Shown: positions 1 through 64,000, counted from the first letter of the stretch. The stretch is DNA of 64,000 nt from Syntrophorhabdaceae bacterium (GCA_963665295.1 OY762209.1:4864001-4928000); one strand, 5' to 3'. Made by a program: numbers and translations. The notes: generated by a model from the letters alone, not told the origin.

Positions 1-1
1 G

Positions 2-289
2 ATGATTCATAACCCGGTCTATACCGGTATAGGACCGTTTCCCCGTCTTATCGATGATGAACTGTGGATAAAGTGCATGGCCCGGAGCGTGAAGCACAAC
101 GGACCTGAAAGGGCTTACCTGAAGATGACGGAGGCTGTGGAAAAGTCCTTCGGCATCAGTGCCATAGCTGAGATGCGTGCCCGGGAGAGCCTTTCCAGGC
201 TTAAGAAAGAAATCGCCCAAGTGGGACCGGAACAATTTTTCGCGAAACTGCTCCGGAACCTCAGAAAACACCTGGCGCCCCTTTCGTAG
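2..289 (+). CDS. hypothetical protein (possibly 5'-truncated by window edge)
   Basis: 95-aa ORF at the window start with protein-like composition; no recognised motif. Confidence 0.5.
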   Translation: MIHNPVYTGIGPFPRLIDDELWIKCMARSVKHNGPERAYLKMTEAVEKSFGISAIAEMRARESLSRLKKEIAQVGPEQFFAKLLRNLRKHLAPLS

Positions 290-571
290 CCGGACCCGCC
301 ACGCGCCCCGCTCACGCCGGTAAGGAGCGGGCGCGCCACCGACTGCCGGGTATCGGGGAGGGCAGAACCTTGTCCATCCCGTTGACACGCACCCGGGACC
401 TGTTCAGTCGCCCGGTTCGCACTTCCGCTTCCTTCAGGCACTTTCCCGCAGCAATATTGTTCAGTTCCTTCCGTCCCTTCAGGACACGAGAAACCATGTC
501 ATTTCGAGGCTGTGTTTTCCATGAATTCCCACAGGCAGTCATGGAAGTAACGAATTTTGTTCGCGCCGTAA

Positions 572-600
572 TTGACACCTGTCGCCCGGCGTGTTATTTT
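572..600 (+). promoter_or_regulatory. sigma70 promoter of first TetR gene
   Basis: TTGACA (572-577), 17 bp spacer, TG-n-TATTTT (595-600). Confidence 0.55.
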
Positions 601-617
601 AAAAGTTCCTTTTCTTA

Positions 618-637
618 ACCGGAAACCGTTTTCCGGT
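618..637 (+). promoter_or_regulatory. inverted repeat, candidate TetR operator
   Basis: ACCGGAAA-ccgt-TTTCCGGT just downstream of the predicted promoter. Confidence 0.4.
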
Positions 638-710
638 GAGCCCGTCCGGTGGGCCCAGCCTGCGGCACGGGTTCACCGGTGTCTTACGGACCAACACTGC
701 GAGGAGCCCT

Positions 711-1328
711 ATGAAAAACGACAGGCAGGCGGGGAGCAAGAGGATTCAGAGCATTATGAAGGCCGGCGCTGAATTGTTCAGCACCAAGGGATTCGTGGAA
801 ACGAGCATGGATGAGGTGGCCGCCGCCGCAAAGATCAGCAAAGGCGGCATGTACCATTACTTTTCGAGCAAGAATGAACTCCTCGACGCCATCCTGGTCA
901 ATTTTATAGATATGGTCCTTGCGGACCTGGAAGAACTCGACAGGATCGCGGACCCCCTTGGAAAACTGACGAGGCTCGTCAGCCGCCATGTGGAGATATA
1001 CACGAAGCATCCCTATGCAGCGAAAACCCTGATCGATGAGGCCCATTGCCTTCCTGCCAGATCCCGTAAGAAGATCGTGGTGAAAGAAAAGGAGTATTTC
1101 CGCGCCGTGGCAGGGGTAGTGTCCGAGTATCTCGGCCCCTGTGTCGAAAAGAGTGAGGTTACCGCCATAACCTTCAGTCTCCTGGGAATGTGCAACTGGA
1201 TCTATTCCTGGTATAACCCCAAGGGCCCCATCGATCCTTCAAGACTGTCGGAGATCATACTCAGCATATTCAGCAATGGTGTTTGTGGCCTGCAGAAGAC
1301 CTTGAGCGAGCGTAACCCGCAGAACTGA
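711..1328 (+). CDS. TetR/AcrR family regulator (KstR2/AibR-like)
   Basis: N-terminal HTH (ELFSTKGFVETSMDEVAAAAKISKGGMYHYFSSK), C-terminal MCNWIYSWYNPKG; GAGGAG SD before ATG 711. Confidence 0.9.
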   Translation: MKNDRQAGSKRIQSIMKAGAELFSTKGFVETSMDEVAAAAKISKGGMYHYFSSKNELLDAILVNFIDMVLADLEELDRIADPLGKLTRLVSRHVEIYTKHPYAAKTLIDEAHCLPARSRKKIVVKEKEYFRAVAGVVSEYLGPCVEKSEVTAITFSLLGMCNWIYSWYNPKGPIDPSRLSEIILSIFSNGVCGLQKTLSERNPQN

Positions 1329-1586
1329 CAGCCCTTTCGCGCCGCCCCGTCCTGCGACGGCGCGCCCACTCCCGAAGATGCCTCATCCTCGTCTGCAGAC
1401 GCGCCGGGCGTCTCTCATCACCCATGCGCCTCGACTCCGGTACGGCACTGCCTCCCCCCCCGGTTACCCTATCTTGGGTCAAGAGAGCCTCTCACAACGG
1501 ATAAGACCCGGCCTCTCCCTGGACCGTAAAACCCCCAATCATATCAAGTATTCCAATACCTATTTTTTTGCTTGCCATTTTTTTCC

Positions 1587-1634
1587 TTGACATCTAACCA
1601 GTTACATCATAAAACATACTTACCAGTAGGAATG
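1587..1634 (+). promoter_or_regulatory. sigma70 promoter and overlapping imperfect palindrome (candidate operator) of the mutase operon
   Basis: TTGACA (1587-1592)-17bp-TAAAAC; CATACTTACCAGTAGGAATG (1615-1634) is palindromic at 14 of 20 positions. Confidence 0.55.
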
Positions 1635-1655
1635 CTACTGACTGGAGGGAATGTC

Positions 1656-2318
1656 ATGGCGAGGCCCAGGAAAGGTCTTACGATTGATGAAGCAGATCCC
1701 AGACAAATGAAAAAGATCGGTCTGATCGCCAAGATCGGCGCCGAGCTTTTCAGTTCCAGGGGATACCTTGAAACAAGTATGGACGACATCGCTGCTGCCG
1801 CGAAGGTCACCAAGGGGGGCGTATACCACTACTTCGGCAGTAAAACCGACATCCTCTACTACATCTGCTCCAAGTACGTGGAGTTCGACATCGAAAACCT
1901 GGAGCAGTCCCTGAGCGCGATCCAAAACCCCCTGGAAAAGATCAAATTTATCATCTCCCGTCATATCGATCACTATAGCACCCATGCCGCCGCGGCAAAG
2001 ACGCTGCTCAACGAGGCCTACAACCTCCCCCCAAGGTACCGGAAGGAAGTGAAGGCAAGGGAGGCCCAGTACGTCAACATAATGACCCGTACCCTGTCGG
2101 AGTATCTCGGGCCCGAGACCCGCAAGGAAGTCATAACGGCCCTCGTGTTCACCCTCTTCGGCATGATGAACTGGATCTATTCCTGGTATGACCCGAAGGG
2201 GGCCATGAAGCCGGCTGAATTATCGGGTTTGATCTACGAAGTTTTTACAAAGGGGATTACGGACCCCACGTTTACTGCGGGAGGATTCGGGGCGATCATC
2301 GCCCGCCCTGTCTCATGA
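1656..2318 (+). CDS. TetR/AcrR family regulator (KstR2/AibR-like), paralog of 711..1328
   Basis: HTH GYLETSMDDIAAAAKVTKGGVYHYFGSK; MNWIYSWYDPKG; GGAGGG SD. Confidence 0.9.
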   Translation: MARPRKGLTIDEADPRQMKKIGLIAKIGAELFSSRGYLETSMDDIAAAAKVTKGGVYHYFGSKTDILYYICSKYVEFDIENLEQSLSAIQNPLEKIKFIISRHIDHYSTHAAAAKTLLNEAYNLPPRYRKEVKAREAQYVNIMTRTLSEYLGPETRKEVITALVFTLFGMMNWIYSWYDPKGAMKPAELSGLIYEVFTKGITDPTFTAGGFGAIIARPVS

Positions 2319-2356
2319 CCCCCGGAATATGCGTTTCGACGCAAGGACTTTGACCC

Positions 2357-3325
2357 ATGAAGCCAGACCTGGACACGCTTTTTGAAGGACTCGAAAAAGG
2401 AGACAAAAGGAGTGCGGGCAGAATACTCACCCTCCTCGAAGACAGGGGGCCGGAAAGCACGGAACTCCTCAGGAGACTCTACGCCTCGGAGCGAAGGTCT
2501 CTGGTCGCGGGCGTGACAGGCTGGCCCGGCGTAGGAAAGAGCTCCCTTATTACCCGCATGGCCAGGGTGTATCTCGACCAGGGCAAGCGGGTGGGCATTG
2601 TCGCCGTGGACCCCACAAGTCCCTTCTCCGGGGGTGGCATTCTGGGAGACCGCATACGTTTCAGGGACATCGACGGGAGAGAGAACCTCTTCATCCGCTC
2701 GGTGGCAACCCGGGGCCACCACGGTGGTCTTTCGAGGTCGGCACGGTCCTTCGTAAAGGTCATGGAGGCCATGGGCTGTGACGTGGTGCTCCTGGAGACA
2801 GTGGGCGTAGGACAGGATCAGGTGAATATAAGCCTCATTGCGGACACTACCGTGGTGGTGGTCGCTCCCGGATTGGGAGATTTCCTTCAGGCCATGAAAT
2901 CGGGTGTCCTTGAGGCAGGAGATATTTTCGTCGTGAACAAAGCCGACCGTCCGGACGCGGACAAGGCGATCCAATACCTGGAATCCGCCATAAGGATGAG
3001 GGAAAGGGCGGGCTGGCGCCCTCCTGTGGTGAAGACCGTGGCTGCCGATGGAAGCGGGGTCGATACCCTCGTAAGGGAGATCGGGAATCATGCTGCCCAC
3101 TGCTCCCTTGAAACCGGCGAGGTATCCCTCAAACTGAGGGCCGCACGGGACGAAATCAAGGAAGCGTTAAAGACGCGGCTTCTCGAATATCTTTTCGGGG
3201 GCGACGCTTTGGAAGACTCTCCTGTCAGCCGGTACGCCCGGCAGGTCTGTGAGAGAAGGGCCGATCCCTATCTGCTTGCCGACGCGATACTGGCGGAGAA
3301 AGGTATTACCCAAGACATTTCGTAA
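2357..3325 (+). CDS. meaB: MeaB/ArgK GTPase chaperone of B12-dependent mutase
   Basis: GVTGWPGVGKSS, AVDPTSPFSGGGILGDRIR, ETVGVGQ, NKAD motifs. Confidence 0.93.
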   Translation: MKPDLDTLFEGLEKGDKRSAGRILTLLEDRGPESTELLRRLYASERRSLVAGVTGWPGVGKSSLITRMARVYLDQGKRVGIVAVDPTSPFSGGGILGDRIRFRDIDGRENLFIRSVATRGHHGGLSRSARSFVKVMEAMGCDVVLLETVGVGQDQVNISLIADTTVVVVAPGLGDFLQAMKSGVLEAGDIFVVNKADRPDADKAIQYLESAIRMRERAGWRPPVVKTVAADGSGVDTLVREIGNHAAHCSLETGEVSLKLRAARDEIKEALKTRLLEYLFGGDALEDSPVSRYARQVCERRADPYLLADAILAEKGITQDIS

Positions 3326-3339
3326 ATCTGGAGGGAGCA

Positions 3340-4971
3340 ATGGCAAAGAACCCAAAAATCAACTTCGATCATACCACGGGGGAGAAGCTTCCCCATTTCC
3401 GGTCCCTTTCGGGCATCGAGTACAAAAGGATATACGACCGCAACGATTGGGACGATACCCTCCCCGACGCCGGTGAATACCCCTTCACAAGGGGCATTCA
3501 CAAGGACATGTACCGGGGAAGGCTTTGGACCCGCAGGCAGCAGAGCGGCTTCGGCTCTCCCGAGGAAAGCAACGAACTCCTGAAATTCCTGTTAAAAGTA
3601 GGCCAGACGGGCATCAACATAGACTCCGACATAGCGGGCAAGATCGGGGTGGACCCCGACTATCCGCTGGGTCAGGCAGACGTCGGGCTTCAGGGAACTT
3701 CCATGTGCACCTACGAGGACATGGCCGCCCTTTTTAAGGATATCCCCCTCGACCGTATCAGCTCGACTCTCATCTTTCCTCCTCCCGCATCGGTGGTAAT
3801 GATGGGTCAGTACATGATGATGGCAAAGGAGCAGGGCATACCGCAGGAAAACCTCATCGGCACTATGATGAACTGCCCCTTTACCCAGCTTGTGGGCCCC
3901 ACGTTCCAGGCCAACACCGATTTCTTCCCCATCGACCTCGCCCTCAAGATTGGACTCGACCTTATCGAATACCTGGTGCCCCGCTGTCCCAAGTGGAACA
4001 TCCTCAACGTCAACTCAAGGAACATCAGGGAAAGTGGTGTGGACGCAGTTCAGGAGGCGGCCTTTTCCCTGGCCCTCGGCGTGGACTACGTGGACAGGCT
4101 GTGCAAACGGGGCGTGGCTGTAGATACCTTCGCCCGGAGGATCGGCTTCTTCTCCGCCGTGCACCTCGATATCTTCGAGGAAGTGGCAAAATTCAGGGCC
4201 ATGCGGCGCATATGGGCGCGACAACTCAAGGAGCGCTTCGGCGCACAAGACGAAAGGAGCATGTGGTTCCGCTGCGCCGTGCAGACATCTTCTCTCACCC
4301 TTACCGCCCAGGAGCCCATGAACAATATCGTAAGGGCCGCGGTCCAGACGCTCACCGCCGTACTCGCGGGGGTCCAGTCCGTGCACACCACTTCCTATGA
4401 CGAGGCCTACTGCCTGCCGTCTGAGGAGACCCACAAGCTCGCCATCCGCACGCAACAGATCATCGCCTACGAAACCGGGGCCACAAAGTCGGCGGACCCC
4501 CTCGGAGGCTCCTATCTTGTGGAGAAGATGACGGACGAGATGGAAGAACGCATCTGGGAGATGATGAAAGTTATCGAAGGCCGGGGCGGATTCATCGAGT
4601 GTTTCAAGGAAGGGTGGGTCGAAAACGAGCTCAATCAGGCGCGGTACAAACTGGCGGACCAGATGGAGACAGGGGAACTGCCTATCCTCGGAATGAACCT
4701 CTTCAGGGAAGAGGATACGGCTCCCGATATCGACATTTTCAAACAGGCGCCCGATATGCAGGCCAGGCGCATCGAGTATGCGCGGAACTACAAAAGAGGC
4801 CATAGCCAGGGCCCCGTGCGCCGGGCTCTCGACAACCTGAGAGAAAGGACCGGGAAGCACCCGGACGAGGACCTCGTGCCGCCCATACTGGAGGCCGTGG
4901 AAACCAGGGCCACTTTACAGGAGATATGCGATGCAATGAGGGAAGCGACAAATTTTTCCATTCCCCGGTAG
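3340..4971 (+). CDS. B12-dependent acyl-CoA mutase, substrate-binding (large) subunit, non-canonical specificity
   Basis: GEYPFTRG, MYRGRLWT, FEEVAKFRAMRRIW, QSVHTTSYDEA, DPLGGSY motifs of the methylmalonyl-CoA mutase family. Confidence 0.93.
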   Translation: MAKNPKINFDHTTGEKLPHFRSLSGIEYKRIYDRNDWDDTLPDAGEYPFTRGIHKDMYRGRLWTRRQQSGFGSPEESNELLKFLLKVGQTGINIDSDIAGKIGVDPDYPLGQADVGLQGTSMCTYEDMAALFKDIPLDRISSTLIFPPPASVVMMGQYMMMAKEQGIPQENLIGTMMNCPFTQLVGPTFQANTDFFPIDLALKIGLDLIEYLVPRCPKWNILNVNSRNIRESGVDAVQEAAFSLALGVDYVDRLCKRGVAVDTFARRIGFFSAVHLDIFEEVAKFRAMRRIWARQLKERFGAQDERSMWFRCAVQTSSLTLTAQEPMNNIVRAAVQTLTAVLAGVQSVHTTSYDEAYCLPSEETHKLAIRTQQIIAYETGATKSADPLGGSYLVEKMTDEMEERIWEMMKVIEGRGGFIECFKEGWVENELNQARYKLADQMETGELPILGMNLFREEDTAPDIDIFKQAPDMQARRIEYARNYKRGHSQGPVRRALDNLRERTGKHPDEDLVPPILEAVETRATLQEICDAMREATNFSIPR

Positions 4972-5090
4972 GGCCTGAAGAAGCGCCCGTGCGGTGATCC
5001 ACGGTGGGGTCCGCGCGGGCGGGGGAATGGCTGCCCGGAAGCATAAACCCGGGTGGGTTGTGTTGCCCAATACGAGAAGAGGAGCAGACA

Positions 5091-5501
5091 ATGCCCGGAA
5101 GAAAACGAATCATTATGGCAAAGATGGGGCTCGACGCCCACGACAACGGTCTCAGGATCGTTTCGAAATGGCTTGCGGACGCAGGATACGAAGTGATCTA
5201 TGCGGGAGTATACAATTCCGCGGAAAGAATCCTGCAGATGACCCTGGAAGAGAACGCGGACGCCCTGGGTCTCAGCTTTCTCGGAGGTGAACATCTCCAC
5301 TATTCGAAAAAGGTCCGCGAACTGCTGAAGGAGAACGGCCTCGAGAATGTAAAGATCTTTGCAGGCGGAATTATCCCTCCCGCCGACGTAGTCGCCCTGA
5401 AAGGCTTGGGCGTGGATGCGGTTTTTACGCCCGGGACTCCGAGGGCTCAGATACTCGACGCCATAGCCCGGTGCCTGGGGGTCGAAGAGGACAATACATG
5501 A
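5091..5501 (+). CDS. acyl-CoA mutase cobalamin-binding (small) subunit
   Basis: AKMGLDAHDNG (DxHxxG), GLSFLGGEH, GGIIP, FTPGT. Confidence 0.93.
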   Translation: MPGRKRIIMAKMGLDAHDNGLRIVSKWLADAGYEVIYAGVYNSAERILQMTLEENADALGLSFLGGEHLHYSKKVRELLKENGLENVKIFAGGIIPPADVVALKGLGVDAVFTPGTPRAQILDAIARCLGVEEDNT

Positions 5502-6856
5502 AAACAGAGGAAGGGCTCGTCGATTTTATCACCCGCACCCGTATCGGGGATATCCCCGAGGGAGCGAGGAAGACGGTCAAGAACCAGTTGCTCACCATAG
5601 CCGGCACCACGCTCGCGGGCGCCGCAGAGGACGGCTGCGAAGAAACGGTCCGGTTCTACCATGAAATGGGCGGCAAAGAAGAAGCGACCATACTTGTCCA
5701 CGGGGGAAGAATTCCCGCTCACGACGCAGCTTTCGTGAACGCCGTGATGGCCCGCTCCCTGGATCTCTGCGACTCCATCGCACCCGGTCCCCACATCGGG
5801 GCCGCCCTGATTACCGGGTCTCTCGCGGCGGCGGAGATGATAGGGGGCATGACGGGACGGGACTTCTTCGAGGGAATTATCGTGGGCAACGAGGTAGCGG
5901 CGAGAATGAATCTCACCGAAGAAGCCTATAACGGGTTCGACCCCACGGGGATATGCGTGATCTTCGGCGTAGCCGCCTCAGTCTCAAAAATACTCCACCT
6001 CAGCCCCTCCCAGACATGGAACGCCCTTGCTCTCGCCTTCAACCGGTGCGGCGGGAGTTTTCAAAGCCATATCGACGGGTCTCTCGGGGTCCGCTTCGTT
6101 CAGGGATGGGTTGCTCAGGGAGGAGTCCTCTGCGCCCGCCTCGCCTCAAAGGGGATCACGGGACCCAGGAACTTCCTCGATGGGATTTACGGGTATCTCC
6201 ATCTTTACGGTAAGGACCTCATTACGGGCGACCGCATCACGGCAGGTCTCGGCGAGCGTTATGTACTCGAAAACATGGTGTACAAAAAATATCCGAGCTG
6301 CGCCCTCACCCAGGGCCCGACGGACGAGATACTGAAGGTAATGGCCGAGCAGGGGCTATCCCCCCACGACATTGACCGCGTCTTTGTCACGGTGCCCCCC
6401 TACACCCACAAACTCGTGGGCCACGAGTTCGAAATAGGGGACAACCCGAGGGTCAACGCCCAGTTCAACATCCGGTACTGTGTGGCCAACGCGTTGACGA
6501 GGGGGGCCGCGAGGCTCGAACATTTCGAGGAACGGTTCATACGGCAGGGGGAGACCGCGGAGCTTGCGAAGCGCATCACTGTTATCCCCAACAAGACCCT
6601 GGAGGAGCGGGGGCACACGCCCATGGACATGCGGGTAGTGACCCTGGACGGCCACGAGTTTCTGAAATCAATAGATATCGGCCCGGGCTTTCCCGGTAAT
6701 CCCCTCACTCCGAAGGACCACGAAAGACGCTTCAGGGACTGTCTCGCCTTTGCGAAGAGACCGGTAAGTGAAGAAAAGGCGGCGGGGATCGTCTCCCTGG
6801 TGGAACACATCGAAGAGGTTCAGGACATAAGGACATTTGTCGAATTGCTGACATAA
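5498..6856 (+). CDS. MmgE/PrpD family protein
   Basis: AAFVNAVMARSLDLCD..H, KKYPSC, AQFNIRY, GFPGNPL motifs; ATGA overlap with upstream gene. Confidence 0.88.
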   Translation: MKTEEGLVDFITRTRIGDIPEGARKTVKNQLLTIAGTTLAGAAEDGCEETVRFYHEMGGKEEATILVHGGRIPAHDAAFVNAVMARSLDLCDSIAPGPHIGAALITGSLAAAEMIGGMTGRDFFEGIIVGNEVAARMNLTEEAYNGFDPTGICVIFGVAASVSKILHLSPSQTWNALALAFNRCGGSFQSHIDGSLGVRFVQGWVAQGGVLCARLASKGITGPRNFLDGIYGYLHLYGKDLITGDRITAGLGERYVLENMVYKKYPSCALTQGPTDEILKVMAEQGLSPHDIDRVFVTVPPYTHKLVGHEFEIGDNPRVNAQFNIRYCVANALTRGAARLEHFEERFIRQGETAELAKRITVIPNKTLEERGHTPMDMRVVTLDGHEFLKSIDIGPGFPGNPLTPKDHERRFRDCLAFAKRPVSEEKAAGIVSLVEHIEEVQDIRTFVELLT

Positions 6857-6876
6857 CGCATTTGGAGGGAAACATC

Positions 6877-8433
6877 ATGATGACCGTGATTGATTTGATT
6901 GCACGAAACGCAAGGATTTACCCGACGGCTACCGCCTTCGTGGAGGTCAAGCCGGTAAGCAAGGCCCGAAAGGAAATCACCTGGGCCGGTTTCTATGAGA
7001 GGATGAACAGGATCGCCAACGTACTCGACGCCAAAGGCATAAAGAAGGGCATGAAGGTAGCCCTCCTTGGAAGGAACTCCATCGACTGGCTTGAGGCTTT
7101 CTTCGGGATCATGGCCACCGGGGCTTGGGCGATACCGCTCAACTTCAGGTTCACCGACGATGATATCAAGTATTGCACGGGCATAGGAGAGCCCGGCTGT
7201 TTCATCTGCGACGATGAATTTGCCGAAAGGATCGCCGCTCTGAAACCGGAACTCCCTACAGTGCACACCCTTTTCTCCATAGGTGCCACATCACGGCCCG
7301 ACATAGATGCTCTCGAACCATTGATGGTGACTGTCCCTTCCGTTCCCGTCGACGTGGAGTTGAACGACGAGGATGAGTGCGCCCTCTATTTTACCTCCGG
7401 CACCACGGGCGCGCCCAAGGCGGTGCTCCACGCCCACCGGAGCCTCATGGTATCCGCCGTAACCGAAGCGACAAACCATGACTGGACCGCCGGTGACAGC
7501 CAGCTCATGATGCCGCCCCTGTACCACCTCGCCATCGGCCACCTCCTGGGCGGCCTCATTGCAGGCGGGTCGAACGTGCTCCTTACGGAACTCATCAAAC
7601 CGGATATCATACTCGACACCCTCGCAAAGGAGAAAGTAACCATCGTTTTCCTTCTCGTCCCGTGGGCCCTCGACATTGTGGGCGCCTTCGACAGGAAGGA
7701 ACTCGCGCCGAAGGGCTATGACCTGAGCAAACTCCGTCTCATGCACATGGGCGCTCAGCCCATACCTGTAAGCCTGATCCGGAAGTGGAAGTCCTACTTC
7801 CCGGACATGTCCTATGACACGAGCTACGGCCTGAGCGAGGGCGGAGGCCCGGGCATAACCCACGTGGGTACCCAGAACGAAAGTAAAGTGGGGGCCATAG
7901 GGAGGCCGAGTCTCATATGGGACGTCCGCGTAGCGAAAGAAGACGGAACGGACGTCGCTGTCGGCGAAGTGGGAGAGCTTGTAGTAAAAAGCAACGGCAA
8001 TATGAAGGGTTATTACAAGAACCCCGAGGGGACCGCCCAGATCATCCGTAAGGGCTGGATCCATACCGGCGACCTGGGGAGGATCGACGAGGACGGTTTC
8101 ATCTACATAGTCGACCGTAAGAAGGACCTCATTATCTGTGGGGGCGAAAATATCTTCCCCGTGGAGATCGAGGAAATCCTCGTAAGACACCCGAAGGTCC
8201 ACGACGTGGCGGTGATCGGCGCACCCGACGACAGACTGGGAGAAGCGATCGTGGCAGTGATCCAGGCCGCACCGGGCGAAAAGCCCACAGAGGCGGAAAT
8301 GGCCGCCTACTGCGAGGAGAACCTCCCACGGTATAAAAGGCCCCGGCGGTTCATATTCGATGAAGTACCGCGAAGCGCCACCGGTAAGATAGAAAAACCG
8401 AAGCTGAGGAAAAAGCATATCCCTCAGGGTTGA
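6877..8433 (+). CDS. AMP-forming acyl-CoA synthetase
   Basis: YFTSGTTGAPK, YGLSE, TGDLG, DRKKDLII.GGENIFP, PRSATGKI. Confidence 0.92.
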   Translation: MMTVIDLIARNARIYPTATAFVEVKPVSKARKEITWAGFYERMNRIANVLDAKGIKKGMKVALLGRNSIDWLEAFFGIMATGAWAIPLNFRFTDDDIKYCTGIGEPGCFICDDEFAERIAALKPELPTVHTLFSIGATSRPDIDALEPLMVTVPSVPVDVELNDEDECALYFTSGTTGAPKAVLHAHRSLMVSAVTEATNHDWTAGDSQLMMPPLYHLAIGHLLGGLIAGGSNVLLTELIKPDIILDTLAKEKVTIVFLLVPWALDIVGAFDRKELAPKGYDLSKLRLMHMGAQPIPVSLIRKWKSYFPDMSYDTSYGLSEGGGPGITHVGTQNESKVGAIGRPSLIWDVRVAKEDGTDVAVGEVGELVVKSNGNMKGYYKNPEGTAQIIRKGWIHTGDLGRIDEDGFIYIVDRKKDLIICGGENIFPVEIEEILVRHPKVHDVAVIGAPDDRLGEAIVAVIQAAPGEKPTEAEMAAYCEENLPRYKRPRRFIFDEVPRSATGKIEKPKLRKKHIPQG

Positions 8434-8543
8434 GGACGGAGGCGCCGGGACCCGTGTCAAAAGAAAGGAAATGCCACCACCCGCGGTCCCGGCGCTAAAG
8501 ACCCCCGCACCGGGGATTCCGATGGTCGGAGAGGAGAGTATTT

Positions 8544-9029
8544 ATGGAGAAGTTTCAGATAGTTGTCAGCCGATTGTGTAAATACATGGCGGTAGTAGCC
8601 GGGACGGCGCTCGTCCTGGTCATGCTCCTTACCGTGCTCGATGTCATTCTGAGGTATTTTGGGCATCCCATATTGGGGGTATACGACCTGGTGGCCCTTG
8701 GGGGCGCCATCGTCATCGGCTTCTCCCTCCCCTATGCCGCGGAAAGAAAGGTCCATGTCTTTATGGAAATGATCCAGCAAGCACAGGGCAAACGCTTGAA
8801 ACAGGTGCTCTTGGTGGTAACCCGTCTCATCGCCTTGCTCATAAGCATCATAGTTGCCTGGCACCTCGTACGACTCGGGCAGGGCTTCCGCGAGACGGGC
8901 GAGGCTTCTCTCACAGTCCAGATAGTCTACTACCCTATCGCCATAGGATTGGGGGTGTGTTTCCTGGGACAGGCACTCGTGTATTTCGTGCAAATCTTCA
9001 AGGGTGCTTCCGGAGGCGAAAATGAATGA
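8544..9029 (+). CDS. TRAP transporter small permease (DctQ)
   Basis: about 4 TM segments, DVILRY motif, adjacent to DctM. Confidence 0.88.
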   Translation: MEKFQIVVSRLCKYMAVVAGTALVLVMLLTVLDVILRYFGHPILGVYDLVALGGAIVIGFSLPYAAERKVHVFMEMIQQAQGKRLKQVLLVVTRLIALLISIIVAWHLVRLGQGFRETGEASLTVQIVYYPIAIGLGVCFLGQALVYFVQIFKGASGGENE

Positions 9030-10323
9030 GGTAACAGTAGGATTAATCGGTTTAGTGGCTTTACTGGTGCTCTTTCTCATGGGGCTCGAACTGGCTATAG
9101 CGATGCTGGTGGTGGGTTTCGTGGGGTTCGCGTACATTGTCAATCTCGATGCGGCGTTCAACCTGGTAGCAAAGGATATCTTTGACGCTTTCGAGTCGTA
9201 CAGCCTGACGGTGGTGCCTCTCTTTGTCCTCATGGGCCAGCTCGCCTATAACGCGGGGATTGCGAAAAGGCTCTACGGAACGGCCCACCGCTTCCTCGGG
9301 CACATCAAGGGCGGACTCGCCATCGCCACGGTATCGGGGTGCACCATATTCGGCGCCATCTGCGGCTCAGCCGCAGCCACGGCGGCGACGTTCTCGTCCG
9401 TCTCTATTCCGGAAATGGACCGGTTCGGGTACAAGAGAAGCTTTTCGGCAGGCCTCGTCGCCATCGCAGGGACCCTGGGCATCATGATACCGCCGAGCGT
9501 ACCCATGATCATCTATGGTATTATCACCCAGCAATCCATCGGCAGGCTCTTCGTGGCAGGCATAGTCCCTGGTGTGGTTATCTGCTTCCTTTTCATCGGT
9601 CTCATCGTGGCCCGGTGCCGTATAAATCCCGACATTGCGCCTATGGGTGAACGGTTCACCTGGAAAGAGCGTTTCGCTTCTCTCTCCGGCGTGATATGGC
9701 CCCTTGCGATATTCGCGGTAGTCATGGAAGGTCTCCTTCAGGGTATCTTTACGCCCACGGAGGCGGCAAGCGTGGGCACCTTCGCCATACTCCTCCTCTC
9801 TCTTGCCCGGCGCGACGTAACCTTGCCGGGCATCATCAAGTCCGTGGGGGAAAGCCTTCTCACCGCCACCATGGTCCTTTTCCTCCTTGCAGGATCCACA
9901 GTCCTCGGACACTTTCTCGCCGTAACAAAGATTCCTATCTTCGTATCCGAATGGGTGGTGGGTCTGCCCTTTCCCAACTGGACAATCATGATGATCATAT
10001 GTTTCATCTATCTTCTGGGGGGCTCTTTCATCGACGACCTCGCCTTCATGGTGCTCGCCACGCCGATCTTCTTCCCTGCGGTGCTCAAACTCGGGTATAA
10101 CCCCATCTGGTTCGGCATCATGATCACCATAACGGTAATGGTGGGAATAGTGGTCCCTCCGGTGGCCCTTAACGTCTTCGTGGTGAAGAATATAACCAAG
10201 ACGTCGTTCAAGGACATCTATATCGGCGTCTACCCATTTCTTCTCGGGCTCGTGGGTTGTGCGATCCTCTTATTCATCTTCCCCCAGATCGCGCTCTTTC
10301 TCCCGAACCTGCTTTATAAGTGA
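9022..10323 (+). CDS. TRAP transporter large permease (DctM)
   Basis: PLFVLMG, GTLGIMIPPS, FTPTEAA, VPPV motifs. Confidence 0.92.
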   Translation: MNEVTVGLIGLVALLVLFLMGLELAIAMLVVGFVGFAYIVNLDAAFNLVAKDIFDAFESYSLTVVPLFVLMGQLAYNAGIAKRLYGTAHRFLGHIKGGLAIATVSGCTIFGAICGSAAATAATFSSVSIPEMDRFGYKRSFSAGLVAIAGTLGIMIPPSVPMIIYGIITQQSIGRLFVAGIVPGVVICFLFIGLIVARCRINPDIAPMGERFTWKERFASLSGVIWPLAIFAVVMEGLLQGIFTPTEAASVGTFAILLLSLARRDVTLPGIIKSVGESLLTATMVLFLLAGSTVLGHFLAVTKIPIFVSEWVVGLPFPNWTIMMIICFIYLLGGSFIDDLAFMVLATPIFFPAVLKLGYNPIWFGIMITITVMVGIVVPPVALNVFVVKNITKTSFKDIYIGVYPFLLGLVGCAILLFIFPQIALFLPNLLYK

Positions 10324-10399
10324 GGATAAGATTATGGAAGCATCGACCACCCCGCGTGGTGCAATAGACTTCAAAAAAACTAAGGATAGGGGGTTTTCT

Positions 10400-11431
10400 A
10401 TGAAACGATCCGCATCTGCAATGTCTTTGTTGGCCGTCCTCTTTCTGGGCTTCGGCCTGCTCTACTCCGGCGCCGCCCATGCCCAGCAGGGCACGGTGAC
10501 GCTCAACTACTCCAATTTCTTCCCTGCGAACCACAAACACAGCCTTCTCGCGGAACAGTGGTGCCAGGAAGTAACCAAGAGAACGAACGGCAAGGTAAAA
10601 GTGACCATGTTCCATGGGGGTACGTTGACTTCTCCCCAACTGGCGTACGACGGCGTAGTGAAGGGCCTCTCCGATATGGCCCTCGGCGTGTTCAGCTATT
10701 CCAGAGGCCGCTTTGCCCTCACGGAAGTGATCGATTTGCCCCTAGGTTTCAGGAGCGGCTATATCGCCACAAAACTCGTGAATGAATATTACAGGAAGTT
10801 CAAACCAAAAGAAATGGATGACGTGAAGGTCATGTATCTCCATGCCCATGGACCCGCCATTCTTCACACGGGAAAGAGACCCGTCGCGAAACTCGAAGAA
10901 ATGAAGGGCCTCAAAGTAAGAGTCACTCCCCTTGCCACGCCGACTCTCTCGGCCCTGGGGGCCACTCCTGTGGCAATGCCCATGGGAGATACCTACGATT
11001 CCCTGTCGAAGGGCGTAGTGGACGGGGCCTTCTCCCCTTATGAAGCCCTTGAAGGCTGGAAATGGGGCGAGATCGTAAAGTATTCCACGGAGTGCTATGC
11101 CGTCTCCCCGTCGAGCGCGTTCTTTGTAGTCATGAACAAGAAGAAGTGGGATTCCCTGTCTCCCGAGGTTCACAAAATCATTGAGAAGATCAATGACGAA
11201 TGGATAGAGAAACAGGGTAAGGTCTGGGACGAGATAGACACGGAAGGCAAGGCCTTCGCAGTCAAGAAAGGGCACAAGAGCATCACCCTTTCGGGCGCGG
11301 AACAGGCAAGATGGGTAGCCGCGGTCAAACCGGTCCTTGACGATTACATGAAGAGAACCAAGGCAAAAGGACTACCCGGCGACGAAGTCCTGAAATTCAG
11401 CATCGATTACCTCAAGAAGAACCAGAAGTAG
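10400..11431 (+). CDS. TRAP transporter substrate-binding protein (DctP)
   Basis: signal peptide, MKGLKVR, LGATPVAMPMGDTYDSLSKGVVDG. Confidence 0.92.
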   Translation: MKRSASAMSLLAVLFLGFGLLYSGAAHAQQGTVTLNYSNFFPANHKHSLLAEQWCQEVTKRTNGKVKVTMFHGGTLTSPQLAYDGVVKGLSDMALGVFSYSRGRFALTEVIDLPLGFRSGYIATKLVNEYYRKFKPKEMDDVKVMYLHAHGPAILHTGKRPVAKLEEMKGLKVRVTPLATPTLSALGATPVAMPMGDTYDSLSKGVVDGAFSPYEALEGWKWGEIVKYSTECYAVSPSSAFFVVMNKKKWDSLSPEVHKIIEKINDEWIEKQGKVWDEIDTEGKAFAVKKGHKSITLSGAEQARWVAAVKPVLDDYMKRTKAKGLPGDEVLKFSIDYLKKNQK

Positions 11432-11447
11432 AAGGTGGAAGGATCAG

Positions 11448-11487
11448 GCATCCCCGGCACGACTCACCTGCCGGGGATGCTGTTTTT
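11448..11487 (+). terminator. intrinsic terminator of mutase/TRAP operon
   Basis: GCATCCCCGGCA / TGCCGGGGATGC 12-bp stem followed by TGTTTTT. Confidence 0.75.
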
Positions 11488-11508
11488 CACCGCGGAAAAA
11501 ATGCGCCC

Positions 11509-12075
11509 CTATTTCGGCAGAGCCTTAAGCTCCTGCAACTGCTGCCGGATAGTCGCGGCCTGCTCGCCTGACGCTCCGGCCTTGAGGCAGTCTTCCCAGG
11601 CCTCGATCGCCCCTTTCACGTCCTTCTTATCGTGGAGGAGTATGATCCCGAGGTTGTACCTGCTGTTCACGTGCTTCGGGTCTTGCCGGGCGGCCTCCTT
11701 CAATTCCTTTACCGCCCTATCATACTCTTTGAGGCCCCTGTACATGACGGCCATGTCCGTACGCACATCCGAATCCTTCGGATCAATGGCAAGGGCCCTC
11801 GTGTACATGTCAATGGCCTTCTGATTCCGGTGGGCGTCGAAGTACTTATTTCCAAGGGTGATAAGCGCCTTGAGGTTGTTCGGGTCCGCCTTGAGCACGC
11901 CTTCGAGAGTCCGAATCTCCTCGTCGGACGGTATGGCAGGAACGGACGGGGCGGCCGTCATTGCCCCCGTTGGATGAACTTCCTTGGAGGAAAACCTTAT
12001 TCCCGCGTAGACGCCGGCCACGAAGCCTACCAGCAGGCTCGCCATTACAAGGATAATGACCTTTTCCTTCTGCAT
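11509..12075 (-). CDS. membrane-anchored tetratricopeptide repeat protein
   Basis: N-terminal TM helix, TPRs (ALITLGNKYFD..AIDMYTRALAIDP). Confidence 0.85.
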   Translation of the reverse strand: MQKEKVIILVMASLLVGFVAGVYAGIRFSSKEVHPTGAMTAAPSVPAIPSDEEIRTLEGVLKADPNNLKALITLGNKYFDAHRNQKAIDMYTRALAIDPKDSDVRTDMAVMYRGLKEYDRAVKELKEAARQDPKHVNSRYNLGIILLHDKKDVKGAIEAWEDCLKAGASGEQAATIRQQLQELKALPK

Positions 12076-12135
12076 ATGGAGAACTATATTCCATTGACAC
12101 GGGTTGTTGCAAGGAGTTTTTGAAAAGGAAAGTAC

Positions 12136-12492
12136 ATGGGATTCAGAAACACCAGGAAGACATGCTGCACACCGGGACCCATCGCGTGGCTCAGGACCCT
12201 TTCCCTGTCCGACGGCTCAAAGGCGAGCGTCATCGGTCTCGATGCGATCTTCGAGGACATATGCGGACACGGGGCCGGGCCTTCCCCGGAAACCGCGTCG
12301 GAGATCGTCCGGAGGCTGTCCCGCAAGAACAATATTCCCCTTTCCCTGGTCGGGCTTTACGAAGACGCGGTGCTCCGGGAGTTCACCACCTATATGGAGT
12401 GCAGAACGTGCGAGGATACACCTGAAGATTCGCAGGCCCCTGCCCTTCCACGAAAGGGTATTTTCTCCCGGTTCATGGGATGGCTGAAATAA
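12136..12492 (+). CDS. hypothetical Cys-containing protein, paralog of 29039..29347
   Basis: shared pattern DG..V.GL..I...ET..EI..RL..KN.P.S..Y with the 29 kb ORF. Confidence 0.65.
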   Translation: MGFRNTRKTCCTPGPIAWLRTLSLSDGSKASVIGLDAIFEDICGHGAGPSPETASEIVRRLSRKNNIPLSLVGLYEDAVLREFTTYMECRTCEDTPEDSQAPALPRKGIFSRFMGWLK

Positions 12493-12616
12493 GCGGGACC
12501 GCCCGGGAATAGAAATATTCAGGATTCGCCCGTAGCCCATTCGATTTGAACGGCGAAACAGGCTGAAGCCGTTGTCGAAGGATGCTTTTGCATCGCCCCG
12601 TGGTATCAAGGTCCGG

Positions 12617-13549
12617 TCAGCGCGGGTCATATCGTAGAAGAGATTTCTTCAGGTCCCCCCGGACTATTTCCCGGAACCAGTCGGGGGAGACCACTTCCAC
12701 ATAAGGAATCCAGCGGTAAATCCAATTACGTATCCCGTCGGCGCCCTTCACCGCGAATTTCATTTCCAGCCGGCCGTCAGGTAACGTCTTTACCTCCTGG
12801 CGCTGTTGCCATTTTCTTCTGAGGACGCTCGACTGAATCTCTTTATCGAAGAGCAGGGTTATCTCCACCGGCTCCCCATCCAGGTATGCGCCGAAGGCTC
12901 CGGAGAGTTCCTCGTGTGGAGAAACAGGCCGCGGGACAAAATGTTCATCAAGGGTGTTTAGAGAAATCATCTTGTCGAGCGCAAAGACCCGGAGGTCCTT
13001 TCTGAGGTTACAGTACGCCCTGAGGTTCCAGAACCCGCCCTCGAAGAAAAGGTAGTAAGGGTCGAGTTTTCTCGTGGTCACCTGACTGGTGGACAACGCC
13101 CTATAGACTATCTCCACCCGCTGGAAGTTTATTATGGCCTGATGCAGGAACCCAAGATAGCGACCTGTCTTCTCGGGCAATTCTTCGCTGGAGAGAATAA
13201 TATGGCCCGTGACGTCGGTTCTCTTTGCGGCAAGTCTTTCTTCCAGTTTGTTGAAGCTGTTCTCGAACCCGGGCCCGAATTTCGTAAGAAGCTTTTTTGC
13301 GAGGGCGAGGCCGAGTATCTCCCCTGTTGAGAGAGACGGCCTTGTAAGGGTGAACCCCTCGTCGAAGGTGTAGCTGCCCTTTTTCCGGTCGTAGTTTATG
13401 GGGAAACCGGCAGTGAGGAGGGTATCCATGTAACGGTACACACTCCTGTCGCTAATCTCGAACTCGTCCATGAGAGACCTGGCCGTCACGTGCTCCCTGC
13501 GATCCAGCTTGTTCAGAATCGTTATAAGGGTATCGAATTTGTATGACAT
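12617..13549 (-). CDS. HTH-WYL-WCX transcriptional regulator (YafY/DriD/PafBC family)
   Basis: wHTH (EFEISDRSVYRYMDTL..AGFPI), WYL domain (RKLDPYYL..GFWNLRAYC..R.DLRVFALDK), WCX (VEVVSPDWFR). Confidence 0.92.
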   Translation of the reverse strand: MSYKFDTLITILNKLDRREHVTARSLMDEFEISDRSVYRYMDTLLTAGFPINYDRKKGSYTFDEGFTLTRPSLSTGEILGLALAKKLLTKFGPGFENSFNKLEERLAAKRTDVTGHIILSSEELPEKTGRYLGFLHQAIINFQRVEIVYRALSTSQVTTRKLDPYYLFFEGGFWNLRAYCNLRKDLRVFALDKMISLNTLDEHFVPRPVSPHEELSGAFGAYLDGEPVEITLLFDKEIQSSVLRRKWQQRQEVKTLPDGRLEMKFAVKGADGIRNWIYRWIPYVEVVSPDWFREIVRGDLKKSLLRYDPR

Positions 13550-13906
13550 GTATTCTCCTTATCACTGCATTATGTTGCCGTCACAGCCGGGGCCCCCTCT
13601 TCCCCGCCCTGTTCACCTCAACGAAGACCGCTTTGTCCCCTTTACCCGGGGCATCCCGGACTATTCCATTATCCCGGACTCACCGGGAGATTCAACCTCC
13701 GCGGAGAAACTTATCAGTACCACATCGGACAAAAAATTTCCCGACAAAAACCCTCCTCTTGAACATAATCCGGGTTGTCCTCTTTCCGGACCCGGCCGGT
13801 CCGCTTCGAGGACAAACGATACAGGGGTCCTTGTGATGCCTTTCCGTTGCGGCCATCCTGCAAAAGACCGGTGGTGGTCTGAATTTTCTCTACTTCCTCT
13901 CTACAC

Positions 13907-13939
13907 TGACAGACTGCTGTCACTCCAACCTGATACTCT
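13907..13939 (+). promoter_or_regulatory. WYL-activator-type promoter (palindrome plus -10)
   Basis: TGACAG-actg-CTGTCA (13907-13922); TGTCAC-N10-TACTCT fits the TGTCnn-N10-TAnnnT layout. Confidence 0.65.
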
Positions 13940-13982
13940 TTATGTATGGTTGGAAACGAAAAGACAAAGGAGGTAACCCATT

Positions 13983-14159
13983 ATGCCGCTTTATGCATTC
14001 AGGATATATGACGTGTACAGGACTGTTGATGCCTTCACCCTGGCGGACGCCCTCAAGGAGGCTGATATCAGGGAAGGTGATGAGTACGAGCTCATCGATG
14101 AAGAAGATTTCGAGGACATATGCTTCTTGTCGGCAAAAGCCGGAGACATGCTTCTGTGA
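13983..14159 (+). CDS. 58-aa acidic small protein (absent from ORF track)
   Basis: AAAGGAGGT SD; MPLYAFRIYDVYRTVDAFTLADALKEADIREGDEYELIDEEDFEDICFLSAKAGDMLL. Confidence 0.7.
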   Translation: MPLYAFRIYDVYRTVDAFTLADALKEADIREGDEYELIDEEDFEDICFLSAKAGDMLL

Positions 14160-14204
14160 CTCGTAAGGCCCCGAACAACCAATCAAACCTACGGAGGTAG
14201 ACAT

Positions 14205-14555
14205 ATGGGAACTGAAATAGTCTGTTTTTTTGAGACCTGTTCATGCCGCAACACCATTGAAAAAGAGAAAACCGGCGCCATAGCGCGGGCCACAATAAAG
14301 CAGCGTATGGTCAAGTCCATACTTCCCGTACTCCTTATCCTGCTCTTCTTCGCGTTGGCGCCCCCTGACTCTCAGGCACCCGAGCTTACCGAACGCGACA
14401 TCTATGGATACGATACATACCGCGTGTCGGAGAGCGGCGCTATCCTTGATAAGGATGGCGCTATCAAGGGATGGTTTAAGGACAACAGAGTATACGACAC
14501 CCAGTGGAACGAAGAGCCGCCTCTCACACCAAAGAGGTCGGGTCGGACCCGATGA
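14205..14555 (+). CDS. hypothetical membrane/secreted protein
   Basis: GGAGGT SD; internal signal-peptide-like MVKSILPVLLILLFFALA (alternative start 14307). Confidence 0.5.
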   Translation: MGTEIVCFFETCSCRNTIEKEKTGAIARATIKQRMVKSILPVLLILLFFALAPPDSQAPELTERDIYGYDTYRVSESGAILDKDGAIKGWFKDNRVYDTQWNEEPPLTPKRSGRTR

Positions 14556-14596
14556 ACACTATGAACAGGCAAAATGTATGCCTCATTTCCTCTTCG

Positions 14597-15493
14597 TTAC
14601 AGCAGTCCGGCGATTATGGAAAGGCCGTTGATGAAGTAGAGGGACCGCACATACTTACCGTACCCGTCGAGAAGGACCCAATCATCGGTCTTTCTCGCGA
14701 CGGCCATCATCTTCCGGAATATGGGAATGCCGAAAAGGCTGATCACTGCTACGAAGGAGAGCAGCCCTGAGAGGACCAGAGCTATTATTGTCCCGTAGAT
14801 GAGGGCAAAGAAGACGAAAAGCCCGTAGTATGCGCCCTTCTTGCCCAACCTCACCGCAAGGGTCCGTTTCCCTGCCTCGCGGTCGGTCTTCATGTCCGGC
14901 AGGCTCTGGTAGTAGAGTATGGACGCCACCATAAGCCCCACAGGCACGGATATCCAGAAAGCCCTCCCATCCGGACGGCCCGCCATAACCCAGTAAGTCC
15001 CTACCACCATAACCGGTCCCATGTTGATCCCCACGAACAACTCTCCGAGACCGTGATACCCGTACCGCACCGGGGGAGCCACATAGAAAAGGCTGCTCAG
15101 AAAGGCGAAAAGGACAAGGGGGAATATGACGAAGAGGTCGAGGGCGGCCATGAGATAGAATGCCGCCACAAAGGCAAGAAAATAAAGGATGATAATCGCC
15201 CGTAAGATCGCGCCTGGGGATAGTTTGCCCTCCTGGATAACCCGCGACCCACCGATGGCATCCCCCTCGTCGGTCCCCTCCTTGTGCTCGAAGTAATCGT
15301 TGGCGAGGTTCGTGGCAAGGTGGACCATGAGCGCGGCGAGAATAACCACAAGGAATCTGCCCGGACGCCAACCTCCATCACGGGCGAGTATCCACCCGAT
15401 TACGAGGGGTATAAGGGTGGCGACAAAGAAGGGGGGACGGCTCGCCTGAATCCACGCCTTCAGTTCTTCCTTTCTCAATATACGTTCATCCAT
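14597..15493 (-). CDS. menA: 1,4-dihydroxy-2-naphthoate prenyltransferase (MenA/UBIAD1 type)
   Basis: WIQASRPP, NLANDYFE..GTD, YGYHGLGE, PDMKTDREAGKRTLAVRLG. Confidence 0.85.
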   Translation of the reverse strand: MDERILRKEELKAWIQASRPPFFVATLIPLVIGWILARDGGWRPGRFLVVILAALMVHLATNLANDYFEHKEGTDEGDAIGGSRVIQEGKLSPGAILRAIIILYFLAFVAAFYLMAALDLFVIFPLVLFAFLSSLFYVAPPVRYGYHGLGELFVGINMGPVMVVGTYWVMAGRPDGRAFWISVPVGLMVASILYYQSLPDMKTDREAGKRTLAVRLGKKGAYYGLFVFFALIYGTIIALVLSGLLSFVAVISLFGIPIFRKMMAVARKTDDWVLLDGYGKYVRSLYFINGLSIIAGLL

Positions 15494-15535
15494 TATGGTC
15501 CATATCCGCGGACGAGGGTGTGCGCCCCCCTTCCG

Positions 15536-16285
15536 TTATGTGTTCTTCCACTTGCAGCACTTCCTTTCAAGGACATCGAACGTCTCATAGAGGATAATGC
15601 CGATCATGGAAAGGGAAATAATGCCTACAAACATGGTGGGATAATCCGCCCTGCCCCACGAATCGATAATGTAGAAGCCCAGCCCCTTGCTCGTGCCTAT
15701 GGATTCAACGAAGAATAAGACCGCCACCGATGTGCCCGTCACGATGCGGAGCGACGTGAATATGCCGGGAAGGCTGACGGGCCAGACTACATGGCGGTAA
15801 AAGTCGAAGCGGCTGCCTCCCAGGGATTTCAGGGAATAGACCACCTCCGTATCAATGCTGCGCGCCGCGTCTCTGGTGGTGATAAGGAGCTGGAAGAAGA
15901 TGATCATGGCGATAAGCACGATCTTGCTCGTATCTCCGAGACCGAAAAACACGAAAATGACGGGCATGAGCACGATCTTGGGGATAGGGTATCCGAGATA
16001 GATAAGGGGCGCCACGAGGCGGTCGAACCGGGGGTTGCTCCCGAGAAACAACCCGACGGGGACGGCGGTCACAAATGCAATGAAGAGCCCTGAAAAGATG
16101 CGAAAAGTGCTCGCCCCCACGTGCCCCCAGAAAGGGGGTTCCCCTATTTCCCTGAACCCTTGAGAGAACACCAGGAAGGGATCAGGAAGGAGCGTGCTGC
16201 CCAGCAGGAGAGAAAGGGCATACCAGAGGGCATAGACAAAAATGATCGTACCGCCATATGCGAGAAGTTGCTGATGTCGTTTCAT
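15536..16285 (-). CDS. ABC transporter permease (SsuC/TauC type)
   Basis: YPIPKIVLMP, SLKSLGGS...VVWP.SLPGIFTSLR. Confidence 0.9.
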   Translation of the reverse strand: MKRHQQLLAYGGTIIFVYALWYALSLLLGSTLLPDPFLVFSQGFREIGEPPFWGHVGASTFRIFSGLFIAFVTAVPVGLFLGSNPRFDRLVAPLIYLGYPIPKIVLMPVIFVFFGLGDTSKIVLIAMIIFFQLLITTRDAARSIDTEVVYSLKSLGGSRFDFYRHVVWPVSLPGIFTSLRIVTGTSVAVLFFVESIGTSKGLGFYIIDSWGRADYPTMFVGIISLSMIGIILYETFDVLERKCCKWKNT

Positions 16286-17037
16286 GCGGAGAACTCGAGG
16301 ACCCTTCTCAGTTCGAGGGTCCGCTCAAAAAATTCCGCCTGACTGCGGTAATCGGGATCGCCCGCAGCCGGGTTGTCAAGGACGGCGGTTATGCCTGCCT
16401 TGTTGTCGAGGACCAGGACCCTTCTCCCCATGAAAACGGCCTCATCAAAACTGTGGGTGACTATGATAAAGCTGAATCGTCGCTCCTTGAATACGGCGAG
16501 GAGGCCGTTCTGAAGCCGTTCCCTGGTGAGGGTATCGATGGCGGCAAAGGGTTCGTCGAGGAGGAGCAGACTTGGCCTCAGCAAAATAGCCCTGGCAAGG
16601 GCCACTCTCTGGCGCTGCCCGCCGGAGAGCTGGGCAGGATAGAGATGGTCGAGGTCTTCTATGCCGAGGCCCCTCTTTACCTCCTGCAAATCAGCGCCCG
16701 CGACCTTAATCTTCTGCAATCCGGCCCCGAGAGAGATGTTCGCCCCCACCGTCTTCCACGGGAGGAGCCCGTAGTGCTGCAGGACCAGGGCAATCTTCTT
16801 GCTGGGGCCCGTAACCTCCGCGTCGTCCAGCCACACCGCGCCCTCGGTGGAAGGTAATAACCCCGCGACAATCAGCAGAAGGGTGGTCTTCCCGCAACCC
16901 GACGGTCCTACGATTGCGAGGGAGTCGTGATGCGACAGGCCGAAGCTGATATCCTTGAGCACCGTCTTCGGAGTACCGTTGCTGAAAAAGGTTTTTCCGA
17001 GTCCGCTTACCCTCAGGAGGTCAGGGGAGATAGCCAT
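16282..17037 (-). CDS. ABC transporter ATP-binding protein (SsuB/TauB type)
   Basis: GPSGCGKTT, LSGGQRQR, LLLDEPF. Confidence 0.93.
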   Translation of the reverse strand: MAISPDLLRVSGLGKTFFSNGTPKTVLKDISFGLSHHDSLAIVGPSGCGKTTLLLIVAGLLPSTEGAVWLDDAEVTGPSKKIALVLQHYGLLPWKTVGANISLGAGLQKIKVAGADLQEVKRGLGIEDLDHLYPAQLSGGQRQRVALARAILLRPSLLLLDEPFAAIDTLTRERLQNGLLAVFKERRFSFIIVTHSFDEAVFMGRRVLVLDNKAGITAVLDNPAAGDPDYRSQAEFFERTLELRRVLEFSA

Positions 17038-17959
17038 CGGCCACCAACTGCGTGAAAGCTACTTCCCTCTTGATAGTGCCCTTTTGATGAAGCCATCGGG
17101 CCACGTCCGCCACCTGACCGACGGTAGGGAGGGCCGGCTTCGGGAATTGGGGTACCGGGAAGCCCGTCTTCAACTGGTCCGGAATTCTGCACTCACGGTT
17201 CATGATGGCCCGCGCTTCCTCGGGGTGTTTGTTGATATAATCCGACGCCCTCTCCACGGCCTTGAGGAAGGCTTTCACCTTGTCAGGGTGCTTCGCCATA
17301 AACCCTTCGCTAAAGGCAAGCACAGTAGCCGACCAACCTTTTCCCGCTTCGTCCATGACCGCCTTGCCGCCTTTCATCTCCGCAAGGGTGGCAAGGGGCT
17401 CGGGCAGGACCGCCACGGACACCTGGCCCGCGACGAGCATCTGCAAGCGCACCGGTATGTTTTTTATCTCCACCATCTTTACCTGGTTCAAGGGAATACC
17501 CTTGATGGAAAGGAACTTCCCCGTAAGATAATCGAGGACTGTATTCGAACTGACTGCCACCCCTTCTCCGACAACGTCCTTAAGGTCCCTGCCCGCATAC
17601 TTCGGCCCCAGGACAAGGGCGAACATCCTCTGGTTCTTCGTCGAGTTATGGACCACGGCCACTATCCTTATGGGAATCTTGTTGGCCGAAAGGACCATGC
17701 AGGTGAGGATATCACCAAAATATCCGGAGATCTGACCCGAGGTAAAGGCCACGTCCTTTTCCAGGGCGGAGTTAAAAGGGGTAAGTTCCACCGCAACCCC
17801 CTGTTCCTTGAAGAAGCCCTTTTCCGCCGCCACAAAGACCGGCAGGCACTGGATTACAGGCAGGGTGCCGAAGCGGATATCAGGGGCGGCATGGGCGGCG
17901 ACAGGGAGAACAAGGATAGTACCTATGATTAAAAGGATTGCGTATCTCACGAATTTCAT
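17021..17959 (-). CDS. ABC transporter substrate-binding protein (SsuA/THI5-like)
   Basis: signal peptide, PVFVAAEKGFFKEQG, LPEPLAT. Confidence 0.88.
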   Translation of the reverse strand: MKFVRYAILLIIGTILVLPVAAHAAPDIRFGTLPVIQCLPVFVAAEKGFFKEQGVAVELTPFNSALEKDVAFTSGQISGYFGDILTCMVLSANKIPIRIVAVVHNSTKNQRMFALVLGPKYAGRDLKDVVGEGVAVSSNTVLDYLTGKFLSIKGIPLNQVKMVEIKNIPVRLQMLVAGQVSVAVLPEPLATLAEMKGGKAVMDEAGKGWSATVLAFSEGFMAKHPDKVKAFLKAVERASDYINKHPEEARAIMNRECRIPDQLKTGFPVPQFPKPALPTVGQVADVARWLHQKGTIKREVAFTQLVADGYLP

Positions 17960-18228
17960 GCCTGTCTCCTCCCTCCGGACCCTTTTCCCGGCGGATTGGC
18001 TCCCGTGGTCAAGGAATAGTTCCCCCAAGCCCGACGGTGCTACTTTATCATGAAAAGGCAATGTAATCAAGGTGAAAGCCGTTCTATCGGGGACGCCAGG
18101 CAAAGTGCGTGCGAAACAAAAGCGTTTTAAAGAGCGCCTCCGGTCGGGTTGATAATACCCCCGGCTGTAAGCGGGAACCAGGTGCTGCCGGTGGTGCGGT
18201 CCGGAGCGCCTTGTCTTCGAACTATTTA

Positions 18229-19903
18229 GTCTCCATCCGGAAACCTAACCCCATGAAATATTTGCCCAAATCCCCACATTCCCCTGGAGTTTCGCCCCTC
18301 ATCTGAGGTACAATATGGTTGTAACAAGGCAATATCATTACCTAACGCCTTCAGAAAGGATTCCGGAATGCGCCAGAAATTCAACCCCCAGACAGGTCTC
18401 TTCTCCCCCATGATGCGCCATTCTATTGTAAAGGAGCTTCAGGAGATGTCAAAGGTCATAGACGCCAATCCCCGCCTTCTGGATCTGGTCTTCGGGGATA
18501 TGACCTCCTTCTGTCGCACCGACACGGGAAGAGAGGGGCTCACCGCGGAACAGGTGCTCCGGATCGCCATACTCAAGCAGTACCGCCAACTGACGTATGA
18601 AGAGCTTGCCTTCCACATGGAAGACTCCGACGCACTCCGCAGTTTCGCGAGATTGGAGATGGGACAGTACCCCTCCAAATCGGTCCTTCAGGAGAACATA
18701 AAGGCGATACGGGAAGAAACCTGGGAGGCGATCATTCAGGAAGTAAACCGCTACGCGGTAAAGGAGAAGATAGAATCCGGCCGCGTGGTAAGAGTAGACT
18801 CCACCACGGTGGAGACCAACATCCACCACCCCACCGACTCATCGCTCATCGTGGACGGCATCCGCGTCATTACCCGGTTACTCACCGAAGGGAAGGAGCT
18901 TGCTCCCGTGCCCCGGTATGCCTACAGTGACCATAGGAGAGTAGCCAAGAAGAAGCTCATGACGATCCTCAATGCAAAGAACGACAGAACACGGAAGAGC
19001 GCCTACAAGGACCTCCTCCACTATGCGAATCTCGTGAAGGGATATGCCGAAGAGGCGATCACCGAACTCATCCCCTACGAGGGCGATAATCTCATGGACA
19101 CCTTCGCTGCCCGCGAGCTTGCCCGGAGACTTGAACGCGCCGTGGGCATACTCGGGAAGGTCATCGACCAGACCGACCGGAGAGTCTTCAAGAACGAGAA
19201 GGTCCCCGCCTCCGAGAAGATCGTCTCTTTCTTCGAGGACCACACGGACATCATCGTGAAGGGGAGGAGGGATACCGAGTACGGCCATAAGGTGTTCCTT
19301 ACAGGAGGACGCTCCACCATGATCATCGGGTGTCTCATCGTCCCGGGCAACCCCGCTGATACCGACCAGTATCAATCCCTCCTTGAGCAGCATAAGGAGT
19401 GGTACGGGAAGATGCCTCGCCAAGTGACGGCCGACGGGGGCTTTGCCTCAAAAGAGAACCTCGCCTATGCGAAGGAGAACCATATCAAGGATGCCGTCTT
19501 CGCCAGAAAGAGGGGGCTCTCCATCCTCGACATGGCAAAGAGCACCTGGGTCTACAAGAAGCTCAGGAACTTCCGGGCGGGCATTGAAGCAGGCATCTCC
19601 ACATTGAAACGGTCCTTCGGCCTTGACCGGGCGACGTGGACAGGATGGGAAGGGTTTGCCCGGTACGTGCTCTCCAGTATCGTCTCCTACAATCTTCTCG
19701 TCATCGCCCGCATCAGGATGGCCTCATGATGAGAGAAGACTATTTTCTCAAGGGGACAAGGGTGAGCTACGCCCTGACTCTGGGGAAAACGGGCCCGATG
19801 GAGTGAAATCCGAAAAGGGATGACGGAATCACCGGACGGCTGAGCGCCCACCCTGGCAATAGACCGGGGGCTTGCTCGAAAATGGGGGTTTCCGGATGGA
19901 GAC
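18229..19903 (+). mobile_element. insertion sequence (ISNCY/IS5-like, probably ISDol1 group)
   Basis: perfect 17-bp terminal IRs GTCTCCATCCGGAAACC / GGTTTCCGGATGGAGAC; flanking direct repeat TATTTA (18223-18228, 19904-19909). Confidence 0.9.
18368..19729 (+). CDS. DDE transposase
   Basis: VRVDSTTVETNIHHPTDSSL, TADGGF, RNFRAGIEAGISTLKR. Confidence 0.93.
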   Translation: MRQKFNPQTGLFSPMMRHSIVKELQEMSKVIDANPRLLDLVFGDMTSFCRTDTGREGLTAEQVLRIAILKQYRQLTYEELAFHMEDSDALRSFARLEMGQYPSKSVLQENIKAIREETWEAIIQEVNRYAVKEKIESGRVVRVDSTTVETNIHHPTDSSLIVDGIRVITRLLTEGKELAPVPRYAYSDHRRVAKKKLMTILNAKNDRTRKSAYKDLLHYANLVKGYAEEAITELIPYEGDNLMDTFAARELARRLERAVGILGKVIDQTDRRVFKNEKVPASEKIVSFFEDHTDIIVKGRRDTEYGHKVFLTGGRSTMIIGCLIVPGNPADTDQYQSLLEQHKEWYGKMPRQVTADGGFASKENLAYAKENHIKDAVFARKRGLSILDMAKSTWVYKKLRNFRAGIEAGISTLKRSFGLDRATWTGWEGFARYVLSSIVSYNLLVIARIRMAS

Positions 19904-19996
19904 TATTTAAGAATTACAAAGCGCGACCGAAGATATGAGAAAGGGTGAAAGTATCAGGTCCCAAACCTAGCCCGAATCAATCAAGGAGGTTTTATA

Positions 19997-20455
19997 ATGA
20001 GAAAGGTTCTTGCGAGCCTATTAACGGCAGTCTTCTTTGTCCTTTGTTCGGTCTTCACAGTTCATGCTTATACGCTTGATGACGCAAAAGCGCTGGTTGA
20101 GAAGGCGGATGCCTATTTGAAGGCGAACGGAAAAGATAAGGCGATTGCCGAGTTCAACAACCCCAAGGGACAGTTCGTAAAGGGCGACTTGTACATAATC
20201 GCTCAGGACTACGATGGGGTAATGCTTGCAAACGGAGGGAATCCCAAGCTCCAAGGTCAAAACCATCTGGGATTGAAGGATTCGAGCGGCAAGGCGTTTG
20301 TCAAAGAGATGATTGAGGTGTCGAAAACCAAAGGCAGCGGCACGGTCGAGTATAACTGGACCAATCCCGTGACCAAGAAAATCCAGCCCAAAGTGACATA
20401 TCTCAAGAAGGTGGAGGGCGGGAATTTCTATATCGGCTGCGGCTACTTCAAATAA
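19997..20455 (+). CDS. secreted single Cache-domain protein
   Basis: signal peptide, FVKGDLYI, G.VEYNWTNP, KVTYLKKV; AAGGAGG SD. Confidence 0.88.
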   Translation: MRKVLASLLTAVFFVLCSVFTVHAYTLDDAKALVEKADAYLKANGKDKAIAEFNNPKGQFVKGDLYIIAQDYDGVMLANGGNPKLQGQNHLGLKDSSGKAFVKEMIEVSKTKGSGTVEYNWTNPVTKKIQPKVTYLKKVEGGNFYIGCGYFK

Positions 20456-20461
20456 GAGATG

Positions 20462-20488
20462 AGGGGAGAGGACGCCCTCCTCTCCCCT
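20462..20488. terminator. hairpin between convergent genes, probable terminator
   Basis: AGGGGAGAGG / CCTCTCCCCT stem. Confidence 0.5.
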
Positions 20489-20550
20489 GTCAAGCCCCGG
20501 TCAGATCATGTGAGTTGCTTCCTGTCTATGCTTTATCTGCCTATTTCCCC

Positions 20551-21648
20551 TCAAAGTCCCTTCTGTAGATTGACCAGCAGTCTATTGACGACCTCTGAAT
20601 GGGGGGAATGGAGTGTCTTAAATAGTTCCAGTGACTTCTGGTACATCTCTTCGGCTCTGTCGATATCTCCCCTGGTCTTGTACAGGATTCCGAGGTTACC
20701 GTAATCACTTGCCATGTTCTCTTTGTGTCCGAGGGCTGCGTTGATAGCCAAGGCCTTCTGGTACACTTTTTCGCCCATGTCAATGTCGCCCTTGGTCATA
20801 TACAGGATTCCGAGGTTATCGTAGTGCTTTGCCAGACCCTCTTTCCGTCCGAGGGCTGCATTGATGGCGAGGGCTTTCCGGTACATCTCTTCAGCCCGGT
20901 CAATGTCGCCTCTGGTCTTATACAGGATTCCGAGGTTACCGTATTGTTTTGCCAGCCCCTCTTTGCGTCCGAGCTCTTCATTGATGGCTATCGACTTCCG
21001 GTACATCTCCTCGGCCCGGTCAAGGTCGCCCAGGTTTTTGTACAGTATCCCGAGGTTACCGCATTGTCTTGCCATCCCTTCCTTGCACCCTACCGCTTCG
21101 CTGATGGCGAGCGCCTTTCTGCACATCTCTTCGGCCCGGTCAAGGTCGCCCTGGTTCCTATACAGGAATCCGAGATTGCTGTAAGCAGCGGCAGTGTCCG
21201 GCGATTTCCTGTCAGGGTCGCTCAAGGCCACCTGTCTCTCCAAAACATCCGATGCAGAGGACGAATCGCCTGTTTGATAAAAGAACTCATAGGCCAGTTG
21301 CAGGATGTGAACATTCGCAGTATCGGAAAGTACCTGGACAAATCTTTGCCTTGCAAGCTCCCGCAGGCCCTCTTTGGCAAGACTTGCCGCTTCTTCCGCC
21401 GCCTGCAATTGCAGTGATTCAGTTCTCAGGCGCGCCGCTTCGACCTCTCCTCCTGTCTCCTCAGCAACCCGGGCTTGACGGGACGTTTCTTCCCTTGCCT
21501 CATTTACCGCCTGTATTGCGTGCAACGGCAAGGCAACCGGGTCGCCTGCTTTATCAGCATTGCTAAGCTCTCCCTTCGCATATGTACGAAGATGAAGATC
21601 GGTCGTATCGACTAAAGTCTTTTCGCTATCATCGGATTTCATCGCCAA
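20551..21648 (-). CDS. TPR protein with about five tandem 40-aa repeats
   Basis: repeated YGNLGILYKTRGDIDRAEEMYRKALAIN..LGRKEG units. Confidence 0.85.
   Translation of the reverse strand: MAMKSDDSEKTLVDTTDLHLRTYAKGELSNADKAGDPVALPLHAIQAVNEAREETSRQARVAEETGGEVEAARLRTESLQLQAAEEAASLAKEGLRELARQRFVQVLSDTANVHILQLAYEFFYQTGDSSSASDVLERQVALSDPDRKSPDTAAAYSNLGFLYRNQGDLDRAEEMCRKALAISEAVGCKEGMARQCGNLGILYKNLGDLDRAEEMYRKSIAINEELGRKEGLAKQYGNLGILYKTRGDIDRAEEMYRKALAINAALGRKEGLAKHYDNLGILYMTKGDIDMGEKVYQKALAINAALGHKENMASDYGNLGILYKTRGDIDRAEEMYQKSLELFKTLHSPHSEVVNRLLVNLQKGL
20600..21185 (-). repeat. 120-bp coding tandem repeat (TPR units)
   Basis: TACAGGATTCCGAGGTTA recurs at 20681, 20801, 20921, with variants at 21041 and 21161. 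Confidence 0.85.
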
Positions 21649-22051
21649 AGTTCCCTCCTGACATTGATGTTCATTTCACGTGCTTTTCCGGTCATCTTTA
21701 TGAGAATGGTTCCCACTCACGTCTCCACTGCCCCTGTCCTTGATCCACCTTTCTCATCTTGCATAGAAAACCAAAAAAGGCAGCACTACGCAATCAGGGG
21801 TAGCCTGTTTTAGTCATGGGTGATACCATACCTTTGCCATAGGGGATCCCCCGATGGGGGATGGAGGGAAACGGGAGCGATGAAATGACCGCCCCACGAC
21901 CGGCGGAACACCCTTGATGGGCAATTGCGGTAATGCCTGAAAGCGCGCATCCGGGGCAGAAGTGCTATGGGGGGACTTCGCGGAGGGACCGCCGGTCTCA
22001 GGTATCAGCCGAAGAAACACGGGTCCTCGCGACACCGCAGACGACCGGAGT

Positions 22052-22810
22052 TCACCTTGAAACAACGGCCTCCGCTCCTGCGCCGTTCTCGTTGACCTGT
22101 CTCTCTTCTTTCAACGCGTACCTTTCATCCAGTACGAACTCGGCCAAAACACCCTTGCCGGCTCTGCGAGAAATACGTAGGGTGAAACGAATTCGATTGT
22201 TTCCTGTGGGTTTGTCTTTGACACAGTTCCGTAAATTGTCCGGGGCACGATAGAGCGCCGGCTTCCCGCTTCTCAGACCCCGTATCTTGCCGCTAAGGAC
22301 AAATTGCCATGATCCGACGTCCTTGATCAGTTGCCGGTATTCAGCAACACCGATTGAGTTGAATGAAAAGGAGTATTTGTTGCTCAAGGGCTGTTCCGCG
22401 ATTGCAAGCGTGGGGACTCCCGCATCGTCGGATAGGATATTACCCTTATTCCCTTGTAAGGCGGCCAGGCGACGAAGGTCTCCGCCCGAGGACAACACGG
22501 ATAGCAATTCGGCAAATCCGTCTTCCGGGAAGATCGTGAGAACCCTGCTTGATTCATCATAAGAATGATCAGCCCTTCCCTGGTAGCTATACCGTACGGT
22601 AGAGCCGCATATCTTCCCCGCATCCTCCGCCGGTGCATAATACCACCAGTTAATACTCTTGTAGAGCAATGTCTCGTGCCCATCCAGAAAGTATCTTTCA
22701 CTTGCCCATACTTGCGGGCCGACAAACAACAGAAAGAACAGGCAGACGCAAATGGCGGCAATGGCTTTCCCGCCCAAAATCAGACCAGTGTCCTGATGAT
22801 CACTCTGCAA
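22052..22810 (-). CDS. hypothetical exported protein
   Basis: GGAG SD, TTG start, signal-peptide-like N-terminus; follows DUF1566 gene. Confidence 0.6.
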   Translation of the reverse strand: MQSDHQDTGLILGGKAIAAICVCLFFLLFVGPQVWASERYFLDGHETLLYKSINWWYYAPAEDAGKICGSTVRYSYQGRADHSYDESSRVLTIFPEDGFAELLSVLSSGGDLRRLAALQGNKGNILSDDAGVPTLAIAEQPLSNKYSFSFNSIGVAEYRQLIKDVGSWQFVLSGKIRGLRSGKPALYRAPDNLRNCVKDKPTGNNRIRFTLRISRRAGKGVLAEFVLDERYALKEERQVNENGAGAEAVVSR

Positions 22811-22846
22811 ACGACCATCTCCGATCGGGCCGTATGCACATTCCTG

Positions 22847-23359
22847 TCACCGTCTTGCGTTGCGAACAGGACGAACCGCCATGACAAACCCTTCGCTATG
22901 GGCATCTACCTCACCGTTCATGAAATCAACGTAGTAAAAGAGGGTGGGCAATTTGTCCATCCTGGTGGCGCTCCAATATTGAGATCCCTTGTCCGATCTT
23001 TTTACATCCGGAAATACTGCGGAATCTATGGCAGGTTTCGAACATTCTCTTTCAACGATGCCCTGCAGTTCTTCAATGGTTGGAATGCGCCACCCCTTGC
23101 CGAGCTTTTGCACATGTCCCCTGGCCTCCTCAAGGGTCATCGCCTTTGGTGCGCCGATGCACCCCATTCCCTTTTTCCATGCAGTTCCGAGGCTGCAGCG
23201 GCTCCAAATCAATTCTGTTGTCAAATCAAGTGCTTCACCCCCGGTGAGCTTGAACCGTGCCGTGGGAGCATTCCCGGACCCGGGCGCGTGGCAGTCACCA
23301 AATGCAAAACCCGGGTAAAGCAGCAGAAAAATGACAAGACATGCCATGGGTCGTACCAT
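22847..23359 (-). CDS. DUF1566 (Lcl C-terminal) domain secreted protein
   Basis: DLTTELIWSRC, GWRIPTIEEL, YWSAT, AVRPVR. Confidence 0.85.
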   Translation of the reverse strand: MVRPMACLVIFLLLYPGFAFGDCHAPGSGNAPTARFKLTGGEALDLTTELIWSRCSLGTAWKKGMGCIGAPKAMTLEEARGHVQKLGKGWRIPTIEELQGIVERECSKPAIDSAVFPDVKRSDKGSQYWSATRMDKLPTLFYYVDFMNGEVDAHSEGFVMAVRPVRNARR

Positions 23360-23375
23360 GGGACCCCTCCGGGGA

Positions 23376-24251
23376 TTACCGGTTTATGAAGATGTCGGTT
23401 ATGGAGAAGACAAAGAACAGGATGCTCACCATGCCGTTTACGGTGAAGAATGCCGTGTTGATCCTTGCCAGACCGTACCTCCTCACAGTCAGGTGTTCAT
23501 AGAAGAGGAAGGCTGAGATGAGGGCAAGGCCACCATAATAGAGAGCCCCCATCTTTCCCGCAACGCCCGCGAAGACAAAGATCGACATGGTGAGGACGTG
23601 GAGCATTGCAGTGATAGTGAGTGACCGTTTGACGCCGAAGCGGACCGGGATGGACGCGAGCCCTTCCCTTCTGTCGAATTCAACATCCTGAAGGGCATAG
23701 ATTATATCGAAACCCGCGACCCAGAATGTCACGCCCAGGCAGAGGAGAACGCTTACAAGAGGGACTTCTTCCGATACCGCAACCCACACCCCCATGGGAC
23801 TCAGGCCCAGGCTCAGACCCAGGATGAAGTGGGAAAGCCAGGTAAACCTCTTGAGAAAAGAATAGCCGAAAAGTACGGGCAATACGGTAAAGGAAAGGAG
23901 AAACGCGACCCTGTTGAGCATCCAGGCACAGAAGAGAAAAAGTATGGACATGAAGATGGTGAAGACCCACGCCTCCCTCACGCTCACCTTTCCCGACTGA
24001 AGTGGCCTGCCGCTCGTCCGCGGGTTCTTCAGGTCATAGGTATAATCGACAATCCTGTTGAAGGCCATGCTCGCGCTCCTGGCCGAAACCATGCACGCGA
24101 TGATCCAGCAGGTCTTCGTCACTTCCGGGGCGCCGCCGTAGACCATGAAAAGGGCCATCATGGCGAAGGGGAGCGCGAAGATGCTGTGCTCGAATTTTAT
24201 AAGCTCGATGATGCCTGTGATCCTTCCGCCTACAGCCCTAACTGACTCCAT
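23376..24251 (-). CDS. UbiA-family polyprenyltransferase (MqnP-like)
   Basis: IKFEHSIFALPF, ARSASMAFNRIVD..D.KNPRT..RPL, GFDIIYALQD.EFD. Confidence 0.9.
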   Translation of the reverse strand: MESVRAVGGRITGIIELIKFEHSIFALPFAMMALFMVYGGAPEVTKTCWIIACMVSARSASMAFNRIVDYTYDLKNPRTSGRPLQSGKVSVREAWVFTIFMSILFLFCAWMLNRVAFLLSFTVLPVLFGYSFLKRFTWLSHFILGLSLGLSPMGVWVAVSEEVPLVSVLLCLGVTFWVAGFDIIYALQDVEFDRREGLASIPVRFGVKRSLTITAMLHVLTMSIFVFAGVAGKMGALYYGGLALISAFLFYEHLTVRRYGLARINTAFFTVNGMVSILFFVFSITDIFINR

Positions 24252-25666
24252 ATCCCGTCAATCCTCTTTATCGTTTCTTCGTCCATCACCGCACGTGCGG
24301 GCCAGGGCCGGTTAAGTCCCTCTTCCTTCAATTTCTTTGTGGCATCGATGCCCATCTTGCCCCCGAACCCTTCCTGGAGTGAGGCATGATCGAGGATGTC
24401 GGTGGGCCCCTTCTTTATGACCACGTCCCGCAAGGGGTCTATGTTGCTTCCAAGGTGAAAGAGCACCTCCTGAAGGTCGTGGACGTCCACATCGCGGTCG
24501 AACACGACGATTACCTTCATCACCGACATCTGTCCGAGCCCCCAGAGACTGTCCATTACCTTGTAGGCCTGCCCGGGATATCTTTTATCGATGGAAACGA
24601 AGGCAAAATTATGGAAAACCCCTGCCTCCGGAAGTTCTATATCCCGTATCTCGGGGATCACGAATTTCATAAGAGGCAGAAAAAGTTTCTCCGTCAGTTT
24701 CCCGATGATCACATCCTCCAGGGGCGGCCATCCTACCGCAGTAGAGGTATACACCGGGTCCTGGTTCAGGGTGATGGCCTGAACGTTAAAAATGGGAAAC
24801 GGCCGTTCCGGGGTATAGTAGCCGGTATGGTCGCCGAAAGGACCTTCCACAAAAGACTCGCCTTCCTCTATGTAGCCTTCTAGTACAATCTGGCTCTCCG
24901 CAGGCACGTTGATGTCCACGGTTTTACATTTCACCGTCTCAACGGACCGGTCCATCAGCAAGCCCGCGAGGAGAAGCTCGCTCACGTCCGGCGGCAGGGG
25001 CGCGGTTGCGGAATAGATTACCGCCGGTTCACACCCGATGGCGCACGCCGCCTCCAGCCTTTTCCCGCTTTCCTTTGCCCGCTGGTAATGGACGTCACCC
25101 CCCTTCGAGGGGTGCCAGTGCATTGCCGTCCTTGTCCTGTCTATAATCTGCATCCTGTACATGCCGAGATTCTGTTTGCCCGTAAAGGGGTCCTTCGTGA
25201 TCACCACGGGCAGGGTGATAAACCTTCCCGCGTCGTCAGGCCACGATTTCATGACGGGTAATGCGTTAAGGTCGATGTTTCCGCCTTCGAGGACGCGTTG
25301 CTGACAGGCGCCCTTTTTCACGGTCTTGGGCAGTATACCCGCAAAATCCTTCAGTTTCCACAAGGCCCGCGCCTTGTCGATCAAGCCCGTGGGCTGCCCC
25401 ATTTCAAGGAGAGGCTCGATCCTGCCGAGTAATTCCTTCTCCGATGTGACACCGAATATATCCCACACCCGTTCCCAGGTCCCGAACATGTTTATCAGGA
25501 GGGGAAACCGCGTGTCCAATACGTTTTCAAAAAGGAGGGCCGGGCCCTTCTCACGGAAGACCCTTCGGCATATCTCCGTAATCTCCAGGTCCCTGCTTAC
25601 GGGCTGGTGGATTCTTTTGAGAACGCCCTTGCCTTCCCATAGTTTGATGAGGCTCTTTAAATCCAT
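24230..25666 (-). CDS. UbiD-family menaquinone biosynthesis decarboxylase (MqnL-like)
   Basis: NLGMYRMQ, EGPFGDHTGYY, GGKMGIDATKK. Confidence 0.92.
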   Translation of the reverse strand: MDLKSLIKLWEGKGVLKRIHQPVSRDLEITEICRRVFREKGPALLFENVLDTRFPLLINMFGTWERVWDIFGVTSEKELLGRIEPLLEMGQPTGLIDKARALWKLKDFAGILPKTVKKGACQQRVLEGGNIDLNALPVMKSWPDDAGRFITLPVVITKDPFTGKQNLGMYRMQIIDRTRTAMHWHPSKGGDVHYQRAKESGKRLEAACAIGCEPAVIYSATAPLPPDVSELLLAGLLMDRSVETVKCKTVDINVPAESQIVLEGYIEEGESFVEGPFGDHTGYYTPERPFPIFNVQAITLNQDPVYTSTAVGWPPLEDVIIGKLTEKLFLPLMKFVIPEIRDIELPEAGVFHNFAFVSIDKRYPGQAYKVMDSLWGLGQMSVMKVIVVFDRDVDVHDLQEVLFHLGSNIDPLRDVVIKKGPTDILDHASLQEGFGGKMGIDATKKLKEEGLNRPWPARAVMDEETIKRIDGIWSQLGL

Positions 25667-25941
25667 ATTTCTCTTCCTCGATCCGGGCGGATTGATTATC
25701 GGGCGCCCGCGAGCGCCCTTTTTCCGTCGTCCTTGATATACCACCACGAATTTTAAGGGAAAATCAACAGAAAAACATAGCAGGGCGATCTCGCCGGAGC
25801 AGTGACGGCGTCCGGGCCCATGGGGCCCTCCCGGCTATCTCTATGCTTTTTACGCCCTTACCGCCTTCCAATCTGGTATAATGAACCATAACATACGTGG
25901 CAACGCCCTTGAGGGGGCGCATGCAGGAGGAAGGGCCGGAA

Positions 25942-26529
25942 ATGGCGGGGAACGATGTGAAGGGCAAGGAAAGAGTGAAGAAGTTGATCGTGGGAATAAC
26001 CGGGTCCTCGGGGGCGATCTACGGCATCAGGCTCCTCGAAGTGCTGCGGCGGCCGGACGTGGAGACCCACCTCATTATTTCGGAAGCAGGCAGGAAGAAT
26101 ATCGTCATCGAAACCCATTATACGGTCGAAGAGGTGGAGAAACTTGCAGGCAAGGTGTACGGCCCCGGCCAACTGGAGGCTCCCATATCGAGCGGTTCCT
26201 TCATGACCGACGGCATGGTCATTGCCCCCTGCACAATAAAGACCCTTTCGGCGGTAGCCCATTCCTACAATGACAACCTCATTGTGAGGGCCGCGGACGT
26301 GTGTCTGAAGGAGAGGCGGGACCTTGTACTCGTGGTCCGCGAAACCCCCCTCCACAAAGGTCACCTCGACCTGATGAGCCGCGTCGCCGACCTCGGAGGG
26401 ATTATCCTCCCCCCCGTTCCCGCATTCTATTATGCGCCGAAGACCATCGAAGAACTTATCGACCATACGGTAGGGAAGATCCTGGACCTTCTCCATATAG
26501 ACCATTGGCTTTTCAAAAGATGGGAATAA
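25942..26529 (+). CDS. ubiX: flavin prenyltransferase UbiX
   Basis: VGITGSSGAIYG, APISSGSF, RAADVCLKERR.LVLVVRETP; start uncertain (25942 or 25975). Confidence 0.93.
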   Translation: MAGNDVKGKERVKKLIVGITGSSGAIYGIRLLEVLRRPDVETHLIISEAGRKNIVIETHYTVEEVEKLAGKVYGPGQLEAPISSGSFMTDGMVIAPCTIKTLSAVAHSYNDNLIVRAADVCLKERRDLVLVVRETPLHKGHLDLMSRVADLGGIILPPVPAFYYAPKTIEELIDHTVGKILDLLHIDHWLFKRWE

Positions 26530-26637
26530 CCCGGAAGGTGCCCGACCGGCGACAAGGCCGGAAGGGTTGAGGCTACGGCGAAGTTTGCGTTGAATATGGA
26601 ATAATACCTGTGTGATACTAAAGGAGAGACTGAACCT

Positions 26638-27261
26638 ATGGGCCTTTTAAAACTTTTATTCAGCGACCCCCTGACCTTTGTGCTCGTGGCAATACCCTTG
26701 CTCTATTCCATCATCCTCCACGAACTTGCCCACGGGTGGGTTGCAAGCAAGATGGGCGATCCCACCGCGAAGTGGCTCGGCAGGCTCACGCTCAATCCCA
26801 TAAACCACCTTGACCCCATCGGAACGGCCATGCTTTTCATCTTCGGCTTCGGCTGGGCCAAGCCGGTGCCCGTCAATTTCAACAACCTCCATCCCTTTCG
26901 CAGGGGACTGATCTTCGTCGCCTCCGCCGGAATCGTGACGAACATTCTGCTTGCCTTTATCGCCTTATTTCTTCTGCGTTATCTGACGCTGAGCAGTGTC
27001 GACGCGATCCACACCCTTCTCTATTATATGGCGCAGATAAATGTGATGCTCGCCGCTTTCAACCTGATCCCGATCCCCCCTCTCGACGGGTCCAAGATCC
27101 TCATGGGGTTCGCGTCGAGAAAGCTCCAGTACTCAATGTCCCGGCTCGAACCGTACGGTTTCTTTATAATCCTCGGCGCCCTCTACCTCGGCGTCCTGAA
27201 CCCGCTTATCCGCTTCATCGAATGGCTGATCCTGTCGTTCATAAGCGTATTGATGCCCTGA
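26638..27261 (+). CDS. site-2 protease (M50)
   Basis: HELAHG, FNLIPIPPLDG. Confidence 0.92.
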   Translation: MGLLKLLFSDPLTFVLVAIPLLYSIILHELAHGWVASKMGDPTAKWLGRLTLNPINHLDPIGTAMLFIFGFGWAKPVPVNFNNLHPFRRGLIFVASAGIVTNILLAFIALFLLRYLTLSSVDAIHTLLYYMAQINVMLAAFNLIPIPPLDGSKILMGFASRKLQYSMSRLEPYGFFIILGALYLGVLNPLIRFIEWLILSFISVLMP

Positions 27262-27288
27262 GACGCACGATTCTCGATCCGGAACCGT

Positions 27289-28239
27289 TCATCCCGACGG
27301 GAAGGTATATTTCGTCCCCGCAGTACTGAGGATAAACCGGTCCTTCATCTCGCGGGCGATAAGGGCGGTCGCCTCAAATCCGGTGCAGTGGGTGGGGATC
27401 ACGTAGTCCGGGTTCATCTCCGCCATGTCCCGCACGGTCCGCTCAATTACACGGGAATCCGCATTGACAAGGTGGAACCCGCCTATCAGGGCATGAACCT
27501 TTTCAACACCTGTGATCTTCCGGGCGTGCGTCACGGTGTTCATGATGCCCGCATGGGCGCACCCGGAGATGACCACCAGCCCCTTGCCCTTCACAATACA
27601 GACAAGTGCCTGCTCTCCCGTGAAAGGGTCCGCTTCCAGCCCGTGCCCCCTCTCAATCAGGAGACTCGCGGCGCACTTCTCGTACTCCGTAACCCTTTCG
27701 ATATTCCCTGTCATGGCGAGGCCTTCCATCACCCTGGCAGGCTCCCGGATTTCGATTACCCTTACCGCATCGAGGGCCTCTATCTCCTCCCTGCTCAACT
27801 GTCCGATATCATGGGGTTCCGGATCCTGAGGATACATCACGAACCGGCGCGCGAAGGCCTCACCGCCCACGTACAGAGGAGTCCCCCTGCGTATTCCCGG
27901 GCGGAAATATTTCAGCAAGTCCGTGAGCCCGCCCCAGTGGTCGAAGTGGCCGTGGCTCAATCCGAACGCGGTGACCGTGGCCGGGTCCAGGCCAAGAAAC
28001 TCCAGGTTTCCCCTTATCCCCTGAAAATCCAGCCCGTAATCGAACATAAAGGAGTGGGACTTGCCGTCGATAACAGTCTCGATGAAGAAGGCCAACCCGT
28101 GCTCCGCATGGATGGACAATCCCGGCGCGACGCGGGCCCTTTGTGCGACCGCCGTGTCGGGACGCAGGGTATCATAATAATTATCGGTAATTACCGTAAC
28201 CATCAGGGCGTCCACGCCCTCATATGCTCCTTTATCCAT
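27289..28239 (-). CDS. MBL-fold metallohydrolase
   Basis: AEHGL, SHGHFDHWGG, SGCAHAG, GGFHL, PTHCTG. Confidence 0.88.
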   Translation of the reverse strand: MDKGAYEGVDALMVTVITDNYYDTLRPDTAVAQRARVAPGLSIHAEHGLAFFIETVIDGKSHSFMFDYGLDFQGIRGNLEFLGLDPATVTAFGLSHGHFDHWGGLTDLLKYFRPGIRRGTPLYVGGEAFARRFVMYPQDPEPHDIGQLSREEIEALDAVRVIEIREPARVMEGLAMTGNIERVTEYEKCAASLLIERGHGLEADPFTGEQALVCIVKGKGLVVISGCAHAGIMNTVTHARKITGVEKVHALIGGFHLVNADSRVIERTVRDMAEMNPDYVIPTHCTGFEATALIAREMKDRFILSTAGTKYTFPSG

Positions 28240-28369
28240 ATCCACACCCCCTTTGCCGGTTTATTCACGCAATTATATGCCCAGCCCCGTCCCATTGCAA
28301 CAGGGAGATCGAAACGGACGCCTCAAAAAATGCTTGATTCCGGAAGGCCGACCTGCTCTAATTAGAGAA

Positions 28370-28813
28370 ATGGGTATTCTGAAAGAAATGCTCCTATCAA
28401 AAAAGTACCTTGTCAATATCATCCTTGCCGTCCTGGCGATAGGGACCATGGTCTTTTATATGGTGTGCGCGGGGTCATGCTCGTATCTTAAAGGAGAGAT
28501 CCTGGGCCTCGATCTCAAGTACGTGGGCATCATATTCATGGCAGCGGTCATCGTGGCGAGCATCATGAAGAAGGACCTCGCCCTTCTCATCTTTCTTTCC
28601 GCAGGTATAGGAGTGGAGATGTTCCTCGTAGCCTTCCAGGTAAGAAACGATGTGTACTGCCCCTTCTGCCTCTCTTTCGGCGCCATACTCATCATTATGT
28701 TCGTCCTCAACATGGACCTCCGCAGGAAGTGGGTAGCCATCCTCTTCATAGCCCTGGGACTGGCCTCCTTTCTCCTCCTCTTCCAAGGCTCCGTAACCCC
28801 CACGTACTCGTAG
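28370..28813 (+). CDS. VKOR-like membrane thiol-disulfide protein
   Basis: several TM helices with CAGSC loop and CPFC motif. Confidence 0.6.
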   Translation: MGILKEMLLSKKYLVNIILAVLAIGTMVFYMVCAGSCSYLKGEILGLDLKYVGIIFMAAVIVASIMKKDLALLIFLSAGIGVEMFLVAFQVRNDVYCPFCLSFGAILIIMFVLNMDLRRKWVAILFIALGLASFLLLFQGSVTPTYS

Positions 28814-29038
28814 TTGCTCTACCTTTAGCAAAACCAGGAGACGAAAAGTCCCTATGCAACGCCCTGCCACGATCCACTCAGCCCGGCAACGATTAAATTC
28901 AAGTTTAATTGATTTGAAAAGGGGTGGGTCCGATGACCTGAAAAGTCACAGTAAGTGCTGACAATCTATAATCTGACAATGGGGTGGGCTGTTCGGAGAG
29001 ATGCAAGATTAAGCATAGACTAATTCATCAAAACCAAA

Positions 29039-29347
29039 TCACGGGTTTCTGTCGGCTTGACACTCAATATGCTCTTGGTACTTCTTCAGCAAGAGATGCG
29101 CGTACTCTCTCCGGACAGATTCAGACGAGGGAACATAATTCTTTTTAGCTTCCAGTCTTTTAATAATCTCTTCGGTGGTCTCCTTATTCGGCTGTCTGCC
29201 CTCAAAGAAAAGTTCGGTCAGTATTTCCGTCAAACCAGTAACGACAACCTGTATGCCGTCAGCAAACTTTAGCGAGCGTCGACTGACTGTCTGCGCGTCC
29301 GGATCGCAGACACAATGGAGGGTGCCGGTTACATTATATATTGACAT
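29039..29347 (-). CDS. hypothetical protein, paralog of 12136..12492
   Basis: AAGGAG SD; shared motif pattern. Confidence 0.65.
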   Translation of the reverse strand: MSIYNVTGTLHCVCDPDAQTVSRRSLKFADGIQVVVTGLTEILTELFFEGRQPNKETTEEIIKRLEAKKNYVPSSESVRREYAHLLLKKYQEHIECQADRNP

Positions 29348-29384
29348 ACTGCAATCTCCTTAATTGTTTCATTCAGTACACCAA

Positions 29385-29708
29385 TCATTCGACAAGACGA
29401 CCAGCCGCAATGACAGGGAGGTATAATATCCTGGGGAAATCCTCAATCCCATTGAAAAGGAAGTGGGTGGTAATCAAGGTCTTCAATACGCTTGAGGTCT
29501 CCGAACGACGGGGCATGCAAGACGTTGGGACAGAGTCAGGCAGACAGGACCGGGTTTCGCAGACGGCGTCGTAGAGCACGCCGTCCGGAAAGCTTCGTAA
29601 TGCCATGTCCACCATGAAGCCCCCGATGGCCACACCGGGAGCTTCGTCACCATGGTAGTTCTTGACAGTCTTTATGTGGCCTTCAAGCGTGGAGCACCAA
29701 ATACTCAT
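29385..29708 (-). pseudogene. FmdE-family N-terminal fragment
   Basis: YHGDEAPGVAIGGFMV...DAVCETRSCLPDSV resembles FmdE; similarity stops where QLLTPC would be expected. Confidence 0.65.
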
Positions 29709-29739
29709 ATGTATATTCCATAATCTCCTGCAAAGGTTT

Positions 29740-32421
29740 CTATACCCTTTCCAGGTTTACCGCACATGCCTTGAATTCAGGCGTTCTTGTCACAGTGTCG
29801 TAGGCATTATTGGTGAGCCAGTTGCAATTGCCTTCGCGGTAATGGAAGGTCATCCAGACCATGCCCTTTGGAACCGTATCGGTAACCCGGGCCGGAACGG
29901 TCACCTTTCCGCGCCTGGATTCCACGACAACCATGTCTCCATCTTCTATTCCCTTTTCCGTTGCGTCCGCGATGGAAATATCGGCGGTTTCCCGGCTGTA
30001 TATGAAATCCATGCCGCTTCGTCCGGTCTGTGTTCGCGTGTGGTACTGAGAAAGCCTTCTGCCGGTGCTCAAAACAAAGGGATAATCTTTGTCCGTCACT
30101 TCCTCCGGGGGAGTCCACTTGATGCCTTTGAGGATCCCCTTTCCATGGGTGAATTTCCCGTCCCGATGAACAATAGGCGTACCGGGATGATCAAGAGTGG
30201 GGCATGGCCATTGCAGCCCGTCATTCTCAATCCGGGAAAATTTTATGCCGGCGAACACGGGGCACAGCACAGCCAATTCATTGTCACAAATTTCCCGGCC
30301 GCTCCCTGACCCCCAATCATGCCCCATTTTCCTTGCGAGTTCTTTGAATATCCACCAGTTTGGTTTTGCAAGACCAGGAGGGCTTTTGATTGCCCTCACC
30401 ATGCTTACGCGCCTTTCCAGGCTTGTAAATGTTCCTTCATCTTCACACCACGACGCGGAAGGTAGAATCACATGGGCGAACCTGGTTGTTTCGTTTGGAA
30501 AAATATCCTGAACAACTAAGAACTCGGCGGAACTCAGGCACTTTTCAGCGTGGGCGATATTTGGCTCGGCATTCGCCAGATTTTCCCCGAACACCCACAG
30601 TCCCCGTACCTTTTTGTCAAGCAAAGCCTCCATCATGGCAGGTATCACCAACCCCGGTTTATCTGGAAGACCTTTAACTCCCCACGCCTTCATGAATTTT
30701 TCTCTATTCTCGGGTACGGTCACGCTCTGATAGCCGGGGAAAACAACCGGTAACGCGCCCATGTCGCACGCGCCCTGCACGTTGTTCTGTCCGCGAAGCG
30801 GGTTTACGCCGCCGAATTCAACCCCCATGTTTCCAAGCAACATCTGGAGGTTGGCGCAACTCATGACGTTGTTCGTGCCGCAGGAATGCTCCGTTATTCC
30901 CAACGTATAAATCAGCATCGACGGCTTGGTGGCAGCCATTTCCCGCGCAATTTCCACTATTTTGGCAGCAGGCACCCCGCATATTCCGGCTGCTTCTTCA
31001 GGCGGATATTCCATTACTGTCTTTTTGAGATCTTCGAACCCGGTGCAGCAGTCGGCAACGAACTTCTTGTCGTATAAATCCTCATTGATCAGGACATTCA
31101 TGAGGCCGTTCAAGAAAGCCACGTCCGAGCCGACCTTGATCTGTGCGAATATGTCGGAAAGTTGGGCCAGTTCGGTCTTTCTCGGGTCCGCGACAATCAA
31201 TTTTGCGCCATTCATTTTTGCTTGTTTTACGTAATAGGAGGCCACGGGATGAGCCTCCGTCATGTTCGTTCCGATGCAGAACAGCATCTTTGCATTTTTA
31301 TACTCCACGATGGAGTTGGTGCCCGCCCCCGACCCGAATGACGCGGCAAGGCCGGCTACCGTCGGCGCATGGCAGACCCGGGCACAATGGTCGATATTGT
31401 TTGTGTGAAAAACAGCCCTGAACAGTTTTTGCATGTTGTAAGAATCTTCGTTAATACTGCGTGCGCAACTGATACCGGCTACGGCGTCCGGACCGGATTC
31501 CTTTATTATCTCTTTAAATTTGGTGGCTATCAGTTCAAGTGCTTCGTCCCAACTCGCTTCACGAAACCCGTCAGCCTCCCTTATCAGCGGGGTGGTGAGT
31601 CTATCTTTCGAGTAAATGAAATCATAGGCGAAGCGGCCTTTCACGCACAAACGACCCTGATTTGGCAGACCGTCTTCGACTCCTGTAATTCTGACTATCT
31701 GCTCGCCCTTGACATGAAGGTTGAGCTGGCACCCTACGCCGCAATATGGGCAGGTGGTGCGGACCTTCCTGACTTCCCAGGAGCGCCCCAGGCCTTTGGA
31801 TTTCTTTTCCGTGAGCGCCCCGACCGGACAGACCTGGACGCACATGCCGCAGAAAACACAATTGCTGTCCTGCAGAGTGCCGTCAAAAGCGGTCGTTACT
31901 TTCGTGTCAAATCCACGATAGCTATTCCTGATGGCTTGAATCCCCGTGAGTTCATGGCAAGCCCGGGTGCATCTCTGGCATAGGATGCATTTGTTGTAAT
32001 CCCGGACGATGAACGGGTTGGAGGTGTCGATGGGATAACTATGCGTCTCCCCCTTTAGTTCCGGACCCGTCACCTGAAGGTCATACGCCAGACTTTGAAG
32101 CGCGCAGTCCCCTCCCTTCTCGCAGGTCAGGCAATCGAGAGGGTGACATGACAGGAGCAGTTTTACGACAAAGCGGCGGGCATCCTGAACCCGCTCGGTG
32201 TCGGTTCTTACGTTCATCCCTTCTAAAACCGGGGACGAACACGCAGCCATCAGGCCTCGTGCGCCGTCGACCTCTACCATGCACACACGGCAGGCCCCGG
32301 TAGGGGTCAGCTCCGGCATATCGCAAAGGGTCGGGATGTGAATCCCGTGTGCCCTTGCAACCTGAAGTATCGTTTGGCCCTCATTGGCCTCGCACCGTGT
32401 CCCGTTAATCGTGACGTTCAT
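29740..32421 (-). CDS. fdhF: formate dehydrogenase alpha subunit (FdhF type with N-terminal 2Fe-2S/4Fe-4S domains), Cys-containing
   Basis: IPTLC..GACRVC, CILCQRC, TTCPYCGVGC, IDHCARVCHAPT, LRGQNNVQGACDMG, PEFKACAV; AAAGGAGG SD. Confidence 0.93.
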   Translation of the reverse strand: MNVTINGTRCEANEGQTILQVARAHGIHIPTLCDMPELTPTGACRVCMVEVDGARGLMAACSSPVLEGMNVRTDTERVQDARRFVVKLLLSCHPLDCLTCEKGGDCALQSLAYDLQVTGPELKGETHSYPIDTSNPFIVRDYNKCILCQRCTRACHELTGIQAIRNSYRGFDTKVTTAFDGTLQDSNCVFCGMCVQVCPVGALTEKKSKGLGRSWEVRKVRTTCPYCGVGCQLNLHVKGEQIVRITGVEDGLPNQGRLCVKGRFAYDFIYSKDRLTTPLIREADGFREASWDEALELIATKFKEIIKESGPDAVAGISCARSINEDSYNMQKLFRAVFHTNNIDHCARVCHAPTVAGLAASFGSGAGTNSIVEYKNAKMLFCIGTNMTEAHPVASYYVKQAKMNGAKLIVADPRKTELAQLSDIFAQIKVGSDVAFLNGLMNVLINEDLYDKKFVADCCTGFEDLKKTVMEYPPEEAAGICGVPAAKIVEIAREMAATKPSMLIYTLGITEHSCGTNNVMSCANLQMLLGNMGVEFGGVNPLRGQNNVQGACDMGALPVVFPGYQSVTVPENREKFMKAWGVKGLPDKPGLVIPAMMEALLDKKVRGLWVFGENLANAEPNIAHAEKCLSSAEFLVVQDIFPNETTRFAHVILPSASWCEDEGTFTSLERRVSMVRAIKSPPGLAKPNWWIFKELARKMGHDWGSGSGREICDNELAVLCPVFAGIKFSRIENDGLQWPCPTLDHPGTPIVHRDGKFTHGKGILKGIKWTPPEEVTDKDYPFVLSTGRRLSQYHTRTQTGRSGMDFIYSRETADISIADATEKGIEDGDMVVVESRRGKVTVPARVTDTVPKGMVWMTFHYREGNCNWLTNNAYDTVTRTPEFKACAVNLERV

Positions 32422-32440
32422 TCGCAATCCTCCTTTGCTT

Positions 32441-32686
32441 TCAGCAAGATATTTCTACTACATACAAGAAAAGGGCTCCTTTGATCGTCATAATCGGCCG
32501 GGGCGTGAATACTGCCGACCCTTGCGTCGCGCCGATCACCACATCTTCGGACCTGCTGTCTTTCGAGCTTCTACTGATCTGAGAGAGAAGGATGTCCCGG
32601 CAGCCCCTTCCCAAGGTCGGTTGGAGCGCGTCATCGGACTTGATGCCAAGTCCCGAACCCGGGCACATTTGCGCGTAATCTGACAT
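32441..32686 (-). pseudogene. decayed N-terminus resembling a double-cubane cluster reductase / 2-hydroxyacyl-CoA dehydratase-family protein
   Basis: AGGAGG SD; MSDYAQM..GLGIKSDDAL...G.G.RDILLSQ.SR resembles that family's N-terminus as I recall it. Confidence 0.4.
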
Positions 32687-33427
32687 GAGACCTCCTGTGA
32701 AACTAAAGAATCCGGCCGCACATCTTCTGCGCCGGGTTCCCAGGAGGCTATTACGGTGGGTCAGGGCGGAGAAATTGCGGACACGGCCGTCAGGCGAGAC
32801 CCTACGGGTCCCCTGTGCGTTTCTCAGACCAACGAAACGAATACCGATATTTTTTGCCGCATGATTTCCTATCCTCGTTTTTGTTTACTATGTGTCAATA
32901 TACTTGCATTCATTATAGTGATTAGTCAAATATATTTTTGATATAATACCGGGCATAGGGCGAAGAAGTCTGTGTGCTTCAGCCGAAAAAGCAAATTGCC
33001 ATACCTTCTGAATTTTCTTATATAACTTTAAGGGTACCGGGGCACTACCACAGCGCGTAATGGTGAGTCCAAGGACCCGAAGACCGTCCTTTAGCGGGCC
33101 TTGCTCTTCGTGATTCGCCTGTCCATGAAAGTTGGTGAATTTTCCCGTTGGGACTATATAATGTTTACCGCCGGCGACCGTTGTTCTTTTCGCGAAACTA
33201 ATTGGAGCGGGGGTGAATAGGCGGCGGCACGTTCCAGAGGCACCATGAAGCAGCCAAAAGGTTCACCGACGCTGTATTCAGGAAAGTAAAAGAGGACTTC
33301 CCCATCAGGGCTGCACTGAAATCATCGAGCGCCCTGACCCCGTCTGCTGCAAGCGCGCCCAGGTGGCCATGACAAACGTCAGGGGCCCGGGCGATACAGT
33401 CAAGGGGCAGGTTTCACGGTAAGATTG

Positions 33428-34111
33428 TTATCTTCTTCCTTCACTATAGTGCGTTGCCGTCTGCTGCTTGCATACCCCGAAAGACGATTCCTCGCACCTC
33501 TCTCCATCGTACCAGGTAACACCTGAAAGATTGGTCCCCGATATGTTTATACCGGTAAGGTCCGCACCCGTGAGGTTGGTACCCGAAAGGTTCGCGCCGG
33601 AGAGGTCGGCGCCCGAAAGGTTCGCCCCGCGAAGGCTCACATGGTACAAGACCGCGCCGTTCATGTTTGCCCCTGAGAGGTCCGCGCCGCGCAGGATTGT
33701 ATCGGATGCCTTCACCCGAACCAATTTCGCGTGGGTCAGGTTTGTACCGGAGAGGTCGGCATAGTCGAGGACCGCACCGGAGAGGTCCGCACCGGAGAGG
33801 TCCGTCTGCGAAAACCGGGCGCCGGAGAGGTTCGCGCCGGAGAGGTTCGCTCCCGTAAGGTCGGCATTCACCATATGCGAGCCCGCAAGGTTCGCGCCTG
33901 AAAGGTCGGCACTCGAGAGGTTCGCGCCGTAAAAGCGCGCCCGGGCCAGGTTTGTGCCGGAGAGGCCCGCGTTGGTCAAATCACAGCCGGGACATTTAAA
34001 CGTGGTCTTCAGTCTTTTGAGGTCAACCGGGTCGAAGGTATGCCCGGCAGGCACAAAAAAGAGCAACGCTGCTGCAACCATGGTAATATTGGCGATTAAG
34101 GATTTCTTCAC
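33428..34111 (-). CDS. secreted pentapeptide repeat protein
   Basis: signal peptide, CPGCDL, more than 25 A(D/N)LSG-type repeats, C-terminal W.DGERCEESSFGVC; GTG start after GGGAGG. Confidence 0.9.
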   Translation of the reverse strand: MKKSLIANITMVAAALLFFVPAGHTFDPVDLKRLKTTFKCPGCDLTNAGLSGTNLARARFYGANLSSADLSGANLAGSHMVNADLTGANLSGANLSGARFSQTDLSGADLSGAVLDYADLSGTNLTHAKLVRVKASDTILRGADLSGANMNGAVLYHVSLRGANLSGADLSGANLSGTNLTGADLTGINISGTNLSGVTWYDGERCEESSFGVCKQQTATHYSEGRR

Positions 34112-34150
34112 ACCTGCACCCTCCCGGTCTTTGCTACCGGTCAATATATT

Positions 34151-34166
34151 AGCAAATCTTGTGCCG
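34151..34166 (-). promoter_or_regulatory. sigma54 promoter
   Basis: minus strand CGGCACAAGATTTGCT (GG-N10-GC) about 40 nt upstream of the pentapeptide gene. Confidence 0.65.
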
Positions 34167-34450
34167 CATAAACCTCTGTCCGTTCCGGAGGTTCCCCGAT
34201 ATACCACGCAAAAACGCCATCACAAGCCTTGGGGGAATATTCTTTGTGCCTCTCGCACCCCAATATGTTGTTTATCGGCAGCTTGGCGATAACCTTAATT
34301 ACTTCCCCCTCGTCCTCGCGCAATTGACGGTCCGGCAGCGCGGAATCCTACACAGCATATACGGCGTCGGTATCTTGACAGACAGCATAGAAAGAGAACA
34401 AAGAGGGGGCTCACGCCCCCCTGGTGGTCTTTCCGTTGTCATCGATGGGA

Positions 34451-34966
34451 TCAGTCCGTCATACCCGGGACCGCTCCTCCCGGTCCTTTGTGCGACCACC
34501 TGTCCGGAGGATACATGCCTCCTCCCATTCCAAAATGCATGGGTACGCGGTCAAGTTTCCGAATCTGTTCCGGGGTCAGGATCTTTCTCCACTGGATCTC
34601 CGTCTGAGCCCTTTTGTCGAACAGTCTCTCCCGGAGGGCATTTAATTCCCTCTGTTTCGCAAGCAGTGCCTCATCACCGGTCTTCGGGTCCGTAAAAAGG
34701 TGACCCATCTCAAGTCTCTTTCGGGCGAGATCATATCTCAGGTCCCGGGTCTCCATGAAATGACGGTTTTCCAAGTCGCTCATCTTTTCCTTCTGTTCCT
34801 TGGAGAGGTTAAGATAGGCCCCAAGCGCCGGATGGTGCCCCATATGGCCCTGGAAGCAAGGGGGGCCGGGGGGAGCAGCATCGCGCTGATCGGGCGCCGC
34901 CGCAAGGACTACCGTTACCAGACCGGTTAGGAACAACGCGAGAACGCCTAAGTACAGTTTTTTCAT
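34451..34966 (-). CDS. Spy/CpxP/ZraP-like periplasmic protein
   Basis: signal peptide, LNLSKEQKEK, ILTPEQ; AAGGAGG SD. Confidence 0.85.
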   Translation of the reverse strand: MKKLYLGVLALFLTGLVTVVLAAAPDQRDAAPPGPPCFQGHMGHHPALGAYLNLSKEQKEKMSDLENRHFMETRDLRYDLARKRLEMGHLFTDPKTGDEALLAKQRELNALRERLFDKRAQTEIQWRKILTPEQIRKLDRVPMHFGMGGGMYPPDRWSHKGPGGAVPGMTD

Positions 34967-35050
34967 ACCATCCTCCTTAAGCAGTATTTGGTGGGTCTTC
35001 AATGCCGGGTCACTCCCGGAGCGCCGTCGTGAACGGCGCATGCCCCTAGA

Positions 35051-35173
35051 TCACATGGCCGTATAGACGATATAGGTGCATATTATGGCGGCAATAACGC
35101 AGGCCGCCGCAACGATCAGTATCTCGATATTCGGGCTGCTATCCTTTTCTTTATCTTCGATCTCAACCATCAT
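35051..35173 (-). CDS. 40-aa single-TM small protein
   Basis: GGGAGAG SD; MMVEIEDKEKDSSPNIEILIVAAACVIAAIICTYIVYTAM. Confidence 0.4.
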   Translation of the reverse strand: MMVEIEDKEKDSSPNIEILIVAAACVIAAIICTYIVYTAM

Positions 35174-35516
35174 GGTCTCTCCCGGGGCCTCGTTCCCGGT
35201 TACGGGCTCCTTTCGGCATGGTCCGGCCCGTCTCCGCCACAGGGAACGCCGCCCCTTACGCCGGGTCCTTGCCATTGCCCCGTTATCTCTGAGGTTTGTG
35301 ATTTGGACCCTGTCTGATGATAGTCGAACCGTCCTCCGAAAAGGTTACACGAGGTGCGCGCCGGACCGGGGGACTCCTTTCTTTTCGCCGGGTCCGTGAC
35401 GCCGGTGCTGTAACCTTTTCACCCTACCCTCCGACTGATCAATATGGATATTCTTACCGGACCCCGAGCGGAGCCGGAGCATATATATGTCAACACCGGT
35501 CATGTTGAGTTATAAT

Positions 35517-36134
35517 ATGGCGTTTAATGTGGAAGCTGATGCTCTCAATCCGAGCGACACGGATATTGTGCGTAATATCGTTGCCGGGGATGTGAATGCC
35601 TTTGAACGTTTGGTGGAAAGGTACCAGAATCTCGTGCTGGGTATAGTAACCAAACACGTGCCTTCCGATCAGATAGAAGATACCATGCAGGATGTGTTCC
35701 TGAGGGCCTACCGGTCTTTGCCCACTTTCAGGAATGCTGGAGGTTTCAAGTCATGGCTGTCCGTCATCGCCGTAAGGACATGCCATGACTTCTGGCGTGA
35801 ACACTATAAATCCCAGGAGCTCCCCATGAGTTCCCTCACCGGACAACATCAGGAGTGGCTCGAAGCGACCTTTGCGGAGCAGTCGGCCGGGTCGCCCTAC
35901 GAACCGAACCCCGGAGACCAGGCCCGGGAGGTCCTGGACTGGGCCATGGACTTGCTGTCGCCGGCGGAAAGAATGGTGCTTGAACTGGTCTATCTTGAAG
36001 GCCGTTCAGTGAAGGAGGCTGCCGAGCTTCTCGGCTTGACCAGCGCAAACGTGAAGGTAAGGTTATTTCGCTCCCGCAGAAAACTTCAGAAGTCCTTTGC
36101 GTCGATAAAGAAGGATAGGAGGAATGAGACATGA
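35517..36134 (+). CDS. ECF RNA polymerase sigma factor
   Basis: AFERLVERY, QDVFLRAYRSL.TF, FKSWL, region 4 SVKEAAELLG...NVKVRLFRSR; start uncertain. Confidence 0.92.
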   Translation: MAFNVEADALNPSDTDIVRNIVAGDVNAFERLVERYQNLVLGIVTKHVPSDQIEDTMQDVFLRAYRSLPTFRNAGGFKSWLSVIAVRTCHDFWREHYKSQELPMSSLTGQHQEWLEATFAEQSAGSPYEPNPGDQAREVLDWAMDLLSPAERMVLELVYLEGRSVKEAAELLGLTSANVKVRLFRSRRKLQKSFASIKKDRRNET

Positions 36135-36454
36135 AAACTCCCGGTAACGAGTTTGCAAAGCTCGAAGGCATGCTGAAACGGACATATCAGAGAAGAGAAC
36201 CCCCCGAGCTTGACCCGCGATGGCGAAGCAGGTTAATGACCCGAATCCGGGAGATCGGCCCTCTTGAGGAGAAGGTCCGGTTCCTGCCCTCCTTCGAAAA
36301 ACTCGTGTGGCGCCTCGCTCCTGTGACAGTGCCACTGGTGCTTATATTGGTCTTCTTTCTTCTCAAACTTGGCCTCTGTTCCGGTCCGGATGCGCTTCAT
36401 CAACTCGTGAACAGCGTTGAAGAGTGGACCCTGGCCCAACTCCTGGCTGTGTGA
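36131..36454 (+). CDS. putative anti-sigma factor (single TM)
   Basis: ATGA overlap with ECF gene; one TM helix. Confidence 0.7.
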   Translation: MKTPGNEFAKLEGMLKRTYQRREPPELDPRWRSRLMTRIREIGPLEEKVRFLPSFEKLVWRLAPVTVPLVLILVFFLLKLGLCSGPDALHQLVNSVEEWTLAQLLAV

Positions 36455-36464
36455 GGGTGATGCA

Positions 36465-36875
36465 ATGAATGTATGGAAACTCGTAACAGGGGTAGTTCTC
36501 GTACTCCTTGTGGGCATCCTGGTCGGGTCCATAGGAACATGGTTCCTTATCAGGCACCCCCGGCCGCCCTGGCCCGGCGACCATAGAAGCAGAACAACGG
36601 AAGCGGTGGATCGACTTTCAAGGGAGCTTGATCTGACGAAGGATCAGCGGGCAGCCGTCGAAACGATCTTTACCCGCATGTCCTCAAGACTGCATGAACA
36701 TTTTCTTCAGCAAAGGCCGGAGATCGACAGAATCATCAACGACAGTTTTACGGAAATAAAGAAGGAACTGAGGGAGGACCAGAAAAAGAAACTCGATAAA
36801 GTACGGGAAAAATTCATGAAGCAGAGGGGAGGTCCACCCCCCGGCCCGCCTCCGGGGCCTGAACCGCCGCCCTGA
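36465..36875 (+). CDS. membrane-anchored periplasmic protein (LTxxQ motif)
   Basis: TM, ELDLTKDQ, L.EDQKKK, Pro-rich tail. Confidence 0.75.
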   Translation: MNVWKLVTGVVLVLLVGILVGSIGTWFLIRHPRPPWPGDHRSRTTEAVDRLSRELDLTKDQRAAVETIFTRMSSRLHEHFLQQRPEIDRIINDSFTEIKKELREDQKKKLDKVREKFMKQRGGPPPGPPPGPEPPP

Positions 36876-36947
36876 CAGGGCCGCTCCGTCCATAGGTGCC
36901 CTTCTTTCCCGACTGCAGGTCCGGGTTACGGGGAGGCCTCTCGCCGG

Positions 36948-38522
36948 TTACTTCCATGGGGGCTTGAGCACGGGAAAATCGAATTCTATGAGAAACGGCT
37001 CGTCCCAGGTCACGTCGCGCCGGAGTATGGCTTCCAACCGGCCCAACGTCCTCGCCCTCTTCGCCTTGATGCCGAAAGACCTTGCAAGTTTCACAAAGTC
37101 GGGGTTAGTGAGGGCCATGGACCCTTTTATGCCGTACGACGAGTCCATGTAATCCTCAAGGACACCGTAACTGTTATTGTTGTACACGAGGACCACAACG
37201 GGGATACCATAGCGCTTTATCGTCGCAAGTTCCCCCGCGGTGGAGAGAAAACCGCCGTCCCCCGACACGCTGAGGCACGGCCGGTCGGGTCGTCCCAGTT
37301 TCGCGCCTATGGCAGCGGGAAATCCATAGAAGATGGGGGATATCCCCCTCGGCATGATAAACGACCTCTGGTGGATAACCGGAAAGTAATACTCTGCCCA
37401 ATATGCGATAAGGTTGGAGTCCCACACGGTTGTCGTCTCTTCGGGGATGCTCTCCCGGATCAGTTTTATAATCCGGAACCCGGGATATTTCTTTTCGAGG
37501 GCTTCCCTCTCCCTCTTCTCCGCCTCTTTCAACTCCTGGAGCCCCCATTCAAAACGACCGCCCTTAAGGACACCCCCGAGCTTCGGCAACAGGGCTGCCA
37601 TATCCCCTGCAAGGGCCACCTTCGCGGGGTAGTTCCGGCTGATCCACCTGTCGTCCGTATCCAGGTGGACGAGGTTCCTTATTTTCACGCCCCTTGCCTT
37701 CGCGTCCACTTCGCGGAGTCTCGTGCCGAGGGCAATGACCACGTCGGCGCGGTTCAGGATGTCCCTGGCAACCCCTTTTTGCATTACGTTGCCGAAGGCC
37801 CAGGCTCTGTCTTCGGACAGCACGCCCTTGCCCGCGGTGGTGGTGAGAAAAGGAATGCCCATCTCCTCGCATATGCCGTCGAGGACCAGCCTCAACTCTT
37901 CCCTCATCAGGGATTTGCCCCCTATGATGACAGGCCTCGCGACGCCCGACAGGGTTTCCTTCAGGCTGCCCGGGTCAAGATGCTCCTCGTGACCCGGGAG
38001 ATCCCCATCCGGCACAAAGGGCACATGTTTCTCAAGAAACCTGTAGGGGATAGAGATGACCACCGGGCCCCTCCTCTCCGTGACGGCGGTATGGTATGCC
38101 CGGTCGAGGAACGGGACAAGATCGTCCTTTCGGGAGACGACAAAAGTCCTTTTCGTAAACCGTGCGAACATCGATTCCGGCTCTTCGACCTCGTGGAGGA
38201 TCCCCTTGCCGATCTTTTCCCTGCCCGTGTCGATATGGACTACGAGGAGGGGCACATCATCCGAATGGGCCTCCATGCAGCCCGAGACAACATTGCCCAG
38301 GCCGGGGCCGGGAGTGACAATAAGAACACCCGCTTCCCCCGATGCCCGGGCATATCCGTCGGCCATAAAAGAAAGGCTCGATTCGTGTCGCCCATTGATA
38401 ATACGGATATTTTTGCTTGTGAAGCTTTCGTTCAAAGGAAGGCTGTGAATGCCCGGCAGATGAAATACATTTCTAATGCATTTTGTCTCAAAATAGTGTA
38501 ATATTGCGTCTTTACCGAGCAT
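36948..38522 (-). CDS. thiamine-diphosphate-dependent enzyme (acetolactate synthase/AruI-like)
   Basis: RHE...FMADGYAR, TPGPG, GDGGF...NNNSYG. Confidence 0.9.
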   Translation of the reverse strand: MLGKDAILHYFETKCIRNVFHLPGIHSLPLNESFTSKNIRIINGRHESSLSFMADGYARASGEAGVLIVTPGPGLGNVVSGCMEAHSDDVPLLVVHIDTGREKIGKGILHEVEEPESMFARFTKRTFVVSRKDDLVPFLDRAYHTAVTERRGPVVISIPYRFLEKHVPFVPDGDLPGHEEHLDPGSLKETLSGVARPVIIGGKSLMREELRLVLDGICEEMGIPFLTTTAGKGVLSEDRAWAFGNVMQKGVARDILNRADVVIALGTRLREVDAKARGVKIRNLVHLDTDDRWISRNYPAKVALAGDMAALLPKLGGVLKGGRFEWGLQELKEAEKREREALEKKYPGFRIIKLIRESIPEETTTVWDSNLIAYWAEYYFPVIHQRSFIMPRGISPIFYGFPAAIGAKLGRPDRPCLSVSGDGGFLSTAGELATIKRYGIPVVVLVYNNNSYGVLEDYMDSSYGIKGSMALTNPDFVKLARSFGIKAKRARTLGRLEAILRRDVTWDEPFLIEFDFPVLKPPWK

Positions 38523-38579
38523 TGTCCATACGAGTTCTGAGTTTAGCATAGTAGTACTAAAAGTTAAATAAAATTTTAC

Positions 38580-38618
38580 TTGACAATATTCCTGATTATT
38601 TTGTTTAATACTGTAAAC
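38580..38618 (+). promoter_or_regulatory. divergent promoter region with palindrome (candidate operator)
   Basis: TTGACA at 38580; GTTTA-atactg-TAAAC (38603-38618) over the -10. Confidence 0.5.
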
Positions 38619-38645
38619 TTCTTGTGAGTGTATATTGTTAGTGAT

Positions 38646-39197
38646 ATGAATATCGGCGGATCAAGTATAGGTGAAAGAATAAAGATGCTGCGGCAGGCAA
38701 AGTCACTGACGCAGGAGGAGCTTGCCTCGAGGGCGGGCCTCACAAAAGGGTTCATCTCGCAGATCGAGAGAAACCTCACATCTTTATCGGTTGAGAGTCT
38801 CATCGGTATTCTCGACGCCCTTGACGAGAAGCCGTCGACCTTTTTTGACGGTGCCTTTGACGAGCAGATCGTCTTTAAGCTGAAAGACCGGGTGGAGCTG
38901 GAAATGGATGATGTGAAGTCTTTCCAGATACTCGTTCCCGCGGCTCAGAACAGACTTATGGACCCTGCCCTTCTTGAAATGGACGCAGGAGAGAAGACAC
39001 CCGAAGAGGAACCCCACGAAGGGGAGGAATTCGGTCTTGTCCTCTCAGGCAGTATAGAGCTTGTACTCGGTGCAAAGATATACAAGCTGAAGAAAGGCGA
39101 GTGTTTTTATTTCAAGGCAACACGGAAACATTATATAGTGAACAGGCGGACGAACAAGGCGTTTGTTCTGTGGGTATCTTCGCCTCCTAATTTTTGA
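38646..39197 (+). CDS. XRE-cupin transcriptional regulator (PuuR-like)
   Basis: LTQEELASRAGLTKGFISQIERNLTS, HEGEEFG, WVSSPPNF. Confidence 0.9.
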   Translation: MNIGGSSIGERIKMLRQAKSLTQEELASRAGLTKGFISQIERNLTSLSVESLIGILDALDEKPSTFFDGAFDEQIVFKLKDRVELEMDDVKSFQILVPAAQNRLMDPALLEMDAGEKTPEEEPHEGEEFGLVLSGSIELVLGAKIYKLKKGECFYFKATRKHYIVNRRTNKAFVLWVSSPPNF

Positions 39198-39549
39198 TGC
39201 CTTTCAGGCATAGAAACAGGACGGAGGACCATGGGGGATGAAACCGGGGAAAAGCCGGACACGCGTACGATGAGAGGCTGCAGAGACAGCGGCGGCGTCT
39301 TCGTACAGCGCGTCCTTTCACCTTCGTTTGATCCTCCCGTAACATGTGGCATGGTCCGTACGGCCCATGAAATTATAGATGCGGTGATAAGGTGAAAGGG
39401 CAGGTCTTTGAGATCTGCACATACCTGAGATAGAGGCTCGGTGCCAGGCCTGGCTCCATAGGGAGACAAAGTAGGCGCAACCGGATTTCTTATGTAAAGA
39501 AATCACCCACAAACCTGTTGGGTATTAAAGAGTTTGGGAGGTGGTCAAA

Positions 39550-40023
39550 GTGATTATTAAAACACCCACGACATTTTTTCTTGTGAGCGGCTCATCCGAG
39601 GGGTTCTCGCTGCTGAATGCATTTGACGGCGCACTCATGGCCTCGGGCGTCGGAGACACCAATCTGGTCAGAATGAGTAGCATTCTTCCCCCCGGCTGCG
39701 TGGAAGTCAAGCCGGCACCTGTTCCGATGCCTCAAGGGGCCCTCGTGCCGGTGGCCTACGCGTCACTTTACAGCGATGTTCCGGGAGAAATCATATCTTC
39801 CGCGGTGGCAATAGGCATACCGCAGGATAGAAGCTTGGCCGGCCTGATCATGGAGTATTCCGCGAAGGCCGAAGAAGAGATAGTAGTGCAGCAGGTCAAG
39901 AAGATGGTGGAAAAGGGCATGGAACAGAGAAAACGTCCGATCAAGGAAATCATGTCCATCTCCGCCACGTATAAAGTGGTCACCATAGGCGCAACCTTCG
40001 CCGGTGTAGTGCTGTGGGATTAG
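39550..40023 (+). CDS. pdaD: pyruvoyl-dependent arginine decarboxylase
   Basis: LNAFDGAL..SGVGDTNLVRMSSILPP (Ser-Ser cleavage site); GGAGGTG SD. Confidence 0.88.
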   Translation: MIIKTPTTFFLVSGSSEGFSLLNAFDGALMASGVGDTNLVRMSSILPPGCVEVKPAPVPMPQGALVPVAYASLYSDVPGEIISSAVAIGIPQDRSLAGLIMEYSAKAEEEIVVQQVKKMVEKGMEQRKRPIKEIMSISATYKVVTIGATFAGVVLWD

Positions 40024-40179
40024 CTTCAAGTCCGGTGAAGGCATGGGGTTTATTGTGGCCGGACCTGTCCCCGCGGTCGGAAAAGAGTCGAAACCGGAAG
40101 TCGAAGGAATCCACATCCACGTCAGGAATGCCCGCGCTCTGCAATTCTTTTTGACCTCAATCCAGGGAGTTCTTTTTTC

Positions 40180-41007
40180 ATGAAAGGTGTATTCAACAGC
40201 AATTACATGGGGTCCTTGGAGGATGAGGGACAGGCGGGCATCATCATGGTCGGTTTCCCCCTCGATGCCACATCTTCTTTCCGGGGAGGGACCAAGTTCG
40301 CTCCGGAAAGCATAAGAAAGGCGTCATGGACCCTCGAAACATATAGTCCCTACCTCAAACAGGACCTCGATGAAATAGCTTTTCACGATGCAGGAAACGC
40401 AGAGCTTCGTCCCGGTAGTCTGGAATATTCACTGGCCCTCATAGAGAGCACGGTAACAGGAATAGTGCAGGGGAGCAAGAAACCTCTGTCTTTGGGCGGC
40501 GAGCATCTTGTGACTTACCCCATCCTGAAGGCGATAAAGAAACGGTTCGAGAACGTACAGATTGTGCACTTCGATGCCCACTGCGACTTGAGGGACGAAT
40601 ATGAGGGGCAAGAGCTCTCCCATGCGACGGTCATGAAGCGTGTGAAGGAACTGGGAGGGTCGGCAATTTTTCAGATAGGGATACGGTCGGGGACAAAACA
40701 GGAGTTCGAGGAGCTTCTTCCCATCGATTCACCTTCGCAGCTCGCAACTCGCCTCAACCGGAATATGCCTGTGTACATCACCTTCGATATGGACGTCCTT
40801 GACCCATCCCTCGTTTCCGGGGTGACGACCCCCGAGCCCGGAGGCCTCACATTCAGGGAAGTTATGGAATATTTTGCGGTGTTTCAGGGGATGAACATCG
40901 TTGGTGCGGATATAGTAGAACTGGCTCCCGATTACGATACGACTTTCGTTTCTTCCGTCTCGGCCTCAAAGGTCGTGAGGGAGATCCTCATGCTCTTGCA
41001 TTCCTAG
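40180..41007 (+). CDS. speB: agmatinase
   Basis: GGEHLVT, HFDAHCDLRD, DMDVLDPS..GVTTPEPGG. Confidence 0.92.
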   Translation: MKGVFNSNYMGSLEDEGQAGIIMVGFPLDATSSFRGGTKFAPESIRKASWTLETYSPYLKQDLDEIAFHDAGNAELRPGSLEYSLALIESTVTGIVQGSKKPLSLGGEHLVTYPILKAIKKRFENVQIVHFDAHCDLRDEYEGQELSHATVMKRVKELGGSAIFQIGIRSGTKQEFEELLPIDSPSQLATRLNRNMPVYITFDMDVLDPSLVSGVTTPEPGGLTFREVMEYFAVFQGMNIVGADIVELAPDYDTTFVSSVSASKVVREILMLLHS

Positions 41008-41127
41008 GGAGAGACGTTGCATCGGCCGGGACAGGCCCCTCTTAAATCAGGGACACCGACCGGCGGCGTCCATGGTCCGCGATATCAGGAATAAAGCAGG
41101 TACAACCAGCCGGGTAGGAGAACATTT

Positions 41128-42366
41128 ATGGATAGTGCAAAGAATAAGGGAAGGATAATGATAATCGGCGCCGGCGGGGTTGCGACCGTGGCAGTTCACA
41201 AGTGTGCCCAAAACCCCCAGGTCTTCAAGGAGATTATGGTGGCAAGCAGGACAGTCTCCAAGTGTGAGGCCATAAAGTCGGATATTCTCGAGAGGTACGG
41301 GAGGGAGATTCAGATTGCCGGGGTCGATGCCGACAACGTACCGGAACTGACCGCACTTATTGAGAGGTTTCAGCCCTACGCCGTCCTCAACCTTGCCCTT
41401 CCCTACCAGGATCTTCACATCATGGATGCCTGTCTCGAGACAGGGGTGCATTACATAGATACCGCCAATTACGAGCCCCCCGACGAGGCCCATTTCGAAT
41501 ACAGTTGGCAGTGGGCCTATCAGGAGAGGTTCAGAGAAAAAGGGATCATGGCGCTCCTCGGTTCGGGGTTCGACCCGGGCGTCACGAACGTCTTTACCGC
41601 CTATGCGTCGAAGCACCTCTTCGACGAAATAGACTACCTCGATATACTCGACTGCAACGCGGGGAGCCACGGACACGCGTTTGCCACAAACTTCAATCCC
41701 GAGATCAATATCCGCGAAGTGACACAGGCCGTGAGGCACTGGGAAGAGGGGAAATGGGTGGAAACACCCGCCATAATAGAGGAGGGCAGTGTCCATTTCG
41801 ATTTCGATTACCCGGTAGCCGGGGTAAAGGACAGCTACCTTCTTTATCACGAAGAACTTGAATCCCTTATCCGGCATATAAAAGGACTGAAAAGGGCCCG
41901 TTTCTGGATGACTTTCTCCGGCAATTACCTCAACCACCTGAGGGTGCTCAAGAGCGTGGGCATGACGAGGATAGACGAGGTCGATTACGAAGGATGCAAG
42001 GTCGTCCCCGTAAAATTTCTCAAGGCCCTCCTCCCTGAACCCGCTTCCCTCGGAACGGGATATACGGGCAAGACGGTTATCGGCAACATCATGACCGGGA
42101 AGAAGGACGGCAAGGCCATGACCAGATATATCTACAACGTGTGCGACCACGAGGAAGCATTCAAGGAAACGGGAACCCAGGCGATCGCTTATACCACGGG
42201 AGTGCCGGCCATGATCGGGGCCATGATGGTGCTCACAGGGGTCTGGCAGGGGACCGGTGTATATAATATAGAACAATTCGACCCTGACCCGTTTATGGAG
42301 GGTTTGAACAGATACGGCCTTCCATGGCAGGTAGTGGAGCATGCCCCCCTCCCCGAAGGGGTCTGA
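41128..42366 (+). CDS. carboxy(nor)spermidine dehydrogenase (saccharopine dehydrogenase family)
   Basis: IIGAGGV, NLALPYQDL, DTANYEP, GFDPGVT, ATNFNPEINIRE. Confidence 0.92.
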   Translation: MDSAKNKGRIMIIGAGGVATVAVHKCAQNPQVFKEIMVASRTVSKCEAIKSDILERYGREIQIAGVDADNVPELTALIERFQPYAVLNLALPYQDLHIMDACLETGVHYIDTANYEPPDEAHFEYSWQWAYQERFREKGIMALLGSGFDPGVTNVFTAYASKHLFDEIDYLDILDCNAGSHGHAFATNFNPEINIREVTQAVRHWEEGKWVETPAIIEEGSVHFDFDYPVAGVKDSYLLYHEELESLIRHIKGLKRARFWMTFSGNYLNHLRVLKSVGMTRIDEVDYEGCKVVPVKFLKALLPEPASLGTGYTGKTVIGNIMTGKKDGKAMTRYIYNVCDHEEAFKETGTQAIAYTTGVPAMIGAMMVLTGVWQGTGVYNIEQFDPDPFMEGLNRYGLPWQVVEHAPLPEGV

Positions 42367-42376
42367 AGCCGCCTTC

Positions 42377-43714
42377 ATGGACACCGCCACGCAGATCGAC
42401 GAAATGATCCGGGCAGTTCGGGCCGGGGACGTGTGCGCCGCGGGTAAATATCACGCCTTGTCCGCCGATGCACGGCAAAGGGCGCTCGATGCCCTCGCCG
42501 GGGAGAAGCCGTCACTCACGGCGCTTATCAAAGGCTCCGGAAAGACTGCGTTCGAGGCGGGGGACCGAAGGTTTCTCGAAATTGCCGCCGGCCCCATGGC
42601 GACCCCCGTGTACCTCCTTGACGAAACCCTCATCGAAGAAAACATGCGGGTCATGAGATATGTGAAGGACCGCACGGGTTGCCGGATTTTGCACGCCTTG
42701 AAATCATACGCCTCATTCACCACGTTCCCCCTGATGAGCAGATACCTGGACGGCACGTGCGCAAGCGGCCTCAACGAGGCGAGGCTCGGCCGGGAGGAAT
42801 TCGGAAAAGAGGTATTCACCTTCCAGGCGGCGTACAGAGAGGGCGACATAGGGCCTATACTCAAGTATTCCGACGCCATTATTTTCAACTCCTTCCATCA
42901 ACTCGACAAATATGGGCATATGGCGAAAAGAAAGGGCGTGCAAAGAGGATTGAGGGTAAATCCGGGATATTCCGAGGTGACCACGGACATGTACAACCCC
43001 TGTGCGCCCTGTTCGAGGCTCGGTATCGTCCACGGGGACTTCATCGAGGAATTCCCGAAACGAAAAGAGATGGTGGACGGACTCCACTTCCACGCTATGT
43101 GCGAGCAGAATTCGGATGTCCTCGAAAGGGTCCTGGCGTCCTTCGAGAGACTCTACGGACCGTATATCAAGGGTCTGAAATGGGTCAATTTCGGAGGCGG
43201 TCACCACATAACCCGCGACGATTACGACCTGGAGCGTCTCATCAGGCTCATAAACAGCTTCAAGGAAAGGTACGGGGTGGAGGTATACCTCGAACCCGGC
43301 GAAGCGAGCGTCTATCACGGGGGTGTTCTTATCTCGTCCGTCCTCGACATAGCGCGGAACGAAATGGAGATCGCCATAATAGACGCCTCGGCGGAAGCGC
43401 ATATGCCCGATGTGCTGCTCATGCCCTACAGGCCATATATAATGGGGTCGGGCCTGCCGGGCGAGAAGGAATATACCTACAGGATCGCGGGACCAAGCTG
43501 CCTCGCAGGAGACGTGGTGGGCGACTATTCCTTCGATCGGCCTTTAAAAAGGGGGGACAGGCTGGTTTTTTCGGATATGGCCCTCTACAGCATCGTAAAG
43601 AACACTACCTTTAACGGGATAAACCTCCCCGACATCGCAGCAATAAGGGATGGAGGACGGGTGGAGACGGTGCGGAAGTTCGGTTACAGGGATTACAAAG
43701 GAAGGCAATCGTAA
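42377..43714 (+). CDS. nspC: carboxynorspermidine decarboxylase
   Basis: ALKSY, ASGLNEA, GLHFHAMCEQ, NFGGGHHIT, EPGEA, CLAGD, VKNTTFNG. Confidence 0.92.
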   Translation: MDTATQIDEMIRAVRAGDVCAAGKYHALSADARQRALDALAGEKPSLTALIKGSGKTAFEAGDRRFLEIAAGPMATPVYLLDETLIEENMRVMRYVKDRTGCRILHALKSYASFTTFPLMSRYLDGTCASGLNEARLGREEFGKEVFTFQAAYREGDIGPILKYSDAIIFNSFHQLDKYGHMAKRKGVQRGLRVNPGYSEVTTDMYNPCAPCSRLGIVHGDFIEEFPKRKEMVDGLHFHAMCEQNSDVLERVLASFERLYGPYIKGLKWVNFGGGHHITRDDYDLERLIRLINSFKERYGVEVYLEPGEASVYHGGVLISSVLDIARNEMEIAIIDASAEAHMPDVLLMPYRPYIMGSGLPGEKEYTYRIAGPSCLAGDVVGDYSFDRPLKRGDRLVFSDMALYSIVKNTTFNGINLPDIAAIRDGGRVETVRKFGYRDYKGRQS

Positions 43715-43798
43715 GACGGGGCCCTTTTTGCAACTCCCCGTTTTATCAGGCAACAGAAGGACCGGTTCGCCGGACAAAGAGAGAAGGAGGCTCACACA

Positions 43799-44242
43799 AT
43801 GAAGATCGACATTACCAAAGAGCAGTATGAAACGCTGATGAAAACCGTGTACCTGGCGAACTGGATGGCCGGTTCCGCGCAGGACGAACCGGATCAGGAA
43901 TTCGAGGGTTTCGAGCAGTATGTACTCTCCCTCGCGAAGGATTTCGGACTCGACGCGTACAGCGCCTTTGACGAAGAAGGGAAACTCTACTACCCCACAG
44001 AGGAATTCGAGGAAAAGACGGGCATTGTGGACACCATAGGAAACTACAACATGTATGCCGTGTGGGAAGAAATGGTCCTCTCCCTCTCAAGGCGCGACCT
44101 TATGGCCGAGTTCGGTGAAGATGCCGTTTCAGCCATGTCCGAAGAGGAACTCATGGAAAAGGAATACCCCTACATCCTGAAGTACGAAGAGGAATTCAGG
44201 GAAAACGGCTTTCAAAACCTCTTCCTGTCGAAGAAGGAATAG
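43799..44242 (+). CDS. acidic hypothetical protein
   Basis: AAGGAGG SD, host-like codon usage. Confidence 0.75.
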   Translation: MKIDITKEQYETLMKTVYLANWMAGSAQDEPDQEFEGFEQYVLSLAKDFGLDAYSAFDEEGKLYYPTEEFEEKTGIVDTIGNYNMYAVWEEMVLSLSRRDLMAEFGEDAVSAMSEEELMEKEYPYILKYEEEFRENGFQNLFLSKKE

Positions 44243-44364
44243 GGCCGCCTCTGCCGGGGAGTCCCAAAAGTCTTGATAATTTGCGAAGTTGAGGTTATAA
44301 TAACGTCGAATAAATAATAATCGAAACGGAATAAGTCCGCTCGCATATTTTCCTGGAGGAACGC

Positions 44365-45651
44365 ATGAAGGTTGAAGTTACGAGTGTTGATCAGGTAAGG
44401 AAGAAGGTAGAAGTGATTCTTCCAGAAGAGAAGGTAAAAGATATTGAGAATGAAATATATGACGAGCTCAAGAAACAGGCGAAGATAAAAGGTTTCCGGC
44501 CCGGCAAAACTCCCAGATCGATCATAGCAGCCTATTACAAGGACTATATCGAGGAAGAGGTAAAGAAAAGGATGGTCCAGTCCACCATGGGAGAAGCCCT
44601 TTCCAAGGCAGAAGTAGCGCCTCTCACGGAACCCATTGTAGATTTCATCGACAATGACGGACAGCATGGATATACCCTCGAGTGCGAAATAGAGCCCGAG
44701 ATCGAACTCCCCGAGTACAAAGGCATCCAGGTGGAAACGGCCAAAATAGCGGTCACCGATGAGGAAGTCGCGGAAAGGATTGAGAAGCTCCGGAATATGC
44801 ATGCGGAGATGCGCATGAAGGAAGGAGATGCGGGCGCACAGAAGGGAGATTTCGTCATCATCAAATATCAGGGCTATATGGACGGCAAACCCGTACCTGA
44901 GATCGCCACTGAAGGATATCCCCTTGAAATGGGCACCACAACCCTGCTTCCGGAATTCGAGGCCGCCCTCATCGGTTTGAAAGCCGGTGACGAAAAAGAG
45001 GTGACCATTGATTTCCCGGAAGACTATCCCGACACCAGCATCGCGTCCAAGACCATTGTCTTCCAAGTAACGGTTAAGGAGATCAGGGAGAAGGTGCTGC
45101 CCGACCTGAACGAGGAACTCGCGAAAGACCTTTCTTTCGAGTCCGTGGAAGGTCTGAAGGAAAGCATAGTAAAGGACATTGAAACGGAAAAGAAGGACCT
45201 CGATAAGAGAAGCGTGACCCAGCAGATTATAACCTCCCTTATCGCCGCCTCCGACGTGCCTGTGCCCCAGCGACTCCTCGAGAGAAGGATAGAGTCCATG
45301 GTGGACGAGGCAAAATCACGGTTCCAGGGACAGGGGGCGCCCAAACTAGGCGCCGAAGAGGAAAGGGCCCTTGACGAAAACCTGAAGAAAGAGTTCGCTT
45401 CGAGGGCATTGGACCGGATAAAAGCGGAGATAATCCTCACCAAGATTGCAAGAAAAGAAGAGATAAAAGTAACCGACGAAGAAGTCGAGGAAAAGATAAA
45501 GAAGTTTGCTGAAGATTCGAGACGGCCCTATGCGGAAGTTTTCGGGTTCTATCAGCAGTATGGCCTCATCAACAGCCTCAGGCAGAGCATCATAGAGGAA
45601 AAGGCCGTCGATATGGTCAGGGAACATGCAGTGGCAAAGGAGAAGGAATGA
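44365..45651 (+). CDS. tig: trigger factor
   Basis: GFRPGK signature, FKBP domain, synteny with clpPX. Confidence 0.95.
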
Positions 45652-46232
45652 ATCTTGTACCAATAGTAATTGAGAAAGACGGCAGAGGAGAGCGGGCTTA
45701 TGACATCTACTCCAAACTGCTGAAGGAAAGGATCGTGTTTCTGGGGTCGGCCATCGATGACAACGTGGCCAACATCGTTATCGCCCAGTTGCTGTTCCTT
45801 GAGTCGGAAGACCCGACAAGAGAAATATCCATGTACATAAACAGTCCCGGCGGCTACATCACCAGCGGGCTCGCCATATACGATACAATGCAGTACATCA
45901 AGTCCCCCGTAGCTACCATGTGTCTCGGTCAGGCGGCGAGTATGGCGGCGGTGCTTCTCGGCGCGGGAGAAAAAGGCAAGCGATATGCCCTCCCCCATTC
46001 AAGGGTGCTCATCCACCAGCCTCTCGGCGGAGCCCAGGGACAGGCAACCGATATCGGTATCCAGGCGAAGGAGATACTCCGGACGAGAGAAGAGCTGAAT
46101 GACATCCTGGCGCGTCACACAGGTCAGAACATCGAGCGGATTGTGCAGGACACGGAGAGAGATTTTTACATGACTGCCCCACAAGCCCTCGAATATGGTA
46201 TTATAGATGAGATAGTGGAGAAACGGAAATGA
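45648..46232 (+). CDS. clpP: ATP-dependent Clp protease proteolytic subunit
   Basis: YINSPGG, GQAASM, IHQPLGG. Confidence 0.97.
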
Positions 46233-47488
46233 CGATGATCAAGAAAAATAACGGGAGGACGATGAAATTGCATTGTTCTTTTTGCGGTAAGAGCCAGGAT
46301 GAAGTAAAAAAGCTGATTGCAGGCCCCATGGTCTACATCTGCAACGAATGCATTGAACTCTGCAATGAGATCATACAGGACGAGGCAAAGAAGGAAAGGT
46401 TCGACTATATAAAGACGTCCATACCGAAACCTCATGAGATCAGGAAGCTTCTCGATGAGTACGTCATCGGTCAGGATTATGCCAAAAAGATCCTTTCGGT
46501 GGCGGTGTACAACCACTACAAGAGGATTGAAGCGAAGTCCACCTTCGACGACATTGAGATCCAGAAGAGCAACATTCTCATGATCGGGCCCACGGGCTCC
46601 GGAAAAACACTCCTGGCCCAGACCCTTGCCAAGGTGCTCCACGTCCCCTTCACCATAGCGGACGCCACCACCCTTACAGAGGCCGGGTATGTAGGTGAAG
46701 ATGTTGAAAACATCATTCTCTACCTGCTCCAGGCGGCGGATTATAACATCGAGAAGGCGGAAAGGGGCATCGTGTACATTGACGAAATCGATAAGATCTC
46801 GCGCAAGACAGACAGCCCTTCCATTACAAGGGACGTATCCGGAGAGGGCGTCCAGCAGGCCCTTCTCAAGATCATCGAAGGGACCGTCGCCAACGTGCCG
46901 CCCAAGGGCGGGAGGAAGCACCCTCAGCAGGATTACATCAAGGTAGACACCACAAATATCCTCTTTATCTGCGGTGGGGCCTTTAACAGCGTGGACTCCA
47001 TCGTCGCCGGCCGGATCGGCAAGAAAGGACTCGGCTTCGGCGTTGACATCGAAGGTGGTCGCGACAAGCTGTATTCCGAGTTGATGAGGGAGATCCAGCC
47101 CGAGGATCTGCTGAAATACGGGTTGATCCCCGAGTTCATAGGAAGGCTGCCTATCATCGCAACCCTCGACGAACTGAGCGAAGACAACCTCGTCGAGATC
47201 GTGAAGAGACCGAAGAACGCCATTTCGAAGCAGTACAAGAAACTCTTCGAGTTGGAAAATGTGAAGCTCACCTTTACGGAAGGCGCACTCCGTGGCATCG
47301 CCCGGGAAGCCATGAAGAAAAAAACGGGCGCCAGGGGCTTGAGGTCCATCATGGAGAAGGTCATGCTCGACGTCATGTATGAAATTCCCACGCTCTCCAA
47401 CGTGAAGGAATGCGTGGTGAACGAAGATGTCATCATGAACCACGAAAGACCGATAATGATATACGAGGAAGAAGCAGAGATTGCATAA
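46229..47488 (+). CDS. clpX: Clp protease ATP-binding subunit
   Basis: CSFCGK zinc finger, [15 protein letters not shown]. Confidence 0.97.
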
Positions 47489-47548
47489 ACGGGGCATTGA
47501 ACCGTTGACTTTTCCGCCCGAAGCTGCTATAGTTACCAACAGTGCAGC

Positions 47549-47623
47549 GGGCGGGTAGCTCAGCGGGAGAGCATCGGCCTTACAAGCCGGGGGTCGCAGG
47601 TTCAAAACCTGTCCCGCCTACCA
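47549..47623 (+). tRNA. tRNA-Val(TAC)
   Basis: GGGCGGG/CCCGCCT acceptor stem, anticodon loop CT-TAC-AA, encoded CCA. Confidence 0.95.
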
Positions 47624-47638
47624 TACATAGAATATCAC

Positions 47639-47716
<78 letters not shown>

Positions 47717-47726
47717 TTTAAGTGGC

Positions 47727-47762
47727 AACAGGAGGTCAGTTTTTCTGACCTCCTGTTTTTTT
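47727..47762 (+). terminator. intrinsic terminator after tRNAs
   Basis: AACAGGAGGTCAG / CTGACCTCCTGTT stem plus U-run. Confidence 0.9.
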
Positions 47763-47903
47763 GTGCCGCCATGGGGACGATTAGCCCGTTTCTCCCCCCT
47801 CCTGAAGCGTGTTCCTTTCTCTTTCCCCGAGCCACGGGGTCCTGTGTTTTTCTTCTTGACCTTTGCCTCCATTTTGCAAGATATTTATGGAAAGGGGAAG
47901 AAG

Positions 47904-48209
47904 ATCAAGAAATCGAAAGCAGTCACTTTAATCCTTCTCACAGGGAGCCTCCTCCTTGGTTGCGAGGACAAGGTCAGGAATCGATACGCCAGTTGGGACG
48001 ACTGCGTAAAGGATTACCGTGACCCCTCCAAGTGTGAGTCGGACCGGACTTACGCGACAGGCGGCTCTTATCACACGGTCTACTACGGCCCCTGGTACCG
48101 CCCGTCTCGCTCCTATGATTACTCGCGCAATCCCTCGGTCCTTACCGGACGTGCCATCGGCGTTACGCGGGGCGGCTTTGGCGGAACCGGAGCCCATGCC
48201 TCGTCCTGA
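47904..48209 (+). CDS. YgiB/DUF1190-like lipoprotein (start uncertain)
   Basis: lipobox LLGC, YASWDDC..C, C-terminal TRGGFGG; directly upstream of a ygiC-like gene. Confidence 0.7.
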   Translation: MKKSKAVTLILLTGSLLLGCEDKVRNRYASWDDCVKDYRDPSKCESDRTYATGGSYHTVYYGPWYRPSRSYDYSRNPSVLTGRAIGVTRGGFGGTGAHASS

Positions 48210-48221
48210 GACCTGCACGCC

Positions 48222-49340
48222 ATGATAAGAAGACCTGTGCCATTCATCCGCAAGGACTGGAAGAAGAAAGTGGAAGAGATCGGATTCCATTTCTACGAAG
48301 TGGACGGACTTCCCTACTGGGACGAATCGGCCTACTATGAGTTCACCTCCGGTGAAGTCGACCGGATGGAAAAGGCGACGGAAAATCTTTATGAAATGTG
48401 TCTGTCCCTTGTGGAAAAGGTGATACGCGACAACCTCTTCGAGAGACTGGCTATACCGGAACGGTTCCGTGAGTATGTGGTCGCTTCCTGGAAGGGACGG
48501 CAAACCAGTATCTATGGGAGGTTCGATCTCGTCTACGACGGCAGATCGGAGCCGAAACTCCTCGAGTTCAATGCGGATACCCCAACCGCCCTCTTCGAAG
48601 CGAGCGTGGTTCAGTATTACTGGCTCCAGGACTTCGATTCCTCAAAAGACCAGTTCAACTCCATCCACGAAAAGCTGCTCGCCCTCATGGAAAAACAGGT
48701 GAAGAAGACGGCAGGGGATAGCATCGTCTATTTCTCCTCGGTAAGAGACAGCCTCGAAGATTACACCACCACGGAGTATCTCCGCGATGTGGCCATGCAG
48801 GCCGGCATAGAGACAGAGCAGATATTCATCGACGCCATCGGCTACGATCATGACTACAAGAGGTTCGTCGACCTTGGAGAGAAGCCGATACAATACCTTT
48901 TCAAACTCTACCCCTGGGAATGGATGCTCGCCGAAGAGTTTGCCGAATACCTTCCTGCCTCCCATATTACGCTCTTCGAGCCTCCCTGGAAGATGATCCT
49001 GAGCAACAAGGCAATCCTGCCCCTTCTCTGGGAGATGTACCCGGATCATGAGAATCTGCTTCCCGCTTTTTTTGCGCCGCCGAACAGGTATGTCCCTTTT
49101 GTCGAAAAACCGTTTTTTTCGAGAGAAGGGCAGGATATCACGGTGGACACCCGGTTCCCGGAGGTAAAAAACCGGGCGATCTATCAGAAGTATTGTGAGC
49201 TCCCCGAATTCTCAGGCAATTACCCGGTAATAGGCTCCTGGATCATCGGGTCGGAAGCCGCCGGTATAGGCATCAGGGAAGATACCACACCCATCACGAA
49301 CAACCTGAGTAGATTTGTGCCGCATCTTTTCATTGAATAG
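48222..49340 (+). CDS. glutathionylspermidine synthase family protein (YgiC-like)
   Basis: YWDES, YGRFDL, LLEFNADTPT.L.E, FKLYPWEW, KPFFSREG, GIRED. Confidence 0.92.
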   Translation: MIRRPVPFIRKDWKKKVEEIGFHFYEVDGLPYWDESAYYEFTSGEVDRMEKATENLYEMCLSLVEKVIRDNLFERLAIPERFREYVVASWKGRQTSIYGRFDLVYDGRSEPKLLEFNADTPTALFEASVVQYYWLQDFDSSKDQFNSIHEKLLALMEKQVKKTAGDSIVYFSSVRDSLEDYTTTEYLRDVAMQAGIETEQIFIDAIGYDHDYKRFVDLGEKPIQYLFKLYPWEWMLAEEFAEYLPASHITLFEPPWKMILSNKAILPLLWEMYPDHENLLPAFFAPPNRYVPFVEKPFFSREGQDITVDTRFPEVKNRAIYQKYCELPEFSGNYPVIGSWIIGSEAAGIGIREDTTPITNNLSRFVPHLFIE

Positions 49341-49371
49341 GCTCATAAATCCATAGAGGGAGGGGGCAAGA

Positions 49372-49809
49372 ATGGCCTACAACGAAAACACCTGCAAATA
49401 CGAATTCAATGAAAGTGAAAACCTTGTGTTTTCCGTGCTCTCAAAACACCTTCGCAGGTTGGGGGTCGCGGTGCTCATAGGGGGATTGCTCTTCGTGGCC
49501 TATCTTATCGTCTCCTTTATCGACCCCATATCGCTCGTTGAGGTGTCGGCCACCCAGAATATGGTCCTCTCCACCGTAGATTATGCCCTCTGGGCCCTTA
49601 TCGCGCTCCTTGTGATCTATCTGAGCATCATGACTATCCATATGGCGAAGCCCGTCAGGCTCATAGCGGATACCACCGGCGCCGACATCACCCTTCTCAT
49701 GGACTTTCTCGACCACCTTTCCCGGGTGTCGGGGACCTCTTTCCGGGCCCTGATCGCAATATGCATCCTCATGGCAGCGAGCCTCGTCCTCCTCATCCTG
49801 GTGTTTTAA
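49372..49809 (+). CDS. hypothetical membrane protein
   Basis: three TM segments, G-rich SD. Confidence 0.75.
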   Translation: MAYNENTCKYEFNESENLVFSVLSKHLRRLGVAVLIGGLLFVAYLIVSFIDPISLVEVSATQNMVLSTVDYALWALIALLVIYLSIMTIHMAKPVRLIADTTGADITLLMDFLDHLSRVSGTSFRALIAICILMAASLVLLILVF

Positions 49810-50003
49810 GGCGGTGTGACGCGGATAACGGGGCTGACCCGTGGGAGAGCCGGAAGAGCGGCCTCCAGGTTGACGCCGCATCTTTCCATAATGAAAAGGC
49901 CTGTTTTACATAATTCAAACTGATTTTTTCAACTCTGCCCTGCGTGAAGACCCTTCTAAGTCCTTACTATGTGAAATAACTCACTAATTTTCTTTCATGA
50001 TCT

Positions 50004-50019
50004 TGGCATAAGGTTTGCA
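50004..50019 (+). promoter_or_regulatory. sigma54 promoter
   Basis: TGGCATAAGGTTTGCA (GG-N10-GC) with AT-rich upstream region. Confidence 0.7.
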
Positions 50020-50311
50020 AAACTCAACAGGCATATGGGACAAGGAGCATCATGAGTGAACCCTTGCGGTCATGCCCGTGATGCGTAGCCCGGCTCTCGT
50101 TCCACCGGGTTCAGTCCGCCCTGTACGGTATAGGCGCTTCGCAGGAGTTATGTCGTTATGGTGCCTCTCTCTCCTTTTCAAAAGGCGTGGGCGCCGCCCC
50201 GGAGGGCTCCATGAACCTGTCGCAGACTTCCTGCGGTGATCGCGTAGCAACCCGATGTGTTGATGAGGCCGGAAATGTCACAGGCACACTATATTACAGG
50301 AGGCGCACGAG

Positions 50312-52018
50312 ATGAGAACCACCAGGGTCACCCGGGAAAAGGGTTCACAAAAGTCGGAAGGGTTTGAGCCTCTCCACGCTGTTCGCCGGAATTCGCGAGG
50401 GCGTAAGGCAACGGTTATTGCCCCTGATGATTGCGTGGCCCTCATCAACAGAAATTACGTCTATGAATCTGCAAATGACGACTATTGCGGCACCCTCGGG
50501 AAGGCCAGAGAAGATGTTGTCAATAGTCCGGTAGCCGGTCTCTGGGGAAACAAAACCTTTGACGGGGTCATCAGGACATGTCTCGACAGGTGTTTTGCCG
50601 GCGAGAAAACCCAGCACAAAGGCTGGGTGGACCTTCCCGGACAGGGGCTCAGATACTATCATGTCTTCTACCGCCCGTACCGAAACGGGCAGGACGAGAT
50701 CACTCACGCCGCAGTTGCCTTACGGGACCTCACAGGACGGAAGAGCGAGGGAAAGGCACTCAAAAAGAGTGAGTCCCTTTTGAGGACGGCCCTCAAAAAC
50801 GTTCATTTCGGCGTCTACTCCTACGATCTGAAGGGACGGTTCACCTTTGTAAACGACGTGGTGGTGGAAGAGACAGGTTTTCCCAGGGAATGGTTCCTGG
50901 GAAAAAGCCTTTTCGATTTCGTGCGGTCCGAGGAAAGGGACGAGGTGCATGAGCATTTCGACACCTCCATTCGTGGAGCGCCGGTACCTCCCTATGAGTT
51001 TGCCTACCATAAGGCCTCGGGTGACGTGTCCTGGGTTCAGGTCCATACAACCCCCATGTGGGAGAAAGGACGCGTTATCGGGGTCCTTGGCGTGTTGTTG
51101 AATATCACCAGGCGCAAGAAATCCGAGTTGGCTCTCCGGGAAAGGGAGGAGACGTACAGGAGGCTTTTCGAGGATTCGAGGGACGCCATATTCGTCACCG
51201 ACAGGGACGGAAGGCTCACCGATGCGAACGCGGCGTTCCTGACCCTCTTCGGCTATGCGTCGGAGGAGATCATAGGACTCGACGCCGTCAATATGTATGT
51301 CGATCACGACGACAGGGAAGCCTGCGTAAGGATAATGAATGAAAATGAGTTTATAGAGGATTACCATCTAAAACTGAAGAGAAAGGACGGGACCGTGATG
51401 GACTGCCTCCTTACCGGAACCGCCCGACGCACGGACAGCGGAAGAATATTCGCCTATCAGGGCGGCGTAAAAGATGAATCAGGACAGAAGCGGGCGGAGG
51501 AAGCGCTCCATGACAGCGAGCAAAAGCTGCGATATGTGGTCGATGGCTCCCCTATCCCGCAGTTCGTTATCGACAAGACCCATACTGTGACCCATTGGAA
51601 CAGGGCCCTCGAAAAGTTCACCGGGATGAAAGCTGAAGAAATGCAGGGAACGAAGGGTCATTGGAGGGCGTTCTACCGTACGGAACGGCCGTGCATCGCG
51701 GATCTGCTTCTCGACGGGGCTGAAGCGCAGATATCCTACTGGTACGACGGCGATAGCAGTAAGGTTGAGACTGTGGGCGGAGAATACAAGGTCATCCATT
51801 TCTTCCCCGACCTCGGCGCGGGAGGAAAATGGCTTTATTGCACCACTGCGGTCATCAGGGATTCCAGGAACAATGTAATCGGCGCCGTGGAAACGTTGCA
51901 GGATATCACCGAGCACAGACTGGCGGAGGACATGATCCAGAGGACCGAGGAGAGGTGCCGTCGAATCCTGGAGGCGGTTTCGCGGAACCAGCCTGAACGC
52001 AAGGATATGGCCAGGTAG
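50312..52018 (+). CDS. multi-PAS protein without output domain
   Basis: four PAS/PAC units ending DLT, NIT, DES, DIT; AGGAGG SD. Confidence 0.85.
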   Translation: MRTTRVTREKGSQKSEGFEPLHAVRRNSRGRKATVIAPDDCVALINRNYVYESANDDYCGTLGKAREDVVNSPVAGLWGNKTFDGVIRTCLDRCFAGEKTQHKGWVDLPGQGLRYYHVFYRPYRNGQDEITHAAVALRDLTGRKSEGKALKKSESLLRTALKNVHFGVYSYDLKGRFTFVNDVVVEETGFPREWFLGKSLFDFVRSEERDEVHEHFDTSIRGAPVPPYEFAYHKASGDVSWVQVHTTPMWEKGRVIGVLGVLLNITRRKKSELALREREETYRRLFEDSRDAIFVTDRDGRLTDANAAFLTLFGYASEEIIGLDAVNMYVDHDDREACVRIMNENEFIEDYHLKLKRKDGTVMDCLLTGTARRTDSGRIFAYQGGVKDESGQKRAEEALHDSEQKLRYVVDGSPIPQFVIDKTHTVTHWNRALEKFTGMKAEEMQGTKGHWRAFYRTERPCIADLLLDGAEAQISYWYDGDSSKVETVGGEYKVIHFFPDLGAGGKWLYCTTAVIRDSRNNVIGAVETLQDITEHRLAEDMIQRTEERCRRILEAVSRNQPERKDMAR

Positions 52019-52066
52019 ATGTTACGGACATGAGGCATGGGGCTCGTAGCCGGCGCCGGTAGCGTC

Positions 52067-53341
52067 TCAACGGCGGCGCCTGCGGCTCACCAGAAACGCA
52101 CCCCCGCCAAGCATGGCGAGGCTCACGCCCGTGCATCCGGCCATTACCCGGATCATAGGCATGACGGTCCCGTCATGAAGGAGGCTCACGAGGCCGGACG
52201 CCGAGGCTCCCGCGATCATCTGGATGCTCCCTATCATCGCCGAGGCACTCCCCGCGTTTCTCGTGAACGGCTGAAGAGCAAGGGCCATGGCGTTAGGATT
52301 GACGAAGCCGAAGAGAAAGAGATAGCAGAAGACAAGGGTTATTATCCCCGCTTCACCGGTAAACCCACCCGAGGGCCAGACCATGAGGACCGCCATGACG
52401 AGACATTGGGCTACTGTAACCCGGAGGAGGACTTCTGCGCTGCCCTGTCTCCTGAGCCAAAACCTGTTGAGTTGGCTCGAAGTAATGAGACCCACCGCGT
52501 TCGCTCCGTACATCCAGCCGAACCCTGTTTCCGTAAACCCGAAGAGATTCATATAGACAAAGGCGGAGCCGGAGATATACGCAAAGAACCCCGCCACTGC
52601 GGCGGCACTTGCCAGAGTGTAGGTGACGAAGGAAGGTTCCTTGAAAAGTCGGATATATTCCATTGCCATACTTCCTGGTCGAAGCGAAATCGAGGCGTCC
52701 GCTCCTTTGCTCTCCTGGAGGAACCGGCCGACTGCAAAGAGGACCGCCACTCCGATGGCCGCAAGGATAAGGAAGATGAAGCGCCACCCGAGACCCGCCA
52801 CCACCATCCCGCCTATGGTAGGGGCAATTATGGGGGATACGCCGAATACCATTACCAATGCGGCGAGCACACGGGCTATCTCACTGCCGGAAAAAAGATC
52901 GCGCACCACCGCCCGGCTTCCCGCCATGCCGACACAGGCGCCAAGGGCCAGAAAAAACCGCAGCACAACCAAAGTAAGTACGGACGGCGAGAGGGCGCAG
53001 CCGAGAGAAGCCGCGATATATACGATGAGGCCGAGCATGAGGGGCTTTTTCCGCCCGAAACGGTCCATCATGGGACCATAGGCGATCTGTCCCAGCGAGA
53101 TCCCCGCGAAATAGCTCGTGAGGGAGAGTCCCACGTGGGCAATGTCGGTGGAAAGGTTTGCCGCTATCGCGGGGAATCCGGGCAGATACATGTCCACGGA
53201 AAAGGGACCGATAGCCGAAAGAGCACCGAGGACTGCTATGATGATGCGATATTGCCTTCTCCCGATTGCAGGCTTCGGGTCTTCAGGCAAAACCGGTGGA
53301 ATGGAGGAATTCTTCCGCTTCTGGTCTTTCTCGCGAGGCAA
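52067..53341 (-). CDS. Bcr/CflA multidrug MFS transporter
   Basis: GPFSVDMYLPGFP, GPMMDRFGRK, RAVVRDLF. Confidence 0.92.
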   Translation of the reverse strand: MPREKDQKRKNSSIPPVLPEDPKPAIGRRQYRIIIAVLGALSAIGPFSVDMYLPGFPAIAANLSTDIAHVGLSLTSYFAGISLGQIAYGPMMDRFGRKKPLMLGLIVYIAASLGCALSPSVLTLVVLRFFLALGACVGMAGSRAVVRDLFSGSEIARVLAALVMVFGVSPIIAPTIGGMVVAGLGWRFIFLILAAIGVAVLFAVGRFLQESKGADASISLRPGSMAMEYIRLFKEPSFVTYTLASAAAVAGFFAYISGSAFVYMNLFGFTETGFGWMYGANAVGLITSSQLNRFWLRRQGSAEVLLRVTVAQCLVMAVLMVWPSGGFTGEAGIITLVFCYLFLFGFVNPNAMALALQPFTRNAGSASAMIGSIQMIAGASASGLVSLLHDGTVMPMIRVMAGCTGVSLAMLGGGAFLVSRRRRR

Positions 53342-53754
53342 CGCCGGAGTATCTCCTTTCCCGGAGCTTACAGGATCGATAGGGTCAACACAAGGGACCG
53401 GCGCCGTTCACCGGACCGGGCGCCATCGGTTCTTTTCGGGGAACCTGCGGGCAAAACGCGCCCACATGCAGTCTACGACAAACACCGGTTGCCTTTCAAC
53501 TGCAAATGGAATGTTCGGCGAGAATCGGCGGTTCTGCCACTTTTTTGTCGTACACCCCGTACCGAGTCGGCACAGTATCGAAGCCCTTCTCTCCTCCATC
53601 ACCCCATCTTCACCAGGGAAATGAAGACCCCCTGTCTCTTGGGTATACGATGGGCTAAAGTTATCATTTCGGTGATTTTGTTCAAAAAGGGGGTTGCCCT
53701 CTTTGCGTTTCTTTGCTAGCCTTTACAATAAGCCTTATCACGGGAGGATCATAG

Positions 53755-53970
53755 ATGATATCTAACGGCAGAGTAGCAAGAGTGACGGAAGTGGTAGCCG
53801 GTTCCACCAAGAGCTTTGATGACGCCGTTATGGTCGGTTTCAGAAGAGTATCCAAGACCCTAAGGGGCATTACGGGTTTGAAAGTAAAAGAGCAACGCTG
53901 CAGCGTGGTAGACGGGAAGATTACGGAATTCAGGGTCACCCTGGACGTGATCTTCGTCCTGGAGAACTAG
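53755..53970 (+). CDS. dodecin family protein
   Basis: VARVTEVVAGSTKSFDDAV...KTLRGI...ITEFRVTL.V.FVLE. Confidence 0.88.
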   Translation: MISNGRVARVTEVVAGSTKSFDDAVMVGFRRVSKTLRGITGLKVKEQRCSVVDGKITEFRVTLDVIFVLEN

Positions 53971-54266
53971 GTACGCAAATCGGTGCGCCGGTCTCCGTAT
54001 GATGAGATCATATCGCCGGCCGGCGCCGGGATAACCGCTGACCTACGCGGTCATTTGCGGGGCATGGGATAACCCGAACAAACCCCGAAGACGCGAGCCC
54101 CCGGGGAGGGGCCTGCCCCGTTTTTTCGGTTTCTTCACAGACTGCTTGCGGAAAACCCTGCCCTTATCCTGTAATTCCCTCCGGGGAGGGATGTTTGCCT
54201 CCCGGTCTCAATAAATTGAGACAATTGGTTGCGCCGGGTCGAATAGACGGCAGCGGGACACCCGCC

Positions 54267-54626
54267 TCACATGGGACTTTTGGGCTGCCAGAGGCCGAAG
54301 GAAGCGCCGGTGGGGTCTATGATCACGCTGAACCACCCCATGTCAGGAACCTCGGTGACATCCGTGACAACCCTTGCTCCGAGGGACGCCGCCTTCCTTG
54401 TCGATGCCGCCACATCGTCCACGAGTATATAGGGGAACCAGTTGTCGGAATCGTCGGGCATGGGGTTTTTCATGATTCCCCCTCCCGTCCCCTCTCCCAC
54501 GTTGATGATCGTATAGTCCATGCCGGGAAACTCCTCCATCTTCCAGTCAAACATAGTCGTGTAGAACTTCTTTGACTTGTCCACATCCCTGCTGTGCAGT
54601 TCGATATGAACGAACGGGTTTGCCAT
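54267..54626 (-). CDS. VOC/glyoxalase family protein
   Basis: FVHIEL, GGGIM, DPTGASFGLWQ. Confidence 0.9.
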   Translation of the reverse strand: MANPFVHIELHSRDVDKSKKFYTTMFDWKMEEFPGMDYTIINVGEGTGGGIMKNPMPDDSDNWFPYILVDDVAASTRKAASLGARVVTDVTEVPDMGWFSVIIDPTGASFGLWQPKSPM

Positions 54627-54868
54627 GCCGCACCTCCTTAAGGATATTATTATTGCTTCGCCGCGGTTCAGTTTTAAAGTTAAGAACGTCCATTCCTCTT
54701 GTCAAACGCGGGTGCAAGGCCGGACATAGGGAAATCCCCGTCTTCTTGACATCGGGCAGGACCCACCTTAAACTCGAAAAAGAGACTGGGCCTAACGCGG
54801 GTCCGGGCAGCAGCGACACAGACTCTTCGGAGGCATATGGAAAGAGATTATCGACCCAGGGCGGCCCC

Positions 54869-55525
54869 TTGACCACGCCCGGATTGGCCATCTTCAACGT
54901 GGCAGGGACTTTTGCCTATCTCGGCCTCGCCGTCCTCGGCGCGGGCGGGATCACGTCCTTCCTTTCGCATGGGGCCCTGATTGCCCTCGGGATTGTGCTT
55001 TTCGCCCTGTCGGGCGCAGGTCTCTTCAGCAGCGGGAACGTGAGTCCCGGTGAACAGGAAGACCGTTCCAACCGCTGGGTCATCGGGGCAGTAAGCCTGA
55101 TCGGCCTGCTCCTCGGCTATGTGCCCGCCTATACAGACCGGATAGGGTTCTTTGCCTTTGACGGGGATGTCCTTCGGTGGATCGGTGTCTTTCTCTTTGC
55201 CGCAGGCGGCATGCTGCGGATCTGGCCGGTCTTTGTCCTCGGCCGCCGGTTCAGCGGGCTGGTGGCCATCCAACCCGGCCATACCCTTGTCACCAGCGGC
55301 GTCTATGGCGTCATCCGCCACCCCAGTTACCTGGGCCTCCTCATCAACTCGCTGGGGTGGGCCCTCGCCTTCCGCTCCGGGGTGGGCACACTGCTCGCCG
55401 CACTCCTGATTCCGGTGCTCCTCGCACGGATCCATGCGGAAGAAAGGTTGCTCGCCGCCCGCTTCGGCGCTGAATACGACGCATACCGCGCCCGTACGTG
55501 GCGGCTTATTCCCCGTATCTATTAA
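54869..55525 (+). CDS. isoprenylcysteine carboxyl methyltransferase family protein (start uncertain)
   Basis: HTLVTSGVYGVIRHPSYLG, EERLL..FG.EY..Y...TWRLIP. Confidence 0.85.
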   Translation: MTTPGLAIFNVAGTFAYLGLAVLGAGGITSFLSHGALIALGIVLFALSGAGLFSSGNVSPGEQEDRSNRWVIGAVSLIGLLLGYVPAYTDRIGFFAFDGDVLRWIGVFLFAAGGMLRIWPVFVLGRRFSGLVAIQPGHTLVTSGVYGVIRHPSYLGLLINSLGWALAFRSGVGTLLAALLIPVLLARIHAEERLLAARFGAEYDAYRARTWRLIPRIY

Positions 55526-55593
55526 AGGGACGTTTCCCTGCCGGCCGGGTTTCAATGCTGCGCGAAATGTGGTATTTTGTGCGCGGAGGAAGC

Positions 55594-56409
55594 ATGGTAT
55601 CGGCTATCATCACTACCTATAATCGGCGGTCTTACCTTCGGGAGGCTGTGGATTCTGTGCTGGCCCAGGATTATGAGGACCTGGAAGTCATCGTTGTTGA
55701 CGACGGGTCTACGGACTGCCCTGAGGGGGAGTTAGCCGGACTTCCGGTGCGGTATGTCCGAAAGGAAAACGGAGGGATAAGCAGCGCCCGGAATCTCGGG
55801 ATTGAAGTCTCCACCGGGGAATACCTCGCCTTTCTTGATGTGGACGACCAATGGCTTAAAGGCAAGCTCTCCACTCAGATCACCTCCATGGAACGGGACG
55901 GATACCTCATATCGTACACCGACGAAATATGGGTCCGCAACGGGAAGAGGATCAACCAGAAACACCGGCATCGGAAATACTCGGGCTGGATTTTTTCCCG
56001 CTGCCTGCCTCTCTGCATCATCAGCCCCTCGTCCGTGGTGATAAAACGGGACGTATTCGATGTTACCGGACCCTTCGACGAAGACCTTCCCGTCTGTGAA
56101 GACTACGATATGTGGCTCAGGATCTGCTCCCGCTACCCCGTTCTCTTCATCGAAAAACCGCTCATCCTGAAGACGGGCGGCCACGACGACCAACTCTCGC
56201 GAAGGTACGAGGCCATGGATCGCTTCAGGATCAGAAGCCTTGTCAATATCCTGGACTCCGGCACCCTCCCCGACCCCATGGGCGACGCGGCCCTCAACGA
56301 ACTCGAAACCAAGTGCCGCATCTACGCCCTGGGCGCGGCAAAGCGGCAAAAGGCGGAAGACGCCGAATACTACCGCCGCCTCCCCGACCGGTTTCGCAGG
56401 AAATTATAG
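55594..56409 (+). CDS. glycosyltransferase family 2
   Basis: VSAIITTYNR, VVDDGSTD, SARNLG, FLDVDD, CEDYDMWLR. Confidence 0.92.
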   Translation: MVSAIITTYNRRSYLREAVDSVLAQDYEDLEVIVVDDGSTDCPEGELAGLPVRYVRKENGGISSARNLGIEVSTGEYLAFLDVDDQWLKGKLSTQITSMERDGYLISYTDEIWVRNGKRINQKHRHRKYSGWIFSRCLPLCIISPSSVVIKRDVFDVTGPFDEDLPVCEDYDMWLRICSRYPVLFIEKPLILKTGGHDDQLSRRYEAMDRFRIRSLVNILDSGTLPDPMGDAALNELETKCRIYALGAAKRQKAEDAEYYRRLPDRFRRKL

Positions 56410-56444
56410 GATTTTACAGACTTTTTTGCGGACAAACGCCCGTA

Positions 56445-56858
56445 TCAGGGGTCTATTTTCCCTACGGGCCTCTTGAAAGTGTACTCAAAAGGATCGACTA
56501 TGAGGAACTTGAATACCTTGTCCTGGCTCCCCGAGGGCAGTGAAAAAGGCAGGGCGATGATACTTGCCGCGAGGCCTGCCACGCAGGCAATGAGCCCGGC
56601 GGGGCGGAGAATTATGACATCGTAAAAGACCGAGTCCCCTTCATCCGAATCGGTCATCTTCGCTGCAGGGAAATTACCGCGAGGCGCCTCTATGGCCTCA
56701 TCGTCCAGGGGCATGGGCGAGCCCTCCGGATAGCCCGAAGCGTTGCGGCCCGTGTCATAGGACCCGTTCCGTTCCTGACTTAGAGCCGACCCCCCGAAAA
56801 TGGTTACCGTGAGGAAAACGACACACAGCCCAAGAACGATATACTCTCTCATACCCAT
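56445..56858 (-). CDS. hypothetical exported/membrane protein
   Basis: signal peptide, conserved-looking DVIILRP...P..YTFKRPVG; AGGAGG SD. Confidence 0.75.
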   Translation of the reverse strand: MGMREYIVLGLCVVFLTVTIFGGSALSQERNGSYDTGRNASGYPEGSPMPLDDEAIEAPRGNFPAAKMTDSDEGDSVFYDVIILRPAGLIACVAGLAASIIALPFSLPSGSQDKVFKFLIVDPFEYTFKRPVGKIDP

Positions 56859-57115
56859 CCTCCTATCGCAGCCTTCACGCTATTATCCTCCATGGGAGGA
56901 AGAATGTCAATCTTCATATATGAACCCAAACCTTCGGGAACTTCAATGACTAAGATCACTTGTCGGCCGGAGTTTCCCCCCTTCGACCGGACCGTCTCCC
57001 CGATCGTCGTTGCCGCGGGCCCTTGTTTTTCCTTGTGGCCCAGGACGTCCTGGTGTAATATGGAACATCGGCTCATGGGGTTTTCCTGACCGTGGGTCAG
57101 AAAACGGATTGGGGC

Positions 57116-58420
57116 ATGACCGGGAAAACCGCCAAAGAAAAACCCCGAACAGACTTGAGGTCCGCAGCCCGGGCCATGAAACATAAGAACTTCCGCCTCT
57201 TCTTCGGTGGGCAGTCCGTTTCCCTCATGGGTACCTGGATGCAGCACATCGCTATGAGCTGGCTCGTCTATCGCCTGACCGGATCGCCCTTCTATCTCGG
57301 TCTCATCGGCTTTACAGGCCAGATCCCCACATTCCTTCTCGCCTCCTTTGCGGGGGTCTTCGCCGACAGGTGGAATAGGCGCCGCCTTCTCGTCATTACC
57401 CAATCCCTCTCCATGGTTCAGGCTTTTCTCCTCGCCGCCCTCACCCTTACCGGCTACGCGGCAGTGTGGCACATCGTTGTCCTGAGCCTGTTCCTCGGCT
57501 GCGTAAATGCCTTCGATATTCCCATCCGCCAGTCCTTTTTCGTGGAAATCGTGGGGAGCAAGAAAGACCTGGGGAACGCCATTGCCCTCAACTCATTCAT
57601 GTTCAATGGGGCAAGGCTGGCCGGGCCCTCCATCGCGGGGTTTCTGATCGGGTTCTTCGGCGAAGGTCCGTGCTTTCTCATCAACGGATGCAGCTTTCTC
57701 GCCGTTATCGGGGCCCTGCTCCTTATGGACGTGCCGGGGAAGAAGAAAGTCGGGGCCCATCCCCCGGTCCTCACCGGGTTGAGGGAGGGATACAGATACG
57801 CCTTCGGGTCTCTGCCCATACGGCATATCCTCCTTTTCATCGCCCTCATAAGTCTCCTGGGTATGCCCTATTTCGTGCTCCTTCCCGTCTTTGCGAAGAA
57901 CATCCTTCACGGAGGGTCCCAAACGCTCGGTTTTCTCATGGGAGCCGCAGGTGCGGGAGCCCTTACCGGAGCCCTTTACCTCGCATCCAGGCGGACGGTC
58001 TTAGGTCTCGGCAGACTGATCGTCGTCGCGGCCCTCGTATTCGGCATAAGCCTTGTCCTCTTCTCCTTCTCCCGGCATGTCCTCCTCTCCGTGGCCCTCA
58101 TGTTTGCCACCGGATTCGGCGCATTGGTCCAGACCACCTCGTGTAACACTATTATCCAGACAATTGTGGACGAAGACAAGCGGGGACGCGTAGTGAGCCT
58201 TTATGCCACCGCGTTTATCGGCATAGCGCCCTTTGGGAACCTCCTGGCCGGCATTCTCGCGGATAATATGGGGGCGCCCATCACCCTCATGATGGGCGGC
58301 ATACTCTGCAGCCTGGGCGGACTGGTCTTCCTTGCCCGCCTCCCGGCCATTCGAAAAACCGTTCGCCCCATCTACACGAAACTGGGAATCATCCGCGAAA
58401 TACCTCCGGATGTTCAGTAG
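57116..58420 (+). CDS. MFS transporter
   Basis: NFRLFFGGQ.VSL.GTWMQ, GVFADRWNRRR, RGRVVSLY. Confidence 0.92.
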   Translation: MTGKTAKEKPRTDLRSAARAMKHKNFRLFFGGQSVSLMGTWMQHIAMSWLVYRLTGSPFYLGLIGFTGQIPTFLLASFAGVFADRWNRRRLLVITQSLSMVQAFLLAALTLTGYAAVWHIVVLSLFLGCVNAFDIPIRQSFFVEIVGSKKDLGNAIALNSFMFNGARLAGPSIAGFLIGFFGEGPCFLINGCSFLAVIGALLLMDVPGKKKVGAHPPVLTGLREGYRYAFGSLPIRHILLFIALISLLGMPYFVLLPVFAKNILHGGSQTLGFLMGAAGAGALTGALYLASRRTVLGLGRLIVVAALVFGISLVLFSFSRHVLLSVALMFATGFGALVQTTSCNTIIQTIVDEDKRGRVVSLYATAFIGIAPFGNLLAGILADNMGAPITLMMGGILCSLGGLVFLARLPAIRKTVRPIYTKLGIIREIPPDVQ

Positions 58421-58453
58421 GGGTCCACGAAAGTTCCCGCATCCGGGGTTTTG

Positions 58454-59890
58454 CTACCGGACCGTGACCTGAATCTGGCCCGAATTTCCGGACTTGCGGT
58501 CAACGGCAAGGACCGTAATCTGCTGCCTCGGCTGGAGCGTGTTGATCAACTCCAGGAAACCTTCAAGGCTCGACACGCCCTGACCGTTTATCTCAGCTAT
58601 CATATCACCTACCTCGAAGCCGGCCTGGCCGAGAGGTCCCGAGGGGTCGATCCATGTGACAGTCACCCCCTGACCCGCGGTGAGACCATATCGATCCGCT
58701 TCCTTGGGGGTCACAGGCCGCACTTCGGCGCCCAACCGCTGTTTGACCGATGACGCCAGGGCCTTGATCTCTTCCTTGAGGTTGCCGATACGGACCGTGA
58801 GATCCAGTTTCTTCCCGTTCCTCACGATAGTGACCTTCGATGCCGCACCTACGGTGGTATTTGCGATCTGGTTTCTCAGGGTGCCCGCGTCCGGGATCGG
58901 CTTGTTGTCAAGAGCGGTAACGATGTCGCCCTTCTTCATGCCGCCCTTGTCGGCAGGCCCACCCTTCACCACCGAGTCGATCACCGCGCCCTTTATCGCT
59001 TCCATCCCCGCCGACCTGGCGCGGTCCCGTGCCAGGTCCTGTATGGTGACGCCGAGCCATCCCCGCTCCACCTTACCGCGGGTGATGAGGGTCTTCGTGA
59101 TGTGAACGGCAATATTGCTGGGTATGGCAAAACCGATCCCCTCATACCCGCCCGATTCGGAGATAATGACGGCGTTCACACCTATCACTTCACCCTGGAG
59201 ATTGAGCAGGGGCCCACCACTGTTGCCCGGATTGATTGCCGCGTCGGTTTGGATGAAATCCTGATAGCTGCTTGGATCGGTAATGCCCATACGATGCTTC
59301 GCGCTGATGATTCCCTGGGTCACCGTCTGATCAAGGCCCCTGGGGTGGCCGATGGCGACTACCCATTCCCCGACCTCCATCTTGTCGGAATCGCCGAAGG
59401 CAACATACTGCAAAGGCTCCTGGGCCGATATCTTTATCACCGCAAGGTCCGTTTTGGGATCGCTCCCCACCAGCTTTGCAGGGTATTTCCTTCCGTTCGC
59501 GAGGAGCACCTCTATTTTGCTCGCGCCCCCGGCCACATGATAGTTGGTGAGGATATGGCCCTGAGCATCGATGATCATGCCTGTGCCCAATCCCCGCACC
59601 TCACGCCTGAACTTGCGGGGCGCCTTGGGGGTGCCGAAGAAATATCTGAAGAAAGGATCGTTTTCGAAGGGCGACATCTGGTTCGTGATCTGCTGGGTGC
59701 CCGTCACCTCTATGTGCACCACACTGGGGATGGCCCGCTTGGCCACCTGCACGATAGCCGTGCTCAGGTCGTAGGACCTCGCAGCCCCGCCGGAAGAAGG
59801 AGCGAAAAGGATAATGAGCAGGGAAACGGCAAGGAATGTCGCGCAGGAAAGGGGTGCACGAAAATGAAATCCGGCTTGTTGTTGAGACAT
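58454..59890 (-). CDS. degP: DegP/Do serine endoprotease with two PDZ domains
   Basis: LTNYHV, DPKTDLAV, QTDAAINPGNSGG. Confidence 0.92.
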   Translation of the reverse strand: MSQQQAGFHFRAPLSCATFLAVSLLIILFAPSSGGAARSYDLSTAIVQVAKRAIPSVVHIEVTGTQQITNQMSPFENDPFFRYFFGTPKAPRKFRREVRGLGTGMIIDAQGHILTNYHVAGGASKIEVLLANGRKYPAKLVGSDPKTDLAVIKISAQEPLQYVAFGDSDKMEVGEWVVAIGHPRGLDQTVTQGIISAKHRMGITDPSSYQDFIQTDAAINPGNSGGPLLNLQGEVIGVNAVIISESGGYEGIGFAIPSNIAVHITKTLITRGKVERGWLGVTIQDLARDRARSAGMEAIKGAVIDSVVKGGPADKGGMKKGDIVTALDNKPIPDAGTLRNQIANTTVGAASKVTIVRNGKKLDLTVRIGNLKEEIKALASSVKQRLGAEVRPVTPKEADRYGLTAGQGVTVTWIDPSGPLGQAGFEVGDMIAEINGQGVSSLEGFLELINTLQPRQQITVLAVDRKSGNSGQIQVTVR

Positions 59891-60019
59891 GAACGTCCTC
59901 CTTAACAGGGTTTTATTCAATATAATACCCAAGCCGCCTCTTTTCACCACTTTTGCCCTTCGGCCGGATCGTTTCCCCACAAAAATCCCGCAGGGAGGGT
60001 CTGTCTCCGCACAAAGGTG

Positions 60020-60382
60020 TCATTGCGCAAAAAAGATCATCTTTATGGCAACAACAAGGAGGGCTACACCGAAGATCCTCTCAAGGGCGATATCCGGCAG
60101 GAAATTGGCGATATTTGCTCCTATCAACCCGCCGAACAGGAAGCCTATACAGATATACGCCGTGATCCCGATATCCACGTAGCCGTGCTTGTAGTAGGTC
60201 CACGCGGCGAGGATGCCGATGGGCGGCACGAGAATGGCCAGAGTGGTGCCCTGTGCCTGATGTTGGGACATCTTGAAAAAGAAGACAAGGATGGGAACCA
60301 GCATTATTCCGCCGCCGATCCCGATGATCCCGCTCACCGTCCCTACCACAAGACCGAGGAGCACATAAAGAAGATTGTCCAT
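60020..60382 (-). CDS. half-size TauE/SafE family permease
   Basis: SGIIGIGGG..LVP, HQAQGTTL. Confidence 0.85.
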   Translation of the reverse strand: MDNLLYVLLGLVVGTVSGIIGIGGGIMLVPILVFFFKMSQHQAQGTTLAILVPPIGILAAWTYYKHGYVDIGITAYICIGFLFGGLIGANIANFLPDIALERIFGVALLVVAIKMIFFAQ

Positions 60383-60407
60383 TGTCCCACCTCCTTTTCG
60401 CGGACCC

Positions 60408-61772
60408 TTATCGCCGCTCTTCGTCCCTCGCCGACGGGCCTATCCCCGCCTCTTTGAGGTTCGCTACCACCACAATGACCGGCTTCTCCGGATCGAGATA
60501 CGTCCTGGCCACCCTGAGAACGTCTTCCCGGCTGACCCCGTCGATGAGTGCCGGATACCATACCGCATAGTCCATGCCCAGACCATAAAACTCAACGGCG
60601 AGAAGAAACTGGGCCAGCTTGGCCTGGCTGTCGAAACGCATGGGGAAGCTCCCCGTAAGGTACCTCTTGGCCTTTTCAAGCTCGACTCCGGACACAGGTT
60701 CTCTCCGCATCCTCTCCATTTCTTTGAGCACCAGGTCGATCGCTTCACGGGCGGACGCGTTCTTTGTCTGAAGGGCGACCTCAAAGGCGCCCGGAAGCTT
60801 CCCCGCTTCGAACTCGCTCGAAACCGCGTAGGCCAATCCCTTACTGTTACGGATGGACGCCGTGAGCCTCGATGAAGATCCACCGCCCAGGATGTGGTTC
60901 ATCACCGTCACCGCGAGATAATCGGGGTTATCTCTGCTCAAGCCCCGGTTTCCTATGATAATACTCGCCTGGGTAACGGGTTTGTCCACGGTAACGGTTA
61001 CGGGTCCTTTGCGGTAGGGGCCTGCCGAAAGCTTTTCCAGGGCTTTTGCGTGCGGCCATTTCTCCAGAAGAGGGATAATTTTTGACTTGACCTCGGCAGA
61101 CGTGATATCCCCCGTGATCGCCATGATTGCGTTATTGGGACCATAATAGTCGTGATAAAATTTTAAGACCTTTGCCCTGTCGAGACCGGGCAGGGATTCC
61201 CGCGTTCCTTCCTCGGGGTGCCCGTAGGGGGTTTTGAGAAAGAGAGCACTGTCAAAGGTGTCGGCGGCCATCTGTCCGGGGTCCTCTTCCTTGAGCTTGA
61301 TCCCGGAAAGGGTCCTTTCAACCTCCCGTCGTATCTCGTCTTCGGGAAAGACGGAGAGTGTAAGGGTTTCAAAAAAAAGGCCGAACGCCCGGTCAAGGTC
61401 CTTTTTCAGGAAGCGCAGGTTAATGCTCGCATAGTCCTTGCCTGCGGTGGCGGAAAGGGAAGCCGCCAGGAGGTCGAGGTCCCGGTTAATGCGGGAGACC
61501 GTCAACTCCCGGGTGCCAAAGAGAAGACCCCGCGCGGTGAGACGGGCCAACCCCTCCTCGCGGGGAGGATCATTCTTCGATCCCGCGTCAACGAGAAGCC
61601 TCATGGTAACAAAAGGAAGGGTATGTTCCTCGGCGAGGAGGACCACGAGGCCGTTGGCAAGTTGCAGCCGCGCAAACCGCGGGCCCTTATCCGCTGCCCG
61701 GGCTCCGTTCCAAAGGAAAGTGATAAGCAGAAGAGGGATGGCGACGAGGGCGACAATGCGTTTCGGGTTCAA
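60408..61772 (-). CDS. M16 peptidase, non-catalytic subunit
   Basis: M16 fold without HxxEH; ILGGG.SSRL...IR..KGLAY. Confidence 0.88.
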   Translation of the reverse strand: MNPKRIVALVAIPLLLITFLWNGARAADKGPRFARLQLANGLVVLLAEEHTLPFVTMRLLVDAGSKNDPPREEGLARLTARGLLFGTRELTVSRINRDLDLLAASLSATAGKDYASINLRFLKKDLDRAFGLFFETLTLSVFPEDEIRREVERTLSGIKLKEEDPGQMAADTFDSALFLKTPYGHPEEGTRESLPGLDRAKVLKFYHDYYGPNNAIMAITGDITSAEVKSKIIPLLEKWPHAKALEKLSAGPYRKGPVTVTVDKPVTQASIIIGNRGLSRDNPDYLAVTVMNHILGGGSSSRLTASIRNSKGLAYAVSSEFEAGKLPGAFEVALQTKNASAREAIDLVLKEMERMRREPVSGVELEKAKRYLTGSFPMRFDSQAKLAQFLLAVEFYGLGMDYAVWYPALIDGVSREDVLRVARTYLDPEKPVIVVVANLKEAGIGPSARDEERR

Positions 61773-61785
61773 GATGATCCGCCTC

Positions 61786-63156
61786 CTATCTGGTCAGATG
61801 CTCTTTCGAGGGTACCACGGGCCGCGCGGGCAGGCCCTCTTTCGAGGGCAGGGGCACGAGAATACCCACCGTCCTGTTTTCCGGAACAAGGTAGCGCCCC
61901 GCGACCCTCATGATATCTTGAGGGGTAACCCTCCGGATGGCAGGGATGTAATCATCTATCCGCCTCCAATCCACGGCTGTTTCATGTTGTCCCAGCAGGA
62001 GGGCCTGGTAGAACAACGAATCCTGCCCGTATACAAAGGCCGCTTCAGCCTGGTTCTTCGCCTTTTCCAGTTCCTCCGGGGATACCGGTTCCTTTCTGAG
62101 CCTTTCCATCTCCTCATCCACGGCCTTTTCTATGTCCGTTGCCTCCTTGTTTGCAAGGGCGCTCACGGACAGGGAAAAGAGGCCCGGGTCCCTGGACAGA
62201 AGTGAATTGTCGGCGTCCACGTAGAGGGCCAGCCTCTTTTCCCTCACGAGTTTCTCGTAGAGCCTCGAACTCTTGCCCCCGGAAAGGATTCCTTCTATCA
62301 CTTCGAGGACGTAGCCGTCGGGGTCCCTGAGATTCGGCACATGGTAGGCCATGGAGAGATAGGGCAGCTCCGCTTCCCGCTTGACGACCAGCCGCCGCTC
62401 CCCTGTCTGGGGTTGCTCCGTTGGCGCCGACGGCCCCGGGACCGGACCCTTCGGGATCGAGCCGAAGGCCTTCGATATCCTTTCGAAAATCTCCTCCGTC
62501 CTGAAGTCTCCCACTGCGATGATGAACGCGTTTCCGGGGTTGTAAAAGGCCCGGTAGTAAGTCTTGAGGTCGTCGAGGGTATAGCGCTCTATATCCTCCA
62601 TCCATCCGATGATGGGCCAGTGATAAGGCTGTATCTGGAAGGCGGCGGCCTCGATCTGTTCCTCAATGTACGCCTGGGGGTTATCGGCAGTGCGAAGCCT
62701 CCGTTCCTCCATGACCACCATCCGTTCCGTCCGGAAATCTTCCTCTTTGAGCAGGAGGTTCTGCATCCGGTCCGCCTCCAGACTGATGGGCGTTTCCACG
62801 CGGTCTTGGCTGAGGGTGGTGAAGTAAACGGTATAATCCTGGGTGGTGCCCGCGTTTTCGTTTCCCCCGTTCTCCTCCACGATTCGGGAAAATTCCTCGG
62901 GTCCGAACTTTCCTGTCCCTTTGAACATCATGTGTTCAAGCATATGGGAAAGGCCCGTCTTCCCCCACGCCTCGTTTCTCGACCCCGCGCGGTACCAGAC
63001 CTGGAAGGTCACCACCGGCGCCTTGTGGTTTTCGAGGAGGATAACCTTGAGGCCGTTGGGAAGGACCTTTTCAACAACCTGCTCCTTAAGGCCTTCTGCC
63101 GATAAGGGGACCGCAAACAGCCAAAGAAAAAAAACCACCACACCTATTCGCGTCAT
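61786..63156 (-). CDS. M16 zinc peptidase, catalytic subunit
   Basis: GLSHMLEHMMFKG, ERMVVMEERR; signal peptide. Confidence 0.92.
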   Translation of the reverse strand: MTRIGVVVFFLWLFAVPLSAEGLKEQVVEKVLPNGLKVILLENHKAPVVTFQVWYRAGSRNEAWGKTGLSHMLEHMMFKGTGKFGPEEFSRIVEENGGNENAGTTQDYTVYFTTLSQDRVETPISLEADRMQNLLLKEEDFRTERMVVMEERRLRTADNPQAYIEEQIEAAAFQIQPYHWPIIGWMEDIERYTLDDLKTYYRAFYNPGNAFIIAVGDFRTEEIFERISKAFGSIPKGPVPGPSAPTEQPQTGERRLVVKREAELPYLSMAYHVPNLRDPDGYVLEVIEGILSGGKSSRLYEKLVREKRLALYVDADNSLLSRDPGLFSLSVSALANKEATDIEKAVDEEMERLRKEPVSPEELEKAKNQAEAAFVYGQDSLFYQALLLGQHETAVDWRRIDDYIPAIRRVTPQDIMRVAGRYLVPENRTVGILVPLPSKEGLPARPVVPSKEHLTR

Positions 63157-63590
63157 GTTATTACGACCTCCCGGACCGGGATTGTACAGGGTTACTCCCG
63201 GGTTTCCCAATGTGAAGACCCAATTCATACCTAACACTTAAAATCTTCATGGTCAAGTCCCGATTCTCGCGAGGTCGATCCCGAAGAAGGGCGCATTCAC
63301 ACGGCTGCGGAGCCCTCTTCTTATGGTTGAAGTTCCCCGGTGAACCGTTCCTTATCGTTTTCCCGACGGACACCAAAGGTGCAACAGTTCAAACCCTGTG
63401 GTAACAGGCTTCTTCGGGCGCCGGTCGTAAGACCCCGCAGGGTCGATATCTCTCGGTCTCCGGAGGAGGTCACCCGCCGTCAGGGCGCGGGACGGGCGAC
63501 CGCTTATGCATATTTCCACTCCTTTTTTTGAAAAACCCATGTGATTCTGTTATATAATAGCGGCAAGAGCCGCGAGGCATAAGGAGACTG

Positions 63591-64000
63591 ATGGCGCGAT
63601 ACAGGGTAAAATTCCTTCCCATGGACAGGGTGTTTCAGGCTGAAGAGGGCGAAAACCTCCTCGATCTCGCCATGAGGTCGGGGGTCCACATCAATGCCTC
63701 CTGCGGCGGGAACGGCGCCTGCGGAAAATGCCGTGTCACCCTGAGGGAGGGCAAGGTCGATTCTCCCGCCCACCGGACCATATCTGCGGACGAATATACT
63801 TCGGGAGTGCGGCTCGCATGCATGACCTCAATCCGCGGGAACGTCACAGTGGAAGTACCTCTCGAATCCCAGGTGGACAGGGCGGCACTGAAGAGACGCC
63901 GGGAGGCCCCTCACATCCTCTCGCCCGCCGACATCGGAAAGCTCGTGACGGGAATGGAGATCAATCCCGTCGTTACCAAGATATATGTGGATTTGCCCGA
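63591..64000 (+). CDS. 2Fe-2S / ASKHA-domain protein (corrinoid reductive activator-like), runs off window
   Basis: AAGGAG SD; GVHINASCGGNGACGKC...RLAC ferredoxin domain continuing into a linker. Confidence 0.7.
   Translation, partial: MARYRVKFLPMDRVFQAEEGENLLDLAMRSGVHINASCGGNGACGKCRVTLREGKVDSPAHRTISADEYTSGVRLACMTSIRGNVTVEVPLESQVDRAALKRRREAPHILSPADIGKLVTGMEINPVVTKIYVDLP

Follow-up and report, generated by a model that had tools for sequence, protein, structure and literature searches.

A conserved B12 mutase cassette in anaerobic bacteria, with a likely role in straightening a branched and probably aromatic monocarboxylic acid

Few substrate specificities are known among the acyl-CoA mutases, and enzymes performing 1,2-shifts on new carbon skeletons are sought for synthesis and for the design of carbon fixation (accessible text of PMC11599936 and PMC2847961). 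A described gene arrangement of this kind is the 2-hydroxyisobutyrate cluster of Aquincola tertiaricarbonis and Kyrpidia tusciae, comprising a regulator, hcmAB or rcmAB, meaH and hcl (PMC7176365, in part). In the MmgE/PrpD family, a protein is described that interconverts the enantiomers of free methylsuccinate before a stereoselective CoA transferase takes over, the CoA ester not being a substrate; the same work gives an extra Tyr as the mark of two-base isomerases, 1,4-dicarboxylates as the substrates of all characterised members, and inactivity of the methylsuccinate isomerase on citramalate (PMC12290011).

Here we consider a unit that brings these elements together, at positions 1656-11431 of a window of 64,000 nucleotides from a Syntrophorhabdaceae bacterium (GCA_963665295.1, OY762209.1:4864001-4928000). 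In agreement with the preliminary description of this DNA, an open-access literature search found no account of a B12 mutase paired with a PrpD-family enzyme.

Layout and predicted regulation of the unit

Pfam and TIGRFAM profile matches uphold the families first named for the nine genes, all on the + strand (Table 1). Overlapping start and stop codons had been claimed for the unit; they are found at two of the eight junctions (mutS/prpD, -4; dctQ/dctM, -8), the others being gaps of 14-119 nt. For the single terminator there is a candidate, a 13-bp hairpin with a U run after it, missed by the terminator scan because its loop is 9 nt and the scan maximum 8, while hairpins in the three longest internal gaps were no better than shuffles (z -1.3, -1.5 and +1.8). 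The nine co-directional genes, with this strong hairpin at their end, form a predicted operon. It was rightly said to lack an epimerase or carboxylase gene, the three glyoxalase/MCE-like matches of the genome all lying outside it; "self-contained", however, goes too far, as the unit encodes nothing that would use what the mutase makes, and MeaB and dctM are often absent from related loci.

Table 1. Features of the unit and its flanks, in window coordinates.
Feature	Position	Strand	Details
Paralogous TetR	711..1328	+	47% identical to unit TetR; own promoter-like site 572-600
Possible sigma-70 promoter	1587..1615	+	perfect -35 at 1587-1592, 17-nt spacer, weak -10 at 1610-1615
Predicted TetR operator	1615..1634	.	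imperfect 20-bp palindrome ATAC-N10-GWAT; conserved sites in related loci
TetR-family regulator	1656..2318	+	TetR_N + TetR_C_24
MeaB G-protein chaperone	2357..3325	+	PF03308; TIGR00750 292 bits, cut-off 241
Mutase large (substrate-binding) subunit	3340..4971	+	PF01642; TIGR00641 481 bits, cut-off 304
B12-binding small subunit	5091..5501	+	PF02310, TIGR00640; DxHxxG intact
MmgE/PrpD-family enzyme	5498..6856	+	PF03972 + PF19305
Acid-CoA ligase, AMP-binding	6877..8433	+	PF00501 + PF13193
TRAP small permease DctQ	8544..9029	+	PF04290
TRAP large permease DctM	9022..10323	+	PF06808; TIGR00786 above cut-off
TRAP solute-binding protein DctP	10400..11431	+	PF03480
Terminator-like hairpin + U run	11447..11487	+	-35.6 kcal/mol, z -5.0; 0/200 shuffles as stable

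The possible promoter was read by eye from the sequence and is absent from the consensus-scan calls. The unit's TetR is predicted to sense an acyl-CoA, and its nearest solved relatives include 5K7F (presumably AibR), 3VPR (presumably PfmR) and KstR2. Two neighbouring features had been overlooked: a second, paralogous TetR, which probably lies outside the operon, and the operator palindrome. The latter is the best such site in the whole genome (18/20), sites matching 14-18 of the 20 positions precede tetR in seven of the 17 related upstream regions tested, and its shape is that of the MbdR box, ATACN10GTAT (PMC4424350, accessible text).

Residue patterns of the enzymes and conservation of the cassette

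The mutase has the features of the AdoCbl acyl-CoA mutase family, namely an MCM-type barrel, a base-off/His-on DxHxxG subunit (D15 and H17 invariant in 16/16 aligned sequences) and a MeaB partner. Structure comparison, which included Y89F and H244A entries, confirmed the fold, for which the model (pLDDT just 61) is usable, being too poor for a reading of the pocket. The best PDB sequence match is HcmA (4R3U, 374 bits vs 314 for MCM), and the mutase falls in a separate clade, here called clade A (support 100/100), in which no characterised member was found; a plasmid collection of 365 records held no clade A member (best 39.8%). The MCM positions Tyr89, Gln197, Arg207 and His244, which we take to be specificity residues with Tyr89/Arg207 as the carboxylate site, are Gln, Met, Ala/Ser and Asn in 120/120 top homologues. 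Asp95, aligned with HcmA Asp117, the presumed hydroxyl anchor, is likewise present in 120/120, and position 227 is Arg in 80 and Tyr in 40 of them, Arg in the sub-clade of the present mutase and Tyr in, among others, loci that share its PrpD and ligase. Methylmalonyl-CoA mutase was rejected on its equivalog (383 bits vs a cut-off of 876, large subunit alone), residues and tree, and isobutyryl-CoA mutase/RCM because the residues differ from what we take to be its signature, Phe89 with Gln197 and His244, and Phe89-type sequences fall outside clade A. Of Leu89 and Asn244, presumably the signature of pivalyl-CoA mutase, only Asn244 is present, and the Leu/Asn sequence L125, which we take to be pivalyl-CoA-mutase-like, is also outside the clade. 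An IaaGH assignment was rejected, the iaa-like context belonging to another mutase of the same genome. Clade placement and active-site residues thus set the mutase apart from MCM, ICM and RCM, as the earlier view requires; judged by sequence, it is a B12 mutase of an uncharacterised clade.

The best PDB match of the PrpD-like enzyme is IDS epimerase, whose His99, Tyr145 and Lys266 align with its His99, Tyr144 and Lys263. Among 15 orthologues, homologues having been gathered by representative search, D89, H99, Y144 and K263 are invariant, as are R86 and D148, and V198 nearly so. The two-base isomerase set (His, Tyr and an enolate-stabilising Lys) is therefore complete, but the carboxylate-binding set is not, Arg86, Asp148 and Val198 replacing IDS His85, His150 and Lys198. 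2-Methylcitrate dehydratase PrpD was rejected (18.5 and 23.9 bits vs cut-offs of 458 and 575), and prpB and prpC are absent from the unit. The enzyme is predicted to be a C2 racemase acting on the free acid. A paralogue in the same genome sits with a CobO adenosyltransferase and a TonB/ABC uptake set. Databases label the cassette genes "methylmalonyl-CoA mutase" or "2-methylcitrate dehydratase", in both cases probably wrongly. The residue roles given here and below are all transferred by alignment.

Among related loci, mutase, PrpD, ligase and TetR are conserved together in 8/9 near loci, so that the expected neighbourhood holds for this core; MeaB (within 6 kb in 0/9 near and 6/46 far clade A loci) and TRAP (dctM within 6 kb in 4/9 and 9/46) are optional. 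Chance adjacency through expansion of TRAP and ligase paralogues was accordingly rejected for the core, not for TRAP. In the far clade A loci, 38/46 are without a PrpD gene within 6 kb and PaaK-like ligases adjoin the mutase in 17/46. An MCE-like gene lies within 6 kb in 2/55 clade A loci, both times beside a separate canonical mutase, and none belongs to any clade A unit in these 55 loci. A lactate-racemase-family gene was seen near one PrpD-less locus, a single case.

Read from the other side, the PrpD-like subfamily has a B12 mutase as its neighbour at 16 of the 24 loci examined and none nearby at seven, two of these being close orthologues (64% and 69%). Its neighbouring mutases are of four different types, one of them CoA-independent and glutamate-mutase-like, and it is the PrpD-like gene, rather than the mutase, that is the constant part of the cassette. 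Tyr89 and Arg207 are both present in the clade C partner. Of the presumed glutamate mutase substrate-site residues Arg66, Arg100, Arg149 and Glu171, the glutamate-mutase-like partner keeps just Arg100, as would suit a substrate with a propionate backbone and a migrating group X. Enoate-reductase-type flavoproteins lie next to the PrpD-like gene in eight loci but are absent from the present unit and, within 6 kb, from 9/9 near loci; in both kinds of linked flavoprotein, Arg402/His504/Arg544 are retained at the positions read, with Tyr or Phe at His365 (motif residues from the accessible text of bioRxiv 10.1101/2022.01.20.477176). Genes for beta-oxidation (ACAD, ECH, 3HCDH, thiolase, ETF) adjoin eight loci, IOR alpha is above cut-off in two, and PadG/PadI-like genes occur in one.

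The unit's ligase reached no equivalog cut-off in the profile search and has the pocket signature common to cassette ligases. In a structural ranking, the DctP model (pLDDT 94) has at ranks 1-22 Desal_3247, Dde_0634, BB2442-type, "aromatic acid" and TarP binders (the last of coumarate/ferulate/cinnamate/4-hydroxyphenylacetate; we take the ligands of Dde_0634 and BB2442 to be aromatic too), the C4-dicarboxylate binders PA5167/PA0884 appearing only at ranks 36-49. Identity to the structurally closest aromatic-acid binders is just 26-35%, and since genome-wide matches number 18 for DctP and 28 for the ligase, many of them in the unit's own class, the aromatic sign of DctP is not specific to the unit.

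A proposed route and the readings that compete with it

We infer each reaction that follows, and the substrate, against the observed genes, families, clade, residue patterns, co-conservation and operator. In the reading that we prefer, at a probability of about 45%, a 2-substituted, likely aryl, propionate is racemised, activated and rearranged to the 3-substituted CoA ester. The TRAP system would import a chiral C2-branched monocarboxylate X-CH(CH3)-COOH, X most likely being aryl or heteroaryl; while the acid is still free, its C2 would be racemised by the PrpD-like enzyme; one enantiomer would then be joined to CoA by the ligase, and migration of the thioester on the mutase would yield X-CH2-CH2-CO-SCoA, to be passed to beta-oxidation enzymes whose genes lie outside the unit (for aryl X, giving aroyl-CoA and acetyl-CoA). 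Binding of the acyl-CoA would free the operator of TetR. Where ordinary mutase operons have a methylmalonyl-CoA epimerase, this unit would thus use the PrpD-like enzyme, at a step ahead of activation and not after it. Racemisation is proposed because the His99/Tyr144/Lys263 set is invariant and methylsuccinate isomerase offers a precedent (PMC12290011, in part), substitution for the epimerase because clade A units have no MCE-like gene, and beta-oxidation because its genes adjoin eight loci. The idea of a dedicated uptake-activate-rearrange unit is supported, but four separate signs favour a monocarboxylate over a polycarboxylate: the mutase is without the Tyr89/Arg207 site, the PrpD-like enzyme has Arg, Asp and Val in its carboxylate set, the linked flavoproteins are without His365 (the second-carboxylate site), and the glutamate-mutase-like partner keeps Arg100 without Glu171. 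An aromatic substrate is favoured by the DctP ranks, the PaaK-like ligases, and the IOR alpha and PadG/PadI-like neighbours.

Several observations count against this model. Asp95 suggests a hydroxyl or amine, missing from a plain 2-arylpropionate; Arg227 and PrpD Arg86/Arg199 could anchor a second anion; PaaK-like ligases also activate aliphatic acids; the HGD/BCR-family genes beside ligase paralogues score under benzoyl-CoA reductase cut-offs; and seven of 24 PrpD-like loci have no mutase, as most far clade A loci have no PrpD. Asp95, matching HcmA Asp117, also suits an alternative, unlikely though the strongest of those considered, in which the PrpD-like enzyme works on a hydroxylated branched acid (tropate-like, HOCH2-CH(X)-COOH) as a dehydratase/hydratase or as an isomerase of double bonds, a flavoprotein then reducing the enoate before the saturated or hydroxylated acid is activated and rearranged. 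2-Methylcitrate dehydratase is of the same family and the eight flavoprotein loci agree, but the second-base Tyr typical of isomerases is invariant, the flavoprotein is missing from the unit and the near loci, and PrpD equivalog scores are far below cut-off. The same Asp95, in 120/120, together with the HcmA match and, in loci with a PaaK-like ligase, a mutase-ligase layout like that of the HCM cluster (taking HCL to be a PaaK-like ligase), would fit an HCM-like mutase converting a larger tertiary 2-hydroxy acid (2-hydroxy-2-methylbutyrate, atrolactate, citramalate) to a 3-hydroxyacyl-CoA. This is very improbable, since a tertiary acid offers a PrpD-type enzyme no C2 hydrogen, citramalate is reported not to serve the methylsuccinate isomerase, and the equivalents of Ile90, Gln197 and His244 are unlike HcmA.

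A 2-substituted succinate such as methylsuccinate, taken by racemase, ligase and mutase to either glutaryl-CoA or a substituted malonyl-CoA, its carboxylate newly anchored by Arg227, would agree with every known MmgE/PrpD substrate, which speaks against our model, and with the proposal that itaconate is reduced anaerobically to methylsuccinate (PMC12290011, in part), as well as with the sub-clade's Arg227 and the clade C partner's Tyr89 and Arg207. We nevertheless regard it as improbable: the 40 homologues with Tyr227 include loci with the same PrpD and ligase, the linked flavoproteins have no C1-carboxylate His, the His150 and Lys198 equivalents are missing, and PA0884/PA5167 rank well below aromatic binders. 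Slightly harder still to credit is a PrpD-like protein that serves AdoCbl mutases in general (side-product repair or cofactor handling) and says nothing of the substrate, each mutase type having its own compound. Its company of four dissimilar mutases, the paralogue with CobO and CobO-like genes adjoining two loci would fit, but its catalytic residues are fully retained, it is missing from the same genome's ordinary mutase loci (the iaa-like cluster) and from most far clade A loci, and ligase pocket, DctP class, TetR and operator are common to different mutase types, which argues for related substrates.

Should the racemisation and rearrangement proposed above be correct, a monocarboxylate would be a first among MmgE/PrpD substrates, and so would the family's taking the place of an epimerase in B12-dependent metabolism. 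The route would also account for the removal, by methanogenic communities, of acids whose alpha branch blocks beta-oxidation. The PrpD-like gene beside three other kinds of B12 mutase points to undescribed B12 chemistry. More speculatively, and on balance unlikely, syntrophic anaerobes may possess a modular "de-branching" system with a single racemase at its core and interchangeable B12 mutases, at least four in number and unrelated, that convert 2-X-propionate to 3-X-propionate. Three of these would move the CoA thioester and the glutamate-mutase-like one, its amino-acid site lost, would move X without CoA (a 1,2-aryl shift). Such a system would imply reactions new to B12 enzymes and an anaerobic fate for 2-aryl acids that are profen-like or come from isoflavonoids or lignin. 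The cassette offers a way to a new mutase specificity, as DctP, TetR, ligase and racemase could each report the substrate before the oxygen-sensitive mutase.

Comparison with known systems

MCM, IcmF and the pivalyl-CoA mutases share with clade A the TIM-barrel and Rossmann folds, DxHxxG, a MeaB partner and the Arg87/Glu247/Gln330/Glu370 positions, but their specificity residues are replaced here; Asn at the His244 position is common to clade A and the Leu89/Asn244 type of L125. IaaGH, the (2-aminophenyl)succinyl-CoA/benzylmalonyl-CoA mutase of anaerobic indoleacetate degradation, is also a split B12 mutase for an aryl-substituted acyl-CoA (PMC8360864, accessible text). The iaa-like cluster of the same genome is separate (hydantoinase A/B, PaaK-like ligase, ACAD, CoA transferase), and its mutase, 34% identical to that of the unit, keeps Tyr89/Arg207.

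IDS epimerase (2HP3) and the methylsuccinate isomerase of the Pseudomonas/Cupriavidus itaconate cluster share with the PrpD-like enzyme the MmgE/PrpD fold family and the His/Tyr/Lys set; they differ in the three carboxylate-binding residues changed here, the isomerase being compared by description and not by sequence. Its gene, too, adjoins a CoA-activating enzyme, but its partner is an acyl-CoA dehydrogenase where ours is a B12 mutase (PMC12290011, in part).

With the 2-hydroxyisobutyrate cluster, the locus shares a regulator, a split AdoCbl acyl-CoA mutase, a MeaB-type chaperone and a CoA ligase in one unit (PMC7176365, in part), a conserved arrangement in which MeaB is present in some of our loci only. 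The mutase, with Asp at the HcmA 117 position, is 36% identical to HcmA and has Gln/Met/Asn at Ile90/Gln197/His244; the regulator is TetR here and GntR there, and the ligase of the unit is of another family. By this analogy, the layout of regulator, mutase, MeaB and ligase is already known for 2-hydroxyisobutyrate, and the PrpD-like enzyme is the new addition.

Cassette architecture and conservation

The genome is a single contig of 5.5 Mb, and all nine genes that the preliminary description had claimed for the unit, from TetR to the TRAP importer, are present with families as listed. Its picture of a tightly coupled unit with overlapping start and stop codons applies to two of the eight junctions and fails at the remaining six (intergenic distances, in cassette order, 38, 14, 119, -4, 20, 110, -8 and 76 nt), and a strong hairpin matches the single terminator it reported. 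The palindrome in front of the unit was found in seven of the 17 related regions tested, all seven belonging to the closest sub-clade. It is the top-scoring site of its type in a genome-wide scan and has the same shape as the MbdR box, as described in part of its published account (PMC4424350). The second TetR shows 63% identity to the TetR of a GlmE/GlmS/GlmL-type cassette (L210) in a same-genus genome, and may control a sibling module elsewhere in the genome.

Features of the window and of related loci (about = approximate position in the window's genome)
Location	Feature	Remark
window 618-637	near-perfect 20-bp palindrome	
window 711-1328	second TetR	47% identical to cassette TetR
window 1615-1634	imperfect palindrome	recurs 5' of tetR in related loci
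overlaps window 1615-1634	possible promoter	by-eye reading of sequence
window 1656-11431 (+)	cassette	
window 11447-11487	hairpin and U run	end of unit
window 12617-13549	WYL-domain regulator	downstream, no link to cassette
window 18368-19729	DDE transposase gene	downstream, no link to cassette
L154:8827-12084 (about 1486859-1489810)	clade B mutase	others at L198, L199, L202, L205, L215
L153:1607-10060 (about 1719600-1728060)	PrpD paralogue (55%)	without mutase
L206:4310-7732	Glm-like GlmE/GlmS/GlmL set	likewise L200, L208, L209, L210
L211:36-1412; L212:4672-6010	445-459-aa protein	near more distant PrpD-like genes (48-49%), two genomes
L156:4822-7352; L157:1-3928	HGD-D pairs with BcrAD-type ATPases	paralogues of ligase and DctP adjoin
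L155:1-13178 (about 5002000-5015200)	iaa-like cluster	

Clade A, the AdoCbl acyl-CoA mutase clade of the window enzyme, was represented by 74 loci, of which 55 with at least 2.5 kb downstream (nine near, 46 far) were counted; these counts include near-duplicates and kin and are hence non-independent events. Near loci carried the cognate ligase, the kind found in the window cassette, in nine cases, PrpD-like and TetR genes in eight each, dctM in four and MeaB in none. Among far loci the numbers were 19 for TetR, 17 for a PaaK-like ligase, 11 for the cognate ligase, nine for dctM, eight for PrpD-like and six for MeaB. The cognate ligase accompanied the PrpD-like gene in 16 of 16 cases. TetR, mutase, PrpD and ligase form the core, with MeaB and TRAP genes optional; the expected co-conservation holds for mutase, PrpD and ligase and does not extend to TRAP.

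The mutase and its PrpD-like partner

Residue numbers and roles are those of MCM, which we take to apply to the corresponding positions of the window mutase. In all of its 120 best homologues (64-100% identity, collected without a motif filter), the residues aligned with Tyr89, Gln197, Asp199 and His244 are Gln, Met, Cys and Asn, and Asp117 of HcmA is matched by Asp; Arg at the position aligned with Arg207 occurred in none, and Tyr243 is replaced by Arg in 80 homologues and retained in the other 40. Conservation of the Gln cannot be assessed from the locus searches, since their patterns themselves contained it. Sixteen selected clade A members formed one branch (support 100/100) against 15 other mutases, and an 84-row quick tree was concordant (SH-aLRT 90); in the mutase trees motif look-alikes stand for the characterised enzymes, which were compared through PDB alignments only. 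With this separate branch and specificity residues changed in 120/120, the mutase is not an MCM, ICM or RCM by the features tested. Clade A is rare (7/96 genomes of the class and 3/401 of the phylum, the window's own counted), and also occurs in MAGs of Alphaproteobacteria, Rokubacteria, Chloroflexota and Nitrospinota. All 59 GTDB loci come from MAGs, and the named relatives are Syntrophorhabdus and other Desulfobacterota-type MAGs. Six loci (L013, L147, L035, L039, L040, L076) hold two tandem clade A genes inside one cassette (identity of the copies to the window mutase, about 51-58% and 56-73%), which suggests two substrates or two successive shifts.

The PrpD-like protein aligns best with IDS epimerase (2HP3), whose Asp88, His99, Tyr145 and Lys266 it keeps and whose His85, His150 and Lys198 are replaced by Arg, Asp and Val. 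An MmgE/PrpD member racemises free methylsuccinate with a His, Tyr and Lys two-base set, after which a stereoselective CoA transferase uses both forms (from part of PMC12290011); the corresponding residues in cis-aconitate decarboxylase are given in a portion of PMC6789909. The simplest reading is that the PrpD-like protein would be a racemase acting before the ligase and a stereospecific mutase, and as such its substrate would need a stereocentre at C2 that bears a hydrogen.

B12 mutases beside the PrpD-like gene

Matches to the PrpD-like subfamily profile occurred in 23/96 genomes of the class, three times as many as for the mutase. Of 30 matches, 24 were read with wide flanks; six on short loci were looked at briefly, one showing a mutase fragment and a ligase and another a flavocytochrome. 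A B12 mutase shared the cassette at 16 of the 24 loci, being of clade A (five), clade B (five), a Tyr89/Arg207-keeping type (one) or a GlmE/GlmS/GlmL set (five); seven others had no nearby mutase and one was truncated by a contig end. Clade B consists of divergent acyl-CoA mutases that share 87-89% identity with one another and 31% with the window enzyme; Thr takes the place of Tyr89 in them, and their active-site loop is rebuilt. The five clade B cassettes share the TetR, ligase and DctP kinds of the clade A cassette. The five Glm-type cassettes are without ligase, and three have a flavocytochrome c. Because the mutase types interleave on the PrpD tree (read without a root test), the pattern suggests that mutases were swapped around a constant core.

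The Glm-like large subunit scores 354 bits where the equivalog cut-off is 390, has no equivalents of Arg66, Arg149, His150, Glu171 and Tyr177, and keeps Arg100 alone from its binding set; no methylaspartate ammonia-lyase was seen among the scanned neighbours. The set is probably a new CoA-independent B12 mutase. The 445-459-aa protein had no Pfam match at 1e-6.

A second operator variant, from a hand-made consensus of five sites, scored 16-19/20 in eight loci outside the consensus-building set (clade B L199 and L202; Glm L206; far clade A L018, L021, L029, L050 and L054) and fell short of 16 in most of the 33 loci to which it was applied; 1/300 random 16-kb pieces reached 16. In the window's genome it scores 19/20 at the clade B mutase, which stands alone, and more weakly (15/20) at the PrpD paralogue, whose neighbours are flavocytochrome c, CobO adenosyltransferase and a TonB/ABC uptake set; the two are probably a sibling module split in two.

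Substrate and relation to known systems

We propose, at somewhat under even odds (roughly 0.45), that a C2-chiral monocarboxylate would be racemised by the PrpD-like enzyme, activated by the ligase and rearranged by the B12 mutase. Loss of a second-carboxylate site is seen independently in four enzymes: the mutase, the PrpD-like protein, the linked flavoproteins (of two unrelated kinds) and the Glm-like enzyme. The flavoproteins have Tyr or Phe in place of His365, a change shared with urocanate reductase (part of bioRxiv 10.1101/2022.01.20.477176). The Glm-like residue pattern would fit a propionate carrying the migrating group at C2/C3, and the net change fits that of an acyl-CoA mutase on 2-X-propionyl-CoA. 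Against a plain monocarboxylate stand the HCM-like Asp95 and Arg227 of the mutase, and the MmgE/PrpD substrates known so far are dicarboxylates. Given the racemise-activate-rearrange route, an aromatic X is favoured about two to one over other groups: the closest folds to the modelled DctP are aromatic-acid binders, and related loci repeatedly have PaaK-like, IOR, Pad-like, AOR and beta-oxidation genes nearby, although the many same-class DctP paralogues in the genome count against it. The HGD-D/BcrAD-type genes, with seven matches in the genome, lie under every benzoyl-CoA reductase and dehydratase cut-off.

The iaa-like cluster comprises GntR, split mutase, hydantoinase A/B, PaaK-like ligase, ACAD, class III CoA transferase and xanthine-dehydrogenase-family genes, which suggests indoleacetate degradation in this Syntrophorhabdaceae bacterium.

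Membership of the cassette in the MCM, ICM/RCM, PrpD or IaaGH systems failed on the features tested. Searches of an open-access library brought up no account of this mutase family paired with a PrpD-family enzyme, for which the preliminary description, too, knew of no described pathway. The cassette is real and conserved, and its chemistry is probably new. It works like the 2-hydroxyisobutyrate cluster, as far as part of PMC7176365 describes it, and would add to this a racemase step like that of the methylsuccinate cluster, being a member of neither; its layout is already known, and the novelty lies in the four-mutase pattern around the PrpD-like gene.
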